Positions 1 to 64,000 of a DNA stretch of 64,000 bases are shown in pieces. Each line of letters opens with the position of its first letter. Within the stretch, counting starts at the first letter, position 1. Location: assembly GCA_004431415.1 (NCBI GenBank), contig QPMI01000173.1, positions 62,001 to 126,000 of the forward strand, written 5' to 3'. The notes beneath the pieces are model-generated. The model was not told the origin of the DNA. It searched no databases and worked only from the letters and a program-made list of their open reading frames with translations. The position numbers and the translations under genes are program-made. The stretch comes from Cyanophora paradoxa CCMP329 (Eukaryota > Plantae > Glaucophyta).

Positions 1-1381
1 ACGGGGGCGACCTGCCCGGGGGGCGGGGCCGTGCTCGCCCGCGACGGCTTCTGGCTGGACCCCGCCTCCATCGGCCGCGCCGCCCCCGCCGCCTACCGCT
101 GCCCCCGCGGCCTCTGCTGCCCCACCGGCGCCTGCGGCCTCGACGCCCCCTGGTGCGCCCCGCGGCCGGGCGCTCCCCCTCGCCGCGCTCACGGCGGGGG
201 CAGCGCGGCGCGGCGGCGGGGCGTGCTGTGCGGGGATTGCGAGGCGGGGTACAGCGACTGGGGCGGGGAGTGCACGGCGTGCACGACGCCGCAGCCGGCG
301 CTGCTCGTCGTGCCCGTCGCCGCCGCCTGCGGCCTCGTCGCCATCTTCTGGGTCGCCAGGTCGCCGCCCCGGCCTCCCCGCGGGCCCCGCCGCTGACTCG
401 GGGCGGGGGCAGCGCGGGGGACCCGTCCTCGGGGAAGGCCAAGTCGGTGGTCTTCTTCGTGCAGGCCTCGGCCTTCGTCGTCACCGACGTCTCCGTCGTC
501 GCCGACCTCTCCTGGGACTCCCTCCTCTCCTCCTCCCTCCTCTGCCCCTTCCAAATCGACCCCGTCCACCGCTCCCTCCTCGGCTTCTGGATCCCCGCCC
601 TCTCCTTCGTCCTCCTCCTCCTCCTCGTCTGCGCCGCCACCGGCCTATCCGTCCTCCGCACCAGGCGCCCCAGCCTCGACTCCACCCTCAGCCGCCGCCT
701 CTTCGTCACCGCCGTCCAGGCACCCATCCCGCCTCGCCCCGTCCGCCCCCGTCCCGCCTCGCCCGCTCTCACCCGGCCCCGCCCGCAGCTCGCCGCCTTC
801 TCCTACATCGCCATCGCCAACACGTCAATTAAGTTAAGTAGGACCTCTAGAATGGATTACTGGATTACTGGACCTCAATATTACTGGGTTACTGGATTAC
901 TGGATCATCGGACCCAGCGTTAACGGCTAGCCGTCATCATCCCATCCGGTCTTACCCGAGCGCGCGCAGTTCCTCGACTGCATCTCCGTTGGCGAGAAGT
1001 GCGCCGCCCGCCTCACCTCAGTGTCGCAATCTTGAGCATCACCCCCGTTCCCCCCCCTGCCTGACGCCCCCGGCCCGCAGCCGCGTGCTGCGCCGCTCTC
1101 CCGCTGTCTCCTGCGACACCCCGGAGTACCGCCGCTGGGTGCCCCTCGCCTGGTACACCCCGCCCCCCGCCCGAGGCCGCACCTCCTGCTCCGCCCACGC
1201 CCCCGGCGCAGGGCGATGATCGCGGGGTACGTGGTGCTGGTGCCGCTGCTCTTCGGGGCGGCGGTGTGGCGGCTGCGGCGGCGTGGCGGGGCGCACCTGC
1301 GCGCCCCCGCGACGCGCCTCCGCTGGGGCGTCCTCTACGCCTGCTACCGGCCCCCGTGGGTCCTCTACGAGGTCCGCCCCG

Positions 1382-1421
<40 letters not shown>

Positions 1422-3100
1422 AGGCTATGCCAGAGGCCGCGAGGGGCATCCGCCGAGCACGAGAGCCGCGTCGCCCTTGGAGCAGAGCACTAGAAGAACC
1501 CCCCCTCCTCCGCCCAGGGGCTCCCCCCTTGCCCCTCGGGGAGGGCTAAACGAGGAGGGGGGGCCGCGGGGGCGCAGGTCTTCTTCATGGCGCGCCGCAT
1601 CCTCCTCATCGCAGTCGACGTCGCCTTCGGCAACAACTTCTCCAACCGCTCCCTCGGTCACCCGCCTACAAGCCCCGCCCGCGCTCACTAGCGACGTTAG
1701 AGTGAAGCGCTCAGAAGCGCCGGCAACGACCCCTCGAGCCGCTCCCGCTGCACGATCTGATCTGATTCGCGCTGTGGGATCTGACGGGGCGGGGTCCGAT
1801 GCGGGCGCAGGGATGTTCCTCGCGTCGACCCTCTTCGTGGCCGTGCACGAGGGGGCCCGCCCCTTCGCCACGCCCCTGGACAACGCCCTCGAGGTGCCCC
1901 CTCCCCGCCCCTCTTTCCTCTCGCAATCTTGCCTCACGCCGTCGCCGGCTTCGCTCGCGGCCCGCAGTCCCTCTTCCTCATCTCGCTCCTGCTGACCTCG
2001 GCCCTCGAGATGACGGCCGCCGCCGCGCTCGAGGCCCCAGCCTGTGCGCCCAGCGCCCCTTCGCCGCGCCCGCCGGCCCCGCCGCCCACGCGCCCCGCAG
2101 ACTCCGTGCGCGCCATCCAGTACTCCCTCGGCGGCACCGCCCTCCTCATCGGTGCGGGCCGCGGCGCACGACCACCACCACCCCTAAGGCGGGGCGGGGC
2201 GGGGACAGGGGGCGGCCTCATCGCGGCCTACCTCGCCTTCTACATCTCCGCCGCCATGAAGGCCGCCGGGCCGCCCGGCGGCGGCCCCCGCCGCGGCACC
2301 CTCCTCGCCGCCCTCCGCGCCGCATTCGTGCCCCGCCCCGACCCCGACCCCGACGCCGACCCCGACGAGGAGGAGGCGGGGGCGGCGGCGGGGGAGGAGG
2401 GGGCGGGGCCGGGCGGGGCCGGCCAAGGGCGAGGGCGGGGGCGAGGCGGAGGAAGAGCGGGCGGCGAGCCCGGCGAGCTCGCAGGCTCCCCTGCTCTCCC
2501 CGGGGCCCCGCGCCTCGCTGCGCGCCCGCGCCGCCGGCGCAGCGGCGCGTCCCTCGCCCGACGCGGGGCGGAGAGCGGGGAGGCGGAGGCGGAGCGGGAG
2601 CCGCGGCGCTCGAGCGTGCGGAGCCGCACGCCGGCGCCGCCAGTCGCCGACGAGCCGGTGAGCGCGCGTGCGGGGCCTCTCGCGGGTGGCCGGGGAGGCC
2701 TCTGACGCCCCCCACGGCAGGCCTTCCCTTCGTGCAGAGCATCCTGCGCATGCTGGCCCCGGCGCGCAGGCCCCCGCCCCGGAGACGGGCGACTGGCCCC
2801 CGCGCCCGCCCTCGCGCGCCGGCGACGGCGGCAGCATGCGCAGCGCGCGGGGCGAGCGGGCAGGCTCGAGCGGGGGCGGGGCGGGGGGCGAGCATGCGGC
2901 GGCGGCGGCCGTCGGCGGAGGCCGGCTCGCCGAGCCCGGAGCTGACCCCGCACCCCCGGGACGCCCCGGAGGTCACCCCCGGGGAGCCGGCGGGGCCCCG
3001 GGAGGCGAGGAGAGGGAGGCCGGCTCCGCGAGGCCGGCCCCCACGCGGCCCCACCGCCTCGCACCGCTGCTCCGCGGCCGCGCCGCCGGCGGGCGGGTGA
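1..3100 (+). CDS. Multi-exon membrane protein: Cys-rich juxtamembrane region plus ~7 TM helices (protist TRP-like/GPCR-like C-terminal module); 5' end outside window, 3' end uncertain (about 2945-3426)
   Basis: Spliced translation gives GFW...YRCPRGLCC...RRGVLCGDCEAGYSDWGGECTAC, then hydrophobic segments with family-typical motifs: KSVVFFVQ, FLDC, PAVSCDTPEY, RWGVLYACYRP..LYEVFFMARRILLI, RPFATPLDNALE. Mostly short introns (about 50-70 nt) with CTGAC/CTCAC branch sites. Confidence 0.75.
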
Positions 3101-4313
3101 TCCCCGCGCAGGAGGGCGGGGGCGGGGAGGGGCCGGCGGGGGCACGGGCCCCGGGCCCCGCCGCTGCTCGTCGGTGGAGGCGGCTTCGCCGGCCTCCACG
3201 GCCTCGCCGACGCCGCCCTGCCCCCGCCCGCCCCCGCCGCCCCCGCCTCCCTCCACGAGCCCCCGCCCCGCGAGTAGCCCCCCCGCTGCCCTCCTTGAAG
3301 CCTGCGCTCCCCCGAGTCGATCCCCCCGCCGGCGGCTATGGTGATCAGTACATGTATTCTAGCTATAGTGTGCGATTCGAATTCGCCCCGTCTCCGGGCC
3401 CCGCCCCTCAATCATTCAATGATTGAATCATGTCCCTCCTAGTCTGCCCCTCATGATCACTTGAGCTGCACCTGTTAGCTTGCCTGCTCCTTGTCTGGTC
3501 ATTTATTCTGGATCGTTTAGCTGTACCTTATAGCTAAGAGCTCTACTAGGCTAGCTAGCCCTCTCTCCTGAGTTCGTGTGATTGTCACTGAGTGCTCTGC
3601 CTTCATCATCGGCCAATCTTGGTGCCCGTCTTTGTATTAATAACTACGAAGTTTTGCTGTATTTGCTGCGGTCCACTGAGCCAGTAATACTCACAGCAGA
3701 ATCTCCATAGAATTTCAAGTTTATTCAATGATTCAACGATTATGGGTATCTCATTACTAAGTTAAATTGGAGTGCGTATGTCTACTACGGTATACGTAAT
3801 TGATTGAAGCTTAAGTATAATTCACATGATGATATACGTATATATACGTGAATTCCAAAGCCTTGAAATCGAAATCAAAACCAATCGGCTGCGCGCGCAT
3901 GCGCAATTGCAAGCTGCGCGCGAGCCGCTAGCTAGCTAGCTATAGCGCTATAGCGCTGAGCTCGAGTACTAGTCACTAAGTTCGAATTCGCGATCGCTCG
4001 AGCTCGCCGAGTCGCTCGACTCGAGCTCGTCACACCGGTACCGTCTCACACGGCCGCGCGCGGCGCCGGCGTCCTCCCGGCCCATCGCGAGGCTCCCAGC
4101 TCGCATGCGCAGGTGCACGTGCACGTACGCGTGCACTCGCGATCGCCCCTCGGGGACCGGCACGAGCCCCTCCGCCATGGTTTCGCGCGCGCGCGCAGGC
4201 ACTAGCTCGAGCCGCACGACGTCGATCGATATCGATATCGATATCGCGACGCGTACGGTTGCACAAGCTCGAGGGGGGTAGTCGTAGACTTCGTTCGCAG
4301 CGCCTGGTTGCCA

Positions 4314-4792
4314 ATGTCCAGCCCCGCGCTCTCCCGGCTCCGCGCCATTCACCGCTCGGTTTCGAGGGTGTTCCGAGGCGACCGGCCGCTGCAGGAGGAG
4401 GCGCGCCGCAAGATCCGCGAGGAGTTCGCCAAGAATCGGTGCGGCGGCTGACCGGCGCAGCCGCTGCAGCTGCGACGGCGGCTGAGCGGCCGCGTGAGCA
4501 GGCACGAAACGGACCCGGCGAAGATCCAGGAGATGCTCGCCGCTGTCGACGACACGATCCAGTTCATGGAGACGGAAATCGTGCAGGCCGTCTATGACCC
4601 GAACGCCGGCATCTACAGTGCGCCTTATTTCTTTCTTCGTCGCGGCGCCTAGCTCCCGCTCACGCGCCCGCCCCGCAAGAGGCGCGCGTGGACGAGAAGC
4701 ACGCATCGCCGACCCTCCCATCCGGCGGCGGAGGCGGCTGCGGCTCCAGCGGCTGCGGGTCGGGCAGCAGCTCTGGTGGCGGCTGCTCCTGA
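4314..4792 (+). CDS. LYRM7: LYR-family complex III Rieske assembly factor (LYRM7/MZM1-like), 3 exons
   Basis: ATG at 4314. Spliced protein MSSPALSRLRAIHRSVSRVFRGDRPLQEEARRKIREEFAKNRHETDPAKIQEMLAAVDDTIQFMETEIVQAVYDPNAGIYKARVDEKH... matches the LYRM7 pattern (F.GD...L..AR..I.EEF..N....D...I...........L...IVQ). TGA at 4790-4792. Missed by the ORF track. Confidence 0.85.
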
Positions 4793-5388
4793 TCGGGGGG
4801 GTCGACGTTTCGCATTCGCCCATCAGCTGCCGGCTTGCGCCTGGAGCGCCTGTGACGCTTGGGTCGTCCCACGCCGGGCGCGCCTTGATGCCGCCAGGCT
4901 CGAGCTCAGCTACTTCCTTCAGCGCGGAGCATCGGTTGCGAGTCGCCATGCGCGGCGGCTCCTCCCGCCCGAAGCCGATCCACCCAGCCGAAGCTGCCCG
5001 CTCCATGCGGCCCACCAGCCTGGCAGCAGCGGCCGCCTAGCGTCGCCCAGGCTGCCCAGCCGCTGTTATCCTTAGCCAGGACGTGCTCGTCACCCGTAAC
5101 GTGCGCACGAATGCCTCGCCTTGCCGTCTGTCGTCGTACTCTCTCGAATTCGAACGTCTCTGCTTTGGGGCCCGCCAGCGAGTGCCGCGTGGACGGAGAG
5201 CCATCGGGGGCCGGCCAGGGCCTCGGGCCTAGGCGCCGGGTCTTCCGCTGGCATCTCAAGAGCCTACAAGATTTCTTATGCGCGCAGCTCTCCTGCCTCT
5301 AGCGATCTCCTGCCTCCAGATCTCTCCCCGCTACTACTCTATAGCTAGTCGACGTCTCTGGTCTAGTCAGACGCGCCCCAGCCTGCAG

Positions 5389-8229
5389 CTACGCCGAAGA
5401 CTTCGCGGGGGGCGGGGGCAGCCCGAGCGAGACCAGCAGGCGCCGTACCCCCTCCCGCAGGCCCCCCAGAGAGGGTACGGCCGCGTAGCATATCCGGAAC
5501 CAGCCGGGCTCGAGCGCGTGGAAGGGCGCTCCGGGGGTTACCACGACCTGCCGCCGAATCTCAAATAAAGGGGGAGGGGGGGGGGCTGTGAAGGGGTACG
5601 GGCCTTGGCGTCGCGGAAGGCGCGGGTCCAGACGAGTGTCTCCCCCGCAGTGTCGGGCGTCTGGGGAAGGGGAGCGTTTGCGGGGGTACGGAAGTCCTGC
5701 GGAAGAGGGGGGTGGGTACCGGGAGGAAGCGGCGGAGATCAACCCAGACGAAGAAGCCTGGGGCGGGGCGGGGTACGAGGGGAGTGAGGCGGGTGGGGCG
5801 GGGGTAGCGGGTGAGGCGGGGCGCACCGGCGTCGGCGGGGACGAACGGGATGCCGGCCCCGCTCAGCAGCGAGCTCACTGCGGGGCCGCGTGGCCGCCTC
5901 AGTGCGTTTGCTCACGAGAGGGCGTGGGAGGCGAAGGGGAGAGGGGGGGGGGAGGAAGGGGGAGGAGGAGGGGGTACAGGGGTTCACCGGCGCCGTACGC
6001 CTCCCGAAGCATCTCTGCGGGGGAGGGCGCCTCAGGGACGCGGGGCGGGGTGGCGCGGGGCGGGGCGGGGCGGAGGGGCGGTGCTCTGGCTTCACGAGGC
6101 GTGGATCGCCGTCGGATGATCGGGCGCTCGGCGGCTAGCAAGCGAGCGGCTAGGAGAATCGGAGCTTTGGCTTCGCTCGGCGACTCAGCGGGGGCGTACG
6201 CGGCTAGCGGGCGGCTAGAGGCTTGCGGCAGCGGCGCGGGTCGCTATCCCTCGGAACGCTCGGGGCGGGCGGGCGGACGCTTGTTGGCGGCGAGGAATCG
6301 GTCGACGAGGGGCCCGTCCGAGAGCAGCCGGCACATCGCCGACGCTGGAGCCCCGTTGAGCGCGAGAGCGGAGGAGGCGCGCCCGCGCCCGCGTCCCCTC
6401 ACCGAGGTAGGAAGAGGGGAGGAAGAAGTACGTCAGCGCTGCAGAAGAGGGGGGGGGGGGGTCAGGGGGTTGGATTGTTCGCTCGAATCGCGTACCCCCG
6501 CCCTCCACCGCCCCCTCCCGCACCGGAGACGGCGTCCCGAAGGGAGGCGCTCTTGGAGTACAGGGCACCGAGGCGGAACCCCGACATGCTGAAATCCTGT
6601 ACCCGCTTCAAAAAGCGAAGATGGAAGCGCGGGGGGTACGGGCCTTGGAGAAGGCGTACACGACGTGAACGCGCTCCAGGAGCTCGCTGAGGGAAGAGGA
6701 GGGGAGTCAAGAGGGGGATGGGAGGGGGAGGCGGGGGAGAGGCGAACGCGCGGCGGGGGTGGGACTCCAGGACGGCTGCGGCAGAGACGAACTTCGCTCC
6801 GGCGCCCCAGACCGAGTTGCCTGCGGGGGGTACGAGGCTCGGTCTTTCTGTCTGTCGGGACACGGCGGGACGAGTACCGTAGAGCTCATCCTGCGGGCAG
6901 GCGGGGACACGGGTCGAGAGGGGGGCAAGGGGAGAGGGGGGTGCGATTGCTGGCGCGCACGGAGAGGAGGTGCGGTATGTTCCGGGAGAGGCACCTGAGG
7001 CGAGGCGTGGGCGCGCTCCGGGCCCGAGGCGTGCACCACACGCACCAGTCCATCGCCTCCCGCAGCGCCTCGGGGGACACGACGCGACCGGTCGGGTTGT
7101 TCGGGGAGCTGCGGGGCGCGCGCGCGAGATCGGCGAGGGAGAGCAGGGCAGAATCTGCGGGGGGCGGGCCTGAGGAGGAGGGCGCGGACGGCGAGGCCCC
7201 GCCGCTGCGCCTCTCGGAGCCCCGCGTCCAGGTCCTCCTTCGTGAAGTCGAAGTTGCGCTCGGGCTGGGGGGTACGCCGTTTGAGCTCGAGCTCGGGGCA
7301 CGAAGCGCGGCGGGGGTGCGCGGGTTTGGACCTGGGTCGGGCACCCGACGATGACGACGTGCGCGCGCGTGAGGAGGTCGTTGTCGAACCCGGAGCTTTG
7401 GAAAGGAGAAGGGGGGGGGGGGAGGGGGGGGGCGGAGGGGGGGCGAAGCTCAGATCTGAGGGAAGCATTGCACAGGATCGAAGCGCCGCGCCGCGCACTA
7501 GTACGGGGCGGGGACGAGCTGCGGGCGCGGGAGGGGTACTGTGAGCTTCAGGCGGGCGCGGGGCGGGTACGCGCACGATCGCGTCGCCGGCCTCGGCGAT
7601 GCAGAATGCGAGCGACTCTTCGGGTGGTGCAAAGTTCAGAGGTGGGGAAGCGTCATAGGGGTACGGCGCGGCGCGGGTGGGCACCGAGCAGGGAGCCGGC
7701 GCCAGCAGTGAGCACGAGGTCGTCGGCGTCGGCGCGCGGGGCGTTGTCGAAGAGCGTTCGGCTCATCAGTGCGGCCACCTCCTTTCGCAGGCGCGCGTTG
7801 CCCTGGTCGCGCGGACCGGAGCTCGAGTCGGCGCGCGGGGAAACATTCGGAGCGCGCGCGATTGGGAGCACCGCGGGATGGTCGTAGCCGGCCTCGCTCT
7901 GCGCGTGCTCAGAGGAGTCGAAGCGAGTTCAGCGCACGCGCAGGCGCGGGTTGTGCACCACGGTGAGATTGGGGTTGGAGCGCATGCAGTCGCGCAGGAT
8001 GTCGAAGGACGGCAGCTTGTTCTCTGTGGCGTGTGATCGCACGCTCGCGCGCGGTCCGCGCGCGGCGCCCCGCACCCGCCAGCGAAAGGTTGATGTATCC
8101 TTCGTTCTCGCCGCGGCCTTCGCGCCACGGATCCGCGAGGCAGGTCGCTAGCGCTGTCACATGCAGCGGCGGACTGCCGCTGACGTACTGGCGGCCGCGG
8201 GAGCTGAGCAGCTCGGCAGCCTTCGTCAT
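5389..8229 (-). CDS. Class I/II PLP-dependent aminotransferase, ACC-synthase-like (ACCS)
   Basis: Spliced motifs GYINLSLAENKL, GNARLRKEVA, DDLVLTAGAGS, SSPNNPTGRV, DELYG, PLP-lysine motif FSKDFSMSGFRLGALYS, GFFVWVDLR, PGAPFHALEPGWFRICYA. Confidence 0.88.
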
Positions 8230-8784
8230 GTCGCTCTCTCGCTCTCCGCTCTCTCGCAAGCGTACGAGCGGCAGCGGTAAGACTGCAGGCAGCGGCAGCA
8301 ACCTGGTGCTTTTCGGCTGCAGGTGTACCCCCTCGCAAGTCTAGCCGACTCTATAGCTAGCGGCTAGCTCTTGAGCTAGCCAGTGGCTGGCGACGCGTAT
8401 ACGTACGCCGCGACGTCGACGTCGACGTCGATCGATATCGCGATTCGCGACCCCGTGACCCCGCGACGCGCCGCGCGCGGCGTGCTGCAGCACTGTAGAC
8501 ACGTACGAGGCGTGGTCACGGTCCACCGAGGCCTAGGACGGTCCGGCACGTGGGGAGCCTCGGAGGGGGGCATGCGCACCCCCTTCCTGCCTGGCCGGAC
8601 CGGTACCTATCCGAGCATTTTTTTTTCACGGGCCACGGAGGCCCTGAGGCTCGTGATTCCGAAGTTCGATATCGATGACTCAGAGATCATGATCATCTTC
8701 TTGCTCTCAGCTGCATGAGATCGAAGACCGTGGCCCTAGGCCTATGTATCTTTCGAATTCAGCTCGACAGAGGGATGAGGTCAC

Positions 8785-10396
8785 CTAGCGTCTGCTAGGG
8801 GCGCGGTGGGGCAGGTGCCGCCGGGCACGTGCAGGAAGCCGCAGGCCCGGCACAAAAAAGTTCTCACGAACTCGTCGTCGGGCCCCAGTCCCGCCTCGCA
8901 CCTCCTGCACCGGCACCGGAAGAAGAATCGATCCTGCATGGGGAGGGGCGGCGAGGGGTGGGGGGGGGGTCGTCGAGCTCGACGTCAGCGGGGTACGGAG
9001 CGAGGGCAGGAGCGGCACAATGTGTGCGGCGGACCTCGAGGTCCTTGACCCTCGCCTCGGCGGACTGGGGCACACGTGCGTGAGGGAAAAGCAGGGGAGG
9101 AACGCGTCGAAGGGAGCGCACCTGGTCGCAGTCGATGTACGCGGTGCAGACCTCCTCCCCCTCCGCGACGGGCCGCAGGGCGCGCATCCGCAGGCCCAGG
9201 TTCAAAATCCGGCGGGCCTCTGGCGTGCTGGGCGCCGGGGGAGCCGCCGGGCCCGCCTCACCCGAGCCCGAATCCGCGTCCGAGGCGCACAGGTGGCCCG
9301 TCCTGTACAAATTCGGCTCGCAGCTGGGGGCACTTCAGCGGGGCACCGGGGACGCCGGCAGGGCGCGCGATCGCGCATGGCACCTGTGGTTGAAGTAGGA
9401 GGCGTATGGGTACAGGCCAATCGCGCAGCACTCGTGTGCCTGACGGGGGCGTTTGCTGCGGGGCAGGGGTGCGGCGCGTGATGCGGGGTACCTCGTCCCA
9501 GAGGCCGAAGGAGTTGCACTGGTTAACGCCCATCACGTGGACAATGTCCTCGACGGGGACCGAAGCGAAGAGGCTGGGGGAGGGGTACGGTCTCAGCGAG
9601 CTATGAGAAAGGGGAGGGGGGGGGGAGGGGGGGGGGTTGTACCTTGGGACGCGGCTGCGCAGGAGCGCCGCGAACCCCTCGAGGTACTTGCGCGCGGGAG
9701 CGGACTGCGAGGGGAGCGGCCGTCTGTCAGGTCCCCGGGATCCTGGGCGAAGCGCGGGGTACCTGCTTCTCGATGTTCGTGACGCAAGCGGCGACGTCGT
9801 CGTACAGGATCCCGTCGGGTGGTTCCGTGCCGGACTCGCCCTCGCGCTTTCGCCTCGCGAAGACGGCGATGAACAGGCGCGCGTTGGTCCTGCGCGCGCG
9901 AGGATCCGCTCAGCGGGCCGCAGCGGCGGGCGGCGGGCGGCGCGCGGCGGACGGAGGGCGGCGCGCCTCTCCCAGTCTTCTTCGATCTTCGCGTGCACGG
10001 GTACGAGCTCGCGAAGCGCCTCGCACTCCTCGCGGGCGTGGAGCGTGCCGGCGTCCGCGCACTCGGGGCTGCAGAACCATGCGTTCCCGCACCGCGGGCA
10101 CTTGTGCGGCAGGGCCCGCCACCGGTTTGTTGTAAAGCACTCCGCGCACACGCGCTTGCGCTCGCTGTGCGTTATGCCTGCGGCCGCGGATCGGCGCGCG
10201 CGCTATAGCGCCGCTCGCCAAGGCGCGCACCAACCGCGTAGGGCTGAGCGTCGTCGACGAGGAGCTCATTTTGCGCGATGGCGCGAGATGCGACGACGTA
10301 GCGGCCGGCGTCCGCCGTATGCCGAATCTGGAGCGGGACGCGGGCTCGCGCCATCCACGCAGCCGCGCGGGTAGCCGCCGCCAGCGAGGCCGCCAT
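8785..10396 (-). CDS. SET and MYND domain lysine methyltransferase (SMYD family)
   Basis: AGRYVVASRAIAQNELL (SET-N); MYND finger CAECF...CPRC..AWFCSPEC...H..EC; CNSFGL; GLYPYASYFNHSCEPN; MRALRPVAEGEEVCTAYID; post-SET FFFRCRCRRC. Stop at 8785. Confidence 0.92.
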
Positions 10397-10881
10397 TGAG
10401 TTCACTTAGGAGCCAACACGGCACTAAGGAGTTCAACCGAACCACCCTGCGCTGTGCTGCGCTGAACACAAGCCCCGGCTGCCGGGAGGGGGCGATCGAT
10501 CAGCCCCGGTGGAGCTGCGTAGGCTCAGCGTAGCCTTCACTACCGCTAGCTGCTGGCTATGGCTGAGTTCGAAGGAGACCGGGGTCGCTTCGTCCCTAAG
10601 CCGAACCACGTACCCCAGCGCCGCGACCCCCGGACCCCGGACCCCCGCCGACCAGATTTGCCATCCAGCGAGCATCGTCGCCAACCCGTGCAGCATCTTA
10701 TCCGCCCGGTGAGCACATGTGACGAGCCCCCGGATGCAGGGCTGCATAATGACGGGCGTGCCTTTTGCGTACAAGACGAGCAAGGCCGCTGACGGCCTTT
10801 TGTCTAGATCGGAATCGAAGTTTGCTTCATTCTGAATTTGAAGTTCGCGCAGTTTGCCGCGGGAGGGACTCGGGAGTGAAA

Positions 10882-12697
10882 ATGCCGCAGCTCGCCTTGT
10901 TCTCGCAGGCCAGCCCGCTGCCGTCCGGCGCCCGCAATGTTGCGGCCGAATCAGCTGCAGCATCTATATCGGCCGCCGCCGCCGCGGTGCCGGCCGCGCG
11001 TGCAGCGTCGGCCTTGCGCGGTTCGGCGGCCTCGGTCTTGCGCGGCTCGGCCAGGCATCTCTGCGGCCATCCAATGAGCCCTTTTGTCGTTGTCCGGCGG
11101 TTCTCCTCCGGACACATCCCCGTGTCGGCGGAGTCGGCCAGAACGAAGCCGGATGGCAGAACGAAGCCCGTAGCACAGCGCATCTCGATTGACGAGGATC
11201 GCAAGCGGGCGGTTGCAACAGAGGGACGCCAGACTCTTCAGGAGCGCCGCAGGAAACCGGTGCCTGTAGGTGCGCGGTTACGTATGCGGTTCGGCGGCGA
11301 TGTGCTTCCGGCCCGCTGCGGCCTGCGCGGCTTGCGCCTCCTAGAAATCCGCTCATTCTCGCTCGATCCCCGTCTGATCGTCTGCTTCAGAGGGCAAAGC
11401 CAAATCCTCGCTCATCGACCTTCCATCGCCGGCGATGCCTCGCGCGGGCGCTGATCAGGCAAAGCCTCTTTCTCGAAACCGAAAAGAAACGAACGAAATT
11501 CCTTTCTTACCTCTTTTATCCAGGAAGAGTTGTTCTCGGAGCGCGATTCGATTGTACTGCACGGTCTTGGCATCGACGGAGAGGTCTGACCGCGTCGCGG
11601 ACGGAAAGAAACCGCAGCCCGCTGACTCTGTTCCCTCCAGGTCCGCCGCGTTCAGAACCTCATCGGCCCCTGGAAGAGTCCGAACGCACATCCAGCTCTC
11701 GTTCTGAACACGGTTAGTTATGCCACGCCGCGCTCTGCCCGGCGCGCCGGCGGAAGCGTCCGTCCGACGGGCCGGGGGCAGGACTTCCGCCCGCTCTCGT
11801 ACCTCCCGCTCTCGCTCTGGGGCTGGCAGGACGCGGTCAAGGCGACCTTCCTCGGCCGCGTCACCATCGTCTCCGAGGCGAGCCGTCCTGCGCTCCCCGC
11901 TGGCCCCCTCGCTTGCCCGCCAACTCTCTCCCTCTTCGCAGTACGACCGCGTCGTCCGGAGCCCCAACTTCGAGATGAAGATCCCCTCCGTGGTCCGCGC
12001 GCCCTGCCCGCCCCGCCCCGCGCAGCGCCTCACAAAGACCTGAGGCGCCGGCCCCGCGCAGGTGGCCCTGAAGGAGTACGTGCGCGTGAATCCGACGCCC
12101 GCCTTCACTCGCTACAACGGTGTGCCGCCGCCCTTTCTTCTTCTTCTCCTTTCTCCCTTGCCTGCGCTCCGCCTCTAGCTCATCCTCCCAACAGTCTTCC
12201 TGCGCGACCGCTTCTGTTGCCAGTACTGCGCGAAGCGTTTCCGCCCCGCCGAGCTCTCGTTTGGTCCGTCGGAATCCCGGCCTGCTGCCTCCGCCGCCCC
12301 CTCGCGCTGACTGGGCGCGGCGCAGACCACGTCGTCCCGCGCTGCAAGGGCGGCAAGCACAGCTGGGACAACGTCGTGGCCTCCTGCCACATGTGCAACG
12401 CGCGCAAGGGCGAGCCCCACCCTCCCCGCGCCCCCGGCTTCGCGCGGCCCGCCTCCTGACGCCTCACAGGCGGCCGCATGCCCAAGGACTCGGGATTCGT
12501 GCCTCTCCAGACGCCCTACATGCCCTCCATGTGCCCCCCCCCCCTCTCCCCCCCCCCCCCCTCCCCGCCCCACCCCGCCCACGTCGACGGCACCCCCGCT
12601 CACGGCTCTTTTCCCTGCACGCAGTTACGAGCTGCAGGAGAAAGGGCGCGAGTACCTCCCCACCCGGATCCACGACTCCTGGAGGGACTACTTGTAG
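10882..12697 (+). CDS. HNH endonuclease (McrA-like, bacterial small-HNH type) with N-terminal transit-peptide-like extension; intron-containing
   Basis: Spliced core [57 protein letters not shown]...[21 protein letters not shown]...[36 protein letters not shown]...[10 protein letters not shown]-terminus MPQLALFSQ... is Ala/Ser/Arg-rich and ends ..IPVSAE. The link between the 5' exon and the core is inferred. Confidence 0.85.
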
Positions 12698-13812
12698 ACG
12701 TTAACGTTGTAGCGCTGTAGCGCCGGGCGCCTCGCCCGCTGAGCGCCTGGCATTGGCGGCCCCGCCCTCGCAATTTTTGCGTCGGGCTGGGCTTGCTTGT
12801 TCTTTGTATAGCTGTACCCCCTGTACCTTTCCTGACATTCTTTCTTGCAGAGCTAGCTATAGCCTGCACTGCAGCCTCGTCTTTTGTAAATATGCTGTGC
12901 AGCTCACTGTTGTGCCATTTCTCTGCAGCTGCCTGTATTTATTTACAAGTAGCAGACGACGGCAGATCTGTTACGGTATACCTTCGTTGTTCTGTAGCCT
13001 GTAGGCTTTAGATAGGGGATCCGGATACCTATGCATCCTTTCCCTTGTTTCTTTCGAATTCACGCATACACATGCATGCCGTACAACGTATACAATTAAG
13101 TGCGTTCCATTTGATCATGAATTGTGATCATGAACCCATGGCCACGCGTACGATGCATATTTATTTTAATTCACCTGACCAGTACTAGTGAGCACCTGAT
13201 CATGAAATGATAACTTAGTAATTATCGGCCTTGGGGAAAGGAGAGGCCCTTAGTTATAATGCGCGCGCATGCCATGATATCATAGTATCGATGCTTCAAG
13301 GGCACTGCGGCAGCTGCAGGCTCAGCCAGGAGTCAGCCTGAGCGGCTGCAGCCTGCAGGCTGCCAGTGCAGCTGCCAGGCTGCAGCCTGCATATGCATGC
13401 AAATATATGCGCATGCGCAGGCTGCAGCTCAGCGGCTAGGGGGACTGGCCATGGGACCCATGCTCCAAATTTTAAGTTAATTAACGTTCGATCACCTGAT
13501 CTAATATTATTTATTCTGTTAGTTGTGATCGAATTTTCACTGATCATGAGAATGAACTTTCATGAACAGAAAAACAGAAAAATCATCAATTCAAGATCAT
13601 CCAACAAGATAATTCACCAAAAAAAAAAAAGATTCCAATATTTTAATTCAAATTAATTGCAACTTCCAAGACTGTGAGTCTGTGACGCCAGTTACTACGG
13701 TTATGACGTCATGTGACGTGACGTCTCGGAACCCGCCGGCCCGGCCGGTGACCGTTACGATCTGCAAGTCTGCAACGTTAACTTATAGTCTGCAGCGCTA
13801 GCGACTCTGCAT

Positions 13813-14315
13813 TAGGGCTGCGCCCAGTGAGGTCCGCGGGCTCACTTTGTGAGTGAGCTTTTTGCGTCCCACTCACTCAGTCACTGGAGTGAGCAGGGGG
13901 TACGTTTTCATATACGCGAAAAACGACCTAAACCGACCTAAAACAACCCAGATTTCGCCGTGTTTTCAGGCGCTACGTGCCGTAACTGCCAGCTGTTTCC
14001 GCGGGCTTCTAAAATGTCGAGACTCTGAGAGATCGTTTCGAATTTCAAATTGGTCATGGTCAGCATCGCGCGCGGTGCTGCTAGCGCTACGCTATACGCA
14101 TGTAGATCTGACTCAAAAGTACCCCCAAATCGTTAGGTGGGGCGCCTGGGTCGTGATTTATGGCGCCAGATACCCCCCCGCGCGGCGCGGGCTGAGGTCC
14201 GGCTCACTCGCCCCATACATTTTTCTTTGAACGAGTGAGCCAAAATCCTCACTCAGTGAGTGGAGTGAGACCCTCGACCGTCGACCCTCCACTGATCTTA
14301 CTGGACCCAGCCCTA
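13813..14315. mobile_element. hAT-type MITE (503 bp)
   Basis: TIRs TAGGGCTGCGCCCAGTGAG / CTTACTGGACCCAGCCCTA. Perfect 8-bp TSD CTCTGCAT at 13805-13812 and 14316-14323. Subterminal GAGTGAG/CTCACTC repeats. No ORF of note. Confidence 0.9.
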
Positions 14316-14816
14316 CTCTGCATTGACTCTGCAAGTCGCAATTTCGCAACGACTCGCAATTAAATATTAAGTTGCAAGTCGGCAAATCGATATATATATA
14401 TCGATCGATACCGACGATACCGCGATGATCATCGCCGATTCATCGGTCCGTGACATCGATATCGATCGCGATCGCCGAGTCGGATCGATTCGAATTCGGC
14501 CCGGCGGATGTCGGGCCATTGTCGGCGCGGCGCGCCGCGCGCGCGATCGGAACGTCCGAGTCTCCGAGAGGACCGAGACTCCGAGGAACTGTTTTTTAAT
14601 TGCAAAAAATGGAAGAAGAACGTTTCGGATGATTATTCGGATCTGATGCCATCCTGTACCCCCGAAACAACCAGCGGAGCTCGATCGGGCCGCGATTCGC
14701 CCGCGAACGCGGCCGCGGGCCGCGCCGTTTGGGCCCGCGCGCGCCGCGGCGCGTGGGCCCAAACCGCCCCACGGGCCATGCCACGGGCCGGCGCCGCGGC
14801 CCGCCGGGCCCGCGTA

Positions 14817-15447
14817 CCGTAAAACAGAATATTAATGCGCGCATAATATTACTGCGCCCCCAAATGTCTAACTGCAGACAGGAGGACTTAGTACCCCCCT
14901 CATGCAGGGAGAAAGCGTAAAAATGCATCAAGTAGATATTAATTTGGGGGCGCATTATTAGCCATACGCGCGCCGTGTGTGACGAGCTAGCTATAGCCTA
15001 TAGCTATAGGGGTCCGCAAAAAACGCATGCAGCAGTACTGCAGTCTGCAGCTGCATCATCCTGCATGCATGTAAAGCAGGAAATATTTAAGAGGTTGGAT
15101 ATTAATAGTACTAAAGTTCTAAGGCCTGAGTACTAACTTAATAAAGTTTTTGGTACTATATATTAAACCTGAGGTCCGTGGGAGGGGGTACTAGTAACGT
15201 CGGCGCGGCCGTAGGTAGGTGAATTGCTCCGAATTTCCTCGAAGGGAGCGCAGAAGCACGCGGCGTCGCCGGCGTCGAGCAACCCCCCTTGCACGCGCCG
15301 CGCCCACGCGCACCCCGGAACCCCCTGCTGAAGGCTTCCGCGACCAACTCTTAATTATTTTAGGCCTACTAAACCGACCAAACCACGGAATTACTAAACA
15401 TTTTGGGGTCTTAAATATTTCCTGCTTTACAGTATTGTGTTTTACGG
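14817..15447. mobile_element. Tc1/mariner(pogo)-type MITE containing a nested element
   Basis: TA|CCGTAAAACAGAATA ... TATTGTGTTTTACGG|TA. Internal inverted arms TGCGCCCCCAAAT / ATTTGGGGGCGCA near 14853 and 14942. Confidence 0.75.
15038..15432. mobile_element. Nested mariner-type MITE, left TIR apparently interrupted
   Basis: Perfect 23-bp inverted repeat TGTAAAGCAGGAAATATTTAAGA (15070-15092 / 15409-15431). The right end reads ...TTTACAG|TA. A matching TACTG lies at 15036-15040, separated from the rest of the left TIR by 31 nt. Confidence 0.7.
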
Positions 15448-15739
15448 TACATGGGCCCGGCATTGGGCCGCATGGCGCCGGGCCATGTCACCGGGTCACC
15501 GGCGCGCGCTCACCGCCGACTCACCGGGTAGCTGCTGACAGCCTGCTGCCGCAGTGCCTCTCAGAGTCTGGCAGGCGCGCACTGCCAGCCACTGGCAGCC
15601 AGTGCCAGGCAGTGGCAGCCTGCAGGCCTAGGCTCAGCGGCTGATGAATCAGTGATATCGATGATCGGAATCTCGGATGGACCGTCCGATCGCGACTCTA
15701 AGCTATATATATAATCGCGAGTGATTCACTGAGTCAATA

Positions 15740-15954
15740 CTGTAGGACTGCTTAAATTGCCGCGTAGTTAAATTGCCGAATTCGACCAAAACTGGAATTG
15801 CCGTGGCGATAAATTGCCGAATCTAGATTCTGCTCTATGGCGGGCTAGGAAAGTACCTACCCCCCAAGCAATTGCCGTAATGCTAAATTGCCGAATTCAG
15901 CCTCTCGGCAATTTACGGCAATTTAAAACATCGGCTAGAAAAGCATTCCTACAG
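15740..15954. mobile_element. Mariner-type MITE (215 bp)
   Basis: TA|CTGTAGGACTGCTT ... AAGCATTCCTACAG|TA (one mismatch). Repeated internal AATTGCCG and inverted CGGCAATT motifs. Confidence 0.8.
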
Positions 15955-16761
15955 TAATTCGCGACGGTCCACAGCCGATGAGTCGGCGATGACTCAGCGG
16001 CGAGTCACACTGTGTACATCATTATCACAGTAGTGACAGTACATGCCATGATGTGTGACTCACAGTCTCACACTGTCACAGTGTCACACTGTGACTCACA
16101 CTGAGTCACACACTCAGGCTGACTCGAGCTCAGTGAGTCAGCGCCTGATCATGACTCATGAGTCATGAGTCAGCGGCGCCGGCGACTCCCGCGGCCGGAG
16201 TCCGGCATGGGCCGCATGGCGACATATCAGCGCCGAGCTCGCGATCGACTCGGCGAGTCGACTCGGTGGAGTCGGTGCATGGCACTGATGATGGCAGTCG
16301 GTGACTCGGTGGCACTCGGTGCATCATCACCCGCCGCCGCCGGGCCGCCGGGCCCGGCCTAGCCGCCTAGGTGCATGTCGTCGAGTCAGTGACGTGACCC
16401 TGGCCATGGCCCGCTGATTCATGCACTGCTGCAGCATGCCCGGCCCGGGCAGCACACCGACGTCACATGACTCACATCCGATGATCGCACTGCGGCACGT
16501 TTACGTATACGGTTGCAATTGACGACTAGGCGAATTCATGATCATGCCATGATGATCAGCTGCAGACTCAGATCAGTGATCAGTGATCACCCCTCAGCTG
16601 CAGGCCTGAGAAAACGTTGACGATTCAGCGTTCCTACGTACTAAGGGCCAGTCTAAGGCCCGCGGCCGGCGGCAGGCAGGCAACAGTGCCACGCACGGTA
16701 GCGATCGGACCCGGCCGACCGCAGGTCCGCAGCCTGGCAGCATCAGCCTTGATATCATCGG

Positions 16762-19700
16762 ATGCCGACGCACGTGCACGCGTACGGGGCGTGCTCCAAC
16801 ATCCATGCAGCCGCCTGCTGGCACCTGCACCTGCTGCTCGCCCTTCACCTGCTCTTCGGGTCGCTCCATCCCGCCCCCGCCCGCGCCGCCCACGTGCATG
16901 CGCCTGGCGACTTGGGCGCCTCGGGCTCGCGCTCGGGCGTGGGCCGCGGGCGCCTGCTCGCCGACCCGCCGAACCCCCCGGCCGCGGCTGCCGGCCCGCT
17001 CCTGGGCCCCCCCGCGTCCCTCCAACTTGGCCTCCCCGTCGAAATTGGCCCCTCCGTCAGCGGCCCCGCATCCGAGCGCGAGTGGAGGCGCGCGGACGCG
17101 CCCCACTCCGACGTCGACGCGCAGCCGGCGGCCGCCACCGGCCAAAGGAGTGTGCGTGTGGCGGAGCAGAAGATAGTCGAGCTCTTCCGCTGGTGCGCCC
17201 TCTTTGATTCTTTGAAACCGATACACTAGTTATATATGATGATATATTACACGAACCTCGGTTTATAATTTCTTAGCTCTTTCCTGCATTACAATCGATC
17301 TAATTTGATCGGTGCAGGCTGGAGGAGAACGGCGCATACGTGCACTCCGCGCTCGCCGCCGGGGAGCGGAACGGGACTCGCGGCCTCTTCGCAACGTCCG
17401 AGATCCCGGTTCGCGGACGCTTTCTGGTCGCTCGTCGGATCTAGATCTAGATCTTGAGCCCGATTTTGAATCTTCTGCGTTTATAAAAAATTAACCTCTC
17501 TCATGCATATGGGCACCGAAGGCGGGCGAGGTCCTCTTCCGCGTGCCGAGGCGCCTGATCCTCGGATGTGCGAATTCGAATCTAAAATTCGCCCCGGCTC
17601 TCCTCTCCGGCCCGTCGCCCACACTAAGCCCCTTTCTCGCCCGGGCAGGCGACGAGCGGAAGGCGGAGCACGCCCGGATTGCGAAGGTCTTGCGCCTCGG
17701 CCCCGAGGACGCACGCAGCCCCGTTGAGGCGAGCCTGCCCTCCCATTGACGCGCAAGATGCGGGCTTCGTTCCCATCGAATATTGCTGTTGATGCAAATT
17801 CGAGCAGACTTCCGTGTGCGCCGCGGCGCTCATTCTGAAGGAGTCCGTCGACCCGCAATCCTTCTGGGGGCCCTATCTCCGGTGCGGTCCGGCTCCGCGC
17901 GCCCGCGGCGCTTCGCCCTCCGTTGGCATATAAATGAATGATGCCGCGGCCGCCCCGCGCTTATGACAACGATCGGACCGCCGCCTTTCAGGGTCCTCCC
18001 GCGCGACTACGAGCTGCCTGTCCTGTGCGCCGGCCCGTCTGGGTCCCTCGTAGTCTCTGCGCCGTGTCAGCATCCGCTGAACGGGGCGTGCGGGGCGGCA
18101 GGGACTGGACGGAGGACGAGCTCGAGCTCTTCGGCCACGACGCCGGCAAGCGCATCGGTGCCGCCGCGCGCAAACAGACGACCGATGCCTCCAGCTGCAC
18201 ACAGTCTGACTTGGATGCGGGGGCGGGCAGAGCAGGCGGCGGCGCTGCGAGCCATCGTGGACCACATGCGGGAGGTCCTCCCGGTCATCGTGCGCCCTCC
18301 GATGTCGCGCAAGCGCACAGGAGACCCCAATCCGAAGCGGAGCCTTTGACGCCTCCCCGCGGCAGGCGCCCGAAGCGACGGAGGCGGACCTGCAGTGGGC
18401 GGTCCGCTCGGCTGTCACGCGGACGTGGGACGTCTGCGGTTTCGTGCGTCGCCGTGCATTCTGAGATCGGCGAATCAATATTCAAATTTAAACCCACGGC
18501 CCGCTAGTACTGCGCCACCGATTGCGAGTCCATTTCTGATGCATATGCTCCGATCCGCAGACACCACTTGACATGTTCAACCACAACTCAAAGCTGGTGC
18601 GTGCGACTCCAATTTCGAGATGTGACGTATACGTAACCACAGAGCGCGAATGATCTCGGTGCCTTCAGGGGGCCTTTGTGACCTTCGACGAGGCGGGGGC
18701 GGGTTCCGCGGCGAAGCGGAGCCGGCGGTTCGCGCGGCGGTGCACGCGCGCCGAGATCTCCACGGCTGTCCCTTACCCCTCGGGCTCCGAGGTCCGCCCG
18801 ATCCGCCACGGCGATCGGTTCCGCTGCGGCGAGACGGATCCTGACCCCGACGGCCCGGCCCCTCCGGGCCCACCTCGGCAGGTCTTCGTGAGCTACGGGC
18901 TGGTCAGCGGGGCCGACCTCCTCATGAACTACGGCTTCCTGCCCGTGCGCCCCTAGGCCTCCCATTCGACTTGTAATAAAGAAACTGAATATAGAACGCA
19001 TCCTGACTCGTGATCGCCGCGGGCGCCTCCCGTGGCCGAGCGCAGCCGCTGGAGGAGGACGCGGTGGACTTCGACTTCGTCTCGCGGCCGGCCGCGGGGG
19101 CGGACTTCGAGGGGGCGGCCGTCTGGCGGGAGGCGCTCCTCGCCGCACTCGACGAGCGCGGCTTCGTCACCTCCGGCCTCATAGAAGGGTGCCCCCCATC
19201 CGTCGCCCCTCACGCCCCGCTTCCCCTCTGGCCTCCGACGCCTCGCCCTTGCCGCGTTCGCCGCCGCAAGGGACGGGACGATCCGCGTGCGGCAGCAGCT
19301 GCGGCTCGGCGACTCGCCCGTCCACCCCGACCTCGAGGAGCTCCTCGAGCTCTACCGATCCGTGCGCGCCCATTCCTCCGCCCTTCACATCCCAAGTTCC
19401 AGCCTCTGAACACTTAGTGAACGGAACTCCTCGATTTGTATCTGTCGCGATCAAGCTCCAGCGCCGTAACGCCCCCCAGCGAATTCATCGGACTGATTCG
19501 GGCCTTGGCGGCGGCAGCTGGCGGTGGCGGCGCACGCGCTCGGCTGGTCGCCCTCCCTCGAGGCCCTCGAGGCGGAGCGGCAGGCCCGGGGCGAGGAGCG
19601 GCCCCCGCACGTGCGCTCCTCCGACTCTGTCGGCCTCAGTCGCGGGCACCGCTCAGGGTGGCCGCGCGCGGGCGGGGCGCGTGTGCAGGCGCCGGGGCGG

Positions 19701-20153
19701 GCGGACGTGGAGAAGGACGCCCTTTTCCTCGTCGCCGCTGACGTCCGCCGCAAGGTCCACCCCGGGCCCCGCCTCTTCCGCTCACAGAGTCTAATGCGGA
19801 GTGCGCTCTGCGCGGAGAATGCGCTTTAACGCGCCCCCGGCCGCGCAGATGGACCGGGAGGCGGAGTGGGAGCGGCTGCGGGCGCCCTCAGCCTCGGCGC
19901 CGCCCGCGGCCGGCGTGGACCGGGGCCGCGCGGCGCAGGCGGAGCGGCTCCGCGCCCAGCGCCGCGCCATCCTCCTCTCCGTCCTCCGGGTGCGACACGC
20001 CCCCGGCCTCCCGCTCTCCGGCTTGTCCAGGAGCTGAGGAGGGCCCCGGCCCCGCGCCTTCGGATGCGGCAGAACGTGGAGGCGCTCCTCTCCTCCCCGC
20101 AGTGCCTGGCGCGGGGCGGGGCGGCCTGCACCCGCCCGCAGCGCCGGCCCTGA
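16762..20153 (+). CDS. SET-domain protein of Rubisco-LSMT/SETD3-like family with signal-peptide-like N-terminus
   Basis: Motifs ELFRWLEENGA, ILKESVDPQSFWGPYLRVLPRDYELP..WTEDELELF, LQWAVRSAVTRTW, PLDMFNHN (18564-18588), VFVSYGLVSGADLLMNYGFLP. N-terminal HLHLLLALHLLFGSLHPAPARAA. Confidence 0.85.
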
Positions 20154-21026
20154 TCCCAGCCCGAGTCTCCGTCCGACGGTCGACGTCGACGCGAGAATTC
20201 GAAACCGTATTTCTAATTTATTGCGTCACCGCGCCCTCTGTCTATATTTTCATCTTATCTCCGAGGCCAGAGCTCTTCGAGGCTCTATTCTTATCGTATT
20301 CGCGCACATGCATGAATTTTATTGCATGGAATGATAATTTATTCGATTTTCGCCACTGCATGAAGCTTTGTGCACGTGTACCCCGCGTTGCTGCCCGCGG
20401 GGAGGCCGGAGGGCCAGGCGGAAAGGATTGGGTCGACTTGGAATGAAGGGTGGCACTTGCGATTGGGTTGCATGCCAAGTTGCCACGCATGCTATTTTAT
20501 GTATATATATGATGACGCGATCATGTTGAATATATGCTCTTATCTTAGTTATTTTGCATTTTTGTCTTTATGCCCCCTGGGCAGCCCCCGCAGTGCTGGT
20601 GTCTAGAGACTGTGGCCGGTAATTCACCAAAAAAATCTAATTTAAAGCGCCAGCTATAATGCCGCGCTCCGAACGTGCGACCGCAATCCTCACAGCGGAC
20701 AGTACTCGTGATCAGAAGCAGTTCTTCCGCGGCCACATTCGCATACGCATGACCAGCTGCAGCTGCCGCTGCCTATATAGCTAATTGAAGATCTAGAGAA
20801 GCGACTCGACCGTACCGGCCCGCACCGCCTACGCCTACGCATCCCGCAGGCGACGGGGCGGAGATTATTCGAATTCGTATATATAGCCTTCTTACAAAAC
20901 ACGAAATGCCATCTACCTTTCAGTCTATATATAACATGGATAGATCTAGAGGCCCTTGACAAAGCTTTCGAGATAGTTTTGATGTTGACGTCGACGTTAC
21001 AGTGATGCTCAGTCATCGCGTCATGA

Positions 21027-24000
21027 TCACAATTTGATAAACATTGTCGATTGGTCATTAGGGGCGACGGAGCTGGCGCTGTCGTCCTGGCCACTGCTGG
21101 AGGCCGTCGAAGTGTGCAGGAAGACGGGGCGGTCGGTCGGCCCCGCCATGTTCGAAGGCAGGTTCGAGCCGAGGCCGTAGCTGTAGGCGTAGCGGCTGGT
21201 GGCGACACTTATGGGCGGCCTCCGGGGGGGTGGCGAGAGGGACCGCGTGGCCGCCGCGCTGCCCCCGGCTGCCTCCAAGTGGGCCGAGCCACGGCGAGCG
21301 TTCTTCCGCGCGGCCTCCGAGCTCGAGAGCGCCCTCGCGCTCGAACTCGCCCCCGGCGCCGGCGCCGGCGTCGGACCAATGTCGTAGAGGTGAACGAACC
21401 TGCCACCATCGGCACCGGGGCCGCCCGCTCGGGCCTTGTAGTCTCCGAATTCGAAGCTGTTGCTGCGCCGGCGGCCGCCCCTTGCAATTGCCGGCTTGCA
21501 GTCGCCACTCTCTGAGCCGATCGAAGTCGGCGTCGAAGTCGCGCCTTTCGTCGCCGCGGCCGAAGGACGCTCCCCTCCGAGCCCCGCGTTCGCCCCGATC
21601 GCGATCGACGCCTCCGAGGGCGGCCCCGCGGAGCCCTCCCGCCGCCGCTGCCAGGGCTCCATGGTCAGGGCACATGATCAGGGCAGGGCGCGAATAACAA
21701 GTGCGCCGGAGCAGGCGAGCGGACCCGCATGAAGGCGTGGGCGGTGACAGCTGCGATCGCTATCTGGCCGCCGACCTGCACGATTGCAGATCCGATTCGA
21801 CGTCAACCGGCAAATATATATATATAGCAAGGCGGCGCCTGGCGGGCGGCATCCATCGAGCCGCTGAGCTTGAGACGCACTGCGATTGCGGTCTGGGTGA
21901 GGGAGGAGAGGTCCGCCAGCATGTCGGCGATGGAGGCCTTCACCTTGCGGTACACCTGCGGCAGGGCGCCCGTGATCAGAGTCGTCGGCCCCGCAGAAGT
22001 CGAAGCTCGGGGGGGCCAACGCTCGAGCTGCAGGGCGGACCATGACGTAAACGTTGTCGACGTCGAAGCGGACGCGAAAGTTGACCGACTCGCCCGCGCA
22101 CTCCGCGTCCGACAGCGGCTTCGTGAAAGAGCAGAGTCCCTGCCGCGCCGGCGCCGCGGCGCCGGCTCGCATGAGCGGCCCTGCAGGGCGGGGCCCCTCA
22201 CGCGACCGTGAATGCAAAGATAACGCACGAAGCTCCCCTCGCCGCGCTCGGCGACACGGTTGTCCGCGGCCCGCAGCGCCGCGTCGTAGCGCGGCTCGCC
22301 GTCGCGTACGTCCTGCGCCACGTTGACATTCGGAGAGTGGCGAGCGGAAGGTTTCGATCATGAAGCCGGGCTGGGGGCGCGCGGGCGCGCCTCGAAGTGG
22401 AGGGGGAAGAGGGCGACGGGGACAGTGACGGGGAGGGTGCCGCGGAAGGCCGAGAAGGCCGCCTCCGAGCTCGGCACGACGACCCCCTCGATGGAGAGGT
22501 ACGAGGGGACCTGCGCGCGCGCGAGCGTGGACGGGACCCCGATGGTGAAACCCGCGTCAACGTCGCACAGATTCGAAGTGCGTCTTATTTGTATTCGGAT
22601 ATCGGGGTGGGCCGGGGACGGACGTGGACGGCGAAGTTGACGGCGACGGCGAAGGCGAGGCGGGAGACGAGGCGGAAGTCGACGGAGGCGTTGCTCGCAG
22701 CGAGCAGGCGGCACCGCACGCACCGCCAGCTCACGAGGCACGTCCGCCGCGACGCGCTGTGCGAGGCCTCCGCGGCCGGCGCCGGCGCCCCCTCCGCCGG
22801 CCCGATGCCGGTGATCGAGACGGCGACCCCCTCGCGCCCCGCGAAGCGCGTCCCGTTTGAATTCGGTACCGCGGCTGCGGACTGCTGCACTATCTGGCAG
22901 GGGCCTGCGATCGAGCAGCCGCGCGATCATTGTTCGAGCCGATCGAGAGGTAAACGTACGCGTTAAGCTCCGGATCCTGAGCGCACCTCCGAAGCCGACG
23001 AACGCGGCGGTCACGTTGAACTCGCCCACAATGTCAGCGGCCGATGGCGAGGCGCCGGGCTGGAGAGTCTGGACGATCTGGAAGTTGGCGATCGACTGCG
23101 ACGAAATCAAAATATTCCTGGGGTTTAGCATACGAGCGAGAGTGCGAATCAAATCAAATGGAAGCGCTGAGCTCGAGGCGCACGAATTGAAGGAGGACGT
23201 AACCGGCTGCGATAACCGCGAGGCCGATCCCGACGAGCGTGAAGGCCGCGCCGAGCTTCGTCTGCTTCGCCTCCTCGCCTCCCTCTTCCGCCTCCTCGGC
23301 AGCTGCTTTTGCGGGCTGCGGCTGCGCCTCGCCGCGATTCATGACCTCCTCCCGCTTGGCCTGTATCTGGTCCGTGTAGAGGCGGTCGAGTTTGAGGAAG
23401 CGGGCGAGGCGCCGCTGGAGCCGCTCCTGTCGCGTGAGCTGCCGCGCTGCCTTCGTTATCGGCGGGGCCTGCGGGCGGTTGTGTGTCAGCTTCTTTAGCT
23501 TGCTCTGCACGTGCACGTAATGCAGATTTGCGGCCCCGATCGCGACGCCTTTGATCTTGCACCTTCATGTACGAGAAGAGACAGAAGCCGACGATGAGCA
23601 GAGCGATGCCAACACACACGACCAGCACCGCGAAAACCTGGCGCGGCCGTCAGCACTAGCGTCGCGGCACGAAAAGCTGATGAGCGTGGCTAATGCCTCC
23701 TTGTCGCTATCTAAATTATCAGCAATTATAAAAGCTCGTTGTCGGACTCGGCTCGGGGCGCACAAGGTAGAGCCGCTGCTCGGCGACCTCCTCGGTGCGG
23801 ATCTCCGCGCGGGTGATGTTTGCCCGCGTCGTGCCGTACTCGACGGCGTCGGTGAGGAACTTCATATCCGTGTCCTCCCGCGCTATGCGTTCGAAGATGT
23901 ACGCCGCCCGCAAGCGCCGGCGCCCGCCAGCGCTGCCCGAGCCGGCGGTCGAGCCGGCGCCGGTGCTGGCGATGGCCTCGGCGATGCTCTGCGAGATGAG

Positions 24001-27000
24001 CGCCCGGAAGGCGCTCACGTCGATCGGGTCGCTCGTCGCGATCGGGCAGAGCTGCGTCGCGCTGCACTGCGCACACTCCTCCGAGCCCGCCTGCGCCGCA
24101 AACGTGCCGGGCGGGCTGCGCACGCTCCCCCGTTTGCAGGCGCCCCGCGCCAGCATAGAGCGCGGCGGCTCGCACCACGGCTCGCAGTAGCTCAGGAGCA
24201 TCGATGCGTTCCTGTACGTTCCCTTTGCGCAAGGCTGCGGCGCTTCTCAGCATGCTCGCCGAAGGCGCCGCCTCGTAGCGAAATTCATTGGAGAATTCGA
24301 ATCATAAGCACCTCGCAAAACGTTTGGAGCTCGTCGGACACATGCCCAGTTGGGCATGGCGTGCATCCAACGGCGCCGGCGGCGGAGATTGTGTTGAAGG
24401 CGCACGGCTGGCATGCGAGGGTGCCATCGGGGAGGCTGCTACCGGCGGGGCAAGGCGAGCAGAGTGTGCGGCTCTCGTCAGAGACATGCCCGGCCGGGCA
24501 CTGCTTGCACAACGCGTCTGACGCCGGCAGCGGTAGCAAATGCAATCCTTAGTGCAAGCAAAAACCGATATTCGAGGCGATAGGGCCTCACCGCCGGGGA
24601 CGGAAGTGGTGAGCGCCGGACAAAGGACGCAGAATCCGGCGGCGGGGTACAGGCCCCCCTCGCAATCTTCCGCGTGACCAAGACTTGAGTAATCGGATTT
24701 TCGTGGAGTCAGACCCCCAAATTTGCTTACTTTTGCAGTCAGCGCGGTTCGCCGTCGGCACCTGCCCCGCCGGGCTGCGAAATGACGAATTCAGCGCTGG
24801 CAGTGCGCATGCGCGAGAGGAAGCGAATCGCCTGCAACATTAATATTGATGAGCCGCGATATGAACGAGCCGCACCAGGCCTCACACTCGGCACCTCCCG
24901 GCGACCGCGAGGCGGTGCCAGGACTGCAAGGAATGCAGCTGGTCGAGTTGCTCTCTTTCGGGCGGAAGAACCCCTGTCGAAAGAGAGTCGATAATGATCA
25001 CATATGCGTGGAGCGTTATACACGTATTGACATCCGCAAAGAGGATTTTTCAGCGCGCACCAGCGGGCAGGGCTGGCATGAGCGCCGGTCGGGTGACGAC
25101 GTGTATCCAGCGTCACACGCTTTGCACTCGAATGCGGTGCCAGGGTCCGGTGCGTACGTGTTGGGCGGGCACTGAGCATATGCGTAGCGAAGTCAGCTAT
25201 ATGCAAGCAAAGGAGTCTTTTTATGGGGCGAAGTCACCTTCAAGCAGGCCTGAGAGCCTTCCGGCATGTAGGAGCCTGGGCTGCACGGCACGCAATTGCT
25301 ACCGTCGTCCGCCGCGTAAGAGCCTAGGTCGCAGACGCGACAAACTTGGGAGCCGGCAGGCGCCCAGGTTCCCGCTCGGCAGGGCAGGCACATGTTGGTC
25401 TGAGGGGACTTGTACGAGCCGGGCTGACACGGGTTGCAGCGCGTCCTGGCGGGCACCGCGATCGATATTGGCAACAAGGCGGCGGGCGAACTTCGACGGA
25501 CGGACCGGTCCGAGCTCGAGATTTCCCCCGGGCCGCACTTCGTGCACGCCACCGCGCCCTCGTCGGCAGACATGTGACCCTCGTCACACATCCGGCACGC
25601 GCTCGTGCCGTTGAACTCGAACGTTCCTCGGGCGCACGGGGAGCACGTCACGCGGTCATCGTTGCTTTGCGTTCCCCGCGGGCTGCCCAAGCGAGATTAT
25701 GTATCAGGCGTCTCGGCGACGATGGTGCAAACAGATCTTGCGCACCACGGGTCACACTCGCTGCGCCCCGGGGCGTTCGCAAAAGTCCCGACAGCGCATA
25801 CTCGACATGATGTCATATTGGAGCCACGGAAAGTTCCGCTTGGGCAGGGGTTGCAGCGCTGGCGGGTCTCGTCTGGGATGGTTCCGAGGCCGCTGCTCGA
25901 ACAAATGAATACGATCAACGTATTTGTAAGATCCCATTTCTAGATCTTAAGCTTACGAACCAGCTGATGCAACTTGTCATTCCTAAATGCGGAGCATACG
26001 TATTGCCTGCGTGTGCACAAGAATCAACGCAATTCTTACACAGCGTTTCTATACTTGCGCCACGCACCAATGCAGTCTCGGCATCGCCACTCTTTCTCGT
26101 ACGTGCCGCGCGCGCACGGCACGCACGTCGCTGCATCCGCACTCGGGACCGTTCCCGGCGCGCACACTGTGTAGTTCCGGGATGCCGCGACTGCCGCCGC
26201 TCCCACCGGCACCCGCTGGCACGCGACCATCGGATCGTGGCGATACGTTCCCGCAAGACACGCTGCAGACATGAACAGAGATCAGTTCAACTCTAGAAGG
26301 AAATATAAACCCGTCGTGATCATGGCCAATTAGTTGTAGTCCCGGGCCGCCGGGATCCGGAGGCGCACGGGTGCAGCTCTGGCTGTCGCGGGCTGCTTCG
26401 TATCCCTCGGGACAGGTCGAGCAATTGGCGTGCCCCGGCGTAGACGTGATAGAATTCGGCGGGCACCTGAAAAAAAAGCGGTCAATGGTGTGCGTCGACG
26501 TCGTTTCGCAAGCGCTTCTATAGCTAGCTATAGATAGCGTTTCTGTATCGACCGCGAGACGCACGGTAGGCACAAGTCGCCGAGCTGGTAGCTCCCCGCG
26601 CGGCAGTCGACGCAGTGGGAGCGGATCGGAGACGGCACCTGCCCCTCGGGACACAGCTCGTACGCGGCGAAGCCCTCCCTGGCTGCAGCACGCTCCGGAA
26701 CGGGGGTGCAAATCGACATGCTTGCAGAGCGGTACGTCCCAAATCTGAACGCGATTGGTTGCGATCAGAGTCAAGGGAGGCGATGCTCAAGAGTTTGGGT
26801 TGTAGCGTACGGGCAGGGGTCGCAGGATTGTTGGTCAGCAGAGGCCGCGTAGCCCGCGTCGCACGGGCGGCAGTAGGCGGCCCCGACAGACGAAACGATC
26901 GAGTTCAACGGGCACTGCAGGCAGCTGTCTTCCAGCTGGAACTGACCTGCAAAGGCGGTAAGCGCACTCGTCCAGCAACTGCAAGGAACGGCGGAAAAAT

Positions 27001-30000
27001 GCAAGGTACCGGCGGGGCACGGCACACAGGTCGCCTTGATGCCGTCCGGGACCCATCCGTCGACGCAGGTGGTGTACGCCGCGCTGCCTTCTTGCGCTGC
27101 CGCCCGCTTGGGAACGGGGATGCACGTTGTGTTTGCCTCGCTTCGGTACGTGCCGGTGGGGCAAGGCTGGCATGTCTGAAGATCGGCCGCCGCGATATAA
27201 CCCGGTTGGCATGGCCCGCAAGTCGTTGAGCCGGGCATTGAGGCGACCGTGTTCAGTTCACAGAGCTGGCACTCGTCTCCAGTTTGGCGCATGCCTGGCA
27301 GAACGTCGGATGCTGCAATGGCAAGGATAGGACGAAAGATACGATATCAACATTTCTTACCTGCTGGGCACGCGATACAGTAAGACCGCGTTCCATCGGG
27401 AACATACCCATCTTGGCAAACGCTGTAATTCGCCGAGCCGGCCAGAGCTACGCTTCGGGCAGGGGCTGGTGCGCAGGTTGACATATTTCCATTCCGGTAG
27501 GTGCCCGGAGGACATTCGAGGCAGAGGCGCTGGTCGCTGGAAGCGAATTTCCCATCCGCACATGTCTCACACGCACTTGAGCCTTCGAAAGGTGCGATCG
27601 CGTTCAACCCGCACGGAACGCACTCGCCGGGCCTCCCCAGCTCGGCTGTACCCGCGCGGCAAGCGATGCAGGCCTGCGCGTAATCGCGTTCGAATCAGTG
27701 AGATCTAACATCGAATCTCGCGACAAACAACAGGAAGACGGCTGAGAGATGCGGGAGTACTCGCTCACTCTGCGGTCGGGTTCCGAGATTTCTCCTGTCT
27801 TACAGCGGATGCACCCACGCCCATCGGGCGAAGCGTGATCTGCGGACGTCGACACTCTGAACGCTGCAAAGATGAATAGATAAATACATGAGCCCTCGTA
27901 CCCTCGGGGCAGATAAGGCACACGCTCGCATTGGGGGGGACACCATAGCCAACCATGCACCAGGTGCAGCCGTCCTGCTTGTCGGTAGGAACTTGCCCCT
28001 GTCCGACGCGTGTGGATACGTATACTCTCTAAAGTCTACATTCAGGATCTTGCATAAAGACTCTACCTCTGGGCACGCAAAGCATGGTCCGAAGTGTTTG
28101 GATGGGGACCACAGGCTGCTTGGGCACCGCTCGCAGGGACGGTCCCGCGCAACTTGGTGGAAGCCTGCTTGGCTGCACAGATGGAACGCGGTATACATCA
28201 GCGAGCGTGCTCTCACGGATTCATGTTAACGTTAACGACCTCGAGGCCGCTGCACATCGATATCGATCTCAAAGTTCAATTCGATTTACCAAGCCGTGCA
28301 GCCTTCGTGCGTGTCGTCCGCAACCATGCCGGGGTCACTGCATTTGCGAAAGACATAAATAAACATAATCGCAAAAGCGTTCGATCAATGTCGATAACAG
28401 TGTTTCGGGGAATTCCGACTCTAAATCTTACGAACCAGTCAATGCAGCTCGACATTCCGATCGATGGCGCGTATGTGTTCCCTAATGCCATTTAATATTA
28501 AATATTAATTTTCAACAGATCGAAGAGGGGGAGCGATCCTTGAATGCAGAAATTGCGCACCAATGCAGTCTCGGCATCGCCACTCTTTCTCGTACGTGCC
28601 GCGCGCGCACGGCACGCACGTCGCTGCATCCGCACTCGGGACCGTTCCCGGCGCGCACACTGTGTAGTTCCGGGATGCCGCGACTGCCGCCGCTCCCACC
28701 GGCACCCGCTGGCACGCGACCATCGGATCGTGGCGATACGTTCCCGCAAGACACGCTGCAGACATGAACAGAGATCAGTTCAACTCTAGAAGGAAATATA
28801 AACCCGTCGTGATCATGGCCAATTAGTTGTAGTCCCGGGCCGCCGGGATCCGGAGGCGCACGGGTGCAGCTCTGGCTGTCGCGGGCTGCTTCGTATCCCT
28901 CGGGACAGGTCGAGCAATTGGCGTGCCCCGGCGTAGACGTGATAGAATTCGGCGGGCACCTGAAAAAAAAGCGGTCAATGGTGTGCGTCGACGTCGTTTC
29001 GCAAGCGCTTCTATAGCTAGCTATAGATAGCGTTTCTGTATCGACCGCGAGACGCACGGTAGGCACAAGTCGCCGAGCTGGTAGCTCCCCGCGCGGCAGT
29101 CGACGCAGTGGGAGCGGATCGGAGACGGCACCTGCCCCTCGGGACACAGCTCGTACGCGGCGGAGCCCTCCCTGGCTGCAGCACGCTCCGGAACGGGGGT
29201 GCAAATCGACATGCTTGCAGAGCGGTACGTCCCAAATCTGAACGCGATTGGTTGCGATCAGAGTCAAGGGAGGCGATGCTCAAGAGTTTGGGTTGTAGCG
29301 TACGGGCAGGGGTCGCAGGATTGTTGGTCAGCAGAGGCCGCGTAGCCCGCGTCGCACGGGCGGCAGTAGGCGGCCCCGACAGACGAAACGATCGAGTTCA
29401 ACGGGCACTGCAGGCAGCTGTCTTCCAGCTGGAACTGACCTGCAAAGGCGGTAAGCGCACTCGTCCAGCAACTGCAAGGAACGGCGGAAAAATGCAAGGT
29501 ACCGGCGGGGCACGGCACACAGGTCGCCTTGATGCCGTCCGGGACCCATCCGTCGACGCAGGTGGTGTACGCCGCGCTGCCTTCTTGCGCTGCCGCCCGC
29601 TTGGGAACGGGGATGCACGTTGTGTTTGCCTCGCTTCGGTACGTGCCGGTGGGGCAAGGCTGGCATGTCTGAAGATCAGCAGAGGCAACGTAGCCCGGAG
29701 CGCAGGGTGTGCAGATCGCTGCTCCAGGGGTCGAGGATATCGTGTTGAGAGGGCACGGTTGACAGTCATCGCCAGCTTGAAAGGTTCCTGAGAGGCTCGC
29801 GCCGTTGGCATGGCATTAATGAAGGTGCGAGCCGAACAGAGGGTCGCACCAGCGGAGCAGGGAGCACAGAAAGCCCGAGCTCCGTCAGGCACCTGCCCAG
29901 CAGTGCAGAAAGTGAAGTGGGCAGATCCAATGGGAGCTGCGGCCCTAGGCGGAACTGCGAGGCACGCCGGTGCGTCGCCGCTTCGGTTGGTGCCTGCGCA

Positions 30001-33000
30001 TGCCGTATGAATGTATATGGGCATGCCGTATCAGAAATCGGCTCATTATAAATGCGGCAGATTCCTATTTTAAATACATACACGCGTTCTCACCGGCGGG
30101 GCATTCGAAGCAGAGGCGCTGGTCGGCCGAGGAGAACTTGCCGTCACCGCACGGCACGCAGGCGGTGGCGTTCTCGAACGGGGCGACCTGGTTGGCCCCG
30201 CACGGCACGCAGTCTCCCGGTCGCCCCGACTCCGCCGTCCCAGGCCGGCACGGCAGGCACGCCTGCGCACGCGTCAGAACAAGACGCGCACGACAGAAAG
30301 CTGCAGTGCGGGCGCGCCTTGCGGTCTGGCAGGGAGTAGAATCCCGGTCCGCATCGAACGCAGCCTTCTCCATCCGGCGAGGCGTAGTCTGCGCCACGTA
30401 AGCGCGACCTCGCGCTATAGCTTCAGCTGTACAAACGGTGCTGGCGGCAGGCACCTTCTTCGCAGGGCACGCAGACGGACTCATTTGCTGGAACGCCATA
30501 CCCCGAGCGGCACCTGGCGAATTAAAATATCTCAGGGAAAGCAATTCCCAACGGGAGGGCGCGGGGCTGCGGACCACTGGCACTTGTCCTGCTTGTCTGA
30601 CGCCACCTGTCCCTGCTCGCAAATTTCGAAAATCGGTCAGACATCAAGCTAAGCGCATTTTCGACTTTTAATGTTTCAATTAATATAAGGATTCGTGCTC
30701 AGAAAGGAGCAGGTGCTTCTGCTTCGTCTGTCGCACCAGCGGACAGGAGAGGCAGGGCCCGAATCGGCCTGGGAGCGACCAAAGGCCAGGGTCACAGGGC
30801 TCGCATGGACCGTGAAGTACCGGTTGATGCCATCCTGCAGGGCTGCTGTGCGTTAAGAGATGTGATCTGAAATGTGTGTCGTATCCGAACAATGAAAGCT
30901 TAAGTCATCACCAAATTGAGCAGGCAGTCAGGTCGCGCGTTGGAGAAGACCCGTTCGGGCCTGTGGAGGAGGATCAATGTACACGTCAATTGAGACGCAG
31001 TTCGGCGTGCGGGATGAATTGTTTGCGCTCACAGAACAGGCAGTCGTCAAGAAGGCCCCCGGGGCTGAACTTGTTTGGAGGGCACGAGATGCACTGGAGC
31101 GGCTCTCGCTTGAGGAAAGTACCCGGAAAGCTGCGAAAAAGAAGTCGACCTCTGTGAGTTTTGCAGGAAACGCAGATCTAGAGGCGCTGCAGTATTAATG
31201 GAACGCCAACAGAAAGCCCACCAGGGCACGCATGGGAAAGTCCATTTTGCCTGCGGCACCGGGCGTGGGCGCAGGCGGATCGGAACATATACAGATACAT
31301 TATAGTGTATATTACATTTGTCTACAGATGCACCGACGGCGTGAAAAGGTTGCTGTCGCACGGCTGGCAGCGGTCGCCTGCGTTCAAAGAGAACGTGTGC
31401 TGAGGGCAGTCTGTGCGGCCGTACAGAAACAGTCAAATTGTTTTAGAGTCGAGAAGAGCAAAATTATTTGCGGGCGGGGTTGGGACCATAGCATGAATCG
31501 GCGCCCAGGCCTGAGAAGGTCCCGGCCTCGCAGACGGCGCACTCCGTGCTGCCCGCCTGCGAGAACGTGCCGTTGGGGCAGAGGGGCGCGTCCGTGTCCA
31601 GGAGCAAGCCCGGCTCGCTGGAGTAGCGGCCTGCGAGGGCGCGGACTCTCCGATAAGTCGCGTGGCGGACCCTCGAGCTCGAGCCGTTGCAGCGGCCGGC
31701 ACCCACGCACCGGCGGGGAGCGGAGTGCACAGATCGGCGATCGCGACCGAGCGGTTGAAGACAGCAGCCTGCAGCGGGGCCACCAACGTTAACGTACACG
31801 TTGTTGCGTGCAGTGTGAGGACCCGGGATGATTCGGGGAATCACTAGCCTCTCGCGAGATGGCCTATTGGTAGAACTGCCGCCTTGACACCCCTTAGTCG
31901 TTGGTTCGACTCCGGCTGGGTCCGGGTCGCAACGCGTCCATAACATGGGGGCTGCTAACGGACCTGGTTCGACTCCCGACGAGGGATAGACCGGGCTTCG
32001 AATCCCACGCGGGGCGCTAGGAAGCGCTGGCTGAGGGCCGCTGCATCGCGGTACCCCGATAAGCCCGGCACCTGCATCGGTGGCCGCCGAAGAGCCTAGA
32101 AACTGCGCGCACGGAAAAAAGCGGCAGTTGCGGCTGTGTGAAGTGGGTGTCACGTGCGGCATGTGACCGAGGTTGAGATCGCGAGTTGTGAGGTGAAATG
32201 CAGCAATGGAACCGCACGGAAGGATCTCGGGGTCGAGATCACCGTGGCGGGGGGGATGTTGCGTGCAGTGTGAGGACCCGGGATGATTCGGGGAATCACT
32301 AGCCTCTCGCGAGATGGCCTATTGGTAGAACTGCCGCCTTGACACCCCTTAGTCGTTGGTTCGACTCCGGCTGGGTCCGGGTCGCAACGCGTCCATAACA
32401 ACGTAGTCCGCTATCTAATTTTATAAGAAGGATTCTGGGCCCGGTACCTCCCAGTTCCAGCGCGACCCAGGGGGGCAGCCCGTCTGGAGCTTGATGACGT
32501 AGGCGGGATCGCTCACGACGAATACAACCTGCGAATCCGAAGCGCGAAAGTCAAAGGTTGAAGACGTTATTGCTACCCATTTTCTCCAAACACGAATCAC
32601 CGCACCCAGGAGAGCTCGGCAAAGGGCAGCGACGGGTCCCCCTCGAACATGCGCCCGCTCGAGAAGTCGTCGACGGTGGAGGCTGACAGGACGTTCGCGG
32701 GGAAGCTGGCCACCACGAGGTCCACGCGCACGCCCGCCGCGCCGAGCTCGAAGGCGGCCCCGTCGACGCCGCGGAGGCGCAGAAGCCGCGAGCCCGGGGC
32801 GCGCTCGGCCGCCCGCTTCATGCGGCGGCTGTGCACGTAACGCGGACGCGTCTCGCGGTCCGACGCGAACGTGAAGACGCGCGTGTTCGTCTGCGTATGC
32901 AGCTCCTGCGCCACGCTGCGCATGAGCGAGCAGGGGCGCCGTTAGTTCATGCGGCCGGGCGCGATCGTTCAATCGAGAAGGTACACTCGAAAAAACTCGA

Positions 33001-36000
33001 AGCAAGCCGGTAACAACATCTAGATTATCTGCACTCACAAGAGGGTGCCGTCCTTGTAGACGGCAGTCGCGACGGAGGTCCAGGCGGCTCGCGTCCCCTT
33101 CCACGCTCCCTCGCCGTAGATCCGCACCTCGCCGTCGATGACGGTGCCGGCGAGTCCGCTCTGGTACGCGTTCGCCTTGCGCACGCGCACGACGCGGTCG
33201 CCGGTGACGTAAAACGCGTAGCGGCCGTCGGGCGGGTCGACCCAGCGGCCCTCGAGATACCCGTATCCGGGTCCGGCGTGCAGCGGGCGCTCGTTCTGGA
33301 TGATCCAGTGGTCGGCCAGCGCGACGACTTCGGTGCGCAACACGCGCGGCGGCGTGTGCGTGAAGACCGCGGTGCGGTACGTCGCCGGCGCGGGGAGCGA
33401 CGCGTTGTGGAGGCGGATGCCGGTGGGCGCCTCGGAGAAGGCGGCCGCGTCGACGCGCCACGTGAAGAGGGCGACGACGTGCGCGACGCTGCGGGCGCCG
33501 CAGATGCCGGAGACGAGCGGGGCGGGGCAGGCGGCGAGGGAGGCGTTGGGGAAGAACGGGATGCGGACGAGGGCGTGGTAGAGGAGCGGGCCGCCGGCCT
33601 CGACGCGCCCGTCCGCTGCAATGGCCTGCAGCGAGGCGCCCGGCGGGAACGCGTCCGCGAAGAATGCACCGCCCTCCTGCGGCCACGGCACCGACTTGTA
33701 GACGCCGCCGGCGGCCGCACCATAGCCGGCGGGGGCGATCGAAGCGAGGTCGAAGGCGAGGAGGGCGACGCCGGTCGGCAGCGAGCAGGCCTTGATGAGG
33801 GGCAGGACGGAGCTCGAGGGCCCGCCGTCGCCGCCGAGCGCCGCAAACGAGCCGAAGAAGGCGACGCCGCGGGACCAGAAGGAGGCGTAGCGGAGCTCCT
33901 GGAGGAGCAGCGCCTCGAAGGGGGCGGCGGAGGGGTACGCGCGCCGCACGTCGGCAGCCGTCTCGCCGCCCTCGAAGGACCGCTCCGACGGTTCCGCGTC
34001 GAAGAAGTCGAGACAGTTCGTCGCCCCTGAGGCAGGCGGCTCATGATCAGCGACCCCGCCAAGACAACGGTACAAGGGTGTTCAGCAGTTTTTTGCGCGC
34101 CGCGAAATTTCAAATTAAGAAACACTGCATTTTAAAAACATTATGAGCGTGCATACGATTATAATTTTTTATTGCAGATCTAGGGAGATTCTATATAGCT
34201 AGTTTTACGCTCATGGAATCTAGGTTTACAATTCCGCGCAAAAACGTGCGCGAAATTCGCTTGAATTTCGCGAATGCGGCAAATACTACACAGACGGGCG
34301 CAAATAATACGTTTACGCGCGCACCGAAAAAGTAATGCTGTCCGAAGGCAACTGGCGAGTCCGCGCCGGGGTTCGACCACGTGAAGCTCGTCAGTTCGGG
34401 CTGCTGTGTAGTTAGTAGACGCCCCGAGAAGAGCGAGCTGCGGTACTGTGCAGGCCGATCGGACCTGCAACCGGAAGTTGCGCGCTCGGAGTTCGGCCAG
34501 GGTTGCGTTGCTCCCCGTCGGCTGCGCATGCCGCGCCAGCGGCTTCGGTCACAGCCATGGCCCCGAAATCAAAGCCCCGCGGGCCGATCGCGAGCGCACG
34601 GCGGGTGCGAAGAGGTGGAAGGTGCCAAGCATGCCGGCCCAGCTGTACGCCTCGGTCGGGCTCGCCGACGCGATCCCCGAGACGGCCTCGTAGAAGGTCC
34701 GCTCTGCAGTGTCGATCGAGGTGCTTCTGGCTGGTTTCTGGCGGCGAGTGCTGGCGCACCGTACGCGGCGTAGAGGTGGCGGAAGTCGTGCGAGAAGTCG
34801 CCCGCCCGCCTCATGAAGTCGTAGGGCGCGGCGCCCTGGCAGAGTCCCGCCGGCCAGCTTCGTATGGGACCGTAGGGGACGGGCGTGCAGCCACTGTAAA
34901 CGTACGCCATCCAGCGCTGGGCGGCGTAGGAGTAGCAGCCGAAGCCGGCGCAGGAGGCAGGCGGGCGCAGAACGTCGGCGACGGCCGCGCCGACGAGATC
35001 GGCGGCGCCCGCAAAGGCCTCCGCGGACCACGGCCAGTCGCTCTGGAAGGCGGTGAGGTTGGCCGGGCTGAAGCGCGCGTCCGGGTCCTTCGCCGGCCAC
35101 TGCGCATGCGCCCCCGTGCGCGTAAGCGACCGATCGCAACAGCGTGTCCAATTTATAATTTATATAATATAGGAACTGAGCATAACGCTCGCATTGCTGG
35201 ATCGTGCGAGGGAGGCACGCGCACGGGGCTCATTGAAGTGTAGGCGAACTCCGTCGGCTTCGCGTCGCCAAGCACCTGGCGATATCGATTCGAATTAAGA
35301 TCCAGATGTCAATATCAGTACCTAGATTCAATTAAAGGAATGTGCAGCAGGCACCTGGGAGAGGCTCATCACAAAGCTGCAGCGATTGCTATCCAAGTCG
35401 AAGTCTGTGGCATTCGGGACGCGTCGCGATCAGAGGCCGGCCGCCCCTCGATCAGGCGCGCTGAGGTTTTGAGGCAGACCGCAGTAGGTGTAGTCGTCCT
35501 TGCTCCGCGTGATGAGCCCGAGGCGGTGCGCGGCCGGCCGCTGGCCCACCAGGTAGTTCGCCACCTTCGCGGCGAAGACTATCTGCACGCTCTCCTCCGA
35601 TTCCACGGCTTGCCCTGCAGCGCAGCGCAGTCGTCTGTCGAAGAACGGTGCAAAGATCAGAAAAATAAGCAGAAGTACCTACACGCCAGAAGGCGTTGCT
35701 GGCGCCCGTGTTGCCGGACGGCATGAGTGCGCTCTGCGCAGCGATGGAGTTGCCCTGCGCAGATGTGTCGGTGCCGAAAGCATATGCATGTAGAGAGGAT
35801 AAGGCCATGTCTGGAAGCACCGCAGGAATGGTGACATTCGTGGATGTAGACGGCAGCGACGACGGTCCTGACGCCTGCCGCCTGGCCCTCACGGAGCAAT
35901 TCACCGTGTACTGCCCCCCGTACGAGAGCTCGACGGTCACCGAGATCGGCGCGCCGGCGGCGTCGGCGTCCGAAACGGACAAAGAGCCGACGTAGGGCCC

Positions 36001-39000
36001 GCTGGGACCGTCGCATGCGGCAGCCAGAAGCGTGATGCCCTCCCCAGCCGTGAAGTTAACCGTGACCAGAATGGTCGTCGGGCTTGTCGCGAGCGCCGTC
36101 TGGAGGGTAGGGGCTGGCGGAGCTGCGGGGGCTGCCGGGGCCGGGACCGATGCTGCTGGCTTCTCCAAAGCGTAAGAAACGCAGGAAACATCACCCACGA
36201 GCAGCCCGTCGTAATTCCACGAGCCTGAGTCCCGAGCGGCTCGGTCGACATTCTGATCATGAGCATGATCATGAGGATCCCGGAAGCACGAGAGGCGATC
36301 ATGATCAGCGTCGCGAATTAAACGCAGTTGCGCATATATATATACAGCTGCAATACACAAAAAAGCCTTCGAGAAGTGCTCACCGACTTTGCGCAGTTTT
36401 CGAAGAGGTACTCGACGAGCGGGCTGTCGTCTCCCTGCGTGGCCACGGGCCGCTGTGCGCTCGAGAAAGAGAGCCGCACTTGGTCGTGGCTCAGCTGCTT
36501 CTGCCAGACGCGAAACGCTGCAGCATGATCTCGTTCAGAAAAGTTTCCGAGAGATCCCATATATATATGCATAGTCAGAACGCGCACCCCCATATGTCGC
36601 ATTCACGAGCACCGCCGCAGAGTCGTCAACGAAGCCGGATCGGCCGAGGAAGAAGAAAGAGCGCGGGATGGCGGCAATAGCGATGTAGGATCCGGTCCAT
36701 ACAAGCAGGCCGTTCTTGTACGCGCGCGCAGTGCTCGTGCCGGAGCCGTCGGGCGTGCCGACGGTCACCACCAGGTGCGTCCAGCGCTTAAGCTACGTAT
36801 GGACAAAATGCAAAAAATGTCGACTTCGTCGACTAAATGCAAAAATGTATAATGACGCACAGGAACGGCTGAGGAACTGTCCCAAACGAATTTATAGTCG
36901 AAAACTCGCGTCGGCCTGTCGATGTCACGTGTCATGTCCATCCGAAGACGCATGGCGTCGACGTCGGCTTGCTCCGCGGCAGTCCAAAATATGTACTGCG
37001 CGGTACTTTAGAATGACTGGCATGGGGGCGTTGACGCGAACGAGAGCGGCGCAAACCATGAAGTCTGTCGGCGAGCCGTAGTTATTTCCAAAGTCCACGA
37101 GCCGCCTATTCGCTTGTGGTAACTTAATGTCCATGCGTGTCTGAAGTTCAAATATTAAAAACGCAAAAGAGAATGGAGCAGCGCTTTAGCTCTCAGAGAA
37201 GCGGGGCATAAGGGGGATGTTCGTGTCTCACGCGCACCCAGAGCTCGAATGACATTGGCCAGGACAGGGGTGTGGAGGCGAGGGCAGCGCTGAGGTCGAC
37301 GTGGCCAAGCCCCATCGCACCGCCAAACGACCCGAACTGCAACGCTGCTCGCGGCGTCAGCGCAGACACCAGCACCGTACCAACGAAACAGAAATTAATT
37401 CGAACAGCCGCGCCTTTTTCAGGGGGTGGGCAAAACATCCCGACGTCGACGGGCGATCCGTCACCCTTAAAGATGCCATTTCTGCCGTTACCGCTTGCGT
37501 CTGGTACGTCGGCGCCCTTGAACACAGATGTAGGCTGCGAAGGCAAAGGTAAACGTTAGCGGCGACGGCGATTCGGGGCGGTCGGGGAGAAAGAAAGCTG
37601 CTTGCCAGACTCCCGCAGGCGTCGAACTTGTACCTGCGCACGTGAACGGCGCCCTGTCGTGCCATGCATTCTCAATTAGATACCGCCGGATGCGCACCAT
37701 AGTTCGATCTTCGCCCCGGGACGGCCCCCCCGAAACAGGTCCTCGACTTGGGTAGTAGAAAGCGCCTCACTATAGATCCGAAAGTCTGCCCGCGGGGGTC
37801 ATCGAAAGTATACATGCGCGCGGCGATGGGCGCGATTGCGAGCCTCCCATGTAAAAATCCGTTGGGTCATCAGGAGACGTCCACAGCAACGTGCTGCAGC
37901 GCGGAAGACCAGCAATTTTCACGGGCGTCGATCGGCGTGTCTCGGAATCGAGCTCTCACCCAATAAGGTAGTCGGCGCGCGTGTTCGCAGGAATGGCAGC
38001 CGTCGCCCCTGCCATGCCGGATCCGGTTTTGAAATGAGGCACTCGCGAGCCGTTCAAGTAACTGTCGCGCAATTTGTTTGTCGGCTCTTGAGAAGAGTCC
38101 ACAAACAAATTTCATATATAATTCACACGCTCACGTAATAAACTCGTTTTCGGCGAAAACGAGAGTCAACAAATGCCAGTTGTCATTCTGAGACAAAGAC
38201 GGGCACAAATGTTCAAGCTGAAGAATCAGCGAATTCCGTGCTTCGCGCGAGTAATTACCGCCGGGATAGAGTTTTCGTTTATAAACGCGGTGGTCCGCAT
38301 CGTCGTTGTACCGCTTGGGTTGGTGTAATAGATAATAAAGTGGCTCGTTTTTGGAGGCCCCTGCGTGTATCAGGATTATTGATCATATGCATGAATTCGG
38401 ACCCGGAAGGGAAATCAAGGTGTTTTCTAGTTACGAAAGTCAAGCGCACGGGGCACTGAATGCTCTGACCAGACAGTCCGCTGTCATCGACATTTATCCC
38501 CGACTGGCATGTAGCAATGAAGATGCTCTCTCTACCGGATCCGCTGCAAATTTAAATGCACGCAAATGTCAGCGTCAAGCGGAACTGCATGTCTCAAAGA
38601 GGCATCACAAAGAACTAATCTGATCAATAAATCCTTAAACATGCAAAACAATACGAGAAAGAAATTACCCATCGTCGAGCACAACAATACGTGTGAAGTG
38701 ACGTAATTCTTTGGGCATCTTGGTCCAGAAAGAAATGGTAAATGGGCTTCCGAGCGCGAAACTAGGCATCTTGATGTATCGATGCTTCGTTTCCGGGGCA
38801 TCTGTGGTTCCCCAGTAGGCACCTGCGTTGGATAACCAGGCGAACGAAATTCGACATCAGAATATGTTCAGCAGATCTAAACATTATTCATCAATAATCT
38901 GCACACCAGCAGGTTGCTGATTGCAGCTGCTCCCGTTTGCAAGAGGCGCCATCTGCACGTCGCCGTAGAGTAGCCCACTTCTACCGTTGCCGGACCGATC

Positions 39001-42000
39001 GAACGCCTGTGGTGCCGGAACCGGTACGCGCCGGTGAGATTTCGACAAAACCGTACGTCCCACGTACATATATTCCGAAAGGGGCGCAGCACAGAGTTCT
39101 AGTGCGGCCGCCAGTGATTTTGAAATTGGAAGGCGGCCGTGCGGCAAGCTACATGCATATGTACATTCACATCTAGCAGTCGCGACGCAGCGGGGTCCAG
39201 AAATTAAATCCGCGCGATGTGGCGGCGAACCGTCTCCCCGCAGGTGTCGAATAGGTGGTGGGCGAGAAGCGGGGGTCGCTCGTGGACGGCGGGGCGGCCG
39301 CGAGCGACCTCGAGGACCTGCTGCGGGGAGAGGGCCGCGCCGTACACGCGGAAGTCGGAGAGGTCGAGGCCGCTCGGGTACGGGGCGCCCGGCCAGAACG
39401 AGTGCAGCAGGACGTGCTCTGCGCGCGTTGCCGGCGCGATGCTGTAAGACCCTCCCGCCCCCCCGGCGGTCTTGGCGTGCGGACGAAAAGTGCCTGCGTT
39501 CGACGGCGACGCGATCAGCCGCGAGCGGCTTCGAATTCGGCGAGCACCTCGCGGAGTTACTTCTCCGCACCGTTCAAGTACGTGCGAATTTCGGTGGGGG
39601 TAAACGTGATGGCGAGATGGTTCCAGGAGCCGTCGACCTTGAGCGCGTTTTCCCCATTGAACATGTGAATTTCGATGCGCTGTGCCGAGCCGTCGAACAC
39701 TTCGAGCGAGAGCGCCACTGAGCCAGGAGCCGCCTGATAACGAGTGAGCCGCGGCCGTGTGCGAGCGTCAAAATGCGCCGAAAATCGATTGAAAAGGCGA
39801 CGCACGTCGCAGCCATAGACGCCGTACCAAGGGTCGTTGCCAACCGCGCCATTGGGACAAAAGAAAAGAAGCTGCCGCAACAAAGTTAAAATTCTTGTTA
39901 GCACACACCGCGAGCACTGAATTCGAGGTTCTGTATAGCTAGAGGACGTTAACGTCGTCGAGAGCGTACGTAATTGTTTATATAACGGCTGTCTCCGAAC
40001 TCGAACAGATTAGCCTCGTAAGGTTGATTCGACCGGAGCCGGAGCCTGCACAGGTACGTGAAGGAAGGGCCGTCATCAGTGAGACGCCGCGAGCACTCGT
40101 GATCAAATTGCTGGATTGGCGGTCTCACCAGAACGCGACAGTGAAAGTACCAGGCAGCTCAAAGCTCGGCATCTTGAGGAGTCGCTCGGTTTGCCCCACG
40201 GAAGCCTTGCTCGTCGCCTTGTTTGTTCCCGCAACCAGCGCTGCGCAAGGACACGAAGCCATGTGAGTGTGTGCAATAATGCAGCGGGCCTCGATTGAAC
40301 ATTTGCAGCCCAGACGCCACGGGCACCGGTCTTTGGGATGTCCAAAGGGCACGGCCCGTGTTGCGTGGCGTCACCAGAGAGAACTCCGTGGCGTCCGTGC
40401 CCCGAGACGTCGGGGACCTGAGCGGCGCGGCGTTTATTAGTACATATTGCGGGGCACTTGCAGCTGCATCCAATGCCGCGGATGTCGCACGGTGGCCCCG
40501 CAACCCTGGAACGTGTAGTGGATTTCGAGGGGAGCCCCTGGAAGCTTCCCAGCTGCCACCTCGGCCGCCTGGGCGTCAGATAAAGTGCTCGAGTAGACGC
40601 GGAAGTCTGTGCGATCGCGCGCGAGAAATACGATGTTCGAGATTAATCTTCGTGCCAAACCCGGCGACGTCGACTGAAATGAGATAGACACTCGCCCGAG
40701 ATATAAACTTCTTTCATCGCCAATGGAGTATTGCTTCTCCCCAAGTGCTTGGAGATGCTGTGGACGGGACGAGCAAGCCGCGCTATTGGCGAGAAGCTTC
40801 CGGCAGCAGCAGCCGTGTGCGGAACCGGAATTCCGTTTAGCCAGCTGGGGATCCGGAAAAGATGCGCTCATGATCAGCGACGAATTGTTAAAATTAATGC
40901 AGTCGCGCCGCATTATAATGAATTCGAATCCATCCAAATCTTGAGATAAGCAGCACAGCGCACGTATACGTCGCGGTATCGGAGAATGCGATGGTAATCA
41001 AATGCTCGGCGTTATTGAACTGCAGTGGAAAGGATTACAATCAGCGGCCGGCAAGCTTTAAGATCAGCAAACAAAAACCGAGCACCGGAATGCCGTTGGA
41101 GCCTTGAAATGCGAGAGTTCGTATCACCACGTTCTCATTTTCAGATGCTCCAGCACTCGAATACACTGTCAGCACGAGGCCCACTTTCCCCGGGTCAACC
41201 TGCAACTGTTATTAAATATAGCCTGTCCATGCTTTATATGTACACATTGTCAAACGATACGTTAGTCGAAGTACAGCTAGCCACGAATCGGACCGAGCAT
41301 TTGATATAGGAGCTTGTAGTGTTGTCCCATATCACATCCAATCCGTTCTCGCAGAAGGACGCTGCAGCAGCATGTGGTCATTGCTCATCGATATCGCGAT
41401 CGCGCGTGCGAATCCGAGGATCGCCCTTTTCTAGCGCGCGCAGAATTACTATTTAGCCTAGGACCTAAGAACCGATGCATGTGGAAAAGTGCGCTTGTAA
41501 CAATGAAAGAAGAGGCTCCGTTGCCAGGATAAGGTGTCATGACTGCAGCTCGAGTACTTTAAGGAGTTCTGTACATGTGCGAACGTACCAACGATGTTGT
41601 GGGACTGCGGTCCAAATCCCCAGTCAAGAAGGCGCGCCCATGAGGTCTGAGACCTTTTCAGCCGTAACCTGAAGTTGGGGCGTCCGGTCCATTATACCTC
41701 AGTCAGAGGCGACCCGACAGCGCATGCACGCGAACAGCTGCTGCACGTTCGAACGTGCACACCGCATAGAAAACGTGACGGGCGTCCCGACGAAGAACGA
41801 CGGCGCGAGGATGTAGTCGTTGAAACCTCCCTTTGGCCCAAGGTACGCCCCTGCGGGCGAACGTCGATTCTGAATGTTGCAGCATCGCATCGAGCGAGGG
41901 GGGGGGGGGGGGGGGGGGGGATGTTTAACGGACCAGGGTCGCACGTCCAGAGGTCCCCCACAAGCGTTGCGTCCCTTCCCTTGCCGCTCGTGTCGACGGC

Positions 42001-45000
42001 CTGCGGCGGATGATTTGAAAAGGCATCGCCGAGTCGCGTTCTACATGTACAGCTGCAGGCTTGCAATGCACCGTCTTGCCGCAGGAATCGAAGCGGAGCT
42101 GCAGCTCTAGCGGCGCCTGGGGCCGGATGCCGCGGAAGATCTCGGAGACTTGATCGGCCGTCAGTTCCGAGCTGTACACCCGGAAATCTGCGACACGCAT
42201 ATCGAGAATCGTGCATATCAGACGGCCTACTATAAGCATTTTACAAAGCGTGCAGCAATCTCGGACGTCAAAGCGCACCGGCCAGCTGCCAGTCTGCTGA
42301 ATTCGGATCAGTCTCCCAGTTCGCTGCGACGATATTGATGAATCGAAGGTCAGTAAAAGGCACGTGCGCCTGCGGCGGCTAACGCGCGATCTCGTTATAT
42401 AGAGACATCAATCGCAATCGATCTCAGACTCCCAGCAACGCACAGCGCCCGATGAACATGCCGCTGCGCGCAACGTTCGGAAGAGCCCCCGCCGCGCCCC
42501 CTCCGCCTGCTGCCGCTTTCAATGTAGGATGCCACGTGCCGTTGAGGTAAGGCCGGGTCTGCGCACGGAAGCCAGAAAGGCAAAGGCAATGAGCCTAAGT
42601 GTTAGTTCTAGCTATTGTCTCATTTTATAATTAATTGATCAAATGGGACTATTTTGAGCCGACCTCGGCGCCTGTCAGAGTGACGGCCACGAAGTGCCAC
42701 TGGCCATCCACGGGGATGGCACTGCTCCCGTAGAACACCTGCGTGAAGACCTGTATCGAGCTTCCGGCGAACGTGGTGATGACGAACGACGTCGTCCCGG
42801 CCGCTCCCTGTGCGTGACCGGGCGCCCCGGCCCGGCGCCTCTGCGTTAACAAGCAGCTCGATCTAAACAGAATCGCGCGTGTGTGTACAAACCGTGCATG
42901 AATCCCATCTCTGTGAATAGTAGTCGAAAAACGATGCGCCTGAAGATTACGGGCCACGCGATCACAATCACGCCTCACAATATTTTTAGCATTTGCAGCT
43001 ATATATAATTCGAATCTAGATCACAATTAATTATAAAACTCGAGAAGCATTATTTAGCTATAATATGTATTTAGCGCCTCGTGCCGGCCAGTCGGCACTG
43101 GAACGGCAGTGGTTTGCAAGGAGTAAATGAAGTGCAAACTCATGATCGATTAATATTTATCCCTGAAATGAAATATAATCTAAAACCGAATGCGGGGCTG
43201 GCACCTGGTGGGCACCACTGGAAAACCTGTCCCAGAGGCAGCGTGAGCTTAGATAATGCATACGCACAGTAGGCGGCAATCGATTATAATTATAAAAAGG
43301 CGGAAGCTCACGATATTGTCAACGCTCATGCCGCTCCCGAAGTCGATGATACGGGCAGGAAAAGGCTGGTGCCTGAAGAGGCGGACCCAGAAGGAAACAC
43401 TAAAAGGAGTCCCGAGGGAGAAAGAGGGAATGACTGCGTAGCGATGAGTGTTGCGTACTGCCGCGCCCGTCGGCGCCGTGCCGAAGTATAGCCCTGCAAA
43501 CAAGAAATTAGAAACTTGCGTGGCTATATTGTTACAAGAACGATATAATTATGTAACGAGATAACGAGAGGCATAGGCATCTAGATCCCCGACAGTTTCA
43601 AGTTTCATGGTGAATTAGTGTTATTTATGTTATTACTCCGTCTCCGCAATATGTGCCGCGACATGTACACGGCCGCCGTTGCTGGGAGCGCGGGCGTGGG
43701 CGACGGGTGAATCGTTCACCCGTAGAAGGGACGGGCGGGCAGCCTTCTTCGGGGGTCAGGTCGCCGTAGGCGTACCCCGTCCGTTGCCACGGCGACGCGT
43801 CGCGAACCTGGAGTGCAGCCCATTCAAAACCGTTTACGTATCTCATCCACATGAAGCTCTTGCAACTTTAATTTCAACGCTTATTTACGCTTTAAATTTT
43901 CATTATTTAATATAGCCGTTTTAATCGTGGAATGTTTACGTGAGTGATTTTGACTCTAGTCACTCGCGATCACGGAAGACTTCGATTGCAAGAGCGGGTG
44001 GGTGCAAGAGCGACTTTTGAAGAGCGCACGGTGCGGCGGCAGGCGCGGAGGGCGAGGGAGAGCTGGAGGCTGCCAGGTGCCACGGGGTGCCCCTGGAAGT
44101 CCGCCAGCGCCTCAGCGGCGGCGAGAGACGCATTCCAAACTTTGAAGTCTGGCGGCCGTATACGTAGTTGACAATGATGCGGATCCGAAGTAAGCAGCGA
44201 AATCAAACATAAAGGGCTTGGGCGCCCCATGGCCAGCGAACCCGCCACGTGGGTGTTGACGAGGAAGAGGCCCCCGTCGGCGTTGTTGCCGACGTCGTGG
44301 AAGCTGCGGGCCAGCTTGGGCACTCGCCCGGCCGCGCCGGCGAGCCCGCCGGACTCCTTGCTGTGGGCCAGGCGCGTCCCGTTGAGGAACGTCGCCACTT
44401 CGCCCTCGGTGGCCGTCAAGACGACGTGGTGGTAATTACCGTCGCCCACCTGTGCATGCGCCGGAGACGCTTCAGAGGGCACACGCATGCATATGTTCTG
44501 GTTACGATGAATATGAATAGATTGGCTCACCGGAACGCCGTTCTCATTCTGGAACGCGAACACCTGAAAGGCACTGCCGCCAGTGGCTTGGTGCCCGGTC
44601 GCGTAAAATATAACGGCTGTCTTTCCGTTCGCGGTCTGCCCGAGGTTGCGAATTCGAACACGAGGGAAATGTCAACAAGCGTAAGCTTGAGCGTCGGACA
44701 GGCCCGGGGGTCGCACCGGACAGGGTCCCGTCCAAGAGCCCAACGTACCGTCGCTCACAGATACTCCGGGGGGACACACAATCGCACCGACTCTTTTTCC
44801 GTCCGCTCCAGTCCCGTCGTACAACTCGAAGATTCTGCGTGAAAGAAATTATAATTAATATAGACATTGCGGAGAACTCGATCGTAGTCGGATTAACGTT
44901 GCGGGGGCGTCAGTGGGATCCGGGGCTTTGCATGATCATGATCATCAAAGACAGACTCTGAGAGCAGTCGCACCGAGTCCAAGCAGTCTGCTGCTGCCCG

Positions 45001-45345
45001 AAACTGACCCAGAATGAGACGCTAAAGGGTGTGCCCAGCTCGAAGGGCGTGCTCCGCACGTAGCGCGCCGTCGCCGCCCCGCTCGTCGTCCCAAAGTAGG
45101 TTCCTGCGAAGGAGGTTTCTTAGCAATAATCCACGCGACACATACGCACATGCATTCTACATCTGTCTCTCCGATCCGTTTAGGGGCGCGGGAAGGGGCC
45201 TCGGACCTCGGGAGGAGGGCCCGGGCCCGGCCGCTTGGCAGAGTCCACCGCTAATCATGAACAGGACGGCAACGAACGCGACGAGAAAAGGCAGACGGGA
45301 CGATCGCGAGCGCCGCGCCGCCCCGCTGCAGCTGGTCATGATCAT
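21027..45345 (-). CDS. Giant multi-exon cell-surface protein: signal peptide, 6 LamG/concanavalin-like repeats, FN3-like domain, unknown domain, long Cys-rich (GCC2/GCC3, ephrin-receptor-like) repeat array, 3 TM segments, disordered tail
   Basis: Signal peptide SRLPFLVAFVAVLFMISGGLCQA near 45240-45300. Six LamG-like C-terminal motifs: DFKVW ~44145, DFRVY ~42185, ~40600, ~39350, DFRIY ~37780, AFRVW ~36510, with W.H..VT and IIDFG motifs. FN3-like region 35830-36140. Dozens of CxxCxxG repeats at 24030-31770. TMs at ~23575-23630, ~23185-23255 and ~21730-21920. All exons are on one strand with no intergenic-type gap; that they form a single gene is inferred. Confidence 0.72.
26063..29677. repeat. 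Direct repeat of 1122 bp (26063-27184 and 28556-29677; offset 2493) covering exons and introns
   Basis: The two copies are essentially identical. One substitution noticed (EGFAA vs EGSAA). Duplicate ORFs in the track are offset by exactly 2493. Confidence 0.95.
31802..32400 (+). mobile_element. TRIM (miniature non-autonomous LTR retrotransposon) with tRNA-like LTRs, inserted antisense in an intron
   Basis: Identical 144-bp LTRs at 31802-31945 and 32257-32400 bounded by TGTT...AACA. TSD ACGT at 31798-31801 and 32401-32404. PBS TGGGGGCT directly after the 5' LTR. Purine tract GGCGGGGGGGA before the 3' LTR. 311-bp non-coding interior. Confidence 0.93.
31819..31923 (+). promoter_or_regulatory. 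tRNA-derived type-2 Pol III internal promoter within the LTR (identical copy at 32274-32378)
   Basis: A box TGGCCTATTGG at 31860-31870 and B box GGTTCGACTCC at 31903-31913, at tRNA-like spacing. T-arm GTTGG-TTCGACT-CCGGC. GGACCCG (31819) can pair with TGGGTCC (31917-31923). Confidence 0.75.
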
Positions 45346-46430
45346 GGGCGCCGGCTGACGGCGCCAGCGCCGACCGTTCCACAGAGGGAAGGGCACAAAG
45401 TCAGATTTTCCGCTTCGAATTCCAGCACTCCCGACAAATTTGAGCCTACAGCTAGGCCTGCAGCTTGAAGGCACCGCTGGCGATGCATATGGAGAGCTGC
45501 TGCTGTCGACGTCGGCGCCGGCAGCGGGCGGGGGGAGCGCGCATGCGCAGCCGTGGGGCACGGCGGCCGCCGGCAGCTGCAGGGCGGCCGCTGGCAGCTG
45601 CAGGGCGGCCGCATGCGCAGTTGCAGCTGCACATGAACATGCAGCTACGCATGCTGTACATATGGATGTCGCAGCTGCCGCTGGCCACTGCCGAATCGCG
45701 CGAAGCGACTTCGTAACCATATACATCGAAACGTTGCCTGGCTGCAAACAGCTGCGCATATAGCTATAGATATATGGTCGTGTTAACGTTTACATGCGTG
45801 CACGTGCACGTGCACGTGTACACGTATAGCTCCAATCGATGTCGAAGTCGCACATCCAGTTGATCATGATCATGATCATGAAAGCTATAGACTGTCGTGC
45901 ACGGGAGCTGATAAAGCTGCTTGAGCGGCTTGCAGTGAAAACGCGCACAGCACAAAAAGATCGGCCACTGAGACAGTGAGACTGCCAGCCTGTGTCAGGT
46001 GTGTTCAGATTTTATAGAGGCGAGCCTTGGAGAGCCTTGGAGTGCCACGTCGGCCTCTAGCTACGCCGCCTATATAGCTGCGTACTGCGGTATATATATA
46101 CGTATACGCGCACGGCGCTCAGCGGCTGCAGACGGCGTGCACGTGGTCGTGCGTCGTGCCGCCCGTCCGTAACAAGCTGTAGCCTACTAAGGCTGGTAGT
46201 AACAAATTATTAACAAGGGGGGGCCTAGATATGTACTAAGGTACTGCAGTGCCGTGGTGCGCGGGCAGCAGCGGCTATGCGCGGCGGAGCGAAAAGGCCC
46301 AAAAGCGCTAGCAGAGCCTAGCACCGTCGTCAGCTTTTGCTCGCCGCGCAACTTGCAGCTTTTGCTCGTCAACCGTTTCAGGGTACCCCGCCGTTCTGGA
46401 GGTACCGTCGGTAGTACTCGGTACCGATTC

Positions 46431-46490
46431 GCGGCGAGTCGGCGACTCGGCGGCGAGTCGGCGCCGACTCGGCGGCGAGTCGGCGCCGCC
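46431..46490. repeat. Short tandem repeat of ~19-22-bp self-complementary units (GCGGCGAGTCGGCGCCGACTCG) x3
   Basis: Directly visible. The central unit contains the perfect palindrome CGAGTCGGCGCCGACTCG. No spacers. Confidence 0.8.
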
Positions 46491-47008
46491 GTCCGGCAAG
46501 TTGGTTTTTTTATTTTCATGTGCAAGAAACAAATGTCTCCCAGGAGCTCCCGATCGCGAGCTCGATCGCGAGCTGGATCCGGAGCTCGAGGGTTCGGCGC
46601 CGGCCCGGTTCGCATATATATCGTCTGGCGCGGCGCCGCGCCTTGGGCTCTAGGCCCGCCGGGCCGCCGGCGAGTCGCCGAGCGAGTACGTCGCGATCGA
46701 GGGTAGAAATGTCGTCCGGCTGGTAATTATATATAAGGCACTGCGGTTTACAACCTGCAGCTGCAGCTCAGCGGCTGAATCGCCATCATCGAGTCCGGAT
46801 CATCGGATCCGGCCGCGGATCGATATCCGATCATCATGGCATGCATATGATATCGATATCGATCATCGATATCGGATCATGATCATGCTCAGTCCACATT
46901 AATATTATCACTGAGTCGGCAAGGCTGAGTTCGAGCAGCTACCGGTCGCTGCGGCCGCGCTCGAGCTCGCCGTGCGCACGATACTCGAATTCGAATTTGA
47001 ATTCGATC

Positions 47009-47079
47009 GGCGGGGTACAACTCTCTAGACGCAGCCGGCGGGGTACAGCTCTCTAGACGCAGCCGCTCGTAATATAAAA
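47009..47079 (+). promoter_or_regulatory. 28-bp tandem duplication followed by a TATA-like element upstream of the PPR gene
   Basis: GGCGGGGTACA(A/G)CTCTCTAGACGCAGCC twice (47009-47036, 47037-47064), then AATATAAAA about 40 bp before the ATG at 47114. Confidence 0.45.
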
Positions 47080-47113
47080 CGCCACCGCCCGCCCTGTAAG
47101 ACGGAAAGCGAGC

Positions 47114-50100
47114 ATGGAAGCGATGTTCACATTCGCCGCCCTCGCGCCGCGGGCAGGTCCGCCGAACGCCCATCCACGTGCGCGCCGTTTCTCACACTTC
47201 TCGCTCGCTCTCCGGCAGGCACAGCTAGCAGGCCTCCAAAGATGCTATGCGATGACGCGTGCATCGCTCAAGGCAGCCAACGCGCGTCGGTTCCGACGCC
47301 GCGCGCAGCAGCAGTCTCAGCACCCGAGAAGCAGTTCTTCGGGACAAGCGTGCGGACAGCATATGCATTGCAGCGGACGAGGCTCGGCTTCCCTCCACGT
47401 GCCGCCGCGGCGCACGCGTCCCCCGCCCCTCCGGCCGCGACAAACAAGAGCGACGCGAAGGTGGCTCGCCCCCGCCGCGCCGGCCGCGCACGCCGCGCCG
47501 GCCGGCCGCCGATTCGAGCGCGGCTGCAGGGCGGGAAGCGCGCTGCGTCGCAGGCGGCGAACTCCTCGTCGGGCGGCGGCGCGCCCTCCGAGAAGACCGT
47601 CACGGCATTCGTCTACCGCCTGAGCGACGCGGTCCGCGGCCGACCCGCAGCTCAGCCCCGCGCTGCGCCCCCCGTGCCGACCGGCGCGCGCGCCCCCGCA
47701 GTGCTCCGCGGGGCCCTCGAAAGAGCAGGCGAAGCGCTTCGGGCTCGTCCTGGCCGAAGCGAGAGAGCAGTCGATCGACCCGAGGCGCGCGCCGCGCCGC
47801 GCCGACCGCGCCGCGCGCTGAGCGCGCCGCGCCGCCGCAGCGCGCTGATTGCGCGGACGATGGGCCTCCTGAAGGGCGGCAACAAAGCGCGCGCCATGCG
47901 CGTCCTCGCCGCCCGCGCCGCTGAAGTCGAGGAGCCCCTCACCACCGCCGCGTACCAGTGCGCTGCCGCCCCGCGCCCCTCCGCCCCCGCCGGCCCGCCG
48001 CCGACGCGCGCCCCGCCTCGCCCCGCAGGCAGCTCGTGGAGGGGTACGCCGCCGGGCCGCTGCATCAAATGCGCCGCCGCGACACCCTGATGCCCGCCCG
48101 TCCGCTCCGCAGGGCCGTCCTGGGCAAGGACAGCAAGAGCGCCGCTCACTGGCTCGAGGCGTGCCCGTACCCCCCTTCGCCCCCGCCGCCCGCCCCGCCG
48201 CCGACGTATCCCCAGGAGCTCGCCTTTCGCGGCGGCTTGGTACCCCGCATCCCAACGGTGAACGCGGTCGTGGACCTCGTGCGCCCGTACCCCCCGGGCC
48301 CCTTCCCTCCCCAAAGCTCGCCGACGGGTCGCAGATGATGCGGCGGGGGGAGGCGGCGGCGGCGGCCGGCCTGCTCGAGCGGCTCTGGGACAAGGGCCTC
48401 AAGCGGCGCGCCCCGCCCCCGGCCGCCGCCGCCCCGCGCCCCGCCCGATCCCGCGCCGAGCCGAGGCGCCGCCGCGCAGGGACCCCTCGACCTTCGAGAC
48501 CATGGCGACCGCGTGCGCGCGCTCGCGCTCCCCGGCGCCCCCGTGCGCTCGTCGGAGTCTCACGCCGCTGCCGCGCCAGGTGCGTGGCGCGGGGCTGGCC
48601 GGAGGAGGCGCTGGCGTGCGCCCGCGAGATGATCGCCGCCTCGGCTGCCCTCGAGGCCCGCAACCCGAGGCGCGCCCCCGTGCGCGCCAACAAGGTCCGA
48701 GGGGCGCGGGGCGCGGGGCCACGGCTGCGGGGTGAGGAGGTGGCGGGGCGGGGGCGGCAGGTGCTGCGGCTGCTGGTGGGGGCGGGGGCCCGGAAGGAGG
48801 CGGCGGCCCTCTTCGCGGACATGCGCGCCCCCAGCTGCCACTTCAAGGCCCGCCCCGCCCCCCCGCCCGCCCCCTCCTCTCCGCCATCCTAGATGAGAGA
48901 GAGTGTGTGAAGGTGGCCGGGGCGGCCTTGGGGAAGGCTGGGCCTCGGCTCACCCCCGGGCAGCCGGACGCGGCGACGTACGACGCGATGGCGCGGGACG
49001 CCGTCGCCGCCCGCGAGTTCGGCACCGCCGTCGGCCACGCCGCCCAGGCCCGCCCCGCCCGCCCCGCCCGTTCCCACACGTCCCCATTCCCCGCCCTTCC
49101 CCCCCCCCTCTTTCCTCCCCCCCCCCCCCCCCCCCGCTCTTTTCGGCGCCGACGGGGCGGGCTCGCGCACGCTGCAGGCGCGGGCGGAGGGGATCGACTT
49201 CGGCGCCTTCCGCCTCAACGCCATCGTCAAGGCGCCCCTACCCCCTTCTTCTCCCCCCCCCCGCTGAGGGGCGGCGGGGGTGGCAGGAGCTGATCGCGGG
49301 GGGCGACCTGGAGGGGGCCGGCGCGCTCGTCTCCGCCATGGCCGCCTGGCCCGTGCGCCCCGCCCAGCCCCCCTGCCCGCCCCCCGAGGCCCTAGCCCCT
49401 CCCCGCCCGGCCCCACCCCCTCCCTCCCCCAGGAGGTCGGGACGACGGGGGTCACCTGGATCCAGTACATCAACGCCCTCGTCGTCGCCGGCAAGGTGCG
49501 GGGCGAGAGGGGCGGCACGCTTGCGCGGGGGACCCGCCCCGCCCGCCGGGGCCGTTGCGCCCCGTCTTCGGAGGGGGGAAGGGAGGGGGTGACGAGGGCC
49601 GGGGCCGGCTGGTGAGCGCGGCTGACGGGCGCTGCGGGGCGGGCAGCTGGAGGAGGCGGCCGAAGCCTTCGCCAAGGCCCGCCCCAAGGCGAGCCGCCCC
49701 CGCGCGCCCCCTCCCCGGCGCCCCCGCTCCGGCGCCTCACCCCGCCCCCCTCTTGCCCGGCAGCTGCTGGCGCCGTCGGACGCGGCGGAGCTCGCCTCCC
49801 TCTACAACATCGCCGTCAAGGCCCGTCTCCCCGCCCCCCGCCCTCCCACTCCCCGTGCCTCAGAGCAGCAACAAGAACACCCCGCCGCTTAGTCGACGAT
49901 CTAGGAGGAGGGGGGCCAACGGGGTCTGGCTCGTGACGGCCGCGTGGGCGGGCGCAGGGGGCGGCGGCGGGGCGGATGTTCAACCGGGTGCGGGGGCTGG
50001 TGGAGGAGATGCGGGGGGACGGGGTGCGCCCCGACGCGGCGACGTACGGCCTCTGGATGGACGCCCTCGTCGCCGAGGGCCGCCTCTCCGAGGTGCCCCC

Positions 50101-51915
50101 CGCCCCCCGCCCTCGTCCTCGCCGCCCTCGTCGTCCACCGCCGGCAGCGCCGCGCGGCACCACCGCGAGATCCCGCAGCGCCCCCTAGCCTCTCCTTGGG
50201 GCCCCAGGGTCTCTCATAGGGGACTGCGGAATCGGGGTGCCCCTCCCTTGGTGCGGCGCGGTCTCTGAGCGGGGGGCGCAGGCGATCAGCGTGTTCGACG
50301 AGGCGCGGCGGGCGCTGCCCGAGGGGACGCCCATGTCCGGCATCTGGAACATCGTCCTCAAGGGCTTCCTCGCCCTCGGCCAGGCCCGCCCCCCCGCCCC
50401 CCGTCCCCGAGCCGGCCCGAGGGGGCGCGCTCCGAGCGGGCGGGCGCAGGTGGACGACGGGCGGCGCTGGCTCGCGACGATGCGCGCCGAGGGCGTCGCC
50501 CCGACGGTGCCGGCCCCCGCCCGCCCCCGCCCCGCCCCAGCCGCCCCGCCCGGGGGCGAGCGGGCGCGCAGTGCGGTCGTTCGCGTCGGTGGCGGCGGCG
50601 CTGGCGGCGGCGGGGCGCGTCCCCGAGGCCCGCCTCGTCATCGACGTCCGCCGCCCCGCCCCCGCTGCCCCGCCCCGCCCCCAGCCGCCCCACTCCGCCC
50701 CGACCCCGCGCGCAGGAGGCGGCGGCGGCGGGGGCGGCGGACCGCCGGCTCTACGCCTCCTTCCTCACCGTGCGCCCGCCCCGCCCGCCCCGCCCGATGT
50801 CTTCAATAGCGAAAACGATCCCCTGCAACAAACCAACGCGCGCGTGCATACCGCTCGCGGTTCTGGTCCCGTCCATCGCCCGCTAGAGAAAGAACCCGAG
50901 CGCCTTTCCCGCCCCAACCCCCCCCCCCCCCCCCCCCCCCCCCCGCCTCGTCGCACGGCATGGATCGTCGCTCGGCTCGCTCGCCGACGCGGGCGGGCGC
51001 GCTGGCGCAGACGCTGGTGCGGGGCCGGAGCTTCGGGGCGGCGTGGGAGCTCCTCGAGGCCCTCGAGCGCCCCGACTCGGCCGTGGGGCCCGACGCGTGC
51101 GCCGGGGGGGCGGGCGGGCAGCGGGCGCCCTCCTCCGCTCCCCGGGCTCACGCGGGGCGGGGGCGGGGGCGGGGCAGGGGCATGTACCACACCATGCTCG
51201 TCTCCCTCTGCGCCGCCCGCCGCCTCAAGCCCGTGCGCCTCCAGCCCCCTCCACCCCCTCCCCTCCCCTCCCCCTCCCCCCCCCGCCCGCACCCATCCGC
51301 CTTGGGTGCGCTCTGAGCCCCTTGGTTTGCCTGCGGCAGGCGCGGGAGCTCTTCTACCGGGCGGCCGGCCGCGGCGTCCTCCTCGACCGCGCCTCCCACG
51401 CCGTCCGCCCCCGCCCCGCCCCGCCCCGCGAGCTCGAGGCCGCTCACGCGGAGACGTGCCTCGGCCGGCAGGCGCTCGCGCGGGCGCTGAGGAAGGCCGG
51501 CCAGGCGGACGAGGCCGCCGAGTGGGAGGCGCGCGAGGCTCCCCCTAGATCCCCCTCCCGCCATCCCGCGAGCACTGGCGCTCACCTGAGCGCCGCAGGA
51601 GCGCGCAAAGACGGCGCCGGAGCCGGAGCCGCGGGGTCGGCCTGGCGCCCGCGGCCGCCCCCAGCCGAGGCCCCAAGCGCAGGTGCGAGGCACCTCCCCG
51701 GCCCCGCGCCGGCCTGCCCTCTCGCCCCGCTCAGCGGCTTGCTCGCTTGCGCGGGCCCCGCAGGCCACGGGAGGAATCCGAAGGCGCCCCCGTCGCCCTC
51801 GTCTCCGAGGCCGCCCCGCGCCCGCCGGCCGTCGGCCTCGCCCGCGGTCCGCCCCCCGCCCCCCGCGCCGCCCTCCTCGCCGCTTCTTGCTGACGGGCGC
51901 GCCCCTCCTCCTTAG
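47114..51915 (+). CDS. Pentatricopeptide-repeat (PPR) protein, probably plastid-targeted; 3' end approximate
   Basis: Repeated PPR-like motifs: KPDAATYDAM, GVTWIQYINALVVAGKLEEA, LVEEMRGDGVRPDAATYGLWMDALVAEGRLSEA, IWNIVLKGFLALGQVDDG, MRAEGVAPTVRSFAS, MYHTMLVSLCAARRL. N-terminus MEAMFTFAALAPRA...KQFFGTSV is transit-peptide-like. Confidence 0.88.
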
Positions 51916-52620
51916 GCCCGGTCGCGGAAGAACAGCGGCCCGCGCCCCGCCGCCGCCGCCGCCGCCCCGAAGGCGTGATCGCACTCGCCGGCTCGACCCG
52001 TGGGCATGTTGTGAGCTGCATGTGTATCCACGGCCCCTCGAGCCCGCGGGCTCCCCATTGGACGTACCTGTCGAGAATTTCTTTTAGACGCAGTTGACCT
52101 CTCGTACTCCTCCAAGACACAGTCCCTAGACACCTTTCTTTTTCCTGAGTCCGGTCTCTATCGATGGTCGATGGTCCGGAATGATGCAGGCAGATGCATT
52201 CTCGCGCGTGATGCATTCCGGAGATCAGACGAAATATTTAGGGCCGCATGCAGCGTAGCTTCCGCCTTCACCAAGTCACCCCCGGGCGGCGAGAGCACGA
52301 GCTCCGAATTCGGAACTCCGGGATCCGCTAAAGACTAGACGTAGCGTAAGGAACTGGCCCTCACTATGCCTCCGGGGCTTCACAGGCCCCACCCCTCAGG
52401 TCCCCTTTTTAATTTGCACCTCGCGGGCACTGTCGAGGGCTCTCAGACTCCCGAGACTCTTGAGCTCATGTGCATCAAGACCTTACCCGCGCACTCAAAT
52501 ACCTCAGGGCCTCACGCTTCCCAGGGACATGAATTGCAATTGATATTTGAAGCGGGGCTTGACAGCGGCTGGCAGCGGGGCCCGGCTCGATCGGGGCAGC
52601 GCTTACGCCCTGGGTGCAGG

Positions 52621-55600
52621 CTAGTTGTGGTAGGCGGGCCCGTGGTAGGAGGCGGGGGCGCCGCAGGAGGGGCACTCGGCGAGGCGCGGGGGGCCGGGGC
52701 CGGGGCCGGCGAGGGCGCGGATGCAGGCGCGGCAGAGGTCGAGGCAGCCGCAGGGGAGGAAGAGGACCTCAGCGCACGCCCCGGGGCCGCAGCGCCCCGC
52801 GCACGCCGCCCCGGGGTCGCCCCGCGCCTCCTGCCGCGGCCGCACCTGCCGCCGCGTCAGGGACGAAGCATCGCCGGCCGTCAAGCGTCGAGAAACGTGT
52901 ACCCGCTGGAACGACGAGAAGGCATTCGTGCAGGCCCTGCGGGTGGGAGTTCGAAGCGGGGCCGGGGCCGGCGCTGCAGCCAGCGGAAGGGCGCGTGGCG
53001 GGGGCGTCGGGGCCGGCGGGCGCACGGGCAGGTCTTGCGGAGCGCGAGGAGGCCGGCCGCGCAGGACTCGCACACGGGCTCGCAGCCTGCCCGCCCCCGG
53101 GCCCCGGCGCCCTCAGCGAGGCAGGGGACGCGGGGCGGCGGGCGGGGCAGGTCGGGCGGGGCGGACGGCAGGGGAGGAGGCGGGCGTCGGCGGCGAGGGC
53201 GAGGCAGACGCAGCACTCGCCGATCCCGTACAGCGCCTCCTCCTCCACCCCCACGCCGCCGGCCCCGCCCCCGCCGCCGCCCCCGCCGGCCCCGAGCTCG
53301 ACGAGCCGCTGCCGGCCGGCGCCGCGGCGGGGGCCGGGGCGGCGGCGTGCGGGCGGCGAAGGGGTCGTAGCGGCGCGGGGCGGCGGGGGCCGGCGGGGCG
53401 GGGGCGGTCACGGCTCCTGCAGGCGGCGGGGCGGGCGGAGGCGCAGGGGCGCTGGGAGCGGCGGGGCCGAAGGCAGAGCGCGCGGGGCGAGGGGATTGTA
53501 CGCTCGGGACGGGCGATCCCGGGGGGCGGCTGGGGCGGGCTGGAGGGGGCGGGCGCGGGCCGGGGCGGTGCGGAAGGGGCGGCCGGGGGCTGCGGCGGCT
53601 GCGATGGCGAGGGCCTGCGACGGTGTCGGTCAATGGAGCGGGGGGAACATGGCCGCGAGGCGGCTTACACGGGCGCGGGATGTCCGGGATTGGGCGAGGG
53701 GAAGGCTGGTGGCCGATGCGCGTGCGCAGCGGCGCCGGCGGCGAAGGGTTGTAGGGTCGCGGGGCGGACCGGGGGCGGGGGCGGGGGCGGAGGGATGCGT
53801 CCGGCGCTGCGGACGCGTCCCGCGAGGCGGAGCCGAAGGCTGACGAGGACGCCGAGGGGAGAGGGGCCGCGGGGCCGCCCGCACCGCCCGGGGTGCCGGC
53901 AGAGGCGCGCGGGCGGGCGGACGGGCCTCCCGCGGGGCGGCCGGAGCCTCGCGGTCGCCCCTCGAGCCCGCGGCTGCCGTCGCCTGCGCCTGGCCACCGG
54001 GGCGGGCGCCGGCTGCTTCGCGATGCTGCGCCTGCTCCCGGCGACGGGGCGCCATCCCTCCCCGCCATCGGCCGCGCCTGCCGAGGCAGCCGCGGCCGCG
54101 GCTGCGGGGGCCGCCACCGACCCCCGCGGCAGCGCCGGCCCCTGTCCGCCGCCGTCTTCGTTGGAGTCGTCCTCCTCCTCGTCGGACTCGGAGGGGCCGC
54201 GCCCTGGCGCCGGCGCGCGGCCCGCGGCGGAGCCGGCGGCAGCCTGCGCGCGCAAATCGAAATGCTCAGCCGCAAGACTAGCGAGAGAGAAGGCGCCGAA
54301 AGTGCACCGGGGGCCGGTCGCGCTCGGCGGCCTTCTTCGTCTTCTTCCGGCCGCGGCGGGCCTTGACGGCAGAGGCGGCGGGCGCCGGCGCCGGCGCTGG
54401 GGCCTCGGGATCGATGGCGAGCTCGGCGAGGACGCGCTCGACGGCCGCGGGGCCGCCCTCCGCGCCCGACACCCGCCGCAGCCTCTCCTCCGCCCTGCGC
54501 CCGCGCGCGAGCGCCCCACGTCCGCATCAGACCAAGCACCGGCCCCGGCGCCGACCGCTCGAGCTCGCGATCGCGCACGCGGCCTTGGCGGCCGTGTCGA
54601 TGGCGTCGGGGAGGGCGGCGGCGCAGAGGTCGAGGGCGCGCTGGCACGCCCGGAGGCAGCGCTCCCGCTCCCCCAGCGCCTCCAGCACCCCTGCGCCCCG
54701 CCCCGGTGAGGAGAGAGAGCCCGAAGCGACCGCGCGGCCCCAAGAGAGGCGGAGGAGTCGCACGGGAGCGGAGGAGGATAATCGAGACGCCCCCGTACTG
54801 CGGGATCGGTCAGCGGGGCGCTTTTAAACTTTAAAGATCAGGCGCTGGCACGGCTGCGCGGCGCTCGGGGAGGGCGGACCAAGGGGAGGTACTCGTCGGC
54901 GAGGAGGGAGAGGGCGCTGCGCCACTCGCCGCGCTCGACGAGGCCCTCCGCGCGGGCGCGGGCCCGGTGCAGCTGCCGCGCGTGCTCCGCGGGGAAGACG
55001 TGCGCCGCAAGCTCCGCCACCACCTCCCCGGGCTCCCGCACCCGCGCCTCCGCGGGGAAAACGTTGTACGGCGCCCTCGACTCCTTGAGCAGCATGTTCT
55101 CAGCATCTTTGCGGGTCTTCTGCGTCGACAAGTCCATGTACAATGACATCCATCGCCTCTGCTCGAGCGAATAAGCCGCCTTCGAATTTCTCTGGGGCAA
55201 TTGGGACGTCGAATCATGAGCAGACCGCATTAACAAAATTACATATAGTATCGTCCGTGCGGTCGGGTGCGTGCAGTATGTATGCCTCCGCCGCTTTGCC
55301 CCACGCAAGAAGGTCTTGCGCCTGCTTGCAAAGATTGCGCCGCTCCGGAGGCACAAGGGACAACGAGGCGCATTTCATGGAAATGGTTGCCGAGAGCCCG
55401 TAAAGGCACTGCGTATACGGAATTGCATCAAATCCGAATCGAGATTCTGCAGTAACTTGCGGCTTCTGTACCTGAGCAAGGAAGACTTCGTCGGGCTCTG
55501 CTGTTGCCAGGCAAGCTGCCAGGCACTTGATCTGGGTATCCAGCTGTGATTTCTCATCGAAAGCTGAAATTGCATCGTGAACGCTAGCTGAATCGTTTTC

Positions 55601-58600
55601 GGGTGATCGCTGCATTCTAAAGCAGGCCAAACAAAGACTGCGCGTTTGTGCCACCTCAAAAAGGACATTTTTGAGGAAATGCTGCCGGAGTAGCTTGCAA
55701 TTGGAGACGCCAGCTGCAGCTGAGACTGACGCCTTCTCAAGCTCGACGCCTTGGCGATGAACGTTGTACAAAGCGGTAGCACGCATCACGTCGAACGCAT
55801 CACAATCGGTCGCAGAACCAGCGCCTTCGTTGAAGCCCTCGATGGTCCGAAGCAGAACGTGGTGAACGAGACGAGCGACCGGATGATGAGAATACACCGA
55901 CTCCATGAGGCGTCGGCACTGCTCCCGGAGCACGTCCCTGTGCTCAAGCAGGCGCGAATGCTGTTTACGCATAAGCACATCCAGCAGCCCAGTCGACCTT
56001 GGCGTAGCCAGATCTAGAGCCATGTAGGTGTTCCAGAGATGCGACTGCAGGTAGAGCCAGACGATGGCGACGTTGACCGCCGTCATGCTGTTGAATTCGA
56101 TGGGATAGGCACGAGTCGCTTCCTGCCAGGAAAGAAGGAATTATGCCCCAAACAGATGAGAAAGAGATGTGAGCATGTTAGAACGGACAAGGGTTCGCTC
56201 AAGTTTGTCCGTTTGCAAGAAGTTGCAGATGCTGAAGGAGGTGGATATCGCGTCCACCAGTCTCTCGAATCCCCGCGAGCACGTGGCAGGGCCCTCTGTC
56301 ACGAGGCGCAGGCCCTCCGCCCACTGAGCGTACGCCGAGCACAGGTGCCACCTCACAGAACGTGCTGACTCCAGATCGCCCTCGCTCATCGCGGCGAGCA
56401 GGTCCGGGTCGGCGAGTGGTGATGCAAACGCCCTCATTCTGCACCACCAGCCCGCAGAGGTGCTCTGCAAACGAAAGGACGTTGTCACATTACTTGTGTA
56501 TCAATACCGGCGAACACATAACTTGCCTTCACCGATGAAGTTGAAAGGCGCGCATCATGCGGAAAACGCATCCGTTTCTGCAGCTTTCTGGCTTCGCGCA
56601 GAAACTCGACGTAGCCAAGATGTGTCGCAAGCTTTTTGTCGACACGCGCCCGTTTAGCCCGACAGACGCTGGTGCATATGCTCTCGAACAATTCGCGGTG
56701 GATCGGGCAGGAAACGTGTTCCGTCAAGGTAGCCGCGGCTTTCCTGACGGCTTCGGCGACGTCCACGGGACATTTCGCGGTCTTCGAGACCGCCTCCGAA
56801 GCCAGCTGGACCCGCGTTGCGAGAGATGGCACGGGCTGCCACGGCAACCAGCTTTCGTCTTGATACGAAAAGGCACACTCGAGCTCCTTTTTCATTGCTT
56901 CCATTTCACCTGCACATCGAACAGCGAGCAGGGAGAAGAATCACCACGAGCTCGACGCTCGCGTGTGGAGTGCTCGCACTCTGGATCAAGGCTGCCCAGA
57001 AAGCGAGATGCTCATCTGCAAACAGACCGAAGTCCACGCCCGGCTCCCCATAAATGATATTCCTGGCCATGGGGCGCCAGCATGAGCTCACGAGATCTAG
57101 ACAGTCGAATGCAGTTTCGTATGCTAGAAACAAATGAGGGCGCTCACGTTCCGAGGAGCGCGCCTTGGAGCTCCTTCGCTGCTTGAATGCAGCCACATTC
57201 CTCGATCTTGATTTCGTGCTCAAGCTTTCGGACCACAGAGACTCGGCGAAAACGCCGAAAAAGTCTGCGATATATATCATGCATATGGCACCAACATACG
57301 AAGATTCCATGATACCGAGCGAAAGCTTAAGCCACTTACCGCTTGCGTATGCTGCTCCAGAATGCACGCGTGGATGCGGAAAGCTTCGTTCCAAAATATG
57401 GTTCCAAGTGGAGATTTCGTAGCGTTTCGATGCACACACCTCGACAATCCTCATTGAATCCCAGATTCTCCAGGCAGTCTGCGAATCAGACGTCGACGTC
57501 TCAGCATTACGATTCGGCAATTGCAAGGGATCCGGAATAAAATCACGTGCTATAGATTATATACGCATTCAAAATTAAAGATTGAGACGCAGGGGAAAAG
57601 CGAAAACAGTATAAGCGATCGCGAGCCATACAATCTTTATTGTTTTTGAGAGAATATGGTGCGGCGAACCCTAGCATAATCATAAGCAGGAAAGATCAGA
57701 TAATAAGATGCCGCGGGAAAGAAACGCACGGGAAAGCAGAACGCGCGAGCAGAGATCCATGCGTGCGGTGTCGGGGTGGTTCTTCACCTGCATGTACATA
57801 CACTCCACTTATTAGCCATTGAACGGTGTTGCGCAAAGGTGAACGCGTGACTACAAACCGCGCTCTCGAGAGTGGAGATGGTATCGCGTAAATTGCGCAC
57901 AGTTTGTTGATCACAGATTCCGATCATCAGGCTCCTCCGAGCTTGATCCTGCCCTTGACAATCAGCTCGCGACGCAGCCGACCCATTACCGATGAAGATC
58001 CAACAGATGTGTGAAAGCACCTTTGAGATTAAGTAGAAGCATTTACGATTGACCTCGTGATCGTGACCGGGGGGCGCCGGCTGTGCATTTGGCGCCAGCC
58101 CGGCCTGTGGCCGAACACATGGCATCATGTTTGGATAGAACTCGCCGAGGAAGATCTCCTGAGGTAAAGCATAAAGAGAGGGTGCAGGAGCATCGTGCAC
58201 GTGATCGCAAAGTTGCACACTTTGGTGGATCTTGGCGCCATCCAGATGAGGCTGCAGTATTCGGCCGAGTTCGCCAAGGATCCAAGGCCCAACGCGAAAG
58301 TGATCAGCCTGAGCATAGGAGAAGAAATTGACCGACTCTTCGCTAATTCGGCTGACTCAAATTCAAAGCGCCTCGCACGGTGACAGACCTGACGAACGTA
58401 GTAAGTCGCTAATTTGAATTAATTATGCAGAAGGACAATAGGAATCGACATTTGAGGGCGCACGGCAGCAAAGTATGGATCGTCGGCCTTTGACGTCGCG
58501 ATGTAAGCGCAGAGCAAGACGATAATGTCCTCGAGCTCGTCTAGCTTCAGCTTCACGTCGACGCTGATGGGGTGGGTTATGATGCGCAGAGCCGCAGCGT

Positions 58601-60788
58601 GCCGCCGGAGCAGGGGCGGAGCCGACGAATCCTTGAGCACGGATTCGAGCGAAGCTCCGATCGCGAAGGGTGCTGCTGGAATGAATGTTGCGTCCGATCC
58701 ACCTGCTCGCTTCGGCTCAGATCGCAACTTCGACTTCGATCTGTCAGCGAGAGCGTCCGCTATCGGGAACGGGTCCGACGTCGCCTCGACGTCGGCGGTG
58801 GCGATGAGGAAGTCGATGTGCGGGTCGACGTCCCGAGGGAAGAGGGCGGCCGCGAGGGACAGCAGGCGGCGGGTCCAGCGGAAGCTGAAGGGGAAGACGA
58901 CGTCGCGGCACAAGGAGAGGCGGAGGACGGCGAGGAGGGCGTCGCCGTCGCCGCTGCCCCCCTCCGTCCCCAGATAGCGAAGGAGCTGTGCCTGCGCACG
59001 CGCGAGCGAAATCAGCTCATCGCTTTCATGGTGTGACATCAACTTCAGGAGTCACTCGCCATAACATGCACGCGCAGAGCGGGATGGTACATGTTCGCGA
59101 GCTCGCGGCGGCAGCACAGGAACGAGGGGTCGGCGCGGAACGCATTCGCAATCTCTGCAGCCCCACGAGCGACCTTCCCCATCGACTGCGGCCCGTCGTC
59201 CGTGCACGTAGATTCCTCGATGGAACGAAGCCCACGAACGAAGTGGTTCATCGCGACAGCTGCCTGCTCGCGGTAGCTGCCGTAAAATGTGTTTCGAATT
59301 GACAGCATCGCTTGCTGCAGCTGTTCATCGAAATCTGGATTTGCTGGGTCCTCTATATCTTCCTCGAGAAGAGCACTAGAAAGTTGACCCGCGAGCGTCT
59401 AACGATCACGAATAAACACGAGATGAGCTATCGAAATTCTGAAGCGGGATAAATATAAAAATCTGCAAAACCGCACCTGCGACCGTTCACGAAGAGACTT
59501 CGAGCCATCCTGCTGGGGGCACACGATCCCGCACTGCATCGACCGGTAGGCTCGGCGCAGCCGCGGCGACTCGAGCCAGTGCTCTGCGGCCCTCGCCCGC
59601 GCCTTGCTCGCCGCAGCCGACAGCTCCGGCCCGACGTGCACGTTCAGCGAGCACGGAGGGGCGAGCGCCGCCTCCTCGGCGAGGAGCGAGCCCAGCCGGC
59701 GGAACTCTGCCGCGGGGACGCCGTGGCGCTCGGCGACGACGCCGCCGACGGCCCCAAAGACGCGAATGCGGTCGTGGAGCGGCGTCCTCGTCAGCGCGGG
59801 GACCGAGAGCTCGAGGGGGCACCAGCTGCCGGAGAGCCGCGACTGGACGCTGCAGCTGTCAATGCACTGGTCGGATGGATGGCACGTAGATCGAGATCCT
59901 CGCGATCGCTCCTTCAGAAGCTTGTTCACGCCGAGGAGTTCGCGACGGAAGGCATCTGATATGCCTGCGCGCGTTCAGAAAAAAACTATTAGGATTCGTG
60001 AAATTGGAATTCCGCAAAATTGTACGTCGTTATTGTAAAATACCAAAACCTAGACGAAACACCCCTGCTTGAAATAAAGAAAGGACGCTCACCGTCAAGG
60101 ATTGCGGCCCAGAGAAGTATGCAGGGGTCCTTGAAGTGCTGAGCCTTCCGAAAGAGTTTGAACGCATCGGCATCCTGCTCATCCGTGGTCTTGTCAAAGC
60201 TGCCGAAGGATAAAGCGAGCGATCAGTACTGGATGTTCGTCGGATATTGATGTTCGTCGGATATTGATTACTTAAAATCATAATCATTATTTAAATGATC
60301 AGCAATTCAATCAGCCGCCCGATTATGATTATGAATGCTCATGAATGCTTACCGCCCGAGGATCCAGTCCCGAAGATTGACTGCGCCGTCTTGCAATCGG
60401 CAGCTGCAGGAGCATTGCTCGCTTTCCAGAGCTTCGAAAGAATCGCGGCGCCAGCCGGCCTTGTGTTGCGCGCTCTTCCACCATGACCCGAATCCCATGC
60501 GCTGCCCTGCCTTCAGCAGAACGAGCAGTCCAGAATGCGCGGCTGATGCGATCTCTCCTCGCAGCTCGTGCTGCTCGGAAAGCCCCAGGCCGACGCCCGC
60601 TCCTGTATCCGCGTTGCCGCTGGGCGTCACGTGCACGCAGTCCTCCGGCCCCGTTCGCGGCTGCTGCAAAAGAACGCGTCAACGAAATTCAGAGAATAAG
60701 TCCCCGCGCCTGGCCATGGGGCGCCGTAGAGGAATGGGGCGAAAGGGGGAGGAAGGGGAAATCGAAGCGGGAAGAGGGGGGGGGGGGG

Positions 60789-60821
<33 letters not shown>

Positions 60822-61131
60822 GAGGGAGGGAGGGCGGGTGGGGGAGGGAGGAAGGGGGGGTGGCGGAAGGGCGTACGGGCACATCGAGTTGAGATGCGGT
60901 TTCGGAAGTCGTGATGGAGCCACAAGCGGTCACGCCGTAGTCCGCCGCCCTCAAAGGCCGCGGCTGCCCGGTGCCGGGCTGCCAGGCCTGCCGCTCATGA
61001 TCACAAACATGTGCAGTGGGACTTGCCCCTCTGCGCTTGCGATCGGCAGCCCGACCAGCAGTGCCGCCAGGATTAGCTTTCACGCTTGCTGCTGCAGCTG
61101 TGGCTGCAGCTGCATCTGTCTCGAGCTCCAT
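52621..61131 (-). CDS. Large protein with two C-terminal RING-type zinc fingers (putative E3 ligase); long N-terminal region unrecognised
   Basis: RING1 ECCVCLALAADARLLPC..PVCESC.......TCP and RING2 CAGRC....AEVLFLPCGCLDLCRACI...ECPSC; stop at 52621. Upstream minus-strand ORFs join through short introns (e.g. 56465-56526, 58992-59059). The start at 61131 (MELETDA) and single-gene continuity are inferred. Confidence 0.6.
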
Positions 61132-62054
61132 GCTTCCCGGCCGCCAGCCGCTGAGCAACGAGATTCTGCGCATGCGCATGCGGATTTAAGACTGGTACTA
61201 GGGCGTCGGCCCGCAATCGGCTCGGGAAGACCTATAACTTCAGCTTCTCACCTTTTGCTACAGCTAGCTGCAGATCGCCCTCACAAGGGCCACGCGTGCA
61301 CGTACGCGTACGCGTGTGAGCTGCAGCTGGCGCCACGGGCGTCGGGCGCGGCCGCGGCTGCAGCGAGGCGCGCGTCAAGCTTAAGCTTAAGCGTAAGGGA
61401 ACCTAACCGATCGCTTAAGCTCCTCGCGCAGCTGGCAGGCCTAGGCCGCGGACGAGCGCGCGGCCGCGGGCTCACCGCTAGTTCCCAATATCGATGCGCC
61501 GATCTCCGACGAGCGAGATGCTCCCGATGCGTCGATCACTGCGTATCGAGCCGCTCGGTAACAAAGGCGAACGTGCCGTCGCGCGCCCCCGGCCCCCGAC
61601 GACGGGCCGCACGCGTCCGCGTCCCCCTTGCAGGCTGAAGTTGCATCCGACCTTATCGGCAGTCGATCAGCGAAAAGCCCCACCCCGCGGCCGGTCGCCG
61701 CGCGCCCGCTGCCCCGTCCATCGCGCGGTTGCAATTGCGATTGCCGCGCGTGCGTGAGCTTCGGTGCTTTCTGTTCGTCGATCGCTGAGCTTTCGATCGG
61801 AGTTTTTGGAGATGCGCGGGACCAAGATCTGGAGCGCGCGGCTCGACTGCCGTACTCGTATTCGCCGCGAGCTCGTACCCGTGTGAATGGACGCACACGT
61901 ACCCGACACTCGATTCCCGCTGTACCCCCTTCGAACTCTAGTGCGAAATTAAAATTTCCACCCATCCCCAACTCTTCGCTGCAGGCTCGAGATCTGTGCC
62001 CTGTTCGTGGTATAGGTGTTTGCTGAAGTGGGGACTCTGCTGGGCGGGGCGGCC

Positions 62055-64000
62055 CTAGTAGCCATCCGTCTCGAAGAAGACGTGGTAGCTGCGGAGGGCG
62101 GGGAGGAGGATCCCCTGCGAGACCCGCGGGTTCTGCGTACCCCCGGCCCCGCCGACGCATGAGCCGCGGAGGTCGCGCCGAAAGGGTGGGCTGGGCGCGC
62201 GCGCGCGCGCCTGGTGCGTGAAAAGGAGGTGGAGCCACTCGCCGTAGTCCTGCTCCGCCACGAAGACCTGCCGCCGCCGCCCGGCCGCCCAGTCAGAGGC
62301 AGGCGGGGCGGGCCCGGGGCGGGGCGGGGCGGGGCGCGCCTTGCCCTCCTCGTCGAGGATCTCGAAGCCGAGGGCGCCGGCGAGCTCGGGGGCGGTGACG
62401 CGGTACATGGTGCCCCGCTCCTCCTCCACCGCGGCCCCCGCGTCCCCGTGGGGCACGTGCGCGGGGAGGCGCAGGGGCAGGGCCTCGGTGCCGCAGTCGC
62501 GGCAGGCGAAGGCGAGGAGGGCGGCGAAGGCGCCGCGGCCGCCGTCCCTCCGCAGCTCCGCGTCGCTGCACGTGAACTCCTTCACCTGCGCCCCGCCCCA
62601 CGCCCCTCGGCCCCGGCCCCGCCCGCTCTGGAGGGGCGCCCGGGCGGGTTGCGCACGCTGGTGGCGGTGGGGGCCGGCAGGACGCGGGGCGAGCCGCCGG
62701 GCGAGGGCGGCACGCCGCCTCCGGGCGGCCGCTCCAGCCGGACCTGTCGCGGCCCGCCGGTCTCGAAGGGGGCGCGCGGGAGCGCGGGCTGGGGTACGGC
62801 GCACGGAGAGGAAGGCGACCGGGTGGTTCGCAGCGTCCACAGCGACGTACCTGAGCGCGCAACCGTCGGCCGGCGGGCCAGGGCGGTACAGGGCGGGAGC
62901 TCACGCGTGGGGGCTCTCGACGGGGACCCACTGCTGCCAGTACCCGTCGCTGTCGCGAACGAAGGGACCTGCGGCGGGCGCGGGAGGATCCCGCTCGGGG
63001 GGCGCACGGGGCGGGGCGGGGGCGGGGCGGCGGGGAGGCACCGTTGAAGCGGCGGGAGTAGGAGGCGTGGATGGAGCGGACGCCGTCGAGCAGCGCGCGG
63101 TCGGCGAAGTCCATCTTGCGCGCCACGAGCTCCAGCGCTGCTCCCCCGCGCCCCCGCGCTCTCAGCCGCTTGGAGGGCCGGCGGGCGGCGCCGCACGCAC
63201 GGTGGGCGGGCGGCGGGGCGGCGGCGGCGAGGCGGGTCATGACGAACTGGCGCGGGACGGCGCGGAAGCCCTCCCTGGCGTAGAAGGGCGCTGTGGCGGC
63301 CGCGCGTCGGGAGCGGCGCGGCGGGCGCGGCGCGGCGGCGGGGGGCAGGGGCACAGGGGCACACCGGCGGCGCCCGTGTGGAGCGATACGAGTCCGACGT
63401 GCTTGTGGGCCTGCGCGAGGCGGGCGCGTCGGCGGGCAGCGGGCGGGCCCGGGGCGGGCCCGGGAGGGGACGGGCCCGGGACGGGGCGGGGGGGGGGAAC
63501 GACGGACGAGGTACTTGATGGCGTCGTGGAGGACGGCGCGGGCGAGGCCCTTGCTCCGCATCGACGGGTCCGTGGACACTTCGCCGATGCCGCCGACGTC
63601 CACCACCTTGCCGCGCAAGTAGCATTTCCGGCGGAAGACGCGCTGCGGAGCGGGAACGAGAGGTGAGCTCGAGCCGAGGCGTCGGGGCCGGGATCCGCGC
63701 ACCACGGTGGAGACGATTGCGCCGTCAACCAGCGCGACGCGGATGCCGTTCAAATCCTTCCACGGATCCAGGTACAAGTCTGGCGCGCGTCAGCGTCAGT
63801 ACCTCGGCCCAGGACGAAACTGTTCGCTAAGGGCGCGCACGATTCGCGAAGTACTGCCGGGGAGGCCTCCGCCCCACGTCCTTGAAAACTGCCGGAGGCT
63901 AAGCAGACCCGCGACGGCGAACCGCGTACGTGTCGTGCGACGCACCGCCAGCCACAAAGTCGAGCCATCGCTCGATCTCGTCTTCTTTGAGGCCCCTGAT
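62055..64000 (-). CDS. GNAT-family N-acetyltransferase (Eis-like N-terminal domain); 5' end runs off the window
   Basis: IRGLKEDEIERWLDFVA...YFANHLYLDPW...IRVALVDGAIVSTV...VGGIGEVSTDPSMRSKGLARAVL (acetyl-CoA motif A)...VSLH...PFYAREGF. Stop at 62055. Confidence 0.88.

Follow-up and report, generated by a model that had tools for sequence, protein, structure and literature searches.

From 31802 to 32400 on the + strand, the window (the whole 64-kb stretch of Cyanophora paradoxa DNA that was analyzed) contains a 599-bp terminal-repeat retrotransposon in miniature (TRIM), as read from the sequence and from a repeat search, with a tRNA-sized module carrying A and B boxes in its LTRs. We are confident in reading this element as a TRIM with a tRNA-derived module, and the explanation that probably accounts best for the observations overall is a recent, non-autonomous insertion of the Helenus/TRIMp3 design with a predicted RNA polymerase III (Pol III) transcript. 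Actual use of Pol III by the element is a more tentative proposition, plausible but with somewhat less than an even prospect of being correct.

The first-pass annotation had described a complete and very young mini-LTR element with identical 144-bp LTRs, an ACGT target-site duplication, a polypurine tract, and no coding capacity, and all of these features were reproduced. The LTRs (31802-31945 and 32257-32400; repeat family D1) are direct repeats of 144 nt each that are 100% identical, start with TG and end with CA (with a TGTT..AACA terminal inverted repeat), and the repeated sequence stops at the LTR bounds with no extension outward. Flanking them is ACGT at both 31798-31801 and 32401-32404, a 4-bp target-site duplication for which the chance expectation is about 1/256. 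Directly 3' of the 5' LTR, at 31946, is TGGGGGCTGCT, the beginning of a TGG-type putative primer-binding site (PBS; TGGGGGCTGCTAACGG, 31946-31961) whose first 8 nt are those of a tRNA-Pro-type PBS, as noted earlier, and the polypurine tract (PPT) GGCGGGGGGGA (32246-32256, with unbroken purines from 32249 to 32256) adjoins the 3' LTR, as in other TRIMs. The interior (31946-32256) was characterized by k-mer depth and by open reading frames without homologues; at only 311 bp it is too short for gag/pol coding, and both Pfam and homologue searches with the ORFs across the element gave no match. Neither an internal 40-aa ORF, looked up by exact match, nor paralogue P0001 was on record, and Pfam scans of the ORFs neighboring the element returned nothing firm. 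The full length of 599 bp is within the <1,000 bp that defines TRIMs.

A blastn search of the 64-kb window (word size 7) found no further copy, and a single copy within the window is what would be expected if a local duplication or an assembly artifact, itself immobile, merely resembled an LTR element. We consider this very improbable, however, because the TG..CA ends, putative PBS, PPT, and exact 4-bp duplication all argue against it, as does the k-mer depth in two independent DNA runs (X1 and X13; years 2012 and 2024). Relative to the single-copy flanks, the interior contig has a depth of 1391.9 versus 66.9 in X1 (20.8-fold) and 713.9 versus 33.6 in X13 (21.2-fold). Moreover, both flank junctions of this locus sit on single-copy contigs, and in the contig graph several different sequences are attached beyond 32400/32401 and before 31800. 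The ∼21-fold depth together with the varied flanks at the LTR ends is that of a dispersed, multi-copy element, and the family comprises about 20 near-identical copies in C. paradoxa, as estimated from k-mer depth; the earlier suggestion that the element belongs to a family is thus borne out. The k-mer contigs of the DNA runs contain no variants within 31802-32400 at a share of 10% or more, and the copies are so alike that selection on the A and B boxes would not be visible. We note that a search for an exact LTR 22-mer in JGI metagenome contigs gave 0 matches, and that a protein search with the translated 120-codon open frame of the element, aimed at spurious gene calls in other copies, also had no match.

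The tRNA-sized module of the 5' LTR (31853-31925) was recognized by reading and aligns with Escherichia coli tRNAs. Its A box, TGGCCTATTGG, is at 31860-31870 (32315-32325 in the 3' LTR), and its B box, GGTTCGACTCC, starts 43 nt 3' of this, at 31903-31913 (32358-32368 in the 3' LTR), within a T-arm at 31900-31916 (GTTGG/TTCGACT/CCGGC) that pairs with the inclusion of two G-U pairs. The B-box pattern GGTTCRANNCC has three matches in the 64-kb window against 1.21 expected, and all three are within the element; the A-box pattern TRGCNNANTGG has just two matches in the remaining 127 kb, both strands counted. For an A box and a B box to occur together at tRNA spacing within a 144-nt LTR, the joint chance would be about 1e-6. 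The third of the B-box matches is in the leader, where a second exact B-box/T-loop motif (GGTTCGACTCC, 31966-31976) is identical to the LTR copy over 12 nt, and a pattern search also identified a third, degenerate T-loop-like motif (GGGCTTCGAATCCC, 31993-32006).

The first-pass annotation had proposed that the LTRs carry a tRNA-like promoter, and this holds for the boxes, their spacing, and the paired T-arm, but not for recognition as a tRNA by ARAGORN, by the Rfam tRNA model, or by folding. The module retains T8, G10, A14, G18, G19, A21, and T33, as well as G53-T54-T55-C56-A58-C61, and yet its acceptor, D, and anticodon stems have decayed, such that the T stem alone pairs. Compared with 23 E. 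coli tRNAs, it aligns over its length, with a best identity of 48/70 and an alignment score of 12, where the median between isotypes is 10 and the 95% point of the null is 11; from these alignments, its end-to-end likeness to true tRNAs appears modest, and similar to that between tRNAs of different isotypes. ARAGORN does not call the module as a tRNA at default thresholds, and lists it only once thresholds are lowered to 70%, a noise-level setting that yields 372 matches in the window. When segments of 1201, 229, and 83 nt were scanned with Rfam, the tRNA model had no match, and the only matches, all at chance level, were to tRNA-Sec (15.3 bits versus a cut-off of 47), Plastid-ycf2, and sR38. 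A blastn search of the module against E. coli genomes had no match, although a query this short has little power against a database of that size, and in a folding test the module region was no better than shuffles (z +0.74).

The folding result also bears on the proposal that the LTR contains an acceptor-like helix with a displaced 5' strand and mini-hairpins. The 8-bp complementarity between GGACCCGG (31819-31826) and CTGGGTCC (31916-23) is present, but the structure was rejected; it is without folding support, alternative pairings exist, and it is upstream of the predicted start. A type-2 start site would place the displaced helix outside of the transcript, and it would thus be absent from RNA made from the 5' LTR. 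Likewise, the loop at the anticodon position does read TTGACAC (31884-31890) with an unpaired flanking stem, as described earlier, but assignment to a Val(GAC) isotype was not sustained, because in the alignments to the 23 E. coli tRNAs the Val score is tied with those for Thr, Pro, and Lys. A working tRNA-Val(GAC) gene spread by the element would explain both the GAC triplet and a T-arm block that is identical at 16 of 17 positions to that of E. coli tRNA-Val(GAC). With that tie, three unpaired stems, and no ARAGORN or Rfam call, however, we regard it as extremely improbable.

A more serious alternative is that the element is an ordinary TRIM driven by Pol II or by read-through, whose LTRs have captured the remnant of a tRNA, a SINE, or a primer-tRNA copy; the tRNA-like piece would then be a passenger that plays no promoter role. 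We think this unlikely, although with an appreciable chance of being right, and several observations are in keeping with it. The tRNA structure is decayed and missed by tRNA finders, and there is no terminator within the element. In addition, one related LTR in the contigs of X15, a run guessed to be RNA, has a different middle segment, with the 58-nt box segment (31859-31916) swapped for 173 other letters. Against this, what has survived is exactly the promoter part, namely the two boxes with all of their invariant nucleotides and with the spacing between them, while the stems have decayed; and by reading, the 144-bp LTR has neither a TATA nor a known poly(A) signal.

The RNA-run data bear on the same question. 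Six runs guessed to be RNA contain only the element's share of the k-mer words, and in X15 the element has a depth of 75 whereas the flanks of this locus are at zero. X15 is not simply thin DNA, since it lacks another repeat, one present at 8-fold depth in DNA; in X17, depths scale with DNA copy number, and this run may be thin DNA. Beyond the LTR end, the X15 contig graph continues into a flank contig of 1182 nt, and such linkage of LTR ends to long flank contigs is like that expected from host read-through under the passenger alternative. At the LTR start, however, the graph is unbranched and gives no sign of transcripts that come in from the flanks upstream, although contigs cannot show start sites.

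We also considered the T runs of the element. The first-pass annotation had taken the absence of TTT over 599 nt to be as expected for a Pol III read-through transcript, and there is indeed no run of three or more T residues on the + strand. This is ordinary in such GC-rich DNA, with a shuffle probability of 0.15 over the 455 non-redundant nt and with 19% of like-sized stretches of the window likewise lacking TTT, and we therefore reject it as evidence for Pol III. Having no Pol III terminator inside the element, each copy would depend on its flank for termination, and the nearest possible terminator at this locus is the first downstream TTTT, outside of the element at 32419-32422.

Under the preferred reading of a recent Helenus/TRIMp3-design insertion, TFIIIC bound to the A and B boxes would direct Pol III to start ∼45 nt inside the 5' LTR, at around 31845-31850. 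Without an internal T-run terminator, transcription would be predicted to read through the interior and the entire 3' LTR into the flank, and to meet the first TTTT 19 nt past the element. The predicted RNA would be ∼580 nt, with a terminal redundancy corresponding to LTR positions ∼45-144. The primer for reverse transcription would be a tRNA whose 3' end reads ..GCCCCCA, and the proteins for this step and for integration would presumably come from an autonomous LTR retrotransposon whose insertions produce 4-bp duplications. A more elaborate reading, which we offer as a speculative and rather unlikely one, is that C. paradoxa has a currently active Pol III-driven LTR family in which otherwise shared LTRs can exchange the tRNA-type promoter as a cassette, as the swap of 58 nt for 173 nt may suggest, with the leader T-loop/B-box motifs perhaps adding TFIIIC sites or primer-tRNA contacts. 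If true, it would represent an independent, fourth-lineage origin of TRIMp3, and would provide a culturable system in which to study how a terminator-less Pol III transcript completes LTR-type reverse transcription.

To our knowledge, TRIMs with Pol III promoters were recognized as a class only in 2024, and evidence for transcription is available for Cassandra only. With a young, ∼20-copy family in a glaucophyte that is single-celled and can be cultured, this class would reach into a deep branch of the Archaeplastida, and repeated origin of such elements would gain support; the family would also allow direct tests of whether tRNA-type boxes drive the RNA of an LTR element. Elements of this kind scatter tRNA-like, TFIIIC-binding motifs genome-wide and are a potential source of error in annotating tRNAs and repeats; for the C. 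paradoxa genome, the published analysis of repeats reportedly relied on automatic libraries only.

Several known systems share some but not all of the features of the element. Like tRNA-derived SINEs (SINE2), whose head derives from a tRNA and includes A and B boxes, and which use T runs in the flank for termination and depend on an autonomous partner, the element has a tRNA-derived module with these boxes and would need both flank and partner. SINEs, however, lack LTRs, PBS, and PPT and are copied at a nick by LINE machinery, whereas the element has full LTR anatomy, and its LTRs, putative PBS, and PPT rule out SINE2 membership. Rfam scans identified no ribozyme family in the element, and thus no hammerhead as in retrozymes. 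The Cassandra TRIMs of plants are closer, in that they are non-autonomous and their LTRs have an internal Pol III promoter from a small RNA gene, as is predicted here. The Cassandra promoter is 5S-derived and of type 1, though, whereas the boxes of the element are of the tRNA type, and Rfam scans with E values up to 10 found no 5S rRNA match in the LTR. Furthermore, Cassandra has its own terminator, giving an 18-bp R region, and the element has none.

The closest resemblance is to Helenus (TRIMp3), named by Kojima (2024, Biology 13:119; PMC10886601), and the precedent named in the first-pass annotation is a real one. Helenus elements are TRIMs that measure less than 1 kb, have a PBS and a PPT in addition to their two short LTRs, and show target-site duplications of 4-6 bp; their LTRs include a tRNA-derived piece with a box A (TRGCY..YGG) and a box B (GGTTC) that is unlikely to be a working tRNA. 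The element has the corresponding boxes, TGGCC..TGG at 31860 and GGTTCGACTCC at 31903, 43 nt apart; its 599 bp is included in the Helenus length range of 311-1263 bp, and its 4-bp duplication is that of animal Helenus. The defining screen for Helenus was sequence similarity, and typing used tRNAscan-SE (PMC10886601); neither ARAGORN nor the Rfam tRNA model recognizes the module of the element, and its tRNA piece is more decayed than that of most Helenus. The element also differs from Helenus in having two extra T-loop motifs in its leader. Pol III transcription from Helenus LTRs is itself unproven according to the paper describing them, in which multiple origins of Helenus/TRIMp3 are also argued (PMC10886601). 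The reported hosts are fungi, six animal phyla, and Selaginella, with no alga in the table or supplements (PMC10886601), in agreement with the earlier suggestion that the family might be undescribed in this algal lineage; the host here is a glaucophyte alga. The family is probably independent in origin from the described Helenus, and by its sequence features the element fits a Helenus/TRIMp3-type TRIM, a kind not reported from algae.

The 599-bp element at 31802–32400 (+) has the complete anatomy of a TRIM (terminal-repeat retrotransposon in miniature). Direct-repeat comparison and reading place two 144-nt LTRs (TGTT..AACA) at 31802–31945 and 32257–32400 (+), with 100% identity and a start-to-start distance of 455 nt. 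Their outer ends adjoin the target-site duplication ACGT (31798–31801 and 32401–32404, +), which is exactly 4 bp because the bases next to it differ. The 311-bp interior between the LTRs (31946–32256, +) begins with TGGGGGCTGCTAACGG, a TGG-type putative primer-binding site (PBS) adjoining the 5' LTR, and ends with GGCGGGGGGGA, a polypurine tract (PPT) adjoining the 3' LTR. Pfam gives no match to the open frames crossing the element, and a search of 5.8 billion proteins gave them no homologue. The first-pass annotation, which had described identical TG..CA LTRs of 144 bp, an ACGT duplication, a PPT, and no coding capacity, is thus borne out by the repeat comparison, by reading, and by the Pfam and protein searches.

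A recently active multi-copy family had also been proposed, with a search for further copies as its check. The 64-kb window contains no second copy, but reads from public runs reveal that the family is multi-copy. In the 2024 DNA run X1, the interior contig (31916–32285, no differences) has a depth of 1391.9, and the single-copy flank contig 30300–31829 a depth of 66.9, a ratio of 20.8; in the 2012 DNA run X13, the interior contig (31917–32240, no differences) has a depth of 713.9 and the same flank 33.6, a ratio of 21.2. Summed k-mer depth is not a copy number, but the ratio of one collapsed interior contig to its single-copy neighbors is a fair estimate, and we estimate about 20 near-identical copies. 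Nowhere in 31802–32400 does an alternative letter reach a 10% share in public-read contigs, and beyond the LTR ends there are several unlike continuations: three X1 contigs continue behind 32401 with a mutual agreement of only 0.57, and others occur in X15 and X17, two public runs guessed to be RNA. These copies point to recent amplification, in line with the claim of a recently active family; the zero differences over the 144-bp LTR pair are by themselves a loose bound on age. Single-copy contigs span both junctions of the window copy in X1 and X13, and the insertion is therefore present in both; no empty-site form was seen in the contigs of either run.

Each LTR carries a tRNA-sized module (31853–31925 in the 5' LTR), read as having an A box, TGGCCTATTGG, at 31860 and 32315 (+) and a B box, GGTTCGACTCC, at 31903 and 32358 (+), 43 nt apart versus 44 nt in a standard tRNA. 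When the T that opens the A box is numbered as tRNA position 8, which places position 1 at 31853, the module retains T8, G10, A14, G18, G19, A21, T33, G53, T54, T55, C56, A58, and C61, and the T stem GTTGG/CCGGC pairs, two G-U pairs included. The motif GGTTCRANNCC has three matches on both strands of the window (1.21 expected), all inside the element; elsewhere on the two strands (127 kb), TRGCNNANTGG matches twice and the looser TRGCY-N3-5-YGG 26 times, and the chance of A and B boxes at tRNA spacing within one 144-nt LTR is ∼1e-6. The spacing, the paired T stem, and the rarity of the box motifs in the window sustain the earlier description of tRNA-spaced boxes with an intact T-arm. Apart from the boxes, the kept positions, and the T stem, the module's tRNA structure is decayed. 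By reading, two of seven acceptor pairs, two of four D pairs, and one of five anticodon pairs form; ARAGORN by default reports no tRNA in the element, and calls the module only at 70% thresholds, at which the window gives 372 "tRNAs." The Rfam tRNA model has no match on the module even with the search limited to 83 nt, the best hit of the clan in the Rfam scans is tRNA-Sec (15.3 bits, below the cut-off of 47), and the predicted fold of the region is no more stable than those of shuffled versions (z +0.74). Among 23 E. coli tRNAs, a set other than the host's own, tRNA-Val(GAC) aligns best, sharing 48 of the 70 aligned positions, including CCTTGACA and a T-arm block identical at 16 of 17. However, its score is equaled by those of Thr, Pro, and Lys, and the reading of GAC as a Val type is not supported over these; the score of 12 is barely above the null 95% point (11) and near the median between tRNAs of different isotype (10). 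The tie and the generic-level score argue for a module that is generically tRNA-derived, without isotype assignment.

Replication of LTR elements proceeds from a tRNA annealed to the PBS, through transfer of minus-strand strong-stop DNA via terminal redundancy, to a plus strand primed by the PPT, and the integrase produces the 4-bp duplication. By analogy, all of the replication and integration proteins would be supplied by an autonomous partner. TFIIIC on the A and B boxes would direct a polymerase III start at about 31845–31850, and, because there is no T run inside the element, the polymerase would read through the entire 3' LTR to a terminator in the flank, where the first TTTT reads at 32419–32422 (+). 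The proposed RNA would be ∼580 nt, its redundancy being LTR positions about 45–144, and strand transfer to such an internal repeat would be feasible, as in read-through retroviral RNAs. Two details offered in favor of this promoter carry no weight. The absence of TTT from the plus strand is true (zero occurrences), but ordinary: a TTT-free 455 nt (the nonredundant element sequence) has a shuffle probability of 0.15, and 19% of like-sized window stretches also lack TTT; absence of TTTT is the rule (57–82% of comparison sequences). Likewise, the 8-bp complementarity underlying an acceptor-like helix with a ∼34-nt insert exists in the 5' LTR (GGACCCGG, 31819–31826; CTGGGTCC, 31916–31923), but 31922–31928 offers an equally good competing pairing. 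We rejected the displaced helix with its insert on this rival pairing and the shuffle-like folding; the helix would also be absent from RNAs initiated in the 5' LTR, because it would be upstream of a type-2 start site.

In six runs guessed to be RNA, 0.29–0.30 of sampled words are present, about the element's share of the searched stretch. In X15 the element has a depth of 75 and the window-locus flanks zero; thin DNA cannot account for X15, because the repeat at 32784–32896, present about 8-fold in DNA, is missing from it. One X15 contig joins an LTR end to the interior and to the complete 3' LTR with no branching at the LTR start, and another (1182 nt) extends outward from an LTR end. Contigs of RNA-like runs cannot show start sites, and these are weakly compatible with initiation within the LTR and read-through, without naming the polymerase. 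X17, in which depth scales with DNA copy number, may be DNA.

A 307-nt X15 contig (depth 108.7 versus 75 for the element family) has LTR positions 14–57 and 116–144 in common with the element, with 173 other letters replacing 31859–31916 (58 nt), exactly from the A box to the T-arm end, and an 18-nt insert after TGTTGCGTGCA, near the LTR start. A weakly anchored X1 contig has 26 letters replacing 32277–32346. Some related LTRs therefore differ in their middle segment, and the A and B boxes are not shared by every relative. These variants fit the idea that such LTRs arise by a tRNA-derived piece inserting into a TRIM LTR (Kojima 2024, PMC10886601).

Close behind the PBS, the leader carries the B-box/T-loop motif twice more, exactly as TGGTTCGACTCC (31966–31976; a 12-nt identity with the LTR) and in degenerate form as GGGCTTCGAATCCC (31993–32006); these could be extra TFIIIC sites, primer-tRNA contacts, or debris. 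The LTR anticodon-position stretch TGCCGCCTTGACACCCCTT (31877–31895) is complementary to the interior stretch 32141–32161 (∼17 of 21 positions, two gaps; score 23, just over the null 95% point of 21), which could be long-range RNA pairing or chance. Beside the element, frame 32600–32941 (−) has high GC3, as does frame 33038–34081 (−; 348 codons, GC3 0.92), which has no Pfam domain; its five paralogues (48–68% identical), all in one EukProt proteome (Cyanophora-style ids such as tig00000654_g2812.t1), make it look like a member of a lineage-specific gene family. Public runs contain extra diverged contigs on 32784–32896, 33204–33324, and 33547–33659. The left flank (31467–31796, −) reads as a Cys-rich repeat (CxxGTFS..) with Ephrin_rec_like and TNFR-like matches below threshold, and frames 28512–29267 and 26049–26774 (−) share identical weak cEGF matches and could represent duplicated exons. 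A large minus-strand gene encoding a protein of Cys-rich repeats may surround the element, which would then be antisense to it; this putative locus has zero cover in the RNA-like runs. Farther away, frame 62293–63777 (−) matches the GNAT acetyltransferase family PF13527 at borderline strength (24.9 bits, cut-off 25), and 48001–52000 stands out at 79–80% G+C, far over the average of the window, and carries numerous long open frames that overlap on both strands.

The precedent of Helenus-type elements named in the first-pass annotation is confirmed: Helenus belongs to TRIMp3 together with Cassandra and Ajax, is 311–1263 bp long, and keeps TRGCY..YGG and GGTTC in LTR pieces unlikely to encode working tRNAs; its duplications are 4 bp in animal families and 5 bp in fungal and plant families, and its use of polymerase III is stated to be unproven (PMC10886601). 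The hosts given in its Table 1 and supplements are fungi, six animal phyla, and Selaginella, with no alga or glaucophyte (PMC10886601), and the literature searched contains no report of Helenus-type elements from algae after Kojima 2024. Published C. paradoxa repeat analyses relied solely on RepeatModeler libraries (PMC6704402, the 2019 assembly paper; 712 contigs, 99.94 Mb, 67.6% GC). The element is a Helenus-kind TRIM in a lineage where that kind is undescribed, and the first-pass annotation identified its kind correctly, with some of the details unsupported. It differs from Cassandra (no 5S match in Rfam), from retrozymes (no hammerhead in Rfam), and from SINEs (by its LTRs, PBS, and PPT), and shares its design with Helenus.
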